From Alphaproteobacteria bacterium (GTDB lineage Bacteria; Pseudomonadota; Alphaproteobacteria; GCA-2731375): 64,000 bases of DNA. The stretch is from assembly GCA_965232515.1 (NCBI GenBank), contig CBDDPY010000002.1, positions 832,001-896,000 on the forward strand. The letters run 5' to 3'. Position 1 is the first letter of the stretch. Each line of letters begins with the position of its first letter. The notes beneath the pieces were generated by a model that saw nothing but the letters and a program-made list of their open reading frames with translations, was not told the origin of the DNA and made no database searches. Positions 1-64,000 of the stretch are shown one piece after another. The translations under genes and the position numbers were made by a program.

Positions 1-2
1 CC

Positions 3-551
3 ACGGACGATCAACCACGCCGTCTCGAGGAATTGCGGGTGCTTGTGGTCGATCAAGAGCCTCACATGCGCAAGCTGATCCGCACGTTCCTGCGGTCGCT
101 GGGCATCGAGAAGATGCTCGAGGCCACCAGTGCGGAAGAGGCATTGACCACGCTGCGGGCGAGGGACATCGATCTTCTGCTGACCGAATGCATGATGAAG
201 CCGGACGATGGTTTCAGCCTGGTCCGTCAGATCCGTGGCGGCGTTGAAGGGGTCAACGACGAACTGCCCGTCATCATGATGTCGGGCCAGACCAGCAAGA
301 AACAGATCATCGACGCGCGCAATATCGGGGCCAACGAATTCGTCGCGAAGCCATTGTCCGCCAAGGTCTTACGCCAACGTTTGGAGGCAATTGTCGAGCG
401 GCCGCGGCCGTTCGTCCGCACCCGAAAATATACCGGCCCGTGCCGCCGCCGGCGCGCGGCGGATAACTATGCGGGCCCGGAACGCCGCGGCAACGACGAA
501 GCAACCGAGATGTCGCAGGACGACATCAACGATCTGCTGGATTCGCTTTAG
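3..551 (+). CDS. CheY-like receiver protein with Cle-type Arg-rich tail (5' end probably upstream of the window)
   Basis: Receiver motifs VLVVD, IMMSG, FVAKP. The frame is open from nt 3 (TDDQPRRLEELRVLVVD). Tail carries YTGPCRRRR and YAGPERR. Confidence 0.85.
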   Translation, partial: TDDQPRRLEELRVLVVDQEPHMRKLIRTFLRSLGIEKMLEATSAEEALTTLRARDIDLLLTECMMKPDDGFSLVRQIRGGVEGVNDELPVIMMSGQTSKKQIIDARNIGANEFVAKPLSAKVLRQRLEAIVERPRPFVRTRKYTGPCRRRRAADNYAGPERRGNDEATEMSQDDINDLLDSL

Positions 552-600
552 GCCGGGTACTCAAAAACGGCGATAGCCATTTTGTCCCTTTGACGAAAAG

Positions 601-999
601 TCACGAGGTGACGGGATGGCCATCGAACTGTTTTGCATCGTCACAGATTTCGTACCACGAGGGCTTTTCGGCGACAAACTCGTGGAACCGGTTTCTCAGG
701 CTCAGGTCACTGTCCAGGGCATTCGCCGCAATCGGAAAGCTATCTGCTTCCGAAAGGACTTCGCCGAGCGATGTGCCACAGATTCTGCAGAAGCAACGAC
801 CGTATTTGTAAGGGGAGACCGGCTCGAAGAGTTGGACGTGATCCCGCCCCCGAATCCACTTCAGGTCCTCCTTCTTGACGAAAACGATGGTGCTCGCGCC
901 AAGCTTGCGGCACCTGGTGCAATGACACGTCCCCATCATTGATGGTTCGGCCAAGAGCTCGAACTTGACCGCTCCACAACAACAGCTTCCACTAATCAT
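601..999 (-). CDS. GFA (glutathione-dependent formaldehyde-activating) family Zn protein
   Basis: GSCCCGAV, CHCTRCRK and FCRICGT Cys motifs. Start set at MISGSC (999). Confidence 0.85.
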   Translation of the reverse strand: MISGSCCCGAVKFELLAEPSMMGTCHCTRCRKLGASTIVFVKKEDLKWIRGRDHVQLFEPVSPYKYGRCFCRICGTSLGEVLSEADSFPIAANALDSDLSLRNRFHEFVAEKPSWYEICDDAKQFDGHPVTS

Positions 1000-1208
1000 C
1001 AAGAAAATCCCCGAGTTCAAAAAGCGCATCTCGCAACAGAACAATATAAGAACATTTGAGGTCGATCAATATCAGGATTGGACTCTCTGGAGACGATCGG
1101 CTTACGGAACGCGGTATGAGAAGCAGACGGCCATTCACCTGCGGCGCCGCGTTTAGGCGGACACGGCTGAGTGGGTTTGCCCAAGTCCTGGCACGGGCTC
1201 AGTTCCGG

Positions 1209-1736
1209 TCAGGAACCGCTCCGGGCCACATGCGCACGGAACACGTGCGCCAGGTTTTCGCTGGTGTTGGCGCCGACGAGCACCTCGCGCCTTTTGCCCT
1301 CGCCATCGAACAAAAGCAACGTGATGTGACCGACGCCGTGCGCGCCCGCCAGCTGGCGGCCTTTGGCGCTGCGGATGTTGGCGACGAGATACTGCAGCTC
1401 GCCGTCGTCGAACTCGGCCATGGCGTCCCGCGTCTCGCGTTGCAGCGCCGCGCAACGCGGGCACTGGGGATCGTGGATCTGAACCACGGCGGGTATGCCG
1501 TTGCCGATCCGGGAGAGGTCCTCTTCCCGAATGGTCGCCCGCACTTCCTCGATCAGATACCAGCCGGCGCCACCGACCACGGCGACGATCAGCGCGCGGT
1601 TGCCCATTTTTCTCAGGAAATCCCGACGGGTCGCCGTGTTTTGAGCGCCGTCGGCGGTTTGCGCCAATTCTGCGGCAGGCTGATGCGGGGCTTTTGGCCC
1701 GTTGTTCCGTTTAACCTTGTGTTTTTGTTTCTTCAT
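1209..1736 (-). CDS. Thioredoxin-fold protein with Tat-like signal/anchor
   Basis: TRRDFLRK followed by a hydrophobic segment; HDPQCPRC CxxC motif. Start uncertain (1736 or 1814). Confidence 0.7.
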   Translation of the reverse strand: MKKQKHKVKRNNGPKAPHQPAAELAQTADGAQNTATRRDFLRKMGNRALIVAVVGGAGWYLIEEVRATIREEDLSRIGNGIPAVVQIHDPQCPRCAALQRETRDAMAEFDDGELQYLVANIRSAKGRQLAGAHGVGHITLLLFDGEGKRREVLVGANTSENLAHVFRAHVARSGS

Positions 1737-1885
1737 CGCGCTTCGCTGCCCCAGGTTCGGTCCCTCATACGGCACATCTGGCCGTGTTCCGGCCTTGGTC
1801 CGGCCGTCATTCACCCACTGACTCCTAAGGGATAACGAGGGGTCCGACCGGATGGTTCCGTTCGGGCGAATTCAGGATCACTGTT

Positions 1886-1917
1886 CAAAGCAAAGGGCGG
1901 ACCAGAACGGTCCGCCC
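1886..1917 (-). terminator. Intrinsic terminator downstream of katG
   Basis: 9-bp stem GGGCGGACC/GGTCCGCCC (1895-1917) followed by TTTGCTTTG on the minus strand. Confidence 0.6.
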
Positions 1918-1995
1918 AAAGCACTTACGGCAAAAACGATGCCGTTGATGTGGAGAAGGCCCCCGACGTGTTGTTCGAGGGCCTTCCCGCTGAGT

Positions 1996-4194
<2,199 letters not shown>

Positions 4195-4199
4195 TCATT

Positions 4200-4243
4200 T
4201 TTGGAATGGTTCTAATGAAATAGTATTTTAGAATCATTCTAAC
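4200..4243. promoter_or_regulatory. Two Irr-binding iron control elements (ICE) upstream of katG
   Basis: TTTGGAA-TGG-TTCTAAT (4200-4216) and TTTAGAA-TCA-TTCTAAC (4227-4243) versus consensus TTTRGAA-N3-TTCYAAA. Confidence 0.75.
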
Positions 4244-4382
4244 AAGAGGCTTGACGCAAAGTTTATCGATCGGATGGATGGATTGCCGTTGAGCCATGGA
4301 GGACAGCGTAGGTGCCGGCCTGTCGGATCGACGGCCTGACGGGGCTGTTGATTACATTGCGCGGTAAGGAAGCGCGCCGCAT

Positions 4383-4622
4383 TCAACTTAAGAAGCGCTT
4401 GAAGGCAAATGCTTTGCCTGACCCAGACTTGAAATACCGTTCCAAGTCTCTTGCTGTCTTCTCGCTCTGGACGGCCACGTATGACTGCAAGGTCATGGGT
4501 CGGTGAGCTTTGGTCGATGCGACGGCACCATGCTGATGCGAGGCAATTCGTCGTCGTAGGTCGTTGCTTGACCCGACGTAGATGTCACCGTTTCTTAGCT
4601 TAAGAAAGTAGACATACCACAC
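4383..4622 (-). CDS. Small stand-alone GIY-YIG nuclease family protein
   Basis: YVYFLK...IYVGSSNDLRRRIASH...ERYFKSGSG; GTG start with GGAGGGAG upstream. Confidence 0.9.
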   Translation of the reverse strand: MWYVYFLKLRNGDIYVGSSNDLRRRIASHQHGAVASTKAHRPMTLQSYVAVQSEKTARDLERYFKSGSGKAFAFKRFLS

Positions 4623-4631
4623 TTAATGCCG

Positions 4632-4743
4632 GTCTCCCTCCGCTCCATGCGGAGCTACGGGAGACACTCCTACGACTAAACGCCTTCGGGCGCCAGACCA
4701 CCAGGGTGGCCTGCCGCCCGAAGCCGAAGGCGTAGGGTGGCGG
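4632..4743. repeat. Inverted pair of REP-like hairpins between tRNA-Ser and GIY-YIG
   Basis: GTCTCCC-tcc-GCTCC-atgc-GGAGC-tac-GGGAGAC (4632-4665) and CTGCCGCCC-gaa-GCC-gaa-GGC-gta-GGGTGGCGG (4711-4743). Confidence 0.6.
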
Positions 4744-4828
4744 AGGGAGTGGGATTCGAACCCACGAGACGCTTTTGACGCCTACTCCCTTAGCAGGGGA
4801 GCGCCTTCGACCACTCGGCCATCCCTCC
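4738..4828 (-). tRNA. tRNA-Ser(GCT)
   Basis: Acceptor stem GGAGGGA/TCCCTCC, anticodon arm CTCCC-CT-GCT-AA-GGGAG, long variable arm, GGTTCGAATCC T-loop, encoded CCA. Confidence 0.97.
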
Positions 4829-4935
4829 GGTCACGGTTAATGCCGGACCAACGGCGTTTTAGCCGTCAGCCCCGATTTGCGCAAGTTGCCTTATGCTTGG
4901 GCCAGTCAACGGGCAGTTAAAGGCGGAGAAACGAC

Positions 4936-5907
4936 ATGAAGGCAGCCGTGTTGGGCGATGACGACCTGGAGATCCGGGATGTGCCGAAGCCGGCGCCCGG
5001 ACCGGATGAGATCCTGGTGCGGGTGCGCGCCGGCGCGCTCAACCGCGCCGATCTGATCATCGCCAGCGGCCGGGCCCACGGCGCGCTGGGCGGCGCCGGC
5101 ACGGTCATGGGCCTCGAATGGGCCGGTGACGTCGAGGCGGTCGGCAGCGAGGTCGAGGGCCTGAAACCGGGCGACCGGGTGATGTGTTCCGGCACCGCCG
5201 GCTGGGCCGAATACGCCGTCTGCGACCATGGCCGCGCCATGAGAATTCCGGACGACGGCATGTCCTACGAACAGGCGGCGACGCTGCCGGTGGCCTTGAG
5301 CACCATGCATGACGCCATCGTCACCAATGGAGGGTTGAAGGCTGAGCAGGCCGTGCTGATCCAGGGCGCCAGTTCGGGCGTCGGCTTGATGGGACTGCAG
5401 ATCGCCCGCCATCTGGGCGCGGCTCTGGTCATCGGCAGCTCGACGCATACCGGTCGACGGGGCCGCTTGTCCGAGTTCGGCGCCGATCTGGCCGTCGATT
5501 CCAGCGATCCCGGCTGGGTCGGCCAGGTGCTGGAGGCGACCGGCGGCGACGGCGTCGACCTGATCGTCGATCAGATCTCAGGCGTGGTCGCCAATCAGAA
5601 CCTGCGCGCCACCCGGATTTGTGGACGCATCGTCAATGTCGGCCGCCTCGGCGGTTTCACCGGCAACTTCGACTTCGACCTGCATGCGGCCCGCCGGATC
5701 GCCTATATCGGCGTCACCTTCCGCACCCGCTCGATCGACGAAGTACGCGAGATCTTCCGCCGTATGGCGGCCGATCTGGGCGAGGCCGTTCGCGACGGCG
5801 GGCTGGAGTTGCCGATCGACCGGTCGTTTCCGCTTGACGATGCCGGCAGGGCACTCGCCCATATGAAGGCGAACGCCCACTTCGGCAAGATCGTGCTGAC
5901 GGTTTAG
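4936..5907 (+). CDS. NADPH:quinone oxidoreductase (MDR family)
   Basis: LNRADL, GLEWAG, GASSGVG, HFGKIVL. Confidence 0.9.
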
Positions 5908-7112
5908 GGCGCTTCCGGCAACGCGTCGCAGACCGACTCCAGGATCTCGAGCATCCGGTCGACCTCGTCGGTCGTGACCGTCAGCGCCGGCATGAATCTG
6001 AGACTATCCGGACGGGGCGCGTTCAACAGCAGGCCGGCGTCGAGCGCGGCCTCCACGATCGCCGGCCCGACGGGCTGTTTCAGGTCGAGCGCCAGCAGCA
6101 GGCCTTTGCCGCGCACCGCGCCGAAGCCGTGGCGGGCGGCAAGCGCGGTCAGACCCTTCTGCAAATGCTTGCCGGTTTCGGCGACCCGGTTGAGAAAGCC
6201 GGGCTTGATCAACTCGTTCAGGACGGCGAGGCCGCCCGCCGTCATCAACGGATTGCCATTGAAGGTGCCGCCCTGGTCGCCGTAGGCGAAACAGGAGGCG
6301 TCATCGCTGGCCAACAACGCGGCCAGCGGCAGGCCGCCGCCCATGCCCTTGCCCAACGTCAGGATGTCGGGGGTGATGCCGACATGCTCGTAGGCAAAGA
6401 GCGTGCCGGTGCGGCCCATGCCGGTCTGGATCTCGTCCAGGATCAGCAGGATGCCGCGATTTTTCGTGAGTTGCCGCAAGTCCTTGAGATAGCCGTCATC
6501 GGCCGGGATGACGCCGGCCTCGCCCTGGATCGGCTCCAGCATCACGGCGACGGTCTTGTCGGTGATGGCGGCCTCGACGGCGGCGATGTCGTTGAGCGGC
6601 ACCTTGGGAAAGCCCGGCACCTTGGGCGCGAAGAGTTCGTCCCAGCCGGCCTTGCCCGAGGCCGACATGGTGGCAAGCGTGCGGCCGTGGAAGCCGCCCT
6701 CTGTGGTGATGATTTCGTAGGCGCCGTCGCGATGGAGGCTGCCCCATTTCCGGGCGAGCTTGATCGCGCCTTCATTGGCCTCGGCGCCGCTGTTGGCGAA
6801 GAACACCTGGTCGAGGCCGCTGGCCGCGGTCAGCGCTTCGGCCAGCTTGAGCATGGCGTCGTTGTAGAAGGCCGGACTGCAGTTGATCAGCTTCGCGGCC
6901 TGGTCGCCGAGCGCCTCGAGAAGCGGCTTCGGGCTGTGGCCGAGGCAGTTGACGGCCCAGCCCTGCACGAAATCGAGATAAGTCTTGCCGTTCCGGTCGG
7001 TCAGCCAGGAGCCTTCGCCATGGGTGAAGACGATGGCCGGTCGATTGGCGATCTGCATCAGAGGCGAGAAGTCGGTTGCCGTCGGTTTTGGCGGCTGATG
7101 CGGAATGTTCAC
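5904..7112 (-). CDS. argD: Acetylornithine aminotransferase
   Basis: [48 protein letters not shown] start at 7112 after GGAGGA. Confidence 0.85.
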
Positions 7113-7204
7113 GTTGCTGTCCTCCGGTTTGGGCCACCGGGGACAGGCACGAACATCAACCGCTCGACCGATCACTCGGTGGCGGTGCGAAATCTGAATG
7201 TGAA

Positions 7205-7281
7205 AAAGAAAAAGAGGTTGGCCGCCCGCCCGTCAGTAGGCGCGACGTCGCTCGCGGTTTGTCTGTGCAGCGGTTCCAACC
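7205..7281 (-). terminator. Putative attenuator hairpin and U-tract in the argD leader
   Basis: GGTTGG-aa-CCGCT can pair with GGCGG-CCAACC, followed directly by TCTTTTTCTTTTT on the minus strand. Confidence 0.55.
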
Positions 7282-7283
7282 AT
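7233..7283 (-). CDS. Putative Arg-rich leader peptide MVGTAAQTNRERRRAY (16 aa)
   Basis: ATG 7283 to TGA 7233 with CGC GAG CGA CGT CGC near the end; lies upstream of an arginine-biosynthesis gene. Confidence 0.65.
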   Translation of the reverse strand: MVGTAAQTNRERRRAY

Positions 7284-7290
7284 GGCCGGG

Positions 7291-7318
7291 ACCATAGCGG
7301 CATCGCTTTGGATTGCAA
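7291..7318 (-). promoter_or_regulatory. Putative sigma70 promoter of the argD leader
   Basis: TTGCAA-N16-TATGGT, then 7 nt to the ATG at 7283. Confidence 0.5.
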
Positions 7319-7333
7319 GTACCATTCGCGGCG

Positions 7334-8689
7334 TCAACTGGCGCGCCGACCCACGAACCAAAGCCCGGCGCCGCAAAGGCCGGCAATGAGGCCGGCCCAG
7401 ACGAAGACGGTCTGGTGGCCGGCGAGAAAGGCTGAAAGTGGATCGACGCCCGTCGCCAGCGCCTGGCGTTCAATCAGTTCGAACAGCAGCGTGCTGGCCG
7501 TTGCGCCCGAGACGAAACCCAACGTGCGCGTGACCATGGCGAGACTGCCGGCGACGCCGCGCTGCGCGCGCGGCACGGTCTCGACGACGATGTCGAGCGT
7601 CGCGACCTGAAACAACCCCTGACCGAAGCCATGCAGGAACAGTATCGCGATCAGTGCGATTAGACCTGTACCGGCCGACCAACCGGACATCATCAGTAGC
7701 GCCATGGCCATCAGCGCCGCGCCGGCGGCCGCAATGCGGCCCGACGGCATGCGGCGCATGGCCCGGCCGCCGAGGTCGCTGCCGACGGCCATGCCAAGCG
7801 GCGACAGTGCCAGCAGCAGCCCGCCGGTGCCGGCGCTGAAGTCGTGCACCTGCAAGAGGAAGTAGGGTGTCAGCATCCAGACGGCGAAGCCGGCCATCTG
7901 CACCAGAATGCTGCTGATGTTGACGAAGACGAACCCGCCATGCCGGAACAGAGTCATGTCGATGACCGGCGCTGCGATCCGTCTCTCATGCCAGACGAAA
8001 GCAATCAGGCCGATGACGGCGATGCCGAGGAAGAGGGTGGCATCGCTCGCGCGGTTCGGCGCCAGCAGTAGCGCGGCAAGCGATGCGGCAATCAGCGCCG
8101 TGCCGGTCAGGTCGAATCGTTGGCCGTCAGACGGCGCAGGGGTCCCGGCAAGTCCACGCAACAACAAAAGACCGGCAAGAACGATCGGCAGGCGGAACCA
8201 AAACACCGTGGGCCAACCGCCGTAGTCGACCAGCACGCCGCCGATCAACGGCCCGGCGGCGGCGGCGAGACCGAACATCATGGTGTAGGCAGCCAGCATG
8301 CGGCCGCGCTGGGCTTCCGGAAAGCCGAGCGTGATGAGGGCCGGCCCGCAGGCAAGCGTGAGCGCGGCGCCGATCCCCTGGACGACCCGGAAAGCCAGGA
8401 ACCAGCCAAAGCTGGGCGCTGCCGCGCAGAGCGCCAGACCGACGGCGTTGCAGATCAGTCCGGCGGCGAATACGCGGCGGTGACCGAAGATGTCGCCCAG
8501 CCGACCGAAGCCCAGCATCAGGCTGGCATAGGTCAGCACATAGCAGACGACGACCCATTGGATGTCGGGCAGCGACAGCGCGAAGGCGGCGGTGATATCG
8601 GGAAACGCGATATTGACCGCCGTGTCGAACGGCGCCGACGCCGTGCCCAGGCCGACGACAAGCGCCGTCCGGACCTGCGCCCGCGTCAT
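7334..8689 (-). CDS. MFS transporter (DHA2-like)
   Basis: GRLGDIFGHRR motif A, RVVQGIG, many TM segments. Confidence 0.9.
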   Translation of the reverse strand: MTRAQVRTALVVGLGTASAPFDTAVNIAFPDITAAFALSLPDIQWVVVCYVLTYASLMLGFGRLGDIFGHRRVFAAGLICNAVGLALCAAAPSFGWFLAFRVVQGIGAALTLACGPALITLGFPEAQRGRMLAAYTMMFGLAAAAGPLIGGVLVDYGGWPTVFWFRLPIVLAGLLLLRGLAGTPAPSDGQRFDLTGTALIAASLAALLLAPNRASDATLFLGIAVIGLIAFVWHERRIAAPVIDMTLFRHGGFVFVNISSILVQMAGFAVWMLTPYFLLQVHDFSAGTGGLLLALSPLGMAVGSDLGGRAMRRMPSGRIAAAGAALMAMALLMMSGWSAGTGLIALIAILFLHGFGQGLFQVATLDIVVETVPRAQRGVAGSLAMVTRTLGFVSGATASTLLFELIERQALATGVDPLSAFLAGHQTVFVWAGLIAGLCGAGLWFVGRRAS

Positions 8690-8707
8690 GACCGGGCGCC
8701 GGTCGGG

Positions 8708-9070
8708 TCAGCCGGCGCGATGCGTGACCTTGCGCAAGACGTGGCGGCGGTTCTTGGTGTAGGGCCGGACCTCGGCGGGCCAGCGGCCGGCCTCGACGGC
8801 CTCGGCCCAGGCGTCGCTCAGCAGCACGTCGGGGCTCTCGATCTCGTAGAGCGCCGTGTAGCTCGGCTCGCCCTCGGCGACGATGTCCTTGCGCTCGCCG
8901 CCGATGATCATGCTCAAGGGTTCGGACTTGAGCCGCGTCGCCGCGACCACGCCCGGTACCTTGAGCACGCTCGGGATGTGCTCTTCGTCATAGACCTCGT
9001 TGAACAGGTCTTCCTTGTCGGCGTCGACGTCCATGCTGACGAACAGCAGGTAGTTCGATTGGACCGGCAC
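8708..9070 (-). CDS. Small EthD/DUF4286-like dimeric alpha/beta-barrel protein
   Basis: FNEVYDEEHIP...VPGV...YTALYEIES pattern; GGAGA SD. Confidence 0.7.
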   Translation of the reverse strand: MPVQSNYLLFVSMDVDADKEDLFNEVYDEEHIPSVLKVPGVVAATRLKSEPLSMIIGGERKDIVAEGEPSYTALYEIESPDVLLSDAWAEAVEAGRWPAEVRPYTKNRRHVLRKVTHRAG

Positions 9071-9113
9071 GCTTGTTCTCCTCGTTTTCGATGTCAGTTG
9101 GCGGTAGAGCCGA

Positions 9114-11006
9114 TCACTCCGCGGCTGAAGCCGAGGCGCGGGTCATCCATTTCTGGAACACCGGCGCTTCCGGCGGATCGAGGTGCGTGTCGGCCCGGCA
9201 GCGCGCCTTCAGTTCCTCGACCGTGCCGCCGAAGTCGAACAGCTTGACGTTGCCGCGCTCGCTGCCCATTCGGCGGCGCAAGTCTTCGGTGGCGCGCGCG
9301 TCGACCTGGCCCTTGTTGTCCAGCACCACGCCATAGCGGCGGGCGCCGTCGGCCGTCACCAGGCCGCGGTCGACGTCGAGCGCGACTTGTTCCGCATCGC
9401 GCTGCAGCGGGTCGCCCCATCCACCGCCGCCCCAGGTGTTGAAGTAGAGTGTGTCGCCGGCCTCGACCTTGATGCGGTCGCACTTCGAGACCATCCATTC
9501 CTCGCTGCCGTCAGCGCGGACCATCAGCTTGTGGCTGCGGGCGCCGGGCAGGCCGCCATTGACGCCCCAGGGATGGGTCAGCCAGCGGTCGTCGTGGATC
9601 GAGATCTCGCCGGGCTCGAGGAACTGATAGCCCATGGAAAGGCCGTTGCCGCCGCGATGCAGGCCCGGTCCGCCGCTGTCGGCGATGGTTTCGTACTTGA
9701 CGATACGCAGCGGGAAATAGGCCTCCAGGAACTCGTTCGGCACGTTGGTGAAGGCGGGCCAGAGCGAATGGCCGTCCGGGCCGTCGCCGGCAGGCCGGCC
9801 GGGAATACCGCCGAAGCCGATCTGGTAGAGCTGGTACCACTCGCCGTTCTTGTCGTAGCCCGAATACATGAAGTGCGGGCTGTCGGAGAAACCGGCGGCG
9901 CAGAGCGCGTCCGGCGAGCCCTGGCCCAGCAGACCGCTCATGATGTCGAAGATGCGGCCGAGCAGGTGGGTACGGCAGCTCAAGGCCGCGGGGCGGATCG
10001 GCTTCAGGATGGTGCCGCGCGGGATGCGCACGTCGACCAGGTCGTAGAAGCCGTCGTTGAACAGGATCTGCGGGTCGAACATGTTGATGAAGAAGGCGCC
10101 CAGGAACATCTTGAACATCTCTTCGTTCAACAGGAAGTTCACCGAGCTGATCGACTGCGGATCGGTGCCCTCGAAGTCGAAGATGCAGCGGTCGCCCTCG
10201 CGCCAGAGCGTACAGGCGATCTTGTACGGGCCCATGCCGACGCCGTCGTCGTCGATATAGTCCTCGAAATACTGCTTCTCCTCGGGCACCACCATTTTCA
10301 GGATCGCTCCCATGGCGCGCTTGTTGCGCTCCAGCATCTCGTCGGTGGCGGCGATGTAGGTGTCGACACCGAAACGCTCGCAGATTTCCTTGACCCGGCG
10401 CTCGGCCAGACGCAGCGCGGCGATCACGGCATTGAAGTCGGAGCGGTTCCAGTCCGGCAGCCGGCAGTTGCGCAGGATCAGTTCCAGGATTTCCTGGTTC
10501 AGCTCGCCCTTGCGGTAGATCTTCACCGGCGGGATCTGGATGCCTTCCTCGAACAGCTGCGCCGCATCCGTCGGCAGGCTGCCCGGCACCTTGCCGCCGA
10601 TGTCGGTCATGTGCCCGAACATCGCCGCCCAGGCGACCATGCGGCCGTCGATGTAGATCGGCATCATGGTCAGCCAGTCGTTCAGGTGGCTGATCGCGCC
10701 GTTACAGCTATAGGGATCGTTGGTCAGGAAGATATCGCCTTCCTCGATTTCGCCGTCATAGCCCTGCTGGAAGCCCCAGAAGAACGAGCCGAACTGGCCG
10801 ACGACCATCTTGCCTTCGTTGTTGGCGATCATCGGAAAGGCGTCGTGCTGCTCGCGGATGCCGGGCGACATGGCCGTGCGGAACAGCACCGCGTCCATCT
10901 CGTCGCGGGCGTTGCGCAGCGCGTTCTCGACGATGTCGAGGGTGATCGGATCGAGCTCGACCTTGCTGAACGGGGTCGTGTTGGTCTGAATGATTTTCGC
11001 GGGCAT
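9114..11006 (-). CDS. Hydantoinase B/oxoprolinase family subunit
   Basis: TNDPY, HLND, HMTDIGG, EEGIQIPP, GGGGWGDP. Confidence 0.93.
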   Translation of the reverse strand: MPAKIIQTNTTPFSKVELDPITLDIVENALRNARDEMDAVLFRTAMSPGIREQHDAFPMIANNEGKMVVGQFGSFFWGFQQGYDGEIEEGDIFLTNDPYSCNGAISHLNDWLTMMPIYIDGRMVAWAAMFGHMTDIGGKVPGSLPTDAAQLFEEGIQIPPVKIYRKGELNQEILELILRNCRLPDWNRSDFNAVIAALRLAERRVKEICERFGVDTYIAATDEMLERNKRAMGAILKMVVPEEKQYFEDYIDDDGVGMGPYKIACTLWREGDRCIFDFEGTDPQSISSVNFLLNEEMFKMFLGAFFINMFDPQILFNDGFYDLVDVRIPRGTILKPIRPAALSCRTHLLGRIFDIMSGLLGQGSPDALCAAGFSDSPHFMYSGYDKNGEWYQLYQIGFGGIPGRPAGDGPDGHSLWPAFTNVPNEFLEAYFPLRIVKYETIADSGGPGLHRGGNGLSMGYQFLEPGEISIHDDRWLTHPWGVNGGLPGARSHKLMVRADGSEEWMVSKCDRIKVEAGDTLYFNTWGGGGWGDPLQRDAEQVALDVDRGLVTADGARRYGVVLDNKGQVDARATEDLRRRMGSERGNVKLFDFGGTVEELKARCRADTHLDPPEAPVFQKWMTRASASAAE

Positions 11007-11031
11007 TGGTTTGTCTCTCCCCGTCTTGGTC

Positions 11032-13503
11032 TCAATCGGCCGGGCGGATCAGGATGTTGCCGACGGCGTCGACGTCGCCGGCATGGTCCGGCAGGATCAG
11101 CGTCGTCGAGTCCATTTCCGTCACCACGGCGGGTCCGTGAATGCGGTTGCCGGCCTGCAGCTTGGCGCGGTCGTAGATCTTGGCCGGCTGATCGCGGCCG
11201 TCGACGAAGACCGTGGTCTGCTCGTAGACCGCGGCGCTGGCGTCGTTGCCGCCCTGCGGTAGTTGTTCGGCCCTGGCGAAGGTCTCGCGGCCCTGGACCA
11301 GGGCGCGCAGGTTGTAGAGCTCGTGCACGGCGTCGAGCGCGAAGGTGAAAAGCTGCTCGTGCATGGCATCGAACTTGCGCCCGACCGCGGCGAGGCCGTC
11401 GCGGGCGAAGTCGTCCGGCGTGACATCCACGGTCAGCCGCATACCCTGGCCGGCATAGCGCAGGTCGATCTGATAGAGCGCCGACTGTTCGCCACGCGGC
11501 ACCCCCTCGGCATCGAGCGTGCGCGCGGCGCTTTCGGCCAGTTCCTCGAGGATGGCCTGGACCTCACTGTCGCTGGTGTCCGTAAACCGGCGTACGAACG
11601 TGCGGGACGCTTCGTCACGGACACGGGTCGTGGCATCGCCGTAGGCGCAGAGCACGCCCGGGCCCGGCGGGATGATCACCGGCCAGGAATTCATCAGCTT
11701 GCCGAGCGCATTGGCATGCAGCGGGCCGGCGCCGCCGAAGCCGACCAGCGCGAAATCGCGCGGATCGTAACCCTGTTCGACCGAAACCAGCCGCAACGCG
11801 CCGAACATGTTCTCGTTGACGATGTTGATGATGCCCTCGGCCGCCTGCTTCAACGGCAGGCCAAGGGCATCGGCGACCTTGCCAACGGCCTTTTCCGCCA
11901 GGCCGACATCGAGTTCCATGTCGCCGCCAAGGCGCGCCGCCGCCGGCAGGTAGCCCAGCACGACATTGGCGTCCGTCACGGTCGGTTCCTCGCCGCCCTT
12001 GCGATAGGCGGCCGGTCCCGGCTCGGCGCCGGCACTCTGCGGGCCGACGCGCAATGCTTTTGTCAGCTCCGGCACATAGGCGATCGAGCCGCCGCCAGCG
12101 CCAACCGTGCGCACGTCGATCGACGAGGCGCGCACCGTCACATCGGCGACGCGGGTCTCGCGCCGGGTCTGAGCGACCCCATGCTGGATGAGGGCGACGT
12201 CGGTCGAGGTGCCGCCCATGTCGAAGGTCAGCAGATCCTCGAAGCCGGCCTGCTTGGCGATCCAGATGGCGCCGGCGACACCACCGGCCGGGCCGCTCAA
12301 CAGCAGGTTGACGGGCGCCGCCTTGGCCACCTCGGCGGACGCCAGGCCGCCGTCGGAACGCAGGATATTCAGCAGCACGCCATTCATGCGGCGGTCGAGC
12401 TCCGCGTGCAGGTTTTCGAGATACGTCGAGACGACAGGCCGGATGTAGGAGTTCACCACCGTGGTCTCGGCGCGCTCGTACTCGTACATCTCCGGGATCA
12501 CCTCGGACGAGATCGATACCGGCACGTCGGGCATGATGTCCTCGGCGATGGCGCGGATGCGCTGTTCATGCTCGCCGTTGGCATAGGCGTTCATCAGCGA
12601 CACCGTCAGCGCCTCGATACCGCGCCCGCGCAGCCGCGACAGCTCCTGCCGTAGGGCCGCCTCGTCGAGCAGTTCCACGATCTCGCCCTTGGCGCCGGTG
12701 CGCTCGTCGGCTTCGACGGTCAGCTCCAGCGGCGCCAGCGGGTCCGATTTGTTGAAGATCACCCAGCCGCCGAGACCGCCCGGCACGTAGGAGCGGGCGA
12801 TCTGCAGCACCTGTTTATAACCCTTGGTGACGACCAGGCCGACGCGGGCGCCGCTACCTGTCAGCACGGTGTTGGTGGCGACGGTCGTGCCGTGCATGAC
12901 GTGGCTGATCTCGGTCGGCTCAATACCGGCCTGTTGGCAGATGCGCTCGATGCCGTTCAGGACGCCGATGGACGAGTCCTGCGGCGTCGACGGCACCTTG
13001 GCGGTGAATGCATGGCCGCTGCCTTCCTCGATCAGCAACAGGTCGGTGAACGTGCCCCCGACATCGACGCCAAGGCGGTAGCCGCCGCCCGACGGCGCGG
13101 CGCGGCGTGGCGTTTCGACGGGCGCCGGCGGCGGGCTTGGCCGGGCCGCGGGCGCCGGCGTCCGCCGGGTCTCGATGGGGCTGGGCTCAACCGTCCGTGC
13201 TTCCACGGCCGGCGGCTCGACATAACGCTCCGGCGGCGGCGCCTCGCGCCGACGCTGGCTTGGCGACGCCAACGGCTTGACCTGAACGGGTTTCACCTGC
13301 GGCGATTTGATAACCGGCGTCGGCGCGATATTTGGCGACGAGCGCGCCGTGGGCGACGGGCCGGACGCCTGGCTGTCCGTGGATCGCGCCTGCGGCGGGC
13401 TGCCGGAGCCGCGCAGGCCCTCCTGCAGCTTGTCGAACTCGCTCTTCAGGTCCGACAGCTGCGACCGATACCACCCCGTCAGATCGTCCTTGTCCTTCGC
13501 CAT
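11032..13503 (-). CDS. Hydantoinase A/oxoprolinase ATP-binding subunit with long N-terminal extension
   Basis: GVDVGGTFTD, HGTTVATN, SGPAGG, DMGGTSTD; strong SD GGAGG upstream of 13503. Confidence 0.93.
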   Translation of the reverse strand: MAKDKDDLTGWYRSQLSDLKSEFDKLQEGLRGSGSPPQARSTDSQASGPSPTARSSPNIAPTPVIKSPQVKPVQVKPLASPSQRRREAPPPERYVEPPAVEARTVEPSPIETRRTPAPAARPSPPPAPVETPRRAAPSGGGYRLGVDVGGTFTDLLLIEEGSGHAFTAKVPSTPQDSSIGVLNGIERICQQAGIEPTEISHVMHGTTVATNTVLTGSGARVGLVVTKGYKQVLQIARSYVPGGLGGWVIFNKSDPLAPLELTVEADERTGAKGEIVELLDEAALRQELSRLRGRGIEALTVSLMNAYANGEHEQRIRAIAEDIMPDVPVSISSEVIPEMYEYERAETTVVNSYIRPVVSTYLENLHAELDRRMNGVLLNILRSDGGLASAEVAKAAPVNLLLSGPAGGVAGAIWIAKQAGFEDLLTFDMGGTSTDVALIQHGVAQTRRETRVADVTVRASSIDVRTVGAGGGSIAYVPELTKALRVGPQSAGAEPGPAAYRKGGEEPTVTDANVVLGYLPAAARLGGDMELDVGLAEKAVGKVADALGLPLKQAAEGIINIVNENMFGALRLVSVEQGYDPRDFALVGFGGAGPLHANALGKLMNSWPVIIPPGPGVLCAYGDATTRVRDEASRTFVRRFTDTSDSEVQAILEELAESAARTLDAEGVPRGEQSALYQIDLRYAGQGMRLTVDVTPDDFARDGLAAVGRKFDAMHEQLFTFALDAVHELYNLRALVQGRETFARAEQLPQGGNDASAAVYEQTTVFVDGRDQPAKIYDRAKLQAGNRIHGPAVVTEMDSTTLILPDHAGDVDAVGNILIRPAD

Positions 13504-13606
13504 TCGCTACCGCCTCCACATTGACAGACCGGCGCCAATTCTTCTCAACGCGGCGCCGGCGCAGTATTGTGCACCAATGACGGCCCTATCGCGCAAGAAA
13601 TCCGAC

Positions 13607-13921
13607 ATGGCCGCTGACGGATGGGTCGTCATGACGGTCCGTTTGCCGGACGCCGCGCCGCTCGACCGCCGGCGCTGCGCCGAACGTTCGTTGCTGATCG
13701 GTTCGATCGAGGCCTGGCTGCAGCATCACCATCACGCCGTCGCGCTGCCCAATGCCGGGGATGGTCTGCGTGGCGATACGATCTGCGTCGGCTTCCGCCA
13801 GGATCAGATTGATGCCGCCTTCGCCTACCGGGTGTTCTGCGGCAAGCTCGGCCTGGCGCCCACGCTGAAGCAATTTCGTGTCGAGCCGAACCGGTGCCGG
13901 CGCACCACGCCGCCTGCATAG
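13607..13921 (+). CDS. Hypothetical protein (104 aa)
   Basis: Fills the gap divergent from hydantoinase A; TTGACA at 13521; no family recognised. Confidence 0.4.
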   Translation: MAADGWVVMTVRLPDAAPLDRRRCAERSLLIGSIEAWLQHHHHAVALPNAGDGLRGDTICVGFRQDQIDAAFAYRVFCGKLGLAPTLKQFRVEPNRCRRTTPPA

Positions 13922-14159
13922 AACGCACGGCAGGTATGCACGGCCACGCGGCACTTGCCCCGACATCGGCATCGCGTAGGATTAGACGATAAACAAACAA
14001 CCGTAAGGTCGGCGTTTGAGGGAGTGGCGTCGTGACCGTACCGGTATTCCGAGACAATGACAGGCGCGCGGCGGCGCGGCCGTTTCCGTCGTGGAACGGC
14101 GCGAGCGAAGTTCGCGCGCGCCGACCGACCTGCGGCATCGATCGGGAAGGGAAAGCAGC

Positions 14160-15881
14160 ATGCATGATCTGGTAATCCGCAATGCGCAAATTGCCGACGG
14201 CCTCGGCAATCCGCTGGTGACAGGCGATCTCGCGGTCGACGGCGATCGCGTTGTGGCCGTCGGCACCGTGTCGGCGGAGGGGCGTGAGACCATGGATGCC
14301 CAGGGCATGGTGCTGGCGCCCGGCGTGATCGATGTGCATACGCACTACGACGCACAGCTGACCTGGGATGCGACGGCATCGCCATCGCCGGCGCTGGGCG
14401 TGACCACCGTGGTGATCGGCAATTGCGGCTTCGGCATCGCGCCGGCCCGGGCGGATAGCCGGGAGAAGATGCTGGCCGACCTGGCCGAAGTCGAAGGCAT
14501 GCCGCTGGAGTCGTTGCAGGCGGGCGTCAACTGGTCGTTCGAGAGCTTTCCGGAGTATCTCGATGCGCTGCGGCGGCAGGGCACCTTTCCAAACGTCGCG
14601 GCGTTGGCGACGCATTCGACCATCCGCGCGTTCGTCATGGGCGAGGAGTCGACCAAACGGACGGCGACGGCCGAAGAACGCGCCGAAATGATCCGCTTGT
14701 TCCATGAGGCCATGAACGCCGGCGCCGCCGGACTCGGCTCGTCGTCGAACGAAAATCACCGGGCGGCTGGTGGCGCCCCGATCGGTTCGAGGCTTGCCGA
14801 TGCGGACGAGTACCGCGCCTTCGCCGAGGCCATGGCCGAATACGATCACGGCGTCTTCATGATCACCACCGGCAACCACATGGGCATGGAATTCATCGAA
14901 GACTTCGCGCGGCGCAGCGGCCGGCCGGCAATTTATGCGGCGCATTTCTACTACGCGCACGAACCGGACCGGGCCCGTGGCCTGATGCGGGCGGCCGAGG
15001 CGGCGCGCGCGCAGGGCATTCCGGCCTACACGCAGGGCTCCTGCCAGCCGCTCAGCCTCAGTTTCCCGCTGGACGCTGCCTATATCCTGAAGGCCATCCC
15101 GCCCTGGCCGGGCACGTCGGACCATCACGAACTGCGGCAGATCTTCAACGATCCCGAATTCCGGGACGATTTCCGCGCCACGCTCGCGACGCCGGAGCAG
15201 GGACGGATCTTCAATGGCCGCTGGGAATGGGTGTTGGTGACGACCGTCGGCAAGCCGGAGAACGCCGACCTGGAAGGCAGGACCGTGGCCGAGATCGCCG
15301 AAGCCCGTGGCGTCGACCCGCTGGACCTGTTCTTCGACCTGAGCCTGGAAGAGGACTTCAAGACCATCTTCACGATCTACATCCTGAACATGGTCGAGGA
15401 GGGTGTCGAGGAGCTGATCAGCAACGACGGCACGCTGATCAGCCTGTCGGACGCGGGTGCGCACAACTCGCTGCTGTGCGACGCGGCCTATGCCATGCAC
15501 CTGTTCAGCCATTGGGTGCGCGAGAAGGGCGTGTTCGATCTGCCGACGGCGATCCGCAAGGTGACGAGCGATCCGGCCGACGTCTACGGCTTCGTCGATC
15601 GCGGCCGGCTGACGGAAGGCGCCTATGCCGACATGATCCTGTTCGATCCGGACAAGCTGCGGGTCACCGGCATGGAGCGGCATTTCGACCTGCCGGCCGG
15701 CGGCGAGCGCCTGTTACGCCGGGCGCCGGGCCTGCTCGGCACCTGGGTCAACGGCGTGCGCGTGTTCGACGGTGAGAACTACCTGACGCCTCAGCGGCCG
15801 CCCGGCCAGGTGCTGACGCGGTTCTCCGGCCGCAAGCCGCGACTCGCCATGTCCGGCAACGTCGCCAGCGCCGCGGAGTAA
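14160..15881 (+). CDS. N-acyl-D-amino-acid deacylase family amidohydrolase
   Basis: PGVIDVHTHYD, GNCGFG, SDAGAH, GAYAD. Confidence 0.9.
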   Translation: MHDLVIRNAQIADGLGNPLVTGDLAVDGDRVVAVGTVSAEGRETMDAQGMVLAPGVIDVHTHYDAQLTWDATASPSPALGVTTVVIGNCGFGIAPARADSREKMLADLAEVEGMPLESLQAGVNWSFESFPEYLDALRRQGTFPNVAALATHSTIRAFVMGEESTKRTATAEERAEMIRLFHEAMNAGAAGLGSSSNENHRAAGGAPIGSRLADADEYRAFAEAMAEYDHGVFMITTGNHMGMEFIEDFARRSGRPAIYAAHFYYAHEPDRARGLMRAAEAARAQGIPAYTQGSCQPLSLSFPLDAAYILKAIPPWPGTSDHHELRQIFNDPEFRDDFRATLATPEQGRIFNGRWEWVLVTTVGKPENADLEGRTVAEIAEARGVDPLDLFFDLSLEEDFKTIFTIYILNMVEEGVEELISNDGTLISLSDAGAHNSLLCDAAYAMHLFSHWVREKGVFDLPTAIRKVTSDPADVYGFVDRGRLTEGAYADMILFDPDKLRVTGMERHFDLPAGGERLLRRAPGLLGTWVNGVRVFDGENYLTPQRPPGQVLTRFSGRKPRLAMSGNVASAAE

Positions 15882-15886
15882 CGGCG

Positions 15887-16801
15887 CTAGAGAAGGTCGG
15901 CGACCGCCGTGCGGTAGCGCTCGATGGCGGTCAGGTGGTCGTCCAGCGACCGGCCGGATATCCGGGTGTGGTGGTAGCGGCCATAGGCGTTGTTGACGGT
16001 GGCGTGCGTGACGCCGGCGTCCTTCCAGGCCTGGATATCGCGACGCCAGACTTCCGGGTCGCCGCCGCCGTCGCCGGCCGAGACCCAGACCTCGATGCCG
16101 ATCTCGCCCGGATCGCGGCCTTCGGCTTCGGCGTAGCCGCGTAGCTCGGCAAAAGCGGCTTGCGCGGCGTCGCCCGGCGGATGCTCGAGCATCACCCAGC
16201 CGTCGCCCCAATTGGCGATGCGCCGCAAGGTCGCGTCGTGGTGGCCGCCGAACCAGAGCGGAATGCGGCGGTTCAAGGGCAGGGGATTGATGCCGGCATC
16301 GTCGATGCGGTGCCACTTGCCGGTAAAGTCAACGTGCGGTTCGGCCCAGAGCGCCTGCATGACCTGAACCTGTTCTTCCGAGCGCACGCCGCGGTTCGTG
16401 AAGTCCTCGTTCAGCGCCTCGAACTCGACCGGATTCCAGCCGATGCCGACGCCGAGCCGGAACCGTCCGCCGCTTAGCACATCGAGACAGGCCGCCTGCT
16501 TGGCAACCAGCGCCGTCTGCCGCTGGGCCAGAATCAGCACTTGCGTGGAGAAGCCGATGCGCTCGGTGCAGGCGCTCAGGAAGCCGAACAGCACGAAGGG
16601 ATCGTGGAAGCAGTCGGCCGACGTGTTGCGGTCGCCCCAATCCGGCCGGTTCGCGACGTTGGCACCCAGCACGTGGTCGGCCGCCGCCAGATGATCGTAA
16701 CCCAGGGACTCGGCGGCCTGGGCGTAATCCCGTACGACGGCGGGGTCGCCGCCGATATCTGTCACCGGCAGGCCCGCGCCGAGTTGCAGTTTCTCAGCCA
16801 T
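15887..16801 (-). CDS. LLM-class (putatively F420-dependent) oxidoreductase
   Basis: AESLGYDHL..ADHV, AKQAACLDVLSGGRFRLGVGIGWN. Confidence 0.85.
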   Translation of the reverse strand: MAEKLQLGAGLPVTDIGGDPAVVRDYAQAAESLGYDHLAAADHVLGANVANRPDWGDRNTSADCFHDPFVLFGFLSACTERIGFSTQVLILAQRQTALVAKQAACLDVLSGGRFRLGVGIGWNPVEFEALNEDFTNRGVRSEEQVQVMQALWAEPHVDFTGKWHRIDDAGINPLPLNRRIPLWFGGHHDATLRRIANWGDGWVMLEHPPGDAAQAAFAELRGYAEAEGRDPGEIGIEVWVSAGDGGGDPEVWRRDIQAWKDAGVTHATVNNAYGRYHHTRISGRSLDDHLTAIERYRTAVADLL

Positions 16802-16819
16802 GGCGTTAGTTCCTTCTGC

Positions 16820-17569
16820 TCAGGTTTCGGCGCCGCCGTTGCAGGCGATCATCTGGCCGGTGACGAAGCCGCCGCCGACAGAAACCAGATAACCACACAG
16901 ACTGGCAATGTGCTCGGGCTCGCCGAGATGGCCGAGCGGAATGCGGCCGACCTGGCTCTCGATATGTTGGGTCATCGATGCATCGGCGTGCTCGGAACGG
17001 ATCGGGCCCGGCGAGATGGCATTGACGGTAATGCCTTTCGGCCCGAATTCCTTGGCCAGCGCCTTGGTCAGGCCCCAGACGCCGTGCTTGGCGACGGAGA
17101 CCGGCGCGCGGCCGGCATAGCCGTGGATCGCGTTCATCCCGGTCAGGTTGACGATCCGGCCCCAATTGTTGTCGACCATGCCCGGCAGAAAGGCGCGGCA
17201 GGTATAGAAGGCCGCGTTCAGGTCAACGTCGAGCACGTGATGCCAGTCGTCGTCGGACGTCTCCAGAAACGGCTTCGCCGGACGGATCGCGGCATTGTTG
17301 ACAACGATGTCGATGCGGCCGAACCGTTCGAGCGCCTCAGTTGCGATGCGCCCGACGTTAGCCGACGATCCGACATCGCCCATGGCCACCGATGCTTCGA
17401 CGCCATGCTCCTGCGCTTCGGCGGCGACGGCCTCGCAGGCGGCGCGGTCCGACGAGCCGTTGACGACGACATTGCAGCCGCGTTCCGCCAGCTCCAGGGC
17501 GATCGCACGGCCGATGTTGCGGCCCGCGCCGGTGATGAGGGCCGTCTTGCCTTTGGGGTTTCCGTCCAT
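16820..17569 (-). CDS. SDR family oxidoreductase
   Basis: TGAGRNIG, VNNAA, VNAISPG; the YxxxK site reads VSVAK (atypical). Confidence 0.88.
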   Translation of the reverse strand: MDGNPKGKTALITGAGRNIGRAIALELAERGCNVVVNGSSDRAACEAVAAEAQEHGVEASVAMGDVGSSANVGRIATEALERFGRIDIVVNNAAIRPAKPFLETSDDDWHHVLDVDLNAAFYTCRAFLPGMVDNNWGRIVNLTGMNAIHGYAGRAPVSVAKHGVWGLTKALAKEFGPKGITVNAISPGPIRSEHADASMTQHIESQVGRIPLGHLGEPEHIASLCGYLVSVGGGFVTGQMIACNGGAET

Positions 17570-17689
17570 GCCGCGCCTCCCGTCGATGCTGTTCTGTTTA
17601 AGGATAGCGGCAATGGCGTGGCGCGCCATTGCGGAATGGCGGCCGCACGGCTAGCGTCGTCACCAAACCCACCTTCGCTTGGAATCGAC

Positions 17690-18550
17690 ATGCATTGGAC
17701 CGACCGTCGCGAACGCTTTCGCGCGTTGCTTGCCGGGGATCGCTGCATCCATCCCGGCTCTGTTTACGACCCGATCTCGGCGCGCATCGCCGAGGATCTC
17801 GGCTTCGAGGTCGGCATGTTCGCCGGCTCCGTCGCCTCGATGACGGTACTGGGCGCGCCCGACCTGATCGTCCTGACGCTGAGTGAGTTCGCCGGCCAGG
17901 CCTACCGCATCAACCGCGCCGGCAACCTGCCGTTGCTGGTCGACGCCGATCACGGCTACGGCAACGCGCTGAACGTCAAGCGTACGGTCGAGGAGCTGGA
18001 GACGGCGGGCGTCGCGGCCCTGACGATCGAGGATACGGACCTGCCGCAACCGTTTGGCACGGTCGGTAAGACCCGGTTGCTGTCGATCGAGGAAGGCATC
18101 GGCAAGATGAAAGCGGCGCGCGCCGGACGTCAGGACCCTGGTCTGGTCATAGCAGGCCGGACCAGCGCCATGGCCGTCAGCGGTGTTGACGATGCCGTCG
18201 CGCGTGTCCGCGCCTATGAAGCCGCGGGCGTCGACGCCGTGTTCCTGGTCGGCGTGAAGACGAGGGACCAGCTGGAAGCCGTGTCGGCCGCGGTGAAGGT
18301 TCCCGTGCTGCTGGGCAATGCCGGTCCGGAGATCGCCGATCTCGACTATCTTGGGCAGCAGGGCGTGCGCATCTGCCTGCAAGGCCATGCGCCATTCATG
18401 GCCGCCGTGCAGGCGGTGCACGAGACGTTGAAGGCGCTTCGTGACGGTACGGCGCCGGCCGATTTGAAAGGCGTTGCGGCGCCTGAACTGATGCGACAGG
18501 TCACGCGCGACGCGGACTACAAACGCTGGAGTGAGGAGTTTCTGCAATGA
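17690..18550 (+). CDS. Isocitrate lyase/PEP mutase family protein, oxaloacetate decarboxylase-like
   Basis: DADHGYGNALNV, TIED; lacks the KRCGH loop of ICL/MICL. Confidence 0.85.
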   Translation: MHWTDRRERFRALLAGDRCIHPGSVYDPISARIAEDLGFEVGMFAGSVASMTVLGAPDLIVLTLSEFAGQAYRINRAGNLPLLVDADHGYGNALNVKRTVEELETAGVAALTIEDTDLPQPFGTVGKTRLLSIEEGIGKMKAARAGRQDPGLVIAGRTSAMAVSGVDDAVARVRAYEAAGVDAVFLVGVKTRDQLEAVSAAVKVPVLLGNAGPEIADLDYLGQQGVRICLQGHAPFMAAVQAVHETLKALRDGTAPADLKGVAAPELMRQVTRDADYKRWSEEFLQ

Positions 18551-19521
18551 GCGCGGTCGAAAAACGACATGGGGTGGCAGTGATCGGGCTCGGTATCATG
18601 GGCCGTCGCATGATCACGAACATGGCCAATCATGACCGTTTCCGTTTCGCCGGCGCCTGGGACCCCGCCGCCCAGGCAAGCGAGCAGGCAGTCGCTATCG
18701 TGCCGGATTTGCGGATCGCCGGAAGCGCGGAAGAACTGATCCGCGACAACGCAACGGATGTGGTTTACATCGCCTGTCCGCCGGCCTGGCATCGCGAACA
18801 TGCGGAAACCGCGATCGCTGCCGGCAAGGCGGTCTATTGCGAGAAGCCGCTGGGCGTCGACGTCGCGGATAGCGCCGAGCTGGTTGTGCGCATGACCGAG
18901 ACGGCGACGCCCAATATCGTGAACTTCGCGCAGGCGAGCTCGCGGGCCGTCGCGCTGACCGAGGAGCGGATCAAAGCCGGCGCGCTCGGCGAGATCGCCG
19001 GCGCCGACATCATCGTGCATTTCTCGCGCTGGCCGCGGGACTGGCAGGCCGATGCCGACTGGCTGCGCTTTCGGGAGCAGGGCGGGTATACCCGCGAGGT
19101 CCTGTCGCATTTCCTGTATCTGACCGAACGGCTGCTTGGACCGGCCGAGCTCATCGGTTCGATGCCCGTTTATCAGGCCGATCCGGCCCTTTGCGAGACG
19201 CATGTTCTTGCCGTGCTGGACGCGAACGGCGTTCCCGTCACAGTGCACGGCTCGAGCGGCGGCAGCGGGCCGGACCGGGTCGAGATGACGGTCTGGGGCA
19301 GCACCCGAAGCCACCGCCTGCACGACTGGTTCGAGCTGCAGTCGAGCGACGGCGGCGAATGGCAACAAGAGCTGACCGAGTTCGGCGACCTGCGCGTCGA
19401 CGGCTTCAAGCGTCAGTTGGACAACGTGGCGGCCTGGCTCGACGGCGAACCGCACGGCATGCCGTCGGCGCACGATGCGCTGTCGGTGCAAAAGCTGATC
19501 GAGGCCATGCTGGCCGATTGA
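18547..19521 (+). CDS. Gfo/Idh/MocA oxidoreductase
   Basis: GLGIMG, CEKP; ATGA overlap with the upstream gene. Confidence 0.9.
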   Translation: MSAVEKRHGVAVIGLGIMGRRMITNMANHDRFRFAGAWDPAAQASEQAVAIVPDLRIAGSAEELIRDNATDVVYIACPPAWHREHAETAIAAGKAVYCEKPLGVDVADSAELVVRMTETATPNIVNFAQASSRAVALTEERIKAGALGEIAGADIIVHFSRWPRDWQADADWLRFREQGGYTREVLSHFLYLTERLLGPAELIGSMPVYQADPALCETHVLAVLDANGVPVTVHGSSGGSGPDRVEMTVWGSTRSHRLHDWFELQSSDGGEWQQELTEFGDLRVDGFKRQLDNVAAWLDGEPHGMPSAHDALSVQKLIEAMLAD

Positions 19522-19980
19522 TCAACGTCCGGCGCGGCGCCGGATCGACCGGATCGTTTCTTCCAGCGCGGTCAGGAACCGCGATCGGTCCTGCTTCGAG
19601 AAGGCCGGTCCGCCGCCGGTCACCTCGCCGGTGTCGCGTAAGTGCGCCATCAGATCCCGCATGGCCAGCGCCATGCCGATGCTCTGCTCGGTGAACGGTT
19701 TGCCGGTCGGACCGATCACGCTGGCGCCGGCATCGAGGCAGCGGGCGGCGAGGGGAATGTCGGCGGTGATCGCGATATCGCCGTCGCCGATGCGCTCGGC
19801 GATCCAGTCGTCGGCCGCGTCGAGGCCGTCCCCGACGACGACGCGGTTCACCCGCGGATTGTCGTCGAGACGCAGCCATTGATTGCTGACCATGTGCACG
19901 GGCAGGCCATGCCGGTCGGCCACGCGCATGACCTCGCTCTTCACCGGACAGGCATCTGCGTCGACATAGATCTCGAGCAT
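19522..19980 (-). CDS. YaiI/YqxD (UPF0178) family protein
   Basis: IYVDADACPVK, DAADDWI, TADIPLA. Confidence 0.92.
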   Translation of the reverse strand: MLEIYVDADACPVKSEVMRVADRHGLPVHMVSNQWLRLDDNPRVNRVVVGDGLDAADDWIAERIGDGDIAITADIPLAARCLDAGASVIGPTGKPFTEQSIGMALAMRDLMAHLRDTGEVTGGGPAFSKQDRSRFLTALEETIRSIRRRAGR

Positions 19981-19984
19981 CCGC

Positions 19985-21787
19985 CTAGGCGCCCTCCAGC
20001 TCCTCGCGCAGCAACTCCAGTGCCAGCCATTCCTCCTCGGCGGCCGCGAGCTTGGCTTCCGCCGTCTGCAGATCCGACGCCGATTGCGAGTACGCGCCAG
20101 GATCCTTGGCATAGAGGTCCGGTTCGGCCAACTTCGCCTGTAGTCGCACGACATCGGCTTGCAAGGCCTCGATCCGTCCCGGCAAGGTTTCCAGTGCGTG
20201 CTTCTGCTTGTAGGACAGACGTTGCCGTGACGGCCGATCGCGCGGGCCCGCGGGCGGCTTCTTTTGCGCCGGCTTTTCCGATGGCCCGGTCGGTAGCGGT
20301 TCGCCGCGCTGCGCCAGCATGTCCGAATAGCCGCCGGCATATTCGATCCAGCGGCCGTCGCCTTCCGAGGCCAGGACCGATGTCACCACGCGGTCGAGGA
20401 AATCGCGGTCGTGACTGACCAGCAGCACGGTGCCGGCATAGTCGGCCAACAGTTCCTGCAACAGGTCGAGCGTTTCCAGGTCGAGGTCGTTCGTCGGCTC
20501 GTCCAGCACCAGCAGGTTCGACGGCTGCGCCAGCGCCCGGGCCAGCATCAACCGGCCGCGCTCGCCGCCGGAGAGCGCGGCGACCGGCGTGTGGGCCTGC
20601 TCCGGCGAGAACAGGAAGTCCTTCATGTAGCCGACGACATGCTTGCTTTGACCGCCGACGAACACGGTGTCGCCGCGCCGATCGGTCAGCGCCTCCGTCA
20701 GCGTCCAGTCCGGGTCGAGGCTGTCACGCCGTTGATCGAGGGTCACCATCTGCAGGTTGGCGCCGCGCCGGATCGTCCCTTGGTCCGGTTCCAGACTGCC
20801 CGTCAACATGTTGAGCAGCGTCGTCTTGCCGGCGCCGTTCGGCCCGACGATGCCGAGCCGGTCGCCGCGTTGCACCCGGACCGACAGATCCCGGACGACT
20901 GTCTTGTCGCCGAACGCCTTGCCGACCTCGGTGGCCTCGGCCACGAGCTTGCCGGACATGGCACCCTCGGTGGCGGTCAGCTTGACGGCGCCGGCGGCCT
21001 GGCGCTGCTCGCGCCGTTCCTTGCGCAGGGCATGCAGGGCGCGCAGACGGCCCTGGTTGCGCCGCCGCCGCGCGGTGACGCCGCGATGCAGCCATTCGGC
21101 CTCGGTCGCGAGCTTGCGGTCGAGCTCGTGCCGCTCGCGCGCCATCTGCGCAAGCGTCTCGTCGCGCCAGGTTTCGAAAGCCGCGAAGCCCCGGTCGAGA
21201 CGGCGGGTGATGCCCAGGCTGAGCCAAACCGTAGCGTGTGAGAGGTTCTCCAGGAACCGGCGGTCGTGGCTGATCAGGACCAGGGCCGAGCGTAGCGTCC
21301 TCAGCTCCGTCTCCAGCCATTCGATGGCCGGCAGGTCGAGGTGGTTGGTCGGCTCGTCCAGCAGCAGGATGTCCGGTTCCGGCGCCAGCACGCGCGCCAG
21401 CGCCGCCCGGCGCGCCTCGCCGCCCGACAAATGTGCCGGCGCCTCGTCACCGCTGAGGCCGAGGCGTGTCAGCAGGTACTGCGCCCGATGCGCGTCGTCG
21501 CCCGGCGCCAGTCCGGCCTCGACGTAATCCCGGGTCGTCGCATAGCCGGCAAGATCGGGTTCCTGCGGCAGGTAACGGACGGTGATACCCGGCTGTAGGA
21601 ACCGCTCGCCATGATCGGACTCGATCTGACCGGCGGCGATCTTCAGAAGGGTCGACTTGCCCGAGCCGTTGCGGCCGACCAGGCACAGCCGGTCGCCGGC
21701 CGAGACCGACAACTCGGCCGTTTCCAGCAACGGCGTGCCGCCGAAGCTGAGGGCGATATCGCGCAGGATCAGAACGGGTGGTGCCAT
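19985..21787 (-). CDS. uup: ABC-F ATPase, Uup-like
   Basis: Two Walker A motifs (GRNGSGKS, GPNGAGKT), two LDEPTN, C-terminal LSYK coiled coil. Confidence 0.88.
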   Translation of the reverse strand: MAPPVLILRDIALSFGGTPLLETAELSVSAGDRLCLVGRNGSGKSTLLKIAAGQIESDHGERFLQPGITVRYLPQEPDLAGYATTRDYVEAGLAPGDDAHRAQYLLTRLGLSGDEAPAHLSGGEARRAALARVLAPEPDILLLDEPTNHLDLPAIEWLETELRTLRSALVLISHDRRFLENLSHATVWLSLGITRRLDRGFAAFETWRDETLAQMARERHELDRKLATEAEWLHRGVTARRRRNQGRLRALHALRKERREQRQAAGAVKLTATEGAMSGKLVAEATEVGKAFGDKTVVRDLSVRVQRGDRLGIVGPNGAGKTTLLNMLTGSLEPDQGTIRRGANLQMVTLDQRRDSLDPDWTLTEALTDRRGDTVFVGGQSKHVVGYMKDFLFSPEQAHTPVAALSGGERGRLMLARALAQPSNLLVLDEPTNDLDLETLDLLQELLADYAGTVLLVSHDRDFLDRVVTSVLASEGDGRWIEYAGGYSDMLAQRGEPLPTGPSEKPAQKKPPAGPRDRPSRQRLSYKQKHALETLPGRIEALQADVVRLQAKLAEPDLYAKDPGAYSQSASDLQTAEAKLAAAEEEWLALELLREELEGA

Positions 21788-21845
21788 AGAGCCAGCATGT
21801 ATCCTCGCCGTCCGCGTTAGGCAAGGCCGGTGACGGGCCTCAAGC

Positions 21846-21874
21846 TTGACAGGCCGCGCCGGCTCGCCTAATCA
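21846..21874 (+). promoter_or_regulatory. Putative sigma70 promoter
   Basis: TTGACA-N17-TAATCA just upstream of the SAM-II aptamer. Confidence 0.5.
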
Positions 21875-21880
21875 ATAGGC

Positions 21881-21930
21881 AGCGCCGATTTGAGCCAGAT
21901 TGCGGGCGCTTAAAAATGCAGCTAAAGCGG
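21881..21930 (+). ncRNA. SAM-II (SAM-alpha) riboswitch
   Basis: AGCGCC-GATTT-GAGCCAGA-TTGC-G-GGCGCT-TAAAAATGCA-GCTAAA: P1 stem, GAUUU loop, UUGC/GCUAA pseudoknot; upstream of metY. Confidence 0.9.
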
Positions 21931-21938
21931 TCGGACAG

Positions 21939-21971
21939 TCCGCCCCAGCATCGCTGCGGCGGATTTTTTTT
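21939..21971 (+). terminator. Intrinsic terminator after SAM-II
   Basis: TCCGCC-c-CAGC-atc-GCTG-c-GGCGGA followed by T8. Confidence 0.8.
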
Positions 21972-22072
21972 CGACCAGGCTCGGAAAGGGGGCGTTGCCC
22001 GCCGGGTCGTTTCGCGCCGGCGACGCAGCGCCGGAGTGGAATGGCCAGAACGAGGAGCCTAGAGATATATCC

Positions 22073-22609
22073 GTGACCTTCAGCGATGTTTTCACCTCCG
22101 CCCAGGATGCCTTCCGGCAGGAGCCTGGCGCCGCCGACGCGACGTTTTCGGTGGAGTCGCGTCAGACCGACGGCCTGAAGAGCGCCGTCACCGTGCGTCA
22201 GTTTCGCGTAGACGTGGACGAGCCGGCCGCGCTCGGCGGCGACGACACCGCGCCGAACCCGGTCGAATACGTGCTGGCGGCGCTGGCATCCTGCCAGGAG
22301 ATCACCTATCGCCTTTACGCCGACCAGCTCGGCATCCCGTTGAACAATGTTGCCGTCAGCCTGTCCGGCGACATCGACTTGCGCGGATTTTTCGCGGTCG
22401 ATGACAGCGTGCGGCCCGGCTACAATGCCGTCAAAGGGACCGTAACGTTGGACAGCGATGCAGATCCTGCCGAACTCCGACGCCTCAAGGCGGCTGTCGA
22501 CCGGCATTGCCCGGTGCTCGATATCCTGCGTCAGCCGACGCCGGTCAGCCTGGGTCTCGAATTCAAGAATGGGAGTGTGGGAAGCGCGGCGGCCCGGGCT
22601 CAGGCCTGA
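22073..22609 (+). CDS. OsmC family protein
   Basis: VDEPAALGG, PNPVEYVLAALASC, HCPV; probable GTG start. Confidence 0.88.
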   Translation: MTFSDVFTSAQDAFRQEPGAADATFSVESRQTDGLKSAVTVRQFRVDVDEPAALGGDDTAPNPVEYVLAALASCQEITYRLYADQLGIPLNNVAVSLSGDIDLRGFFAVDDSVRPGYNAVKGTVTLDSDADPAELRRLKAAVDRHCPVLDILRQPTPVSLGLEFKNGSVGSAAARAQA

Positions 22610-22650
22610 ACCGCCATTGGCAAACCTCAAGCGTCTTAGGGGCAAGACTT

Positions 22651-23970
22651 ATGACTGTTGACAGCAAGAATCCCGAGACCCTCGCCTTGCACGCGGGCTA
22701 TCGGAACGATCCGGCGACCGGCGCGGTCGCCGTGCCGATCTATCAGACCACGTCGTACCAGTTCAACCACACCGAACACGCGGCCAACCTGTTCGCGCTC
22801 AAGGAACTGGGCAACATCTATACCCGCATCATGAACCCGACCTGCGACGTGCTGGAGCAGCGCATCGCGGCGTTGGAAGGCGGCGCCGCGTCACTGGCGC
22901 TGAGCTCGGGCCAGGCGGCCTCGGCGTTTGCCATCCAGAACGTGGCCCAGGCCGGCGACAACGTGGTCAGCTCGACCGACCTCTATGGCGGCACCTGGAA
23001 CCTGTTCGCCAATACGCTGAAGCAGCAGGGCATCGAGGTCCGCTTCGTCGATCCGTCCGATCCGGAAAACTTCCGCCGGGCGACCGACGACAAGACCCGG
23101 GCCTACTACGCGGAGACTCTGCCGAACCCGAAGCTGACCGTGTTCCCGATCAAGGAAGTCGCCGATATCGGCCGCGAGTTCGGCGTGCCGCTGATCATGG
23201 ACAACACGGCGGCGCCGGTGATCTGCAAGCCGTTCGAGCACGGCGCGGCCATTATCGTCTACTCGACGACCAAGTATATCGGCGGTCACGGCACGTCGAT
23301 CGGCGGCCTGCTGGTCGACGGCGGCAATTTCGACTGGGAGGCCTATCCCGACCGACAGCCGCTGCTGAACACGCCCGACCCGAGCTATCACGGCGCGGTC
23401 TGGAGCCAGGCGGCGAAACCGCTGGGGCCGATCGCCTATATCCTGAAGGCACGCGTGACGCTGCTGCGCGACCTCGGATCGGCGTTGAGCCCCTTCAACG
23501 CCTTCCAGATCATCCAGGGACTGGAGACGCTGCCGCTCAGGATCCGCGAGCATTGCCGCAACGGCGCGGCCGTCGCCGAGTTCCTGTCCGGCCATTCGGC
23601 CGTCAGCAACGTGATCTTCGCCGGCAGCCATACGGACGCCGAGCAGCAGAGGCGGGCCGAGACCTATCTCGGCGGCCAGTATGGCGGCCTGGTGGGCTTC
23701 GAGCTGAAGGACGGGCTGGAGGCTGGAAAGCGCTTCATCGACGCCCTGCAACTGTTCTACCACGTCGCCAATATCGGCGATGCCCGCAGCCTGGCGATCC
23801 ATCCGGCCTCGACGACGCATTCGCAGCTGTCGCCGGAGGACCAGCTGGCGACAGGCGTGTCGGACGGTTATGTCCGGCTGTCGATCGGCATCGAGCATAT
23901 CGACGACATCATCGCCGACCTTACGCAGGCGCTCGACGCCGCGACGTCGCAGCAGGCGGCGGCCGAATAA
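22651..23970 (+). CDS. metY: O-acetylhomoserine aminocarboxypropyltransferase (sulfhydrylase)
   Basis: PIYQTTSY, GNIYTRIMNPT, STTKYIGGHG, ANIGDARSL. Confidence 0.92.
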   Translation: MTVDSKNPETLALHAGYRNDPATGAVAVPIYQTTSYQFNHTEHAANLFALKELGNIYTRIMNPTCDVLEQRIAALEGGAASLALSSGQAASAFAIQNVAQAGDNVVSSTDLYGGTWNLFANTLKQQGIEVRFVDPSDPENFRRATDDKTRAYYAETLPNPKLTVFPIKEVADIGREFGVPLIMDNTAAPVICKPFEHGAAIIVYSTTKYIGGHGTSIGGLLVDGGNFDWEAYPDRQPLLNTPDPSYHGAVWSQAAKPLGPIAYILKARVTLLRDLGSALSPFNAFQIIQGLETLPLRIREHCRNGAAVAEFLSGHSAVSNVIFAGSHTDAEQQRRAETYLGGQYGGLVGFELKDGLEAGKRFIDALQLFYHVANIGDARSLAIHPASTTHSQLSPEDQLATGVSDGYVRLSIGIEHIDDIIADLTQALDAATSQQAAAE

Positions 23971-24007
23971 CCGCATAACAACCAAGAAACGCCATCAACC
24001 GAAATCG

Positions 24008-24039
24008 GCCGGGCCGCATCCGCGGTCCGGCATTTCTTT
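24008..24039 (+). terminator. Putative terminator after metY
   Basis: GCCGGGCCGC-atcc-GCGGTCCGGC followed by ATTTCTTT. Confidence 0.55.
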
Positions 24040-24051
24040 GCCGATCTTTCT

Positions 24052-24107
24052 ATTCCGGTGACAGTAACCATAACTCCGTGTCGAGTTAAGGTTACTGTCA
24101 CCGGAAT
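24052..24107. repeat. 56-bp near-perfect palindrome (REP/MITE-like)
   Basis: ATTCCGGTGACAGTAACC-a-TAACTC-cgtgtc-GAGTTA-a-GGTTACTGTCACCGGAAT. Confidence 0.85.
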
Positions 24108-24109
24108 TA

Positions 24110-25054
24110 TCAGCCGTGGAGGGCGGATTTCGGCAACATCATATGGATGCCCTTGTGGACGTTGACGACCTGGGTCACGCGCAGGTCGCCGGCAAGGCTG
24201 CAGAGCGTGTAGGCGTCGGCCTTGGAGAGGTTGGTGCGGGTCTGGATCTGGTCGAGCATGCGGCGCAGCGCCTGTTCGGCGGCGACGTCGAGATCCGGAT
24301 CGATGCCGAAGGTGATGTAGTGGCTGCGGGTTTCGGCGAACGGCGCGTCGAGGTCCAAGTCCTTACGTACGTGCAGCTCAAAGGTGCCGGTCAGCGCCGT
24401 CTCGATGGCCGTGACGCAAACCTCGCCGTCGCCCTGCGTCGCATGGCCATCGCCGGCCGAAAACAGGGCGCCATCGGCGAAGACTGGCAGATAGAGCGTG
24501 GCGCCGGGCCGCAGCTCCTTGCAGTCGAGATTGCCGCCGTGGCGGCGCGGAATGATCGAACTGATCCGGCCCCAGCCGGACGGCGGCGCCACACCCATGA
24601 CGCCGAAGAACGGATAGAGCGGCAGGTCGTGGCCCCAGGGCAGTCGGCCGGTCATCGACGAGCGGTCGAGCGGGACGTGCAGCAGCCGAGGTTCCTCGAA
24701 ATCGTTTGGCAGAGCGCCGCTGAGCGGTCGGATCACGTTCCAGCCCCAGTTGTCGGCAAGCTGTACGTCGACGATGCGGATCTCCAGCACGTCACCCACT
24801 GTCGCGCCGCGCACCGCCACCGGCCCGGTGAGGATATGGCCGGGCGTCATGCGGTCGTGCACCTGCCGGTGGATCTCGACGAGTTCGGGCAACGGCCGCA
24901 GGTCGCCGTCGGGCACGACATCGGGACCGCCGGAGACCGTATGGACGGTGACGCTGTCGCCGGACTCGATCTCGATGACGGGCGAAGCGGCGGCCTCGAA
25001 ATAACCCCAGCGGACCGTCTCCGGCGTGGCGTTCAGCTCGTGGTGCGTCGGCAT
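24110..25054 (-). CDS. Acetamidase/formamidase family protein
   Basis: GHILTGPV, HGGNLDC, GDGHATQGDGEVCVTAIE. Confidence 0.9.
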   Translation of the reverse strand: MPTHHELNATPETVRWGYFEAAASPVIEIESGDSVTVHTVSGGPDVVPDGDLRPLPELVEIHRQVHDRMTPGHILTGPVAVRGATVGDVLEIRIVDVQLADNWGWNVIRPLSGALPNDFEEPRLLHVPLDRSSMTGRLPWGHDLPLYPFFGVMGVAPPSGWGRISSIIPRRHGGNLDCKELRPGATLYLPVFADGALFSAGDGHATQGDGEVCVTAIETALTGTFELHVRKDLDLDAPFAETRSHYITFGIDPDLDVAAEQALRRMLDQIQTRTNLSKADAYTLCSLAGDLRVTQVVNVHKGIHMMLPKSALHG

Positions 25055-25099
25055 GGTGTCGGGCGCTCCTTGGGAATCAGCCCCCGAACGGTAGCACGG

Positions 25100-26347
25100 T
25101 CAGGCCGCGGCCAGCGCCCGCAGCAGGTCATCGGCAAGATCGCCGGCGTCTTCCAGGCCGACCGACAAGCGCACGAGGCCGTCTGAGACGCCGGCCAGGG
25201 CGCGGCCTTCCGGTCCCATGGCCCGGTGCGTGGTTGTCGCCGGGTGGGTGATCAGGCTCTTGGCGTCGCCGAGGTTGTTCGAAATGTCGACGATCTTGAG
25301 CGCGTTCAGGGCGCGGAAGGCGGCATCTTTTCCGCCGGCCATCTCGAAGCTGACGACAGTGCCGCCGGCCTGCATCTGCCGCCGGGCGAGATGGGCCTGG
25401 GGATGGTCGTCCATCTCCGGATAAATCACTTGGGCAACGGCCGGCTGCCGTTGCAGCACGTGCGCCAGCGTGCGGGCACTGGTGCACTGCCGATCGACCC
25501 GGATTTCCAGCGTCTCCAGACCCTTCAGCAGCGTCCAGGCGTTGAACGGGCTCAAGGCCGGGCCGGTGTGGCGCAGGAACGGTTGCAGGATCTCGTTGCG
25601 GAAATGCGCGTCCGAAACCACGGCGCCGCCAAGGCAGCGGCCCTGGCCGTCGATATGCTTGGTGCCGGAATAGACGACGACATCGGCGCCGAAGTCCATG
25701 GGCCGCTGCAGCAGCGGCGTCGAGAACACGTTGTCGACCACCACGCGGGCATCCACCTCGTGCGCCAGCTCGGACACGGCCGCAATATCGATGATCTCCA
25801 GTGTCGGATTCGACGGCGTTTCGAAGAACACGGCCGCCGTTTCCGGCCTGAGCGCGTCGCGCCACTGGTCGAGGTCGGTGCCGTCGACCAGCGTCGTCTC
25901 GATGCCATAGCGCGGCAGCAGCTCGGTGACGATGTAGTGGCAGGAGCCGAACAACGCCCGCGACGACACGACATGATCGCCGGCGCGGAGTTGCGACATC
26001 AGGGCCGCGAACACGGCGGCCATGCCGCTCGCCGTGGCGAAGCAGGCCTCGGCGCCTTCCAGCAGCGCCAGGCGCTGCTCGAACATGGTGACGGTGGGAT
26101 TGCCGTAGCGCGAGTAGATGAAACCGGGATCGTCGCCCAGGAACCGGGCCTCGGCCTGCTCGGCGCTGTCGTAGACGAAGCCGGAGTTCAGATACATCGC
26201 CTCGCTGGTCTCGCCGTGCGACGAGCGGCAGAGGCCGCCGCGCACCATGCGCGTGGCGGGCTGCCAACATCGCTCGTCGTTCAATCTGCTATCGATCGGT
26301 TCCATGAAATCGACCCCCGTTATTGTCGTTGTCGCTGTGTCAGTCAT
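25100..26347 (-). CDS. metZ: O-succinylhomoserine sulfhydrylase
   Basis: GETSEAMYLNSGF, YSRYGNPT, SGTKHIDGQGR, NNLGDAKSL. ATG 26347 overlaps the rhodanese stop (alternative start 26305). Confidence 0.9.
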   Translation of the reverse strand: MTDTATTTITGVDFMEPIDSRLNDERCWQPATRMVRGGLCRSSHGETSEAMYLNSGFVYDSAEQAEARFLGDDPGFIYSRYGNPTVTMFEQRLALLEGAEACFATASGMAAVFAALMSQLRAGDHVVSSRALFGSCHYIVTELLPRYGIETTLVDGTDLDQWRDALRPETAAVFFETPSNPTLEIIDIAAVSELAHEVDARVVVDNVFSTPLLQRPMDFGADVVVYSGTKHIDGQGRCLGGAVVSDAHFRNEILQPFLRHTGPALSPFNAWTLLKGLETLEIRVDRQCTSARTLAHVLQRQPAVAQVIYPEMDDHPQAHLARRQMQAGGTVVSFEMAGGKDAAFRALNALKIVDISNNLGDAKSLITHPATTTHRAMGPEGRALAGVSDGLVRLSVGLEDAGDLADDLLRALAAA

Positions 26348-26781
26348 TTTTGCGTCCAGGGCAGGCCCGCGGCCTTCCAGCCTTCCGATGTTCCGCGTTG
26401 TCCGTGGTCGTCGCACGGCCCCTCGAAACCGTCGGCGACGTTGAAGCAGGTTTCGTAGCCCGCTGCCGTCAGTGCGATCGCGGCGTTTCGCGAGCGCGCG
26501 CCAGAACGGCAAAGCAGCAGGATCGCCGTCGATCTGGCGATACCCGTCGTCTCGACCTGTTGCAGGAAATCGGCGTTCGGGCGCATGCCGGGATAGTGTT
26601 GCCAGGCGATGAAGTAGGGGGACTTCTCCAGGCGGCTCAGATCCGGCCGGCCGACAAAATCCCACTCGGCCTCGCTGCGCACGTCGATCAGCACGGCATC
26701 GGGATCGTCCGTCAGCCGGTCCCAGGCCTGCCAGGACGTGAGGTCGCCGGCATAGGTTGCTTCGGTCTGAACTTGGGTCAT
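26344..26781 (-). CDS. Rhodanese-like sulfurtransferase
   Basis: LIDVRSEAEW, LCRSGARS, GWKAAGLPW. Confidence 0.9.
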   Translation of the reverse strand: MTQVQTEATYAGDLTSWQAWDRLTDDPDAVLIDVRSEAEWDFVGRPDLSRLEKSPYFIAWQHYPGMRPNADFLQQVETTGIARSTAILLLCRSGARSRNAAIALTAAGYETCFNVADGFEGPCDDHGQRGTSEGWKAAGLPWTQK

Positions 26782-26799
26782 TGCATGGCCTCCCCGGCC

Positions 26800-27528
26800 T
26801 TAGCCGGCGCGGCGGATCGTGCCGTCCGCGCCGATATGGATGCCGCACTCCGTCTTGCCGCTGCCGGCCCATCGGCCGGCGCGGATGTCGTCGGCCTGCG
26901 CGACCGCCCGGGTGCAGGTGGCGCAGCCGATCGAGCGATAGCCACGCACCGTCAGCGGATGTGGCGGTAAATCGAGCCGGTCGAACGCTTCGCTGATGTC
27001 TTCTGCCGACCAGTTGGCCAGCGGATTGATCTTGACGCGACCGTTCGCCGCCTCGATCAGCGGCAGATTGTCCCGCAGGCCGCCATGGAAGCGCTTGCGG
27101 CCGGTGATCCAGGCCTTGAAGCCGGCCAATGCCCGCTCCAGCGGCAGGACCTTGCGCAGATGGCAACAGGCGTCCGGATTCCGCCGCCAGAGATCGCCGT
27201 CGGAATCGCGTTCGGTCAGGTCTCGCGGCGACGGCGCGATCTGGCGCACGTCGCGCAGGCCGAGCCTTTCGGTGACGGTCTCGACGTAACGCAGCGTTTC
27301 CGGAAAGTGCTTGCCGGAGTCGAGGAAGATCACCGGCGTCGCCGGATCGATCTCGGCAACGAGCCGCAGCAGCACGGCCGCCTCGGCGCCGAACGACGAG
27401 ACAAGCGCAGTACGGCCGGGATAGGCCTCCGTGAGGACGGCCCGCAGCAGGGCCGATCCGTCGAGCCCCGCATAGCGGTCGGACAGGATGGCGGCCTGAC
27501 GGATCGCGGGATCGAAACGCAGCAGCAT
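26800..27528 (-). CDS. cysH: APS/PAPS reductase (Fe-S APS-reductase type)
   Basis: SSFGAE, CCHLRK, SIGCATC, ECGIH. Confidence 0.92.
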   Translation of the reverse strand: MLLRFDPAIRQAAILSDRYAGLDGSALLRAVLTEAYPGRTALVSSFGAEAAVLLRLVAEIDPATPVIFLDSGKHFPETLRYVETVTERLGLRDVRQIAPSPRDLTERDSDGDLWRRNPDACCHLRKVLPLERALAGFKAWITGRKRFHGGLRDNLPLIEAANGRVKINPLANWSAEDISEAFDRLDLPPHPLTVRGYRSIGCATCTRAVAQADDIRAGRWAGSGKTECGIHIGADGTIRRAG

Positions 27529-27541
27529 CGCGGGCCGGCTC

Positions 27542-28102
27542 CTAGTAGGCCCAGTAACCGGCGCAGGCGACCGCTGGCGGACTGTCGGGCTCCGTCGACG
27601 CGCCCGAGGCCGTGCGACGCGGACTTGGCTTGCGCCGCAGGGTGGCGGCGGGCTCGCGTTTGTCGGCGGTGGGCTGGTACCAGACCGAGATCTCCCGCAA
27701 GGCCTCTTCCCAAACGACCGCAGCGCTTTCGTCGGCGACCTCGAAGGCATCGAAGCCGCAGCGGTGCATGAACAGATACTGATCCCGTAGCACGTTGCCG
27801 ACCGCCCGCAGTTCGCCCTTGTAGCCGTAACGCTCGCGCAGCAGGCGGGCGTAGGAATAGGCGCGGCCGTCGTTGAACTTCGGGAACTCGAGGGCGATCA
27901 CATCGAAGCGTTCTATGTCGTCGGCGATGAGCGTCGGCGACTGGTCGCTCGCGAGCCGGATGCCGACCGGCGCGTTGCGTTGCTGAATCCCGTCTTCGTT
28001 GGCCTGCCAGGCGTCGAGACCGACGATCAGCGGCGCATCCGATCCGTCGTCCGAGTTCCGCCAGGGGTCGGCGACGAGCTTTCCGTCCTTAATGAGCGGC
28101 AT
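27542..28102 (-). CDS. DUF934 family protein
   Basis: FPKFNDGRAYSYARLLRER, ELRAVGNVLRDQ, RCGFD. Confidence 0.9.
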   Translation of the reverse strand: MPLIKDGKLVADPWRNSDDGSDAPLIVGLDAWQANEDGIQQRNAPVGIRLASDQSPTLIADDIERFDVIALEFPKFNDGRAYSYARLLRERYGYKGELRAVGNVLRDQYLFMHRCGFDAFEVADESAAVVWEEALREISVWYQPTADKREPAATLRRKPSPRRTASGASTEPDSPPAVACAGYWAY

Positions 28103-29744
28103 AGAGCTTCTCCTTGAAGGGTTGCAGACCGACGCGGCGATAGGTGTCGAGGAACTGTTCGCCCCGGTCCCGTTGTTCCAAGTACGTGTCGACGATGGTT
28201 TCGACGGCGTCCGCGATCTCGTCGCCGGAAAAGGCCGGGCCGACCAGATCGCCGAGCGCGGCGTTCTCGTCGGCATTGCCGCCGAGCGTGACCTGGTAGT
28301 GCTCGGTGCCCTTCTTGTTGACGCCGAGGATGCCGATGTTGCCGACGTGATGGTGCGCGCAGGCGTTAATGCAGCCGGAGATGTTGAGCGTGAGCCGGCC
28401 GATATCGTGCAGGCGCGCGAGATTGTCGAAACGCCGGCTGATCTGCTGCGCGATCGGGATCGAGCGGGCGTTCGCCAGGTTGCAATAGTCCAGCCCCGGG
28501 CAGGCGATGATGTCGGTCAGAAGGCCGATATTCGCCGTCGCCAGTTCGGCCTGCTGGAGTGCCTGCCAGAGGGCATGCAGGTCCGAGAGCCTGACGTCGG
28601 GCAGGACCAGGTTCTGCTCGTGCGCGACGCGGATCTCGCCGAAGCTGTAGCGCTCGGCCACATCGGCGACGACCTCCATCTGCTCGGCCGAGGCGTCGCC
28701 CGGCACGCCGCCGGTCGGCTTCAGCGAGATGTTGACGACGGCGTAGCCCGGCTGCTTGTGGGCGACAACGTTGCTGCGCACCCACTGGGCGAAGGCCGGA
28801 TCGGACAGGCGCTTCTCCTCGAAGGCCGCCGAGACGGCGTCGAGACGTTCGTAGGCCGGCGGCGCGAAATAGGTTTCGATGCGGGCGATCTCGTCGGCCG
28901 GCAGGTCGAGCGCGCCACCGCGGATCTCCCGCCACTCGGCTTCGACCATCTCGGCGAAAGTCTCGGCGCCGACCTGGTTGACCAGGATCTTGATGCGCGC
29001 CTTGTGGATGTTGTCGCGGCGGCCGAGCTGGTTGTAGACGCGCAGGATCGCTTCCAGATAGGACAACAGATCCTGCTTCGGCAGGAAGTCGCGGATCGTC
29101 TTACCGATGACGGGCGTGCGGCCGAGGCCGCCGCCGACCATCACCTCGAAGCCAGCCTCGCCATCTGCGTCGATGTGCATGCGAAGTCCGATGTCGTGCG
29201 CCCGTACCGCCGCACGGTCGTGCGGCGCGCCGGTGATGGCGATCTTGAACTTGCGTGGCAGGAACGAGAATTCCGGATGCAGGGTCGACCATTGCCGGAT
29301 GATTTCGGCATAGATACGCGGATCCTCGATCTCGTCGGCGGCGACGCCGGCGAACTGGTCGGCCGTGACGTTGCGGATGCAGTTGCCGCTGGTCTGGATC
29401 GCGTGCATCTCGACATCCGCCAGATCGGCCAGGATGTCGGGCGCGTCTTCCAGCTTGATCCAGTTGTACTGGATGTTCTGGCGCGTGGTGAAATGGCCAT
29501 AGCCCTTGTCGTAGCGGCGGGCGATGTTGGCGAGACGCCGCATCTGTGGCGACGACAGCGTGCCGTAGGGAATGGCGACCCGCAGCATGTAGGCGTGAAG
29601 CTGCAGGTAGAGGCCGTTCATAAGGCGCAGCGGCTTGAACTCATCCTCGGTCAGTTCGCCGTCGAGGCGGCGGGCCACCTGACCGCGGAACTGCGCCACG
29701 CGCTGCTGTACGAAGCCGTGGTCGAATTCGTCGTAGCGGTACAT
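28089..29744 (-). CDS. cysI: Sulfite reductase hemoprotein
   Basis: MYRYDEFD, HFTTRQN, TSGNCIRN, ACPGLDYC, SGCINAC. Confidence 0.93.
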   Translation of the reverse strand: MYRYDEFDHGFVQQRVAQFRGQVARRLDGELTEDEFKPLRLMNGLYLQLHAYMLRVAIPYGTLSSPQMRRLANIARRYDKGYGHFTTRQNIQYNWIKLEDAPDILADLADVEMHAIQTSGNCIRNVTADQFAGVAADEIEDPRIYAEIIRQWSTLHPEFSFLPRKFKIAITGAPHDRAAVRAHDIGLRMHIDADGEAGFEVMVGGGLGRTPVIGKTIRDFLPKQDLLSYLEAILRVYNQLGRRDNIHKARIKILVNQVGAETFAEMVEAEWREIRGGALDLPADEIARIETYFAPPAYERLDAVSAAFEEKRLSDPAFAQWVRSNVVAHKQPGYAVVNISLKPTGGVPGDASAEQMEVVADVAERYSFGEIRVAHEQNLVLPDVRLSDLHALWQALQQAELATANIGLLTDIIACPGLDYCNLANARSIPIAQQISRRFDNLARLHDIGRLTLNISGCINACAHHHVGNIGILGVNKKGTEHYQVTLGGNADENAALGDLVGPAFSGDEIADAVETIVDTYLEQRDRGEQFLDTYRRVGLQPFKEKLYAAH

Positions 29745-29752
29745 GGACGACC

Positions 29753-30052
29753 TCAGCGCTGAGCGGCCTGGTAGCCGAGATCGGGCCGGATGCTCGGCCC
29801 CTTGGCGCGGATGGTTTCGCGCTGGCCAAGTGGCTGGATAGCGCCGGCCTCGACGGTGACGTCGAACAGGTAGGGGCCGACGACGATCCGGCGGTCGACG
29901 TCGCGCTCGGCCGTCGCCAGCAACGCGGACGCGGTCTCCGCGCCGTCGGCGACGGCAGCGTCGGCCAGGCGGTCGGACCAGCCGTTGTTGGGGGCGAGGT
30001 AGACGACCTGGCCGTCGTGTAGACGGTTGGCCGTGACGACTTGCTGGGACAT
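29753..30052 (-). CDS. DUF2849 family protein
   Basis: VTANRLHDGQVVYL, RETIRAKGPS; usual position upstream of cysI. Confidence 0.88.
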   Translation of the reverse strand: MSQQVVTANRLHDGQVVYLAPNNGWSDRLADAAVADGAETASALLATAERDVDRRIVVGPYLFDVTVEAGAIQPLGQRETIRAKGPSIRPDLGYQAAQR

Positions 30053-30066
30053 GGATCTGATCTCCT

Positions 30067-31470
30067 TCAGGAGGCGCGGGCTTGGGGGAGGGCGGGGGCG
30101 AAGGCGGTGCTGGCGAAACGGACGACGTCACCGATGACCAACAGAGCCGGACCGTTGATGGCGTTGTCGGCGACCAGCTCGCCGAGGCCGGCCAGGCGGC
30201 CGCTGACAAGTCTCTGACTGGGCAAGGTGGCGTTCTCGATGACGGCGGCGGGCGTATTGCCGTCGCGACCATGGGCGATCAGGCGCGCGGCAATGGTGCC
30301 GGCATTCGACAGGCCCATGTAAACGACAATGGTCTGGTCGGTGCGCGCGAGGCCGGCCCAATCCACGTCCGGATCGCCGTCCTTGCCGTGACCGGTGACA
30401 AACGTCACGGCGGACGCGTGATCACGATGGGTGAGCGGAATGCGCGTCGCCGCCGCGGCGCCGGCCGCGGCCGTGATGCCGGGCACGACCTCGACGGGGA
30501 TGTCCTGGCGGCGTAGCTCATCGACTTCTTCGCCGCCCCGGCCGAAGACGAACGGATCACCGCCCTTCAGGCGCAGCACGCGCTTGCCGGCCCGTGCATG
30601 TTCGACCAGCAGCGCGTTGATTTCGTCCTGCGACAGGCTGTGGTTGGCCTTCGCCTTGCCGACATAGATGCGCTCGGCATCGCGGCGCACATAGTCCAGC
30701 AGGTCCGGGCCGATCAGGCGGTCGTAGACGACGACGTCGCAGTTCTGCATCAGGCGCAGCGCGCGCAATGTCAGCAGGTCGGGGTCGCCGGGCCCGGCGC
30801 CGACGATGTGCACGATGCCGTCGCCGCGCGCGGCGTCCGCCGGCAGATTGACCAGCGCCAGCATGTGCTCGCGCGCCGTGGTCTCGTTACCCGACAGCAC
30901 GGCGTCGGCGATCGGGCCGTCGAAGAAGCGTTCCCAGAACCGCCGTCGATCATCGCCATTTGGGAGGGTGGCGGCGACGGCCTGTCGGAAGGCGCGGGCG
31001 AAGCGGGCGAGACGGCCGATGCCGGCGGGCAGCAGCCGCTCGATCTCGGCCCGAATGCGGCGGACGAGAACGGGCGAGGCGCCGCCGGAGCCGATGGCGA
31101 CGATTACCGGATCGCGGTCGACGATGGCCGGCATGACGAACGTCGACAGTTTCGGCATGTCGACGACGTTGACCAGCACGCCGGCAGCCTGCGCCGCGCG
31201 GGCCACCTGGTGGTCGACGTTCACACGGGTCGTGGCGCTGATGACGAGCGCGTTTCCGTCAACGTCGTCGAGCTCGAACTTGCGCTGCTTCCACACCACA
31301 TCGCAGGCCTCGGCGAGCCCGGCGATCTCGTCGCAGGCGCGCGGCGCGACGACCGTGATCTCGGCGTTGGCCTTGCGCAGCAGGCGGATCTTGCGGGCGG
31401 CGATCTCGCCGCCGCCGACGACGAGGCAGGTCCGGCCGGCCAGATCCAGGAAGATCGGAAAGGCGCTCAT
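30067..31470 (-). CDS. cysG: Siroheme synthase
   Basis: VGGGEIAARK, VGAGPGDPDLLT, RLKGGDP. Confidence 0.95.
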   Translation of the reverse strand: MSAFPIFLDLAGRTCLVVGGGEIAARKIRLLRKANAEITVVAPRACDEIAGLAEACDVVWKQRKFELDDVDGNALVISATTRVNVDHQVARAAQAAGVLVNVVDMPKLSTFVMPAIVDRDPVIVAIGSGGASPVLVRRIRAEIERLLPAGIGRLARFARAFRQAVAATLPNGDDRRRFWERFFDGPIADAVLSGNETTAREHMLALVNLPADAARGDGIVHIVGAGPGDPDLLTLRALRLMQNCDVVVYDRLIGPDLLDYVRRDAERIYVGKAKANHSLSQDEINALLVEHARAGKRVLRLKGGDPFVFGRGGEEVDELRRQDIPVEVVPGITAAAGAAAATRIPLTHRDHASAVTFVTGHGKDGDPDVDWAGLARTDQTIVVYMGLSNAGTIAARLIAHGRDGNTPAAVIENATLPSQRLVSGRLAGLGELVADNAINGPALLVIGDVVRFASTAFAPALPQARAS

Positions 31471-31571
31471 GACGCCACCACCCGCGTGGCGATACGCGCG
31501 TCAGTCAGCGACAGAGGGAATTCTAGTGGGAGTTCGGCTCTTGGCCCGTACACGGTATGCTCCTGTGACAT
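31467..31571 (-). CDS. Putative uORF (34 aa) coupled to cysG
   Basis: MSQEHTVYGPRAELPLEFPLSLTDARIATRVVAS; its TGA overlaps the cysG ATG (ATGA). Confidence 0.35.
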   Translation of the reverse strand: MSQEHTVYGPRAELPLEFPLSLTDARIATRVVAS

Positions 31572-31603
31572 CCCATAACGGGCCCACGGAGCATTCCCCG
31601 TGG

Positions 31604-31655
31604 CGCTTTAGCAGTTTGTAACGCGGATGCAAGCTGCCCGATCAAATCGCCGCGA
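31604..31655 (-). ncRNA. SAM-II riboswitch upstream of the cys-metZ operon
   Basis: Minus strand CGCGG-C-GATTT-GATCGGGCAGC-TTGC-AT-CCGCG-TTACAAACT-GCTAAA. Confidence 0.8.
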
Positions 31656-31690
31656 GTCCGTTGGGGTGGACCAGTCCGCTAACTCTTGCA

Positions 31691-31723
31691 ATATTAGTAA
31701 AGACCTCTTCAGCGGGATGTCAA
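31691..31723 (-). promoter_or_regulatory. Putative sigma70 promoter of the cys operon
   Basis: TTGACA (31723-31718) with AT-rich TTACTAATAT starting 17 nt downstream. Confidence 0.45.
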
Positions 31724-31790
31724 TGTATTTACGCGTGATCCCGTATGATATTTTTTATCTACACCAATTCATGTGGAAATTAGCCGGTCG

Positions 31791-33047
31791 CTAGAAGCGG
31801 TCCGGCCGGAACGGCGTGACGTCGAACGGCGTGTGCCGCCCGGCAATGAGATCCGCAATCAGCCGGCCGGTAATCGGTCCAAGCGTCAGGCCGAGGTGGC
31901 CGTGGCCGAAGGCGAAATAGACCGATCGATGATGCGGCGACGGCCCGATCACCGGCAACGAGTCGGGCATCGACGGCCGGAAGCCCAGCCATTCGCGATT
32001 GACCTCATCCCCAAGTCCAGGAAGCGCCCGCCGTGCCGCCGGCAGCAGACGCCGCACCGCGCGATAGTTTGGCGGCGCGTCGAGGCCGGCGAGCTCGACA
32101 CCGCTGGTGAGCCGGATACCATCCTCCATCGGCGCCAGTACGAAGGAATGATCGCCGATCACGGTCGGCCGGCGAAGCCCAGGTCCGTCATAGGCCGGCA
32201 GGTTGAGGTGATAGCCGCGCTCGGTGTCGAGCGGTACCGGGCTGCCGAGTTGCACCGCGAGCGACTTCGACCAGGCGCCGGCTGCGATCACCAGCGCATC
32301 GAGCGGATGCCGGCCTGACTCGGTGACGACCTCCGTCGGTCCCTCCGGTCCAATCTCGACGCGCGAGACCTTCTCGGTCCGGATCTCGCCGCCGTTGGCG
32401 ACAACGTGTTCGGCCCAGCCACTGACCAGGCGGTGCGGGCTGCTGACGAAGCCGGCGTCGGGCTGGAAAATGCCGTGCCGGAAGATCGGCGCCAGGCCCG
32501 GTTCGAGCTGGCGGATCTCGTCCTCGTTCAGGATCTCGAAGCGCACGCCGTGACGCGTCATCAGGTCGCGGTCGGCCGCCGTCGCGGCGAAGGCGGTGCC
32601 GCTCTTATAGACTTTGAACCAGCCGACGCGATGCACGATGTTTTCGACCCGGCAGAGGTCGAGCTGCTCGGCATGCGCTTCGTAGGCCGACATAACCAGC
32701 GGCGCCAGGGCCTGCGCCAGGGCTTCGACCCCGGCCGGCGTGCCAGCGCGCAGGAAGCGCCAGAGCCAGGGCGCCAGCCTGGGCAGATAGGCGGGCCGGA
32801 TGCGCAAGGGCCCCAACGGGTCGAGCAACATCTTCGGCACCTGCCGCCACAGACCCGGCATGCTGACGGGCGCCACGGCGCCGTTGGCGATGGCGCCGGC
32901 ATTGCCGAACGAGGTGGCGGTGCCGGGCGGACGCGGATCGAAAACCGTGACGCGGTGGCCGTCGGCCTGTAGCCGCAGGGCGCAACTGACGCCGACCGCG
33001 CCGGCGCCAACGATCGTCACGTGCCGGGGCTGCATGGGCGCGGACAC
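31791..33047 (-). CDS. FAD-dependent oxidoreductase, D-amino-acid dehydrogenase (DadA)-like
   Basis: GAGAVG, TSFGNAG, GFRPSMPDSLP, GHGHLGLT. Confidence 0.88.
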   Translation of the reverse strand: MSAPMQPRHVTIVGAGAVGVSCALRLQADGHRVTVFDPRPPGTATSFGNAGAIANGAVAPVSMPGLWRQVPKMLLDPLGPLRIRPAYLPRLAPWLWRFLRAGTPAGVEALAQALAPLVMSAYEAHAEQLDLCRVENIVHRVGWFKVYKSGTAFAATAADRDLMTRHGVRFEILNEDEIRQLEPGLAPIFRHGIFQPDAGFVSSPHRLVSGWAEHVVANGGEIRTEKVSRVEIGPEGPTEVVTESGRHPLDALVIAAGAWSKSLAVQLGSPVPLDTERGYHLNLPAYDGPGLRRPTVIGDHSFVLAPMEDGIRLTSGVELAGLDAPPNYRAVRRLLPAARRALPGLGDEVNREWLGFRPSMPDSLPVIGPSPHHRSVYFAFGHGHLGLTLGPITGRLIADLIAGRHTPFDVTPFRPDRF

Positions 33048-33059
33048 GACGGGTTGCCG

Positions 33060-34334
33060 CTACAACTTGAACGGGATGTAAAGCGCGATGTCGGGGATCA
33101 GATAGATCACCACGATCGAGAACAGCATCATGGCGATGAACGGCAGCACGCCGCGCGCCACGTCCGACAGCTGGGACTTCGCCACGGCCTGAATGACGAA
33201 CAGGTTCAGGCCGACGGGCGGCGTGATCAGGGCGCATTCGATCATGATCACGAACATGATGCCGAACCAGATGGGATCGATGCCGAGCCCGGCGAGCGAC
33301 GGATGCAGCACCGGCACCATGATCAGCAGCATCGACAGCGCTTCCAGGAAGAAACCCATTACCAGCAGCACCAGGCAGACGATGACGATGAACATGCCTG
33401 TCTCGTTTATGTTGGCGGCGATGAGCTGCGAGACGTCGTACGGGATGCGGTAGAGCGTGATGGCCTTGGCGAAGACCTTGGCGCCGGCCAGGATCAGGAG
33501 GATGGTCACCGTCGTGCGCATGGACTCCACGACGGCTTCCTTGATCTGGGCCCAAGTGATCGAGCGCAGCACGAAGATGGTCAGGATCAGCGCCATGGCG
33601 AAGCCGATGCCCGCGGCCTCGGTCGGCGTGAAGATGCCCAAGTAGATCCCAAGGATGATAACCGCGGCCAGCACGAAGGTCGGCGTCGCCCGCATGGTCG
33701 CGCGCACGCGTTCGTCCCAGGTGGCGCGGGCGACCGGCGTGAAGGCGCCGGAGAACTTGGCATAGAGGATCGAGAAGACGATGAACATGCCGGCCAGCAT
33801 CAGGCCCGGGCCGATGCCGGCGAGGAACAGGTCGACGATGCTCTCCTCGGCGACAACGCCGAAGATGATCATCGGGATCGACGGCGGAATGAGGATGCCG
33901 AGCGTGCCGCCGGCCGCCAGCAGGCCGTAGACGAAGCGCGGCTGGTACCCGCGTTCGATCATCTCCGGGATAGCGACGACGCCGATGGTCGCGGCCGTGG
34001 CCACCGAGCTGCCGGAGATCGCCGCGAAGATGGCGCAGGACACGATGGTGGCGACCGCAAGTCCGCCCGGCCAATGGCCGACCCAGGTCTGCACGGCCGC
34101 GAACAGGTCCCGGCCGACGCCGCCCTTCAGCAGGATGTTCGACATCAAGATGAACAGGGGCGCCGCCAGCAGGATGAAGTTGTCGATCGAGCTGTAAAGC
34201 GCCTGTGGCACGATCACCAGCGACAGATCGTTCACCAGCAGCAGGGCGAGCCCGAGGCCGCCCAACGCGAATGCGATCGGTAAACCGGTCAGCAGCAGCG
34301 CCAGTAGTATGACCAGGATGATGAGAGCGGACAT
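33060..34334 (-). CDS. dctM: TRAP transporter large permease
   Basis: SGSSVAT, GTLGILIPPS, ITPPVGLNLF. Confidence 0.93.
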   Translation of the reverse strand: MSALIILVILLALLLTGLPIAFALGGLGLALLLVNDLSLVIVPQALYSSIDNFILLAAPLFILMSNILLKGGVGRDLFAAVQTWVGHWPGGLAVATIVSCAIFAAISGSSVATAATIGVVAIPEMIERGYQPRFVYGLLAAGGTLGILIPPSIPMIIFGVVAEESIVDLFLAGIGPGLMLAGMFIVFSILYAKFSGAFTPVARATWDERVRATMRATPTFVLAAVIILGIYLGIFTPTEAAGIGFAMALILTIFVLRSITWAQIKEAVVESMRTTVTILLILAGAKVFAKAITLYRIPYDVSQLIAANINETGMFIVIVCLVLLVMGFFLEALSMLLIMVPVLHPSLAGLGIDPIWFGIMFVIMIECALITPPVGLNLFVIQAVAKSQLSDVARGVLPFIAMMLFSIVVIYLIPDIALYIPFKL

Positions 34335-34340
34335 GCGGCG

Positions 34341-34847
34341 CTACATCTGCTCTTCGATGCGGTCCTCACCCAGGTCCTCGCCGCGGGTGAGGCGGGCGAG
34401 CAGGGCGAGGCATTGCAGCAGCAACAGGCCGAAGCCGATCGGGATGGCGATCTCGGTATACCATTTGGGCACGCCGAGCATGGTCGAGCTGGCGCGGCCC
34501 TTCTGAATGGAATCGACGACGATCTCGACGCCCCACCAGATCGCGACGCCGCAGAAGCCGGCGATGCAGAGTAGCGAGAACGCCTCCGCCCAGCGCCGTC
34601 CTTGTGCGCCCAGGCGGTCGACCAGCAGCGTGATGCGGATCATGTGCCGGTGCCGCAGCACGTAGGCTGCGGCCAGGTAAGTGGCCCAGATCTGGAAGAA
34701 GCGGCTCATCTCCTCGGCCCAGATCGTCGGCGCGTTGAAGACGTAACGGGCCACCACTTCGTAGGTGATCATGCCGCCGATGACGAAGAACATCCAGGCG
34801 GCGAACCGGCCGCTGAATTCGCCGACGGTATCGATCAGGCGCAGCAT
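34341..34847 (-). CDS. dctQ: TRAP transporter small permease
   Basis: YEVVARYVFNAPTIWAEE; 4 TM segments. Confidence 0.92.
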   Translation of the reverse strand: MLRLIDTVGEFSGRFAAWMFFVIGGMITYEVVARYVFNAPTIWAEEMSRFFQIWATYLAAAYVLRHRHMIRITLLVDRLGAQGRRWAEAFSLLCIAGFCGVAIWWGVEIVVDSIQKGRASSTMLGVPKWYTEIAIPIGFGLLLLQCLALLARLTRGEDLGEDRIEEQM

Positions 34848-34923
34848 GTCAGATCAGGCCAGGCGGACGGAACGGCCGGCGGCAGTGTTGCCGCCGGCCA
34901 TGCCCCCTACGAAACATTCGCCG

Positions 34924-35961
34924 CTATTGCAGCTTGCGCGCTTCGGAGATCAGCTTTTCGCCGAGCGGGCCGGACTGCTGGATGTAGAAGTCGACCACCG
35001 GCTCGGCCGCCTTGCGCCATTCCGCCCGCTGGGCGTCGCTCAGGTCGACCACCTTCATGTCGGTCTCGGCCTTGATCCAGGCGATCGTGTCTTCGTGGAT
35101 CTTGGCGTATTTCTCGCGCAGGTCCTTCTCGACCGTGCGGGCGGCGTTGCTGATGATCTCGCGCTCTTTCTCCGAGAAGTCCTGCCAGACGTCCTCGTTG
35201 ATCAGCACGACGAACTCCAGGCCGGCATGGTTGGTCAGGATCGTGTAGTCCATGACCTCGTGCAGCTTGCGCGACTTCACGGCCGTGACGCCGGTCATGC
35301 CGGCATCGACGGTGCCGCGCTGATAGGCCAGGAACTGCTCCGAGCCCGACATCAGGGTCGGCGCGGCGCCGGTCTGCTTGACGAACTCGCCGAGGATCTT
35401 GCCGAACACGCGGACCTTTTTGTCCTTCATGTCGGCCGGGGTGGCGATCGGCTCGTCCTTGCTCAGCATCACCGACAGGCCAAAGGCCTGCCACCAGAGC
35501 ACACGGGCGCCGGTCTTCAGGATCTCGGCGTCAAGCGCCTCGCGGATCGGGTGGCCGGGCGCGGTGGCCTTGGCAATGGAGGCGTTGTCATTGAACGTGA
35601 ACGGCACGAACATCAGATCGACGGCCGGGATCGTGCCGGCAAAGCGGGTCAGCGACGCCGAGCCCATCTCCACCGCGCCCGAGGCGACGGCCTGCGGCAC
35701 TTCCTTGTCCTTGTAGAGCTGAGCCGAGTCGTAGATTTCGACCTTGATCTCGCCGTTCGACTCGCGTTCGACGATCTCCTTAAACGCCAGGTGGTTCTGG
35801 CCGAGGATGTTCTTCAGCGGCAGCTGCAGCGTGATGCGCAGCGTCTTGGCGGCTTCGGCCGCATCGGGCGTCGCGAACGCCGCCATGGCGCCGATTGTCA
35901 GCGCCAGCGCCGTGGTCTTCATGCCGGCCCGCAGACGCGCGGCAAGGATCGATCCCGTCAT
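34924..35961 (-). CDS. dctP: TRAP substrate-binding protein
   Basis: Signal peptide, DMKDKKVRV, AYQRGTVD; GGAGGAG SD. Confidence 0.92.
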   Translation of the reverse strand: MTGSILAARLRAGMKTTALALTIGAMAAFATPDAAEAAKTLRITLQLPLKNILGQNHLAFKEIVERESNGEIKVEIYDSAQLYKDKEVPQAVASGAVEMGSASLTRFAGTIPAVDLMFVPFTFNDNASIAKATAPGHPIREALDAEILKTGARVLWWQAFGLSVMLSKDEPIATPADMKDKKVRVFGKILGEFVKQTGAAPTLMSGSEQFLAYQRGTVDAGMTGVTAVKSRKLHEVMDYTILTNHAGLEFVVLINEDVWQDFSEKEREIISNAARTVEKDLREKYAKIHEDTIAWIKAETDMKVVDLSDAQRAEWRKAAEPVVDFYIQQSGPLGEKLISEARKLQ

Positions 35962-36166
35962 GTTGTCTCCTCCCAACGGATCAGGATGTTTCGACCGGTC
36001 GGACATGCCGGCCTTCTGTCGCGCATTCTCGTGGCTGTTGCCGCGCCAAGTCAACGTGTCCCGACGGCCACACCGGCAACGTGTTATTAACCATGATGAC
36101 CGCAGCATGCCCGCGGCCTAATCACCAGGGGTCCAGCATCTCACCTCATCTCGACAGGTTGCGGCC

Positions 36167-38896
36167 ATGCTCTGGCTGATCGGCATCGTCGTCGCCATCG
36201 GACTGCCGGTCTGCGCCATTCTGGGCGCGGTCGCCTTTACGCGGTCCCGACGCCTGGAAGATCAACTGCGGCGGGTCAGCAACGATCTCGACCTGCTACG
36301 CATGCAATTCGAGCATCTCGGGCGCCAGCAGGAGCAACCGCCGTCGGCAGAGTCCACCGAGGCGGGCAACGTTACGCCCGAGCCGGAACCGGCTGCCGAC
36401 GAGCCGGAAACGCCGATGCCGGAACCGGAGCAGGCACCGGCCGCCGCCATGGCGACGGTTGCCGTCGACCGGTCGGCGTCGATCGAGGAGAGCTTCACGT
36501 CGAAATGGCTGGTCTGGCTGGGCGGCGTCACCATCGCGCTTGGCGGCGGCTTCCTCGTGAAGTTCAGCATCGATCAAGGCCTGTTAGGGCCGGGGCCGCG
36601 CACGCTGATCGGCCTTGCCGTTGGCGTGCTATTGATTGCCGGCGGCGAGTGGCTGCGTCGCCGCCCTCGTGAACGGCAATGGGCCACGATCAAGCCGTCA
36701 TATATCCCGGCGGCGCTCACGGCGGGCGGTCTGTTCACGCTTTTCGCCAACATCTTCGCGGCCTATGGCCTCTACGGCTTCATCTCGCCGCTGGTCGCCT
36801 TCGTCGGCCTGACGCTGATCGCGGCGCTGGCCTTCGGGCTGTCGTTGCTGCAGGGCCCGTTCATCGCCGCGCTGGCGATCGTCGGCGGCTACAGCATCCC
36901 GGTTCTGGTCTCGACCGGCAGCGCCGATATGCTGGGGCTGTTCGGGTTTCTGTTGTTGCTGCAGGTCACCGCGCTCGCGGTCCTGCGCTACATGGCCTGG
37001 TGGTGGCTCGGCTGGCTGACGCTCGCCGGCGCCGTCGTCTGGACGCTGTTGTGGTTGATCGACCCTTACACGCACGGAGATGCGCCGGTTCAGGCCGCCT
37101 ATCTGTTGCTGACGTCGGCGCTGTTCGTCTTCACCCGCTATCGGACGCCGGACGATGCCTATGACGTCACGCCCTCATGGTCCGCGCTTCTTGGCCTGCC
37201 GAACGCGATCAAGCAGGCCTGGGTCGCGGCACTGCTCGCCGCGCTGCTGACGTTCGTCCTGATCCGGGTCGACGGCTATGGCACGCCTGTTCTGATCGTG
37301 CTCGGCCTGCTGACCCTGCTATGGCTGGTCGCCGGAAGACGGGAAGCCGTGTTCGACATCCTGCCGGCCGTCGGCCTCGCCCTCGTTGCCGCGACGCTCG
37401 CCCTCTGGCATCTGCCGAGTATCGTCAGCCTGCGCGGCCCGATGTTCCAGTTTGACGGCGAGAGCTACGGCCATCTGATCGGACCGGTCGTGCCGCCGGA
37501 GCTGACCACGTTCGTCGCCACCACCATTGTCTTCGCCACGTTGCTGGCGGTCGGCTGTTTCGTCGCCCTGTGGGGGGCGCGGCGGCCCGGGCTCTGGGCG
37601 GCCGTGTCGACGGCCGCGCCACTGATCCTGTTGATCGTTGCCTACGGCCGGATCGCCCGGTTCGAGGTCGATTTCGCCTGGGCCGCGATCAGCCTGGGCG
37701 TCGGCGTGATCAACCTCGCCGCCGCCTATCGCGTGGCGCGCTATCGCGGCCACCATGGCATGGACGCGGCGCTCGGCGCCTATGCCGTCGGCGTCGTCGC
37801 CGCGGTCGTCCTGGCGACCGCCATCGTGCTGGAGGAGGCCTGGCTGACCGTGGCGCTGGCGGTGCAGCTGCCGGTGATCGCCTGGATCAACGACAAGCTG
37901 AAGGTGGACGGCCTGCGTCATGTCGCCGTCGTGCTCGGCGGCGCGGTGCTGACGCGCCTTGCCTTCAACTACGCGATCATCGACTACCGGGACGCCGGCC
38001 TGCCGATCCTGAACTGGATTCTCTACGGCTACGGCATTCCCGCGCTGGCCTTCTACCTGGCGGCGGGGCTGTTCCGCCGACAACGCGACGACCATCTCGT
38101 GGTTCTGATGGAGGCCGGCGCGCTGGCCTTCGCGACGCTGCTGGTCAGCCTGCAAATCCGGCACCTGATGACGGGCGGCGACCTGGTCGCCGACTACCGC
38201 TTTACGGAAATGGCGCTGCAATCGATCGCCTGGCTAGCGATCGGCTACGCGCTCTACGTGGCGCAAGCGCGGCGCGACCGCCTAGTCAGCCGCTGGGGCT
38301 GGCGTATCCTGACGGGTCTCGGGACGCTGCAGGTCTTCGGCGGCCAGGTGCTGCTGTTCAATCCGCTGTTTCATTGGGGCGAGCCGGTGGGCGATTGGCC
38401 GGTGGTCAATCTGCTGCTGCTGGCCTATGGCTTGCCTGCGTTGATTGCCGGCCTGTTCGCCCGGCAAGCCGGTTTGCGGGGGCAGGGACGCCTGGCGGCG
38501 GCCGCGGGCATTGCGGTGCTGGCGCTGCTGTTCGTCGAGCTGTCGCTGGAAATCCGACGCGGCTTCCATGGGCCGGTGCTCTATGGCGGGTTCGTCAGCG
38601 ATCCCGAATGGTACGCCTATTCGGCCGGCTGGCTGGTCTATGCCGGCGTGCTGCTGGCGCTCGGCATCTGGCGCGGCAGCGCGGCGTTGCGCTACGCCTC
38701 GCTCGCCATCGTCATGCTGACCGTCGCCAAGGTATTCCTGATCGATATGTCCGAGCTGACCGGCATCCTGCGCGCGTTGTCCTTCATGGGCCTCGGCCTG
38801 ACGCTGGTCGGCGTCGGCTGGCTCTACCGCCGCTTCGTCTTCCCGCCGACGCCGCCCGCGCCGGCGGCCGGGGCGAGCGCCCCGGCGTCGGACTGA
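36167..38896 (+). CDS. DUF2339 family large membrane protein
   Basis: WLVWLGG...GEWLRRR, KVFLIDMSELTGILRALSF; many TM segments. Confidence 0.88.
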   Translation: MLWLIGIVVAIGLPVCAILGAVAFTRSRRLEDQLRRVSNDLDLLRMQFEHLGRQQEQPPSAESTEAGNVTPEPEPAADEPETPMPEPEQAPAAAMATVAVDRSASIEESFTSKWLVWLGGVTIALGGGFLVKFSIDQGLLGPGPRTLIGLAVGVLLIAGGEWLRRRPRERQWATIKPSYIPAALTAGGLFTLFANIFAAYGLYGFISPLVAFVGLTLIAALAFGLSLLQGPFIAALAIVGGYSIPVLVSTGSADMLGLFGFLLLLQVTALAVLRYMAWWWLGWLTLAGAVVWTLLWLIDPYTHGDAPVQAAYLLLTSALFVFTRYRTPDDAYDVTPSWSALLGLPNAIKQAWVAALLAALLTFVLIRVDGYGTPVLIVLGLLTLLWLVAGRREAVFDILPAVGLALVAATLALWHLPSIVSLRGPMFQFDGESYGHLIGPVVPPELTTFVATTIVFATLLAVGCFVALWGARRPGLWAAVSTAAPLILLIVAYGRIARFEVDFAWAAISLGVGVINLAAAYRVARYRGHHGMDAALGAYAVGVVAAVVLATAIVLEEAWLTVALAVQLPVIAWINDKLKVDGLRHVAVVLGGAVLTRLAFNYAIIDYRDAGLPILNWILYGYGIPALAFYLAAGLFRRQRDDHLVVLMEAGALAFATLLVSLQIRHLMTGGDLVADYRFTEMALQSIAWLAIGYALYVAQARRDRLVSRWGWRILTGLGTLQVFGGQVLLFNPLFHWGEPVGDWPVVNLLLLAYGLPALIAGLFARQAGLRGQGRLAAAAGIAVLALLFVELSLEIRRGFHGPVLYGGFVSDPEWYAYSAGWLVYAGVLLALGIWRGSAALRYASLAIVMLTVAKVFLIDMSELTGILRALSFMGLGLTLVGVGWLYRRFVFPPTPPAPAAGASAPASD

Positions 38897-38912
38897 TGGT
38901 CGGAGGTTTGCG

Positions 38913-40022
<1,110 letters not shown>

Positions 40023-40066
40023 GATGCTCTCCCTTATTGCGTTCGTTCTGTCGACGTTTTGCTTGA

Positions 40067-40828
40067 TCAGGTGGCGTAGTCCGGCTCATCGCGGTCGAGC
40101 AGGCGCTTCAGCGACTCGAAATGTCGCGCCGCCGAGTTCGCGACGTTCGGCATCATCTGCTCGTGCGTGTGCTTGGCCATGTTGTCGCTGACCTTCTTCA
40201 GCGGCAGGCCGGTCGACATGGCGATGACCTGGGCCTGGCAGGCGCGCTCGAGATAGTAGAGGGCGTCGAAGGCCTGGGCCACGGTCGGCCCGATCACAGT
40301 GACGCCGTGATTGGCCATGAACATGACTTCCTTGTCGCCCATGGCCGCGGCGATCCGGTCGCCTTCGTCATTGGCCAGCGCCAGGCCGTTGAAGTCTTCG
40401 TCATAGGCCACCCGACCGTAGAACCGGATGGCTGATTGGATCGTCGGCTCGAGCCGCCCGCCCAGCACCTGCGTCAGGGCCGTCGCATAGGGCTGATGCG
40501 TGTGCAGCACGCAGGCCGCATCGGGCGCCTTCAGATGGATGCGCGAATGGATATAGAAGGCGGTGTCCTCGGCGATGCCGTCGCCCTCGATGACATTGCC
40601 GTCAACATCGACCACCAGCAGGTTACTGGCGGTGACCTCGGACCAGTGCAGCCCGTAGGGGTTGAGCAGGAAACGGTTTTCGGCGCCCGGCACCATCAGC
40701 GTGAAATGGTTGCAGATCCCCTCGTGGAACCCGTTGCGCACGGCCAGACGAAAGGCCGCGGCCAGATCGACCCGGGCCTGCCAGACGGCGTCGTCGCTGG
40801 CCGGCATTGGCGCTGCAGCTATGCTCAT
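40067..40828 (-). CDS. Class II aldolase/adducin family protein
   Basis: [29 protein letters not shown]. Confidence 0.9.
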
Positions 40829-41022
40829 ATCCTGTCGCCCCTCCAATACATTCGGACACCGTTATACACGCGGGTCCGGCCGCATTCCAGGCAGGGGCAT
40901 TTGGTTAACGGCTGTTATGCGTTGATGGGCAACAAGGGCCCGGCTATGCTGCCGCCATGTCAATCGGCGGTATGCTGAACAAGAAACAACGGCCGCCATT
41001 CGAGTCTGGGAGGTATCGCAGC

Positions 41023-42066
41023 ATGAAAACACTCGCACTCCGTTTCGGCACGGCGCTGGCCGGCGTTGCCGCGTTGGGCCTGGTTGCCACCGGCACGGCC
41101 GAGGCCGCCGAGGTCGACGGGCCGAAGGTCGACTGGAATCTGTCGCTCTGGGGCAAGAAGCGGGCCTTCACCAGCGGCCTGGAAGCCGTGGTCAACTACG
41201 TGTCGGACAAGACCGGCGGCAACTTCACGATCAACATGGCGCTCGGCGAAGCGCTGTCGAAATCGCGTGAAAACCTCGACGGCATACAGCTCGGCGCGTT
41301 CGAGATGGCGGCGTTCTGCAACTTCTACCATCCGGGCAAGAATCCCTCGTTCATGGTGATGTCGCTGCCTTTCCTGCCGCTGGCGAACCCGGACGTGCAC
41401 CAGAAGGTGGCCGAGGCGCTGTACCAGCACCCGGCCGCGATCGCCGACATGGACCGCTGGAATGCCAAGCTGTACCTGTCGTCCCTGCTGCCGCAGTACG
41501 AGTTCCTGGGCCGCGGCGATGCGCCGACGTCGATCAACGGTTTCGACGGCATGCGGGTGCGCGCCGGCGGCGGCATCGGCCGCGCCATGGAGGTGCTCGG
41601 CGCGACGCGGATGACCGTGCCCGCGCCTGAGGTCTATACCGTGATCGAGCGCGGCACCGTCGATGCCGTGTCCTTTCCGTTCACCTACGCGCACTTCGCC
41701 TATCGCGTGCACGAAGTCGCCACCTGGTACACCGCGAACCTGAAGCCCGGCACCAGCGAATGCCCGACGGTGATCAACAAGGACGCCTGGGCCAAGCTGC
41801 CGCCACAGTACCAGCAGGTGCTGATGGACGCGAAGCCGGTGGGCTATGCCGCCCTGAAGAATGCCTATTCCGACATCGACAAGAAGAACCTGCCGGTGCT
41901 GGAGCAGAAGCTGCAGAAGATCGTCTATTCGGACGCCGACCTGGAAACGTTCCGCGCCAAGGCCGGCAAGCCGGTCTGGGACGAGTGGGTGGCGCAGAAC
42001 AAGGACAAGTTCGATTCAGCCGGCGTGCTGAAGCTGGTGCTCGACACCGCCAAGGGGGCGATGTAA
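41023..42066 (+). CDS. dctP: TRAP substrate-binding protein
   Basis: Signal peptide, GMRVRA, EVYTVIERGTVD. Confidence 0.92.
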   Translation: MKTLALRFGTALAGVAALGLVATGTAEAAEVDGPKVDWNLSLWGKKRAFTSGLEAVVNYVSDKTGGNFTINMALGEALSKSRENLDGIQLGAFEMAAFCNFYHPGKNPSFMVMSLPFLPLANPDVHQKVAEALYQHPAAIADMDRWNAKLYLSSLLPQYEFLGRGDAPTSINGFDGMRVRAGGGIGRAMEVLGATRMTVPAPEVYTVIERGTVDAVSFPFTYAHFAYRVHEVATWYTANLKPGTSECPTVINKDAWAKLPPQYQQVLMDAKPVGYAALKNAYSDIDKKNLPVLEQKLQKIVYSDADLETFRAKAGKPVWDEWVAQNKDKFDSAGVLKLVLDTAKGAM

Positions 42067-42171
42067 TCGACTGGATCGTGGCCGGGACGGCGGATTCGCC
42101 ACTGTCCCGGCCACAAACCCTCCTCGGGATCATGCGGTCTCAACCGCCTCGAAACAGCATGGCATCGGCCG

Positions 42172-42774
42172 ATGTCCGGCTTTGACCGCGTTCTCGCCCG
42201 CATCGAGACGGGCTTCAACCTGATCGCCGCCTTCAGCATTTTCGTATTGATGTTCCTCGGCGTGGGACAGGTGCTGGGCCGCAAGCTGCTCAACATGCCG
42301 ATCTTCGGTTATCTCGACATCGTCGAGCAGGCAATCGCGCTATTCGCCTTCCTGGGCATCGCTTATTGCCAGCGCCTCGGCGGCCATATCCGCATGGAAC
42401 TGCTGCTGACCCAGCTTCGCGGCCGCGCGCTCTGGCTGGCCGAGGCTCTAGGCATCGTTCTGGCGTTGGCTGTTGTCGCCATCCTGATCGAGAACAGCTT
42501 CGGCCATTTCCTGCGCGCCTACGAATTCGGCGATTCAACCATCGACGCCGAGATACCGGTCTGGCCATCGAAACTGCTGGTGCCGGTGGCGTTCTCGCTG
42601 CTCTGGCTGCGACTGGTGCTGCAGCTCGTCGAGTACGGCCGGCTGGCACTCGATCCCGACAGCAAGCCGCGTGGCGTGCCGACGATCGCGGCACTCAGCG
42701 AACAGGCCCAGCGCGAGATCCAGGAAGCCGGTGTCGACGACGCGCCGCCGCAAACGGCGCGGGGCGGGAGCTAG
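42172..42774 (+). CDS. dctQ: TRAP small permease
   Basis: GGHIRMELL; 4 TM segments. Confidence 0.9.
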   Translation: MSGFDRVLARIETGFNLIAAFSIFVLMFLGVGQVLGRKLLNMPIFGYLDIVEQAIALFAFLGIAYCQRLGGHIRMELLLTQLRGRALWLAEALGIVLALAVVAILIENSFGHFLRAYEFGDSTIDAEIPVWPSKLLVPVAFSLLWLRLVLQLVEYGRLALDPDSKPRGVPTIAALSEQAQREIQEAGVDDAPPQTARGGS

Positions 42775-42777
42775 GCT

Positions 42778-44079
42778 ATGGATCCGTTGACCATCGGCAT
42801 TATCGGCATGGGCGGTCTGATCCTGCTGGTGGTGATCGGCGTGCGCGTCGTCTTCGCGGCGGCGATCGTCGGCATGATCGGCCTCATTTCCATGCTGGGC
42901 TGGGACGCCGGGACGGGCATGGCCGGCACCATCCCGCATTCGAAGTCGGTGGCTTATACGCTCAGCGTCCTGCCGATGTTCATCCTGATCGGCTATCTGG
43001 CCTTCCACGCCGGTCTGACCACGGCCCTTTTTGACGCGGCGCGAAAATGGGTCGGTTGGGTGCCGGGCGGTCTCGCTGTCGCCAGCGTGTTCGCGACGGC
43101 CGGCTTCGCCGCCGTGTCCGGCGCCAGCACCTCGACGGCGGCCGTGTTCTCGCGCATCGCCATTCCCGAGATGCTGCGCAACAACTACGACCGCAAGCTG
43201 GCCGCCGGCGTGGTCGCGGCCGGCGGTACGCTGGCCTCGCTGATTCCGCCCAGCGCGATCCTGGTGATCTACGCCATCATCGTCGAGGAATCGGTTGGCC
43301 GCCTGCTACTGGCGGGCTTCATACCGGGCGTCTTCTCGGCCGTGATCTACGCGGCCCTGATCATCATTCGCGCCAAGATGAACCCGGAGCTGGGCCCGGC
43401 GATCAAGGGCTATACCTGGGGCGACCGGATGCGGGCGCTGCCGGGCACGTCGCCTATCATCCTGGTGATCTTCATCATCTTCGGCTGCATCTATTTCGGC
43501 TGGGCAACGCCGACCGAGGCCGGCGCCATGGGCGCCTTCGTGGTCTTCACGATGGCGATGCTGCGCGGCATGAAGTGGAACAACCTGCGCGACGCGCTGC
43601 TGGAGACGGCGAAGCTGACCGTGATGATCTTCTCGATCATCTGGGGCATTCTGGTCTTCGTGCGCTTCCTCGGCTTCGCCCGCCTGCCGGAAGCGTTTGC
43701 GGAATGGATCATCGCGCTGCCGTTCCCGCCGATCGTCATCATCATCTTCATTCTGTTGGCCTATGCCGTCCTGGGCATGTTCATGGACGCCATCGGCATG
43801 CTGCTGCTGACCCTGCCGGTGGTTTATCCGGCCGTGGTGGCGCTGGGCTACGACCCGATCTGGTTCGGCATCATCGTGGTGAAGATGGTCGAGATCTGCC
43901 TGGTGACGCCGCCGATCGGTTTGAACTGCTATGTCGTCAACGGCGTTAGACCGGACATACCACTTGAAGACGTCTTCCGCGGCATCGGGCCGTTCTTTAT
44001 CGCCGATGTGCTGACGGTGGCGCTGCTTGTGGCGTTTCCGCAGATCATCCTGTTCCTGCCGAACACCATGTTCAACTAG
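42778..44079 (+). CDS. dctM: TRAP large permease
   Basis: GTLASLIPPS, TPTEAG, VTPPIGLN. Confidence 0.93.
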   Translation: MDPLTIGIIGMGGLILLVVIGVRVVFAAAIVGMIGLISMLGWDAGTGMAGTIPHSKSVAYTLSVLPMFILIGYLAFHAGLTTALFDAARKWVGWVPGGLAVASVFATAGFAAVSGASTSTAAVFSRIAIPEMLRNNYDRKLAAGVVAAGGTLASLIPPSAILVIYAIIVEESVGRLLLAGFIPGVFSAVIYAALIIIRAKMNPELGPAIKGYTWGDRMRALPGTSPIILVIFIIFGCIYFGWATPTEAGAMGAFVVFTMAMLRGMKWNNLRDALLETAKLTVMIFSIIWGILVFVRFLGFARLPEAFAEWIIALPFPPIVIIIFILLAYAVLGMFMDAIGMLLLTLPVVYPAVVALGYDPIWFGIIVVKMVEICLVTPPIGLNCYVVNGVRPDIPLEDVFRGIGPFFIADVLTVALLVAFPQIILFLPNTMFN

Positions 44080-44399
44080 TCGTCGATTTCGACGTCCAGA
44101 CCCAGGATCATGGCGCTCCAGGACTTGCCGTGGCCGTCCAGGTTCAGCGACTCGTTCACGCCGCCTTCCAGGGCCGCGTCCATAACGAAATTCAAGCCAT
44201 GCAGATGCGGCAGCTCATGGCGCGCGATCGGCCCGGACAGCACGCCGCCAAAGGCCGCCTTCAGGACGTCGGGCGTCACCTGCCGCCGAACCGCCTCATA
44301 GTGTCGCGGCTCGTAGACCCAGAGCGAGACGTTCGAGCGGTTGCCCTTGTCGCCGGCGCGGGCATGCGCGATCTCGCGCAGCGTCACACGGCGGCTCAT
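44076..44399 (-). CDS. AtuA-related ferredoxin-fold small protein
   Basis: AHARAGDKGN, ALEGGVNESLNLDGHGKS. Confidence 0.85.
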   Translation of the reverse strand: MSRRVTLREIAHARAGDKGNRSNVSLWVYEPRHYEAVRRQVTPDVLKAAFGGVLSGPIARHELPHLHGLNFVMDAALEGGVNESLNLDGHGKSWSAMILGLDVEIDD

Positions 44400-45739
44400 G
44401 CGGTGAACAGCTCGACGCTGGGCGAGACCGTGTCGCGGTCGATGAAGGCCGAATAGGTCATCACGCTGGGCGTGGCGCGGCCGCGAAAACCGCCGCCGGC
44501 CGCCGGCCCGCAGCACAGCAGCGCCTCGACCTCCCACAAGAGCGTATCGGCCTCGTCGCGGCCGCCGGCGCGCATGGCGCAGCGCAGGCGGACGTCCTGG
44601 CTGTCGGTCGCATAGTCGGCGCCGGAGGCGTGCAGGGCGTTGACGCCGATCAGGTCGACCCGCAACGGGGCGTTGCTGCCGTGCACGTGCCGCATCCGCT
44701 CCATGACGATGTCGCCGGCGAGCCGCGCGCGGTCCTGCGCGCCGGGGCCGGCATAGGAAACCTCGGCCTCGGCCAGGAAACCGCCGTCGAACGCCACCGT
44801 AACCTTGAGCTGGTCCGGCCGCGCGGCGCCGGACGCCTTCGATACGCGCACCCGGTCGCCGCCCTGATCGTCGACATCGACACCACTGAAATCCGCCACC
44901 ACGTCGGGCGTGACATAGCTGGCCGGATCGTGCACCTCGTAGAACAGCTGTTCCTTCACCGTGCGTTCGGTAACGCAACCGCCGGCGTCGGCGAGCTTGG
45001 TGATGACAACGCCGCCATCAGTGTCGACCTCGGCGATGGGGAAGCCCACGTAAGCGAGATCGGCGACGTCCTTGTACCCGGGGTCGGCGAAATAGCCGCC
45101 GGTGATCTGGGCGGCACATTCCATCAAATGGCCGACGACAGTGCCGGCGCCGAGCCGCGCCCAGTCGTCGTCAGCCCAGCCGAAGGCGTGGCGCAGCGGC
45201 GCCAGGAACATGGCGGGATCGGAAACGCGGCCGGCGATGATAATGTCGGCGCCCGCCTTCAGCGCCGGCATTAGCGCGTCGGCGCCGAGATAGGCGTTGG
45301 CGCCGACCACCGGCCGGCCGACACCGGCGACGTCGGTGCCCGGCTCCCAGAGTTGGGTTTCCGGGGTGATCAGCCCGCCGACATCGTCGCCTTCGATGGC
45401 CGCGACGGTCAGCCCGCCCAAGCCGAGCTCGCGGGCGATCTCGATCGTACGCATGGCGGCGCCGCGCGGATTGGCGACGCCCATATTGGTGATCAACCGG
45501 GTGCCGTGTTCGGCGCAGAGCGGCAGCATCGCGCGCATGCGCCGGTCGAGCAGGGGGTTATAGCCTCTGGACGGATCGGCCCGGCGATCGCGGTGGCCGA
45601 AGGCGAGCGTGCGCTCGCCGACGCACTCGAAAACAATGGCGTCGAGGCGCCCCTTGGCGACGAGCTCGACGGCCGGATCGAGGCGATCGGAGGAAAACCC
45701 GGCGCCGGTGCCGATGCGGTAGGTCTGCGGATCGTGCAT
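44396..45739 (-). CDS. AtuA (DUF1446) family protein
   Basis: GAGFSSDR, ECVGERT, GHLMECAAQITGG, EQLFYEVHDP, GPAAGGG. Confidence 0.9.
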   Translation of the reverse strand: MHDPQTYRIGTGAGFSSDRLDPAVELVAKGRLDAIVFECVGERTLAFGHRDRRADPSRGYNPLLDRRMRAMLPLCAEHGTRLITNMGVANPRGAAMRTIEIARELGLGGLTVAAIEGDDVGGLITPETQLWEPGTDVAGVGRPVVGANAYLGADALMPALKAGADIIIAGRVSDPAMFLAPLRHAFGWADDDWARLGAGTVVGHLMECAAQITGGYFADPGYKDVADLAYVGFPIAEVDTDGGVVITKLADAGGCVTERTVKEQLFYEVHDPASYVTPDVVADFSGVDVDDQGGDRVRVSKASGAARPDQLKVTVAFDGGFLAEAEVSYAGPGAQDRARLAGDIVMERMRHVHGSNAPLRVDLIGVNALHASGADYATDSQDVRLRCAMRAGGRDEADTLLWEVEALLCCGPAAGGGFRGRATPSVMTYSAFIDRDTVSPSVELFTA

Positions 45740-45800
45740 GGCTGGCGAGACTAGCACAGGCTATCCGTCGTCATGGACATGCATTAGCCTGCCGCCACCC

Positions 45801-47027
45801 ATGTCGAACGATGCCCGTCGCATCACGCGTAACGCGTTCCTCGTCCTGGCGACGTGTTTCACGCTCCTCCTGCTGGCCCGTGGCGCAATGGAGACCTACG
45901 CGGTCTTCCTGCTGCCGCTGTCGGCCGAGTTCGGCTGGGACCGGACCTCGGTATCGGGTGTCTATTCGCTGGCCTTCATCGTTCTCGGCACCGCCGGCCC
46001 GGTCATCGGCTGGCTGTTCGACCGGTTCGGGCCGGCGCGGCTCTATCTGCTCGGCATCACCTGTTTGGTCGCCGCCATGCTGCTGGCCTCGCGGGCAACG
46101 GCGCTCTGGCAATTCTATCTGGCCATGGGGTTGTTGCTCGGGTTCGGCGCCTCCTGCGTCGGCGCGGTGCCGACGGCCGCGCTATTGAGCCGCTGGTTCC
46201 AACGCCGCCTGAATTCGGCCCTGGCGGTCGCCTATTCGGCGGGCGGCATCGGCATCATGTTGCTGGCCCCGACGGCGCAATATCTGATCGACCAGTTCGG
46301 TTGGCGCACGGCATATATGGCGTTGGCGGCGCTTCTCTCTTTCGGATTGCCGCTACTGCTGGTGATCCGTCTGACCCGCGCGGGCGAGGGCAATCCCGGA
46401 CAGGCGGCCGTCCTGGCACGGACGGAGAGCGCTGAATCCGGGCTGACCTTGAATCAGGCGGTCGGCACCGCCGCCTTTTGGGGGCTGACCTGGACGTTCT
46501 GCCTGACCGGGATCGGCATGTATTCGGTGATGCTGCAGACGCCGGCGTTCCTCATCGAGATCGGCTATACGCCACAGACCGCCGCCCAGGCCTTCGGGCT
46601 CGTCGGCATACTGGCGCCGGTGGGCATGATCGGCTTCGGCTGGCTCGGCGACCGGATCGGTCGGCGCCGGGCAATCCTGCTGAGTTATGGCCTGACGCTG
46701 GGCGGCATCGCCTGTCTGCTGGGCCTGACGCGGCAGCCTTCGCTCCTGCTGTTGGCCGGCTTCGTGTGCATGTTCGGCGGCACGTTCGGATCCCGGGGAC
46801 CGGCCATCACCACAGTCGCCGCCACCATCTTTCGGGGACCGCACCTCGGCCGGATCTACGGCTGCATTACAATCGGCATGGGCTTTGGCGGCGGACTGGG
46901 CGCCTATTTCGGCGGGTTTTGGCACGACGCCACCGGCGGTTACGAAGCCGGCATGATCTTCGCCCTGACCATGGTGGCACTCGGCAGCCTGCCGTTCATT
47001 CTGGTGCCGGCGATGGCGAAATCCTGA
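45801..47027 (+). CDS. MFS transporter
   Basis: GWLFDRFGP and GWLGDRIGRR motifs; 12-TM pattern. Confidence 0.9.
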   Translation: MSNDARRITRNAFLVLATCFTLLLLARGAMETYAVFLLPLSAEFGWDRTSVSGVYSLAFIVLGTAGPVIGWLFDRFGPARLYLLGITCLVAAMLLASRATALWQFYLAMGLLLGFGASCVGAVPTAALLSRWFQRRLNSALAVAYSAGGIGIMLLAPTAQYLIDQFGWRTAYMALAALLSFGLPLLLVIRLTRAGEGNPGQAAVLARTESAESGLTLNQAVGTAAFWGLTWTFCLTGIGMYSVMLQTPAFLIEIGYTPQTAAQAFGLVGILAPVGMIGFGWLGDRIGRRRAILLSYGLTLGGIACLLGLTRQPSLLLLAGFVCMFGGTFGSRGPAITTVAATIFRGPHLGRIYGCITIGMGFGGGLGAYFGGFWHDATGGYEAGMIFALTMVALGSLPFILVPAMAKS

Positions 47028-47048
47028 CATTCCTGATATGAAAGACGC

Positions 47049-47426
47049 ATGCACCAGGGGTTGATTGCGCAGGACAGCGAGCTGCACCGCTACGCGCCGC
47101 CGGGCCATGCCGGTACGGTTAACGTGCGGCTGGTGGAGAGGGATTTCTGCGGCGCCTTCGAGATGATCCACGGCACTATCGCGCCCGGCGGCGAAGCCGA
47201 GCGGCACCGGCACGAGACCGAGCATCAGGTGATTTACCTGCTGGACGGCGAGGCTTCGGTCGAGCTTGGCGATGATCCCGCCGTGCACTGCGGCGCGGGC
47301 GCGGTGATCCGTATCCCGCCGCGGGTCGACCACCGCGTGGTCAATACCGGCGACACGCCGTTGAAAGTTATCGTGCTCTACAGTCCGCCGCTGCCGCCGC
47401 GCGACGACACACCGATCAAGGAGTAG
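47049..47426 (+). CDS. Cupin domain protein
   Basis: HRHETEHQ...IPPRVDH. Confidence 0.88.
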   Translation: MHQGLIAQDSELHRYAPPGHAGTVNVRLVERDFCGAFEMIHGTIAPGGEAERHRHETEHQVIYLLDGEASVELGDDPAVHCGAGAVIRIPPRVDHRVVNTGDTPLKVIVLYSPPLPPRDDTPIKE

Positions 47427-47432
47427 TACCCG

Positions 47433-48260
47433 ATGGACGATCTGATCCTGCCCGATGTCGACAGTCTGGCCGCCGGCGTCGCCGACGGCGCCAAGGTGGC
47501 GATCGTCAAGAACAAGAGCGGTGTGCCGATGGCTGCGGTGCGGGCGCTGATCCGGCGGGGAGTGAAGGATCTACATGTCGTGGGCGTGCCGACCAGCGGC
47601 CTGCCGATCGACATGCTGGTCGGCGCCGGTTGTGTGGCGACGGTGGAAGCGGCGGGCGTCACGTTGGACGAGTTCGGCCAGTCGCCGTGCTTCGGCCGCG
47701 CCGCCAAAGCGGGTGAGATCCGGCTGAAGGACTCGACCTGCCCGGCGGTCTATGCCGGTCTGCAGGCGGCCGAGAAGGGCATTCCGTTCATGCCGTTGCG
47801 CGGCCTGATCGGCTCGGACATCGCCCGGTACCGCGACGACTACAAGGTGATCGAGAACCCGTTCGCCGAGAACGACCCGATTGTCGCCTTGCCGGCGATC
47901 CAGCCGGACGTCGCGCTGATCCACGCGCCGTTCGCCGACCGACAGGGCAATGTCTGGATCGGCCGTCAGCGCGAGCTGCTGCTGATGGCGCATGCCGCGC
48001 GCGAGACCCTGGTCACGGTCGAGGAGATTGTCGACGGCAATCTGCTGCAGGACGAGACGCTGGCGCCGGCGACCATTCCGGCCTTCTATGTGCACGGCGT
48101 CGCCGTGGCTGAGAAGGGCGCCTGGCCGCTGAACCTGCCGGGCCGCTATGACGAGGACGAAGCGCATCTGGCGCTCTATGCCCGGCAGGCGGCGACCGCC
48201 GAGGGGTTCGCGGCCTATCTCGCCGAATACGTGACCGACGCCCGTGTCGCCGCCGAGTAA
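47433..48260 (+). CDS. Family I CoA-transferase subunit A (glutaconate CoA-transferase-like)
   Basis: GIPFMPLRGLIGSD, PDVALIHA...DRQGN. Confidence 0.88.
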   Translation: MDDLILPDVDSLAAGVADGAKVAIVKNKSGVPMAAVRALIRRGVKDLHVVGVPTSGLPIDMLVGAGCVATVEAAGVTLDEFGQSPCFGRAAKAGEIRLKDSTCPAVYAGLQAAEKGIPFMPLRGLIGSDIARYRDDYKVIENPFAENDPIVALPAIQPDVALIHAPFADRQGNVWIGRQRELLLMAHAARETLVTVEEIVDGNLLQDETLAPATIPAFYVHGVAVAEKGAWPLNLPGRYDEDEAHLALYARQAATAEGFAAYLAEYVTDARVAAE

Positions 48261-49023
48261 TGGGCGCATCGCGTTGGATTACCGCGCCGAAGAGCTGCTG
48301 ATCTGCACCGTCGCCGACCTGTTGGCGGGCGTGCGGCATATCGCCGTCGGCGTGTCTTCGCCGATCCCGGGTTCGGCCGCGTTGCTGACACGCGAGCTGT
48401 CGGGCGGCAAGACCAAGGTATCCGTGCTGAACAGCGACAATCTGCAGTTCTGGACCGATGGCGGGGTCGAGATCTTCGACTGCGCCGGGCAGGGACGGAT
48501 CGACGCCTTCTTCCTGGGCGGCGGTCAGATCGACGGTCAGGCGAACATCAACCTGGTCGGCGTCGGCGACTACCCCCAACAGAAGGTCCGCTGGTCCGGC
48601 TCGTTCGGGTCGGCCTACCTCTACTATCTGGTGCCGCGGGTGATCCTGTTCCGCGAGGAACATACGCGCCGGGTCATGGTGGATAAGGTCGATTTCGTTT
48701 CCGCGCCTGGCAGCTCGCCCGACAACGTGCATCGGCCGGGCGGCCCGTACGCCATGGTCACGGGCCTTTGTGTCTTCGATTTCGACAAGGAGGGGCGCCG
48801 GTTCCGCCTCAAATCCGTGCATCCCGGCCATACGGTCGAGGAGGTGCGCGACCATACCGGCTTCGATTTCGATGCACCGGAGACGGTGCCGGAAACGCCG
48901 GCACCCACGGCGGAGCTGCTGGACCTGATCCGCAACAAGATCAGCCATCGCATCGCCGACCCCTATCCGAAGTTCGCCGCCGAGGTCTTTGGCGTCGGCG
49001 CCCCGGCCGCGCAGGCTGGCTAA
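48244..49023 (+). CDS. Family I CoA-transferase subunit B
   Basis: FFLGGGQIDGQANINL, GSFGS, SVHPG. Start may be TTG 48274. Confidence 0.88.
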   Translation: MSPPSNGRIALDYRAEELLICTVADLLAGVRHIAVGVSSPIPGSAALLTRELSGGKTKVSVLNSDNLQFWTDGGVEIFDCAGQGRIDAFFLGGGQIDGQANINLVGVGDYPQQKVRWSGSFGSAYLYYLVPRVILFREEHTRRVMVDKVDFVSAPGSSPDNVHRPGGPYAMVTGLCVFDFDKEGRRFRLKSVHPGHTVEEVRDHTGFDFDAPETVPETPAPTAELLDLIRNKISHRIADPYPKFAAEVFGVGAPAAQAG

Positions 49024-49051
49024 CAACCGCAAGACAAACGGAATCACATTC

Positions 49052-50266
49052 ATGAGCGATACTGCCCGGTCCGGCGCGCTCGCCGGCTTCAAGGTCATCG
49101 ATCTGACGCGCGTGCTGGGCGGTCCGTACTGCACGCAGATCCTGTCCGACTATGGCGCCGAGGTGATCAAGATCGAGCCGCCGCAGGGCGACGAGGTGCG
49201 CGACTGGGGCCCGCCGTTCAAGGACGGTCTCTCGGCCTACTTCGCCGGCGTCAACCGCAACAAACGTTCGGTCGCGCTCGACCTGCGGCAGGAGGCGGGC
49301 CGCGAAGTGCTGGTGCGGCTGCTCGAGGACGCTGACGTGCTGATCGAAAACTTCAAGACCGGCACGCTGGCGAAGTGGGGCCTCGGCTACGAAGAGGTCC
49401 TGGCCGAACGCTTTCCACGACTGATCTATTGCACGATCACCGGCTTCGGCGTCGATGGCCCGTTCGGCGGATTTCCCGGTTACGACGCCGTGGTGCAGGC
49501 GCTGGCCGGCGATATCTCGATCAACGGCTCGCCCGAGTCAGGCTCGATCCGCATCGGCACGCCCCTGGTCGATCTCGGCACCGGCCTCTACGCCGCGATC
49601 GGCATCCTGGCGGCGGCCGAGGAGCGCCGTCGTTCCGGCAAGGGACAACGCGTGGACGCGACGCTGTTCGACACCGGCATCGCGCTCTTGCATCCGCACG
49701 CGGCGAACTACTTCATGTCGGGCAAGGCGCCGACGCTGACCGGCAACTCGCATCCCAACATCTCGCCCTACGACCAGTACTCGACCAAGAAGGGCAACAT
49801 CTTCCTCGGCATCGGCAACGACCGGCAATTCCGCATCCTGTGCGAGGAACTGGGCAAGCCGGAACTGACGCAGGATGCCCGCTTCCTGCACAACCCCGAG
49901 CGGGTCGTGAACCGCGCCGCGCTGAATGCGGAGTTGACGGCGCTGCTGGCCGATCACGAAGCCGAGGACATCTCGAGCCGGCTGCTTGCGCGCGGCGCGC
50001 CGGCCGGCGCCGTCTTGACCGTGCCCGAGGTGATGGAGCATCCCCATACGGCGGCACGCGAGATGACCGTCGAGCTCGACGGTTATCGCGGCACGGGCAT
50101 GGCCCTGAAGTTCGGCCGCACGCCGGGCGGCGTGCAGGGCAAACCGCCGCTGTTCGGCACGTCGACGCGCGACGTGCTGGCCGAGGCCGGCTACAGCGCG
50201 GCCGAGATCGACGAGATGTTCACCAGCGGCATCGCGCTCGACGAACGGCAGAAGCCGCCGGCTTAG
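49052..50266 (+). CDS. CaiB/BaiF family III CoA-transferase
   Basis: DLTRVLGGP, NRNKRS, ENFK, GYDAVVQA. Confidence 0.92.
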   Translation: MSDTARSGALAGFKVIDLTRVLGGPYCTQILSDYGAEVIKIEPPQGDEVRDWGPPFKDGLSAYFAGVNRNKRSVALDLRQEAGREVLVRLLEDADVLIENFKTGTLAKWGLGYEEVLAERFPRLIYCTITGFGVDGPFGGFPGYDAVVQALAGDISINGSPESGSIRIGTPLVDLGTGLYAAIGILAAAEERRRSGKGQRVDATLFDTGIALLHPHAANYFMSGKAPTLTGNSHPNISPYDQYSTKKGNIFLGIGNDRQFRILCEELGKPELTQDARFLHNPERVVNRAALNAELTALLADHEAEDISSRLLARGAPAGAVLTVPEVMEHPHTAAREMTVELDGYRGTGMALKFGRTPGGVQGKPPLFGTSTRDVLAEAGYSAAEIDEMFTSGIALDERQKPPA

Positions 50267-50269
50267 CGG

Positions 50270-51262
50270 CTAAGCGGCGTCGAGCGCGTCGCAGAAAGTC
50301 CCCGGATCGACGTTGCCGCCGGACGCCACGGCACAGACGGTCTTGCCCCGGCAGTCGAACTGACCGCTCAAGGCCGCCGCGACCGCGACCGCTCCACCGG
50401 GTTCGGCCACCAGCTTCAGGTGTGTGAACAGCGCCCGCATCGCCGCGGCCGCCTCGCCGTCGTCAACCACCAAACCGCTCGTGACCAGCCGGCTGTTGAT
50501 GGCGAAGGTCAGCTCGCCGGGCCGTGGCGCCAGCAGTGCATCGCAGAAGCTGGATGCGTCGGAATCGATGTCGAGCCGCTCGCGGGCGGCAAGCGAGCGG
50601 GCGGTATCGTCGAACCCCGCCGGCTCCACCGTGTGGATCGCGCAATCCGGCAGTTGCGTCGAAACCGCCGTGGCGACACCCGCCGTCAGGCCGCCGCCAC
50701 CACAGGGCACCAGGACCGCATCCGGTTTCGCACTGCACTCCGCGGCCTGCGCCAGCAGTTCCAGGCCCGCCGTGCCCTGGCCGGCGATAATGTGGGGATC
50801 GTCGTAAGGCGGCACCAGCGTGCCGCCGCGCACCGACATGATCTCGGCCGCGATAGTCTCGCGGGCGTCGTGGTCGCTGCGGTCGTAAGTGACGATCTCG
50901 GCGCCCCAGCGCTCGGTGCCTTCGCGCTTTACCCGCGGCGCATCGTCCGGCATCACGATCACGGCCGGCGCTCCGGCCAGATGCGCCGCCGCGGCGACGC
51001 CCTGCGCATGGTTCCCGGACGAGAACGCGATCACGCCGGCCTGACGGGCCGCCGCATCGAGCCGGCTGATGCGGTTATAGGCGCCGCGGAACTTGAACGA
51101 GCCGGTGACCTGCAGCATCTCGGCCTTGATCAGCAGACGGCCGCCGACCAGGTCGTTCAGGGCCGCCGACTCAAGCAGCGGCGTTCGTGTCGCGACGCCG
51201 TTCACGCGGGCCGCGGCGTCCACCACGTCGTCAATACCGGGTACGTGACTAATGGGCGCCAT
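50270..51262 (-). CDS. PLP-dependent threonine/serine dehydratase
   Basis: GSFKFRGA, SSGNHAQG, GGGGL, SGGN. Confidence 0.9.
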   Translation of the reverse strand: MAPISHVPGIDDVVDAAARVNGVATRTPLLESAALNDLVGGRLLIKAEMLQVTGSFKFRGAYNRISRLDAAARQAGVIAFSSGNHAQGVAAAAHLAGAPAVIVMPDDAPRVKREGTERWGAEIVTYDRSDHDARETIAAEIMSVRGGTLVPPYDDPHIIAGQGTAGLELLAQAAECSAKPDAVLVPCGGGGLTAGVATAVSTQLPDCAIHTVEPAGFDDTARSLAARERLDIDSDASSFCDALLAPRPGELTFAINSRLVTSGLVVDDGEAAAAMRALFTHLKLVAEPGGAVAVAAALSGQFDCRGKTVCAVASGGNVDPGTFCDALDAA

Positions 51263-52124
51263 GGCCGTATCGCTCCAAGAAATCGTCGATCGCGGCAACG
51301 CATTCCGGCTCGTCCAACAGCGGCACGTGGCCGCGGTTGGGCACGCTGACGCGGATCAGATCGGCATGCATGTCCGCCATCTTGTCGAATGTTTCCTCGC
51401 TCAGGATATCGGTCAGCGCGCCGCGGATGGCCAGCAGCGGCACATGCGCCAGCGAGCGGAAATAGGGCCAGAGATCCGTCGGCGCCTTCGCCTGCGCCAG
51501 CAGCGCCTTGCTGAGGTTCAGGTCGTAGTCGAGCCGAAGGTGACCATGCTCGCCGTTGACGAAGGTGCGTTTGGCGTAGGCATGCCAATCGTCGTCGCTC
51601 AGGTCGGGGTAGGCGGGATGGAACATCTGCTTGAGCTGTTCGGCCGCGCCGTCGAAATTCGTGATCGGCACCGAGGTGCCGACATAGCCGGTGATCCGGG
51701 CAATGCCGCGCGGATCGATCTCCGGTCCGATATCGTTCAAGATCACGCCGGCGAGCGCCGTCGGCCGCACCGCGCCCATGACCATCGCCAGAATGCCGCC
51801 GAGCGACGTGCCGACGACGATCACGCGGTGGCAGTTCGTGACCGCCAGCAGGTGCACGATGTCCATCACATAGGTCGGCGGCACATAGTTCATGTGGTCG
51901 GGGTCATAGTCCGACCGGCCACGGCCCCGGTAGTCCATGGTGAGCACCCGCCGCCGGCCCGACAGGCGCTGCGCGAAGTCGTGAAAGTCGGTCGAGTTTC
52001 GGGTCAGGCCGGTCAGGCACAACAACGGGGTCGCCGACGACAACGGATCGCCGTAATCGCGGTAATAGATCCCGATATTGTCCTGCGAGGTGAAACGCCC
52101 CTCGCGGTAGCCGGCCTCGGACAT
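51249..52124 (-). CDS. Alpha/beta hydrolase
   Basis: GLTRN, RGRGRS, GTSLGG nucleophile elbow, GHVP. Confidence 0.9.
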   Translation of the reverse strand: MSEAGYREGRFTSQDNIGIYYRDYGDPLSSATPLLCLTGLTRNSTDFHDFAQRLSGRRRVLTMDYRGRGRSDYDPDHMNYVPPTYVMDIVHLLAVTNCHRVIVVGTSLGGILAMVMGAVRPTALAGVILNDIGPEIDPRGIARITGYVGTSVPITNFDGAAEQLKQMFHPAYPDLSDDDWHAYAKRTFVNGEHGHLRLDYDLNLSKALLAQAKAPTDLWPYFRSLAHVPLLAIRGALTDILSEETFDKMADMHADLIRVSVPNRGHVPLLDEPECVAAIDDFLERYGHGAH

Positions 52125-52813
52125 CAGGCGGCGCCGACCACGACCGGCAGGTTGTCGAGCGACTCGAGCATAACGTCCGGTTGGCCCGGCAGGCGCTCCA
52201 CGGCCTGGCCGAACCGGTTCACCCAGACAACCTTGAAGCCGAACGCCGATGCGCCATGGGCATCCCAGGCATTCGACGACTGGAACGACACTTGTTCTGG
52301 TGTGACCCCCAGCAGCCGCTCGACCTCGGCATAGACCACGGACGACGGCTTGTAGATACGCAACGGGTCGACCGAGATCACGGCGTCGAGATGTTCGGCG
52401 ATGCCGGCATTCTCGACCGCCGATTGCAGCATGTCCGGCGAGCCGTTCGACAGAATGGCGGTCTTCATCCCGGCCTGCTTCAACGTCGCCAGCACCTCAG
52501 GCACTTCCGGATAGGCGTCGAGCTGCAGGTAGAGGTCCATCAGCCGTTGGCGCAGCGCCGTGTCTTCGATACCGAGGTTGGCCATGGCGAAATCCAGCGC
52601 ATCGCCGGTGATCTGCCAGAAGTCCACATAGTCGGCCATCAGGCTGCGCAGCCAGGTGTATTGCAGCTGCCGCCCGCGCCAGAGCTCGGCCAGCGGCTGC
52701 CATTTGTCCCCCAGATCGGCGCTGCAATGACCGGCCGCCGCATTGACGTCGAACAGCGTGCCGTAGGCGTCGAAGACGCAGGCCTGAACGTTTTCCAATC
52801 GCGCTGATGACAT
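52124..52813 (-). CDS. Haloacid dehalogenase type II
   Basis: FDAYGTLFD, LSNG, YKP, SSNAWD. Confidence 0.92.
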   Translation of the reverse strand: MSSARLENVQACVFDAYGTLFDVNAAAGHCSADLGDKWQPLAELWRGRQLQYTWLRSLMADYVDFWQITGDALDFAMANLGIEDTALRQRLMDLYLQLDAYPEVPEVLATLKQAGMKTAILSNGSPDMLQSAVENAGIAEHLDAVISVDPLRIYKPSSVVYAEVERLLGVTPEQVSFQSSNAWDAHGASAFGFKVVWVNRFGQAVERLPGQPDVMLESLDNLPVVVGAA

Positions 52814-52886
52814 CGGGCGCTCCGGGGCAGTCGGCGGGCTGGCTAGACTATCTTAAGCGCGCGAGACGCGCCAACGCAGAAGCCGA

Positions 52887-54923
52887 TCAGGTACCGGGCT
52901 TTTGCATGGCCGTGCGGTTGAGATCCGCGAGCAACGAAAGCTGCACCGGCGCCTCGGCCAGACGATGCCGATAGACCTGCAGGGACTCGAGAACCCGCTG
53001 CACGTAGTTGCGCGTTTCGGCCAATGGGATCTGCTCGATCCAATCGATTGTGTCGACCTCTGGCCGCCTCGGGTCGCCGAAGTCGCGGATCCAACGGCGC
53101 ACGCGTGACGAGCCCGCATTGTAGGCCGCGACCGCCATCACATAGGAGCCGTCATAGGCACGCAGCAACCGGTTGAGGTGGGCGGCGCCCAGCCTGATGT
53201 TGTAGACGGGGTCCCGCGTCAGCTTGGACCGCTTGTAGGGAAGCCGCAGCGACTTGGCCTCCGAGCGCGCGGTCCGCGGCATCAGCTGCATCAGGCCCCG
53301 AGCGCCGGCGGGGCTGACCGCCCGCGGATTGAATTCGCTTTCCTGCCGCGAGATGGCCAGCAGCAGGGCCTTCTCGGGGCCGACCTCCGGCAGCTCGATC
53401 ACCGGATAGGCGACGTCGATCAGTGTAATACCGTCGCGTGAGGCCCGTTTCGCGGCGCGGACGGAAAGGTGCGGCTGCCCCAGATCTTCGGCGAGGCGGC
53501 CGACCAGATGCCGTTCGGCCGGCGTGCCGGTGCTGTCCGCCAGATGCACGATGAACGGCCGCAGGTGCCGGTTTTGTCCCAACTCGCTCAAAATGCGCGT
53601 GGCCCGGACCAGCTCGAGGCCGTTGAAGGCCGCGATCTGTTTCGTCGTCGGAGAAGGATCCGTCGGCAGGCTGTCGGCCAGTTCGGTGTCACCCAGAATC
53701 TCGACCGCCAGCTGACCGTAGTAGGTCGTCGGGTTCTGCGCGGCCGCCCGATACCATTGCGCGGCCTTCTCGACCTGCTCCAATGCCGTCGCGGCGCGAC
53801 CGGCCCAATAAGCCGCACGGGACAGGCTGACCGGGAACTTGACGTTGTAGTAAAGACTGCTGAAATGCGCGTACGCCCGGTCCGGCTCGGCAATGAAACG
53901 CAGCGCGATCCAACCCGAAAGCCACTCGGCTTCGGCATAGGGGGCGCCGCCCGGCACCAGACCATGCTCGCTTGCCAGACGATACGCGGTGCGCGTTTCG
54001 CCGCGCGCCAGCATCTCGCGAACCTGAATACGGCGCTCGACCCACCAGCGCTCCGGCCGAGGTCCGACATTGTCGGCCAGGCCCAGGAGGATGTCGCGCG
54101 CGCGATCGTCCAGACCCTTGCGCCGGCGCCAGCGCGTGCGCTCGTAGGCGAGGCCGGGATGGTCCTTCAGGTGCGGCGGCACTTGGGCAATGTAGTCGTC
54201 AACCCCGCCGGCCCGCGCCATCAGGGACATGCGCGCCTTGGCCAGCAACCGCTGATCTTGCGGCAACAGGAACAGCAGCCGGTTGGCCGTCTGTCGCTTT
54301 CCGTCCCACAACAGCCGATCGACCCGGGCGATGTGGTCTTCCGAGGACAGGCGGGATTTATGCCGCTGATAGACATGGCGTGACAGCGACTGCGGCAGGT
54401 TGTCGTTGATCCAGGAATACCGCAACCACTCCTCGCCAACATCGGGCATGCCGCTTCGGATCATGGCCTCGGCGAGGCGGATGCGTCCATCGGGGCTGAG
54501 CGGCTGGCGGCCGACATACCAGGCCAGCAACTGTTCGTCGGGCACCCGATCGGAGAGCGCCTCTTCGGCACGTCGCTGGAGCCGCCGCAGCTCCGGCCAA
54601 TGCGGATTGGCGTCGATGAAGCCGCTGATTTCGCCGAAGGATGCGCGGTTCTGAGGCTCGCGATAATAGAGCCAGTCGATGATCTTCGCGGGCAGGGGAT
54701 TGTTCGCATTGGCGCCGGCACGACGCGCATTGGACCAGCGACGTTTTTCCGCCGCCCTGAATGCCTTGATATAGACCGATTTGTCTTTGTCGCTGAGGCC
54801 CGTAACCGGCGCGGTATCTTCGACGCCCGGCGCCGGCGATGCCGCCTGTGCCGGCGAGCGAAGTGTCAGCGCCGCGGCGACCGCCACAGCCGAGACAAAT
54901 ACGAAACGTGCGGTCGCCTTCAT
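52887..54923 (-). CDS. slt: Soluble lytic transglycosylase (Slt70-like)
   Basis: RQESEF, GLMQLMP, AYNAG, ETRNYV. Confidence 0.92.
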   Translation of the reverse strand: MKATARFVFVSAVAVAAALTLRSPAQAASPAPGVEDTAPVTGLSDKDKSVYIKAFRAAEKRRWSNARRAGANANNPLPAKIIDWLYYREPQNRASFGEISGFIDANPHWPELRRLQRRAEEALSDRVPDEQLLAWYVGRQPLSPDGRIRLAEAMIRSGMPDVGEEWLRYSWINDNLPQSLSRHVYQRHKSRLSSEDHIARVDRLLWDGKRQTANRLLFLLPQDQRLLAKARMSLMARAGGVDDYIAQVPPHLKDHPGLAYERTRWRRRKGLDDRARDILLGLADNVGPRPERWWVERRIQVREMLARGETRTAYRLASEHGLVPGGAPYAEAEWLSGWIALRFIAEPDRAYAHFSSLYYNVKFPVSLSRAAYWAGRAATALEQVEKAAQWYRAAAQNPTTYYGQLAVEILGDTELADSLPTDPSPTTKQIAAFNGLELVRATRILSELGQNRHLRPFIVHLADSTGTPAERHLVGRLAEDLGQPHLSVRAAKRASRDGITLIDVAYPVIELPEVGPEKALLLAISRQESEFNPRAVSPAGARGLMQLMPRTARSEAKSLRLPYKRSKLTRDPVYNIRLGAAHLNRLLRAYDGSYVMAVAAYNAGSSRVRRWIRDFGDPRRPEVDTIDWIEQIPLAETRNYVQRVLESLQVYRHRLAEAPVQLSLLADLNRTAMQKPGT

Positions 54924-55086
54924 AACACCTGCCCAAGAACCTTAATCGATATTAACGATGCGCCTGCTACGCTCGCAAGCCGGCATCTGGCCCGCATGCG
55001 GCCGGCAAGTCCGCTTGCCGCGCGAGAATGCAGGGGCTATGGTCCGCGCAAAGGCTTATAATCGCCTTAACCCTAAGGAGAGCGCC

Positions 55087-55962
55087 ATGTTCAGGGGATC
55101 GATCGTCGCCCTAATCACGCCGTTTCGCGATGGCCAGGTGGACGAGGACGCCCTGCGCAAACTTGTGGATTGGCACCTGAAGGAGGGCACGCACGGCATC
55201 GTGCCCTGCGGCACGACCGGAGAATCGCCGACACTAAGCCACGAGGAGCACAACCGGGTCACCGAAATCGTGATCGAGCAGGTGGCCGGGCGGGTGCCGG
55301 TGATCGCCGGCGCAGGCTCCAACAACACCATCGAGGCGATCGAGCTGACCCGGCACGCCAAGGAAGCCGGCGCCGACGCCGCGCTGCACGTCACCGGCTA
55401 CTACAACAAGCCGAGCCAGGAAGGGCAGTACCAGCACTTCAAGGCGATCCACGACGCGGTCGACCTGCCGATCATCGTCTACAACATCCCGCCGCGGGCG
55501 ATCGTCGGGGTCGATCCCGACACCATGGCGCGTCTCGCCGAGCTGCCGCGCATCGTCGGCGTCAAGGACGCGACGGCCGATCTGTCGCGGCCGAGCAAGG
55601 AACGCATGATGATCAAGGGCGATTGGGTTCAGCTCTCGGGCGAGGATCCGACCGCGCTCGGCTACATGGCCCATGGCGGCGATGGCTGCATTTCGGTCTC
55701 CGCGAACGTGGCGCCCCGGCTCTGCGCCGAGTTCCAGGAGGCCTGCATGGCCGGCGATTACGCCAAGGCGCGGGAGTACCAGGATCGGTTGATGCCGCTG
55801 CATATCGCGCTGTTCCTGGAGCCGAGCCCAACGATGACCAAGTATGCCGTCAGCCTGCTCGGCCTGTGCGCCAACGAGCTGCGCCTGCCGCTGGTGCCGG
55901 GAACGCCGCCTTCGCAGGAACGGGTCAAGGACGCGATGCGACATGCCGGCCTGCTGGACTGA
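55087..55962 (+). CDS. dapA: 4-hydroxy-tetrahydrodipicolinate synthase
   Basis: ALITPF, GTTGES, YYNKP, GVKDAT; AAGGAG SD. Confidence 0.95.
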
Positions 55963-55972
55963 TCCGGACTGA

Positions 55973-56431
55973 ATGGCCGAGTACCGAGTCGTCGCGGAAA
56001 ACCGCAAGGCCCGCTTCAACTACTTCATCGACGAGACGCTGGAGGCGGGCATCATGCTCGCCGGCACCGAGGTGAAGTCGCTGCGCGAAGGCCGGGCCGA
56101 TATCAGCGAGAGCTACGCCGCCGACCAGGACGGCGAGCTGTTTCTGGTCAACGCCTACATTCCGGAATACAAGGCGGGGAACCGCTACAACCACGAGACC
56201 CGCCGACCGCGCAAGCTGCTGCTGCACAAGCGCGAGATCAACAAGCTGGCCGGCGGCATCAAGCGCGCCGGCACGACCGTGGTGGCGCTGAAGATCTATT
56301 TCAACGAACGCGGCAAGGCGAAAGTGCTGCTGGGCCTCGCCCGCGGCAAGCGCCAGCACGACAAGCGCGCGACGATCAAGGATCGTGACTGGAAACGCGA
56401 CCAGGCCCGCCTGATGCGCGAGCGCGGCTAG
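55973..56431 (+). CDS. smpB: SsrA-binding protein
   Basis: [29 protein letters not shown]. Confidence 0.98.
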
Positions 56432-57075
56432 TCCAGGTCGCTCCGGATCGCGGCGAACACGGATTCGAACATCTCCGGCGTCAGACGGCCCGTGTTCGTG
56501 TTGTAGCGTGAGCAATGGTAGCTGTCATAAAGCGCCGTGCCGTCCGGCAGCGCATGCTTGGCGCCGTGCGCGAACGGATAGTCCGCGCGACGCGCGCCAA
56601 CGGTCGTCAGCAAGGACTCGTGGGCGACCCGGCCCAGGACCAGGATCGCCGCAAGCTGGGGCAGGGCATCGATCTCGGCGGACAGAAACGGCCGGCAAGA
56701 GCGGATTTCGGCGCCGATCGGCTTGTTCTGCGGCGGCAGACAGCGCACGGCGTTGGTGATCCGGCAGTCGCGCAGCGTCAGGCCATCGTCGGGACGCTTA
56801 TCGTATTGTCCGCTGGCGAAACCGAACTTGGTCAGTGTTGCGTACAACAGGTCGCCGGCATAATCACCGGTGAACGGCCGTCCAGTGCGGTTGGCGCCGC
56901 CCATGCCGGGCGCCAGACCGACGATAAGCAGTCGCGCGGCGGGCTCGCCGAACGAGGGGACAGGCGCGTTGAACCAGTCGGGCTGACGGGTACGCATCTC
57001 GTCGCGAAAGGCGACGAGGCGGGGGCAAAGCTGGCAGTCAGACGGCGGTGTACTGGCGCCGGCAGCGCCGGTCAT
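56428..57075 (-). CDS. Uracil-DNA glycosylase (Fe-S, family 5-like)
   Basis: [31 protein letters not shown]. Confidence 0.9.
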
Positions 57076-57722
57076 GCCTGACGACGGACGTTGCCGCCGT
57101 CGTCGTAGTCATCCTCATAGTCGTCGTATTCGTCGTCGGCATATTCGTCGCCGGACGCCTGGACATTGGTTTCCTGCTGCTGCTGACGGAAGCTCGGATC
57201 GCGGCCGATAAACGGGATCAGTTCCTGCAGTTCCAGGAAGGTATCGGCCTGCCGCCGCAGTTCGTCGGCCACCATGGGGGGCGACGAGCGAACGGTGCTG
57301 ACCACGGTGAACCGACGGCCCTTCCGCTGAGCGGCTTCGACCAGGCGCCGGAAATCGCCATCGCCCGAGAACAGCACGATATGATCGACGCTGTCGGTCA
57401 TCTCCATGATGTCGACGGCGATCTCAATGTCCATATTGCCCTTGATCTTCCGCCGGCCCGAGGAGTCGGTGAATTCCTTGGTTGGCTTGGTGACCATGGT
57501 GTAGCCGTTATAATCCAGCCAATCGACCAGCGGCCGGATCGGAGAGTATTCCTGATCTTCGATCAATGCGGTGTAATAGAACGCCCGCACAAGCGTACCT
57601 TTTTTGGCAAATTCATCGAGCAACCTTTTGTAATCAATATCAAACCCGAGCGAACGCGCTGCGGCATACAGATTTGAACCGTCTATGAACAGGGCCAGAC
57701 GCTCGTGGGGATAAAATGCCAT
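57072..57722 (-). CDS. NYN domain (LabA/DUF88) protein
   Basis: FIDGSNLY, KGNMDIE, SGDGDF. Confidence 0.93.
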   Translation of the reverse strand: MAFYPHERLALFIDGSNLYAAARSLGFDIDYKRLLDEFAKKGTLVRAFYYTALIEDQEYSPIRPLVDWLDYNGYTMVTKPTKEFTDSSGRRKIKGNMDIEIAVDIMEMTDSVDHIVLFSGDGDFRRLVEAAQRKGRRFTVVSTVRSSPPMVADELRRQADTFLELQELIPFIGRDPSFRQQQQETNVQASGDEYADDEYDDYEDDYDDGGNVRRQA

Positions 57723-57882
57723 TTCAATGGGATCCTTATACAGTATTATCGCTGTGGAATATCCGCTTTGTCGTCGACGTGCAATAGTCTCCGACGATGC
57801 GCAGTTGCATTTATCCGCGCCGCATTCCTTGTGTACTTATGCGTTGAGCAGCTCCGTAACAAGGCTGGGGCCCGTACATCAG

Positions 57883-58395
57883 ATGATCCTAATCGGCCTA
57901 GGCGGCAATCTGAGCCCGCCCGGCCTTGCCTCACCCCAGGCCGGCCTCGCCACGGCCCTCGACCGGCTGTCGGTGCAGGGGGTCCGCACGCTGCGGCTGT
58001 CGCGCTGGTACCGCACAGCGCCCGTGCCGGTTTCCGACGCCCCATGGTTCGTCAACGCCGCCGCGGCGGTGGAAACGGACCTGCCGCCCGTTGCGCTGCT
58101 GGCCCGAATGCTGGCAGTCGAATTGAGCCTTGGCCGTCGGCGGTCAACCGAAGAGATCTCACGCACCGTCGACCTTGATCTGCTCGCCTATGACGACGAA
58201 GTGGGCGACTGGGCCGCAGCCGGCGCATTGCCGGCGCTGACATTGCCGCATCCACGCCTGGCCGAGCGCGCCTTCGTCCTCGCGCCGCTGGCCGACGTGG
58301 CGCCGGATTGGCGCCACCCGGCATCGCAGAGAACCGTATCGGAAATGCTGATGGCCCTGTCCGACCGGGACGGCGTCGAGCCGATGGCGGAATAG
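57883..58395 (+). CDS. folK: 6-hydroxymethyl-7,8-dihydropterin pyrophosphokinase
   Basis: [33 protein letters not shown]. Confidence 0.93.
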
Positions 58396-58508
58396 CCGGC
58401 GAAGGGGCCGGAAACGGCGCTGCTAGCGCTTGCCAACCCCGCGGCAAGCGCCTATTTATTGCGGTTAGCCTCGAATTCTTTAACTATTCCAAATCCGGAG
58501 ACTTCCGA

Positions 58509-58892
58509 ATGGCCCGCGTTACCGTCGAAGATTGCGTCGTCAAGGTGCCGAACCGTTTCGAGTTGGTGCTGATGGCGGCCAACCGCGCCCGCCAGATCTC
58601 GGCCGGCGACCAGCCGACGGTGATGGAGGACAACGACAAGAATCCCGTTATCGCACTGCGCGAAATCGCCGACGAGACCATCACGGCCGAAGACATGCGC
58701 GATACGGTGATCCGCGGTCTGCAGCGGCATGTCGAGGTCGACGAACCGGAAGACGACGACCTGTCGTCGCAGATGCTGGGCCAGCAACTCGCCGTCGGCA
58801 TGGCGGCGCAAGCCGAAATGGGTGCGTCCGGTGCATCCTCTGCCGCGCCGGCCGAAGAGACGGATGACGGCGGGGATGATCTGGCCGGCTGA
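58509..58892 (+). CDS. rpoZ: RNA polymerase omega subunit
   Basis: [27 protein letters not shown]. Confidence 0.97.
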
Positions 58893-59003
58893 TCGAACGG
58901 ACCCACATCGCCTTAAGCATCGACACCCGGACCGGCGCCGTGTTTGGCGGCGCCGGTTTCGTTTGCGCGCCGGACGGCCGACCGGGACGGGAGTCGGCGA
59001 CCG

Positions 59004-61172
59004 ATGATGCGCCAGTACGAATTGGTCGAGAAGGTTGCGGCTTACGACCCCAACGTTAACGAAGAGCTGCTGAACCGCGCCTACGTCTTTTCCATGCGGG
59101 CGCATGGCAGCCAGACCCGGGCCTCCGGCGACCCCTATTTCTCGCATCCCCTCGAAGTCGCCGGCATCCTGACCGACTACAAGCTCGACTGCGCCACCAT
59201 CGTCACGGCGCTGTTGCACGACACGGTCGAGGATACGGTCGCCACGCATACTCAGATCGAGGACGGCTTCGGGCCCCAGATCGCCAAGCTGGTCGATGGC
59301 GTGACCAAGCTGTCGAAGCTGGAGCTGCGCTCGGAAGCCAGCAGCCAGGCGGAGAATTTCCGCAAGCTGGTGCTGGCGATGTCCGACGATATCCGTGTCC
59401 TGCTGGTCAAGCTGGCCGACCGGCTGCACAACATGCGCACGATCCGGCACCTTGCCAAGGCGAGCAAGCGCGCGCGGATCGCCGCCGAGACCATGGACAT
59501 CTACGCGCCGCTCGCCGAACGCATCGGCATGCACCGGATCAAGGAGGAGCTGGAAGACCTGTCGTTCGCCGAACTGCACCCGGACGCGCGCGCGTCGGTG
59601 CAGAAGCGCCTCGACTTTCTGCGCGAGGAGGCCGGCGACATCGTGCCCCGGATCACCGAGGAACTGGAGCGGACGGTGACAGACGGCGGCATCGACGCCA
59701 TCGTGTTGGGCCGCGAAAAGAAACCCTATTCGATCTGGCGCAAGATGCAGCGCGACAATGTTTCATTCGAGCAATTGTCGGACATCGTCGCCTTCCGTGT
59801 CATCGTCGACACCGTGTCGGACTGTTATCAGGCGCTGGGCGTCGTGCACGGCCGTTATTCCATGGTACCGGATCGTTTCAAGGACTACATATCGACGCCA
59901 AAGCGGAACAACTACCGCTCGATCCACACGACCGTGATCGGCCCGGAGAACCAGCGCATCGAGATTCAGATCCGCACGCGCGAGATGCACGATATCGCCG
60001 AGCTCGGCGTCGCCGCCCATTGGCGCTACAAGCAGGATCTGGCGACCGGCGACGGCAGCGAATACCGCTGGCTTCAGGGCCTGCGCGAAATCCTGGAGCA
60101 CGAGGGCACGGCCGAGGAGTTCCTGGAGCACACCAAGCTGGAGATGTTCCAGGACCAGGTCTTTTGCTTCACGCCGAAGGGTGACGTGATCGCGCTGCCG
60201 CGCGGCGCGACGCCCGTCGACTTCGCCTATGCCGTGCACAGCGAGGTCGGCGATACCTGCGTCGGCGCCCGGGTGAACGGCCGTGTGGTGCCGCTCAGGA
60301 CGCAGTTGAACAACGGCGATCAGGTCGACATTCTGCGTTCCAGCGCCGGCACCCCCGACCCGGCTTGGGAGAGCATCGTCGTCACCGGCAAGGCCCGTTC
60401 GGCGATCCGCCGATTTATCCGGCATCAGGAACGCGACGAGTATCGCCAGCTCGGCGAGGCCATCGCCGGCAAGGCCTTCCGGCAGGCCGGCCACGAGTTC
60501 TCCGACAAGGCCATCGAAGGCGCGCTCAAGGTCTTGAAGGCGAAGTCCGTGACCGACGTCTACGTCGCGCTGGGCGACGGGCACCTGACCGGCAAGGACC
60601 TGATGTCGCGTATTTTCCCGGGCGAACAGCGGCGCTGGGGCGCCCGAGATGCCATCGGTGCGATCAATCAACTGCTGCCATCGCGGCTACGGCGCCAGGG
60701 CGGCGAACGCGACGCCAACAACGCCGTTCCGATCAGTGGCCTGATTCCGGGCATGGCGGTGCACTACGCGACCTGCTGTCACCCGCTGCCAGGCGATCGA
60801 ATTGTCGGTATCATCACAAAAGGCAAGGGCGTGATGATCCATACGATCGATTGTGAACAGCTGGAACCGCATTCCGATTCGCCGGAGCAATGGCTCGACG
60901 TCAAATGGGAGATCGACCCCGAAAATCCGGGCCTCCACGTCGGCCAAATCAGCACGGTGGTCGCGAACGAACCAGGGAGCTTAAGCAACTTGTCAACGGT
61001 TATCGCCAAGAATATGGGCAACATTTCGAACCTGCGGATCACCAATCGCAGCCCGGATTTCTTCGAGATGAAGGTCGATATCGAAGTGGCGGACGTGAAG
61101 CACCTGGCCAACATCATGGCGGCGCTCCGGGCGACACCGTCGGTATCGTCCGTCGAACGCTACCGGGGATGA
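59004..61172 (+). CDS. spoT: Bifunctional (p)ppGpp synthase/hydrolase
   Basis: HD motif (LLHDTVED), KLADRLHNMRT, TGS (FTPKG), CCHPLPGD, ACT domain. Confidence 0.96.
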   Translation: MMRQYELVEKVAAYDPNVNEELLNRAYVFSMRAHGSQTRASGDPYFSHPLEVAGILTDYKLDCATIVTALLHDTVEDTVATHTQIEDGFGPQIAKLVDGVTKLSKLELRSEASSQAENFRKLVLAMSDDIRVLLVKLADRLHNMRTIRHLAKASKRARIAAETMDIYAPLAERIGMHRIKEELEDLSFAELHPDARASVQKRLDFLREEAGDIVPRITEELERTVTDGGIDAIVLGREKKPYSIWRKMQRDNVSFEQLSDIVAFRVIVDTVSDCYQALGVVHGRYSMVPDRFKDYISTPKRNNYRSIHTTVIGPENQRIEIQIRTREMHDIAELGVAAHWRYKQDLATGDGSEYRWLQGLREILEHEGTAEEFLEHTKLEMFQDQVFCFTPKGDVIALPRGATPVDFAYAVHSEVGDTCVGARVNGRVVPLRTQLNNGDQVDILRSSAGTPDPAWESIVVTGKARSAIRRFIRHQERDEYRQLGEAIAGKAFRQAGHEFSDKAIEGALKVLKAKSVTDVYVALGDGHLTGKDLMSRIFPGEQRRWGARDAIGAINQLLPSRLRRQGGERDANNAVPISGLIPGMAVHYATCCHPLPGDRIVGIITKGKGVMIHTIDCEQLEPHSDSPEQWLDVKWEIDPENPGLHVGQISTVVANEPGSLSNLSTVIAKNMGNISNLRITNRSPDFFEMKVDIEVADVKHLANIMAALRATPSVSSVERYRG

Positions 61173-61256
61173 CGGCGCGGGACGAATGTCGGGGTCATAA
61201 CTCAGTCGGCCGTCGACCGGCTTCCGGTCCGACGTCAGTTCGGTAACGGTTGTCCA

Positions 61257-61919
61257 ATGTTCGCCCGCCGCAACAAGCATTCCATCAGCGACAGGCTTCG
61301 CGACTTCGTGTGGCCGCGCCGCGGGTTCCGCCGGGCCGCCACCTATATCGGCTACCGGGTCGCGCGCCTGCCCGGCACGCCACACAGTATCGCCGGCGGT
61401 TTCGCGTTCGGGGCGGCAATTTCGTTCACGCCCCTGGTCGGGCTGCACATTGCCGGTTCAGCGCTGATGTCCTGGGCGTTGCGCTGCAGCATTCTGGCGG
61501 CGGCTATCGGCACCGTGGTGGGCAATCCATGGACATTCCCGCTCATATGGGGCTGGACCTACCGTTGCGGCGCCTGGTTCCTCGGCATCGACAGCCACGG
61601 TCATCCGCCGCTCGGCTCATTGACCCGGCTGTTCGAAAAGCTCTGGATTCTGATCGGCGACCGGGTTCAGTGGACATTCGGCCTGAAGCAGAAGGACGAT
61701 CTGGCCGTGATCTCGGCGGGGTCCGAATTGGCCGAACTGATGCAGAACGTCCTCTGGCCCATGCTCGTGGGCAGCGTGCCGAACGCCATCCTCGCCTGGA
61801 TCGCCTTCTACTTTCCGATGCGTTATCTGATCGCCGGCTATCAGCACACCCGGCATCAGCGCCGGCTGCGGCGTGCGAAAATGGCTGGTGTCGGTGGAGG
61901 CGACGTGCCAAATATCTGA
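61257..61919 (+). CDS. DUF2062 family membrane protein
   Basis: TPHSIAGGFA, GNPWTFP. Confidence 0.88.
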   Translation: MFARRNKHSISDRLRDFVWPRRGFRRAATYIGYRVARLPGTPHSIAGGFAFGAAISFTPLVGLHIAGSALMSWALRCSILAAAIGTVVGNPWTFPLIWGWTYRCGAWFLGIDSHGHPPLGSLTRLFEKLWILIGDRVQWTFGLKQKDDLAVISAGSELAELMQNVLWPMLVGSVPNAILAWIAFYFPMRYLIAGYQHTRHQRRLRRAKMAGVGGGDVPNI

Positions 61920-61957
61920 GGCATGAAGCCGAAACCGCATAATCGGAGCCGGGGAAC

Positions 61958-62713
61958 ATGACCCGCCAGCTGCGCCTTGGCGTCAACATCGATCATGTGG
62001 CGACGATCCGCAACGCGCGCGGCGGCCGTCATCCCGAACCGATCCGCGCCGCCCGGCTGGCCGCCGATGCCGGCGCCGACGGCATTACGGCGCATTTGCG
62101 CGAAGACCGTCGGCATATCGCCGACGACGATATCAGCCTGCTCAGCAGTCAGATCGACCTGCCGCTCAATCTCGAGATGGCGGCGACCGAAGAAATGCTG
62201 GCGATCGCACTTCGGCACAAGCCGCACGCGGTCTGCCTGGTGCCGGAGAAGCGGGAAGAGGTCACCACGGAGGGCGGTCTCGATGCCGCCGCCGGCCACC
62301 GGCACCTGGAACCTTATATCCGGCAGCTCTCGGCCGCCGGTATCCGCGTGTCCCTGTTCATCGATCCCTCGCGGGTTCAGCTCGCCGTCGCCAAGGCGCT
62401 GGGCGCGCCGGTTGTCGAGCTGCATACCGGCCAATATGCCGAGAGCAGCGGCGATGCCATGACGGCCGAGCTCGACCGCCTGATCGAGGCGGCGGCCTAT
62501 GCCGAGGAGCTGGGCCTGGAATGCCACGCCGGCCATGGCCTGACCTACGGCAATGTCGGTCCGGTGGCCGCGATCCCGACTGTCGTCGAGCTCAATATCG
62601 GCCATTTCCTGGTCGGTGAAGCGATCTTCGGCGGCCTGGACAGCAGCATCAAACGCATGCGCGCCCTGATGGACCAGGCGCGCGCCGAAGCGACGGGCAG
62701 CCGGTCCGCCTGA
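61958..62713 (+). CDS. pdxJ: Pyridoxine 5'-phosphate synthase
   Basis: [28 protein letters not shown]. Confidence 0.98.
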
Positions 62714-63156
62714 TGCAGGTCTCGCCGACGTTGCAGCCGATCATCATCGGCATCGGTATCGACATTATCAGCATCGACCGCATATCCCGTACGCTCGACC
62801 GTTTCGGCGACCGCTTCGTTCAGCGGATCTTCACGGAGACCGAACAGGCCCGTTCGGAGCGACGGGCGAACCGCGCGCCATCCTATGCCCGCCGGTTCGC
62901 CGCGAAGGAAGCCTGCTCGAAGGCGCTGGGCACCGGCTTTCGCCAAGGCGTGTTCTGGCGCGACATGGGCGTCAGCAACCTGAAGTCGGGAAAACCGACC
63001 ATGGTCCTGACGAATGGCGCGCTGGCCCGGCTCGAGCGCCTGACGCCGTCGGGCATGGCGGCGCAGATCGACGTTTCACTGACCGACGAACCGCCTTGGG
63101 CCCAGGCCTTCGTCATCATATCCGCGGTCCAGGCCGTGGATCAGGAGCATTCATGA
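62713..63156 (+). CDS. acpS: Holo-ACP synthase
   Basis: GIGIDII, RFAAKEA, SLTD. Confidence 0.95.
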
Positions 63157-63938
63157 AGTTAGAAACGGTATTTCAGCGGCGGAGAAAGAGGCTGAGCAAA
63201 CCGAAACGCAAGGAGAGCGTGGGCGAGGTAATACGCACTGTCGTCTTCGCCGTTTTGATCGCGGTCGGCATTCGCACCGTTGCTTTCGAACCCTTCAACA
63301 TTCCCTCGGAATCCATGCTGCCGACGTTGCTGGTCGGCGACTATCTGTTCGTCTCGAAGTATGCGTACGGCTACAGCCGCCACTCGCTGCCGTTCAGTCC
63401 GCCGGTTGGCAACGGCCGGGCGTTCGAGGGAATGCCCAAGCGCGGCGACGTCGCCGTCTTCAAACTGCCGAAGGACAACTCGACCGACTACATCAAGCGC
63501 ATTGTCGGCCTGCCGGGCGACCGTATCCAGGTCCGCAACGGCGTGCTCTACCTCAACGACGAGCCGGTGAAGCGCGAGCGCGTCGACGACTTCGTCTATC
63601 GCGAGGCCCGCGGCAACGTCTACCGCTTCCCGCGCTATCGCGAGACCCTGCCGAATGGCAAGCAGTACATGACGCTCGACATGTTCCAGAACACCGACAC
63701 CGACAACACGGATGTGTTCACGGTGCCGCCGGGACACTATTTCGCCATGGGCGACAATCGCGACAACTCAATAGACAGCCGCGTCGCCCGCGGCGGCGTC
63801 GGCTACGTGCCGGCGGAGAACCTGGTCGGTCGGGCCGAGTTCCTGTTCTTCTCGACCGACGGATCGGCCCGAATCTGGGAATTCTGGAAGTGGCCGCAAT
63901 CGATCCGCTTCGGACGGATTTTCGACGGCATCCAGTAG
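63153..63938 (+). CDS. lepB: Signal peptidase I
   Basis: [24 protein letters not shown]. Confidence 0.97.
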
Positions 63939-63940
63939 AT

Positions 63941-64000
63941 ATGAGCCAATCGCGTCTCGACGCGCTTTCCGACATCCTGGGGCACCGTTTCGCGCAACCT
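63941..64000 (+). CDS. rnc: Ribonuclease III, 5' fragment (truncated by the window end)
   Basis: MSQSRLDALSDILGHRF; conserved lepB-rnc order. Confidence 0.8.
   Translation, partial: MSQSRLDALSDILGHRFAQP

Follow-up and report, generated by a model that had tools for sequence, protein, structure and literature searches.

A conserved leaderless arginine-codon leader precedes argD2 in an alphaproteobacterium and may act through a relay of hairpins that hides the argD ribosome-binding site

Results

The DNA analysed here (the window, 64,000 nucleotides of an alphaproteobacterial contig) encodes on its minus strand argD2 (5904..7112), an acetylornithine transaminase of the PRK03715 family (402 aa; 638.7 bits against NF002985, cut-off 568), which is probably monocistronic because the gene that comes next is convergent. 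Upstream of it and on the same strand lies a DHA2-like MFS gene (7334..8689; TIGR00711 match below cut-off), which is a neighbour only, stands outside the element described below and is present in just two of the loci searched (L001 and L002). Further along the minus strand (9114-13503) we noted a hydantoinase/oxoprolinase-like pair with caprolactamase-family matches below cut-off, the alpha subunit of which has a Pro-rich N-terminal extension of ~140 aa before the matched region. Elsewhere the source genome carries a second argD of the housekeeping type (argD1, 47% identity, G000:C2:3571253-3572386), followed by a gene which, judged by its N-terminus, we take to be argF. Distribution of the PRK03715-type argD is patchy: it was found in 14/33 genomes of the family, in 5/401 of the class and in 22/151 in the order of genome G423.

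Between the MFS gene and argD2, all on the minus strand, there is a sigma70-like promoter (7291..7318) with the hexamers TTGCAA (-35, 7318-7313) and TATGGT (-10, 7296-7291) spaced by 16 nt, and these promoter-like hexamers predict a transcription start site (TSS) at about 7283-7284. An ATG at 7283, which is 7 nt away from the -10 hexamer and has no Shine-Dalgarno sequence (SD), opens a leaderless ORF of 16 codons, MVGTAAQTNRERRRAY (7233..7283, stop at 7235-7233), with the putative Arg sensor codons CGC GAG CGA CGT CGC (7242..7256; segment 1b below), the core of which is conserved in the alignment. GGCGG-CCAACC (7226-7216) and a U tract (7215-7203) come after the stop, and the GTG start of argD2 (7112) is found 91 nt downstream of that tract, where the original prediction had estimated about 90 nt. 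Promoter, ATG, ORF, Arg codons, the complement after the stop and the U tract were all recovered in the minus-strand places that it had assigned to them.

By itself, this single locus is weak evidence, since of the 831 promoter-like short ORFs that a loose scan of the same genome yields, 51 are Arg-rich. At the leader, a strict sigma-70 scan called 0 promoters, a terminator scan did not call the predicted hairpin and U tract as a terminator and a search of Rfam 15 gave no family at threshold (6 weak matches, none over the leader). What raises the element above chance is its conservation across orthologues. In a fixed test, a leader had to open with an ATG preceded at 33-38 nt by a TTG hexamer, run for 10-35 codons and include at least 3 Arg in 5; 6 loci with short upstream DNA were left out. 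Leaders were scored at 41 of the 46 loci with at least 60% identity (about 27 of these 46 being Bradyrhizobium-like and hence not independent), at 1/8 loci with 50-60% and at 0/54 below 50%. A search for clustered Arg codons in short ORFs upstream of orthologous argD genes had been proposed in the original prediction. Four of the five close loci that failed have a leader with a variant -35 or spacing, and one (L056) has none. All 12 close orthologues of a first set have a short ORF that contains or ends in an Arg run, and for the 22 argD genes in the order of G423 a leader was detected in 9 by script and 14 by eye, with none in 8. A scan of metagenomes for the motif produced 9 matches, several of them duplicating loci already in the set: 7 lie with argD, 1 is a leader without argD in the available DNA and 1 is a chance match. 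The leader before argD is a real, conserved element.

Using a relaxed test we collected 59 leaders among 73 loci with at least 55% identity (8 duplicates or partials skipped). The Arg motif is in frame with the promoter-anchored ATG in 53, out of frame in 1 and unscored in 5, a count that is partly circular as these 59 were preselected, and 1/59 has an SD-like 4-mer ahead of its ATG. While the N-terminal codons vary, the Arg run stays fixed in the orthologue alignments, and across lineages it is the only peptide sequence that the leaders share; within one genus, an N-terminus K-L-S-N-I-x-S-L is partly conserved ahead of it. Codon choice within the run is peculiar. CGA occurs in 58/59 leaders (16/17, 31/31 and 11/11 in three groups) and makes up 20.7% of their Arg codons, as compared to 2.5% in argD coding regions and ~4.9% in long ORFs of the source genome, whereas CGG accounts for 7% in leaders against 32% in argD coding regions; in the 17 leaders of the subgroup described below (alignment A1), a CGA-CGY-CGC core is nearly invariant. 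Plausible Arg tRNAs of the source genome carry the anticodons ACG, CCG, CCT and TCT. ARAGORN also called a tRNA-Arg(TCG) (G000:C2:983599-983694), which is probably false given its size (96 nt), GC content (86.5%) and non-canonical loops. From this plausible tRNA set and the wobble rule, by which codons are assigned to tRNA-Arg(ICG), it follows that 90% of the leader Arg codons would be read by this one tRNA, known as a starvation-sensitive isoacceptor. The strong preference for CGA points to tuning by a single tRNA isoacceptor; CGA could also be maintained by RNA pairing or shared ancestry.

Transcription start data come from Bradyrhizobium diazoefficiens. The consulted part of PMC4842269 places a TSS of blr4582 at 5073555, with a peak of 93 in nodules and 8 in free-living cells (~12x), and the 60-nt upstream string printed there matches the promoter of named Bradyrhizobium loci, with TTGAC at -37. 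In these named loci, the leader ATG sits 36-38 nt from the TTG. In the accessible text of PMC10888616, blr4582 is named argD2 and motifs are printed at -243 and -170; the former lies 51 nt before the TSS and the latter equals codons 8-11 of an L042-type leader. With the leader deduced in this way from two printed motifs plus named relatives, the TSS of blr4582 would fall at -192 and its leader ATG at -191. Hence the TSS expected at the leader ATG has a likely counterpart in an orthologue (B. japonicum USDA 110), about 1 nt before the ATG as far as the two partly consulted sources allow it to be placed. The same excerpt of PMC10888616 gives argD2 as up 48.9x (RNA) and 18.2x (protein) in a phaR mutant; to these phaR and nodule effects, an attenuator could contribute via arginine or nitrogen status.

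Within the source genome, a script test found no Arg leader before argG, argH, argJ, argB, two PF01118 (argC-like) hits or argD1, and flagged one unrelated ORF that overlaps an upstream gene. As the other arg genes checked are without such a leader, it would control one paralogue only. ArgR (PF01316) was not found in the source genome (96% complete) by a search that, as a control, matched in 9/14 genomes.

Seventeen distinct leaders including the one at this locus (alignment A1) form a subgroup in which a short ORF stops right after the Arg run; downstream come segment 2, which is rich in G, then a spacer of pyrimidines and another two hairpins, of which the distal one lies over the SD. At this locus and on the minus strand throughout, segment 1a (first codons, 7270..7281) is the 5' arm of a protector stem 1:2 in the minimum free energy (MFE) fold. 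Segment 2 (GGGCGGGCGG-CCAACC, 7216..7232) directly follows the stop, can pair with 1 or 3 according to alignment and pairing test and is among the most conserved non-coding columns of A1. From its composition, the U/C-rich spacer next to it (7191..7215, including the U tract) is a candidate RNAP pause, Rho-loading site or 2:3 loop. In folds there follow a relay hairpin 3:4 (7159..7186) and a hairpin 5:6 (7117..7150), which covers the SD GGAGG (7125-7121) by pairing of an anti-SD CTGTCC (7146-7141) with GGACAG; in addition, segment 5b CGGTGGC (7139-7133) can pair with 3b. Neither of the latter two hairpins (7186-7159 and 7146-7117, the second hiding the argD SD) formed part of the original prediction. 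Contigs from related strains in RNA runs, which are covered at flat depth and show no transcript starts or ends, differ at 7270, where the inner stem would be kept by a G-U pair, and at 7155-7157 in the tail after hairpin 3:4, both being among the 40 of 105 differences listed.

Subgroup spacers have at least 5 U in 8 nt in 16/17 members and more C than G in 17/17; L113 has lost the U tract, and in L002 and L032 it is interrupted. Hairpin 3:4 resembles the terminator hairpin of a relative (L111), but its U tail is poor, and the terminator scan did not call it. At this locus the tail reads UGAUGUUC (~4 U in 8), most members have 4-5 U in 8 nt and at least 5 U were counted in 6/17 of the subgroup, the hairpin picker having taken 4:5a in place of 3:4 in L010 and L032, whereas in L111 a similar hairpin runs into 7 U in 8 nt. 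In most of the 42 non-subgroup relatives examined, the leader is longer and a strong hairpin runs into a U-rich tail; at least 5 U were counted there in 23/42, an undercount as extended stems absorb U's. A quick tree resolves the subgroup as two clades in an open polytomy with L111 and gives no order of events for the terminator and anti-SD architectures. In L137, and probably also in L138, the leader passes from hairpin 3:4 straight into mid-argD, with the L137 junction suggesting deletion or misassembly at a short G/C-rich repeat.

To what extent are these helices maintained? When cognate were compared with swapped segments from four lineage groups, 1a:2b, 2:3, 4:5a and 5a:6 each ranked 1/24, 3b:5b ranked 2/24 and 3:4 ranked 3/24, while 1 of 13 control pairings ranked third or better and 1b:2 (rank 13/24) gave no covariation; these ranks are biased by helices having been chosen by eye from the sequences tested and stand for four lineage groups only. 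At this locus, 3b:5b shows a two-sided change (GCCACCG:CGGUGGC vs CGCCGCC:GGCGGCG). Opening of the SD is costlier in the subgroup (median 10.7 kcal/mol, 17/17) than in the other groups (4.6, 30/31, and 4.8, 9/11), and with 5a:6 present in MFE folds the SD is hidden in the subgroup but not in the terminator-type relatives. As for the 1:2 hairpin of the original prediction, its pairing across lineages stands (rank 1/24) but its role as terminator does not: it is the MFE fold (-27.9 kcal/mol), yet 76/200 shuffles are as good (z -0.28) and it was not called as a terminator. In these folds it looks like a protector or pause stem rather than a terminator.

We modelled the switch by placing a ribosome on subgroup leaders. 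With the ribosome at the stop, where it masks the G-rich 3' portion of the inner stem, 3:4 folds in 17/17 and 4:5a is about 0 at full length. With the ribosome on the first Arg codon, mean 2:3 pairs rise from 0.7 to 6.3 and, at the transcript length that just includes segment 4, 3:4 is weakened in 16/17. At full length the modelled stall raises 4:5a to 5-9 bp in L001 (5.2 bp), L002, L010 and L011, and 5a:6 persists in most stalled folds. In equilibrium, SD opening drops on stalling in 14/17 (median -1.8 kcal/mol); shuffled segment 2 lowers it alike (median -1.4), the real sequence being better in just 7/17, and findpath barriers were mixed with no clean pattern. Among the 42 non-subgroup leaders, the stall weakened the terminator at equilibrium in just 3, and an antiterminator was not seen there. 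The stall originally predicted, which was to block the GGTTGG/CCAACC hairpin and U tract, is at odds with the model in that both arms of the outer stem stay clear of a ribosome at the Arg run, and 1a:2b survives.

Discussion

Our findings make it very probable that argD is controlled by a ribosome-mediated attenuator with Arg codons as its sensor. The core idea of the original prediction, a leaderless Arg-codon leader tied to argD, is borne out by conservation with a fixed Arg run, by an orthologue whose TSS, on partly consulted sources, fits and by a genome in which ArgR was not detected. How the sensor is read out is less clear. At this locus we favour, by a modest degree, translational output through an anti-SD relay that would govern access to the argD ribosome-binding site.

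In such a relay, transcription would start at or 1 nt before the leader AUG, as the mapped orthologue TSS suggests, and a ribosome would load leaderlessly at this AUG. When charged tRNA-Arg(ICG) is plentiful, the Arg run would be read to the stop and segment 2 be covered by the ribosome or, after release, be held in 1:2, so that 3:4 and 5:6 could fold and hide the argD SD; under these arginine-replete conditions, untranslated mRNA may additionally be shortened by Rho at the C-rich spacer. When arginine is short, the ribosome would wait at CGA/CGT/CGC with segment 2 left free, and 2:3 is modelled to break 3:4. While the SD is still to be transcribed, segment 4 could then pair with the anti-SD (4:5a, with 3b:5b as a brace), so that the SD would be free for the 30S subunit. 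We infer that release of the SD by stalling, if the relay works, is kinetic and set during transcription.

Beyond this locus we put forward, tentatively and with somewhat less than even confidence, that a mobile argD paralogue of ArgR-less alpha- and beta-proteobacteria carries a leaderless, CGA-tuned Arg leader with two outputs, a terminator in Bradyrhizobium and beta-proteobacteria and an SD relay in the marine alphaproteobacterial subgroup. As part of this reading, the subgroup relay of three hairpins (2:3, 4:5a and 3b:5b versus 3:4 and 5:6) would be set kinetically and would open an SD that is 120-140 nt away. If true, the subgroup would offer a naturally occurring example of how a transcription attenuator is rewired to act on translation.

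Other readings of the same data need to be weighed. The original prediction had the decision made at the 1:2 hairpin and its U tract or at a Rho site. In such a version, termination would be intrinsic or, at the C-rich spacer, Rho-dependent, with the termination site hidden by a stalled ribosome (or by 2:3) and exposed by release after fast translation. To our minds this is unlikely, even though 1a:2b is the best-kept pairing (rank 1/24) and abuts the U tract, spacers are rich in U (at least 5 in 8 nt, 16/17) and in C over G (17/17), stalled folds of several members draw the U tract into the 2:3 stem and a precedent exists in the excerpted text of PMC6386406, where translation of the Salmonella speF leader blocks Rho. 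A ribosome at the Arg run covers neither outer-stem arm, and as a simple terminator 1:2 would have the wrong sign unless ribosome release were timed against RNAP. Moreover, the stem encloses ~50 nt, is no more stable than shuffles and goes uncalled in the terminator scan, its U tract is missing from L113 and interrupted in L002 and L032, and the conserved 3:4, 4:5 and 5:6 helices are left unexplained.

Quite unlikely, too, is a trp-type transcription attenuator, in which 3:4 would be a weak intrinsic terminator and the anti-SD hairpin a constant brake or second layer. Conserved 4:5a and 3b:5b would be pointless if transcription ended at segment 4, the tail at this locus has ~4 U in 8 and the hidden SD is particular to this subgroup. 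Yet the 1:2, 2:3 and 3:4 geometry fits the textbook layout, L111 has 7 U in 8 nt after its hairpin and a hairpin with U-rich tail is found in most of the other relatives; even in the subgroup, 4-5 U in 8 nt follow 3:4 in most members, and the part of PMC2965389 consulted predicts terminators before argD of B. japonicum, Ralstonia and others. SD hiding could also be combined with termination, either at the U/C-rich spacer (Rho-dependent or intrinsic) or, weakly, at 3:4.

The leader might instead sense another signal, either as a small-molecule-dependent arrest peptide with ornithine or arginine in the exit tunnel or through general translation speed. SpeFL and the fungal arginine attenuator peptide are small-molecule-dependent arrest peptides of this sort, but a conserved peptide beyond the sensor codons, as would place argD leaders in their company, is absent from them: outside the Arg run there is no conservation across lineages, and the K-L-S-N-I-x-S-L N-terminus is partly conserved in one genus. 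Rare CGA codons would slow any ribosome, and in the portions of PMC10888616 and PMC4842269 at hand, argD2 of B. diazoefficiens responds strongly to loss of PhaR (48.9x RNA, 18.2x protein) and has a higher TSS peak in nodules (93 vs 8). Given that the regulated gene belongs to the arginine pathway, we consider this reading improbable. Finally, a chance ORF in a GC-rich intergenic region with a hairpin that merely terminates the upstream MFS gene, the fallback named in the original prediction should orthologues lack a conserved Arg uORF, might suit the 51/831 Arg-rich short ORFs and the fold z of -0.28 but is highly improbable, as the element accompanies argD past different upstream neighbours and precedes 41/46 close but 0/54 distant loci, and the MFS terminator is ruled out by an MFS gene that occurs only at L001 and L002.

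How does the favoured Arg-codon attenuator with anti-SD relay compare to known systems? In trpL, hisL, pheL, thrL, leuL and ilvL, a short ORF with cognate codons stops near segment 2. The argD leaders share this layout and, by prediction, the mutually exclusive 1:2, 2:3 and 3:4 helices before a biosynthetic gene and differ in Arg specificity and leaderless start; those of Bradyrhizobium and beta-proteobacteria end in a terminator-like hairpin as trpL-type leaders do, whereas in the subgroup 3:4 is without a proper U tract and is followed by the anti-SD relay. Going by the accessible part of 10.1101/834739, the working model that comes nearest is Ms5788A, a polycysteine translational attenuator of mycobacteria with a leaderless sORF at the 5' end and a run of cognate codons, where stalling is proposed to free a downstream ribosome-binding site. 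It differs in amino acid and host (Cys in mycobacteria versus Arg in Proteobacteria) and in that its stalled ribosome blocks the sequestering structure, while the argD leader would need a helix relay over ~120 nt; also, the Ms5788A mechanism was shown by experiment and that of the argD leader is predicted. In ermC/cat (same excerpt of 10.1101/834739), a stalled leader ribosome likewise rearranges hairpins to free the SD, but they sense antibiotics via the nascent peptide and the signal for the argD leader would be aminoacyl-tRNA supply.

Arg-codon uORFs that report arginine supply are described for speF (orf34) and for rbfL of S. aureus in the parts of PMC6386406 and PMC13009471 that were consulted; in the case of speF, Rho and an RBS-sequestering structure take part too. 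Neither uORF acts on arginine synthesis, the targets being polyamine synthesis and a biofilm regulator, respectively, and rbfL uses AGA/AGG to repress in shortage, in contrast to CGA/CGC/CGT and predicted induction with the argD leader. The available sections of PMC2965389 (2010) predict terminators before argD-annotated genes of B. japonicum USDA 110, Ralstonia, Rhodoferax and others, with the mechanism given as '?'. In the rows seen there, family HBG408326 (28 rows, many of them other aminotransferases) has no Arg leader peptide annotated, and its predicted-terminator rows do not cover the anti-SD subgroup. PMC8632094, in the text consulted, has Cys and Arg-Leu-Arg uORFs and none for argD. 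Across the full-text literature searched, in which subscription journals are mostly uncovered, we found no Arg-codon leader before an arginine-biosynthesis gene.

The subgroup may hold a second readout for one sensor and is of interest for the way in which attenuators change between transcriptional and translational control. To our knowledge, arginine is missing from the textbook list of leader-peptide attenuators. The element is new in specificity (arginine) and, for the subgroup, probably in output (SD release). Among Proteobacteria, ArgR is reported absent outside Gammaproteobacteria (PMC5343134, as far as the portion seen goes). With its mapped TSS fitting a leaderless start, argD2 of B. 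diazoefficiens makes the element directly testable in a model that is tractable and harmless.

Several leaders depart from the common plan. In those of Bradyrhizobium (L031-L061, L108), Arg codons cluster twice, at codons ~13-16 and in the last 4-5, with an Asp-rich linker in between; the second cluster carries CGA CGA. L126 and L128 have an Arg leader MSAIPxLRRRGRRRS... ~150-80 nt before argD, the ATG of which overlaps the stop of the upstream gene (ATGA); without a promoter of its own and terminating in a terminator-like hairpin, it is possibly a translationally coupled attenuator inside an operon. The short Arg leader before argD at L130, where a terminator-like U tract is not obvious, may represent an independent variant that has no terminator. 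Three more distant argD homologues at 52-54% identity (L060, L065, L066) lack an Arg leader; upstream they have an AT-rich repeat, which we presume to resemble an ARG box, and this suggests that repressor and leader control were swapped along the argD family.
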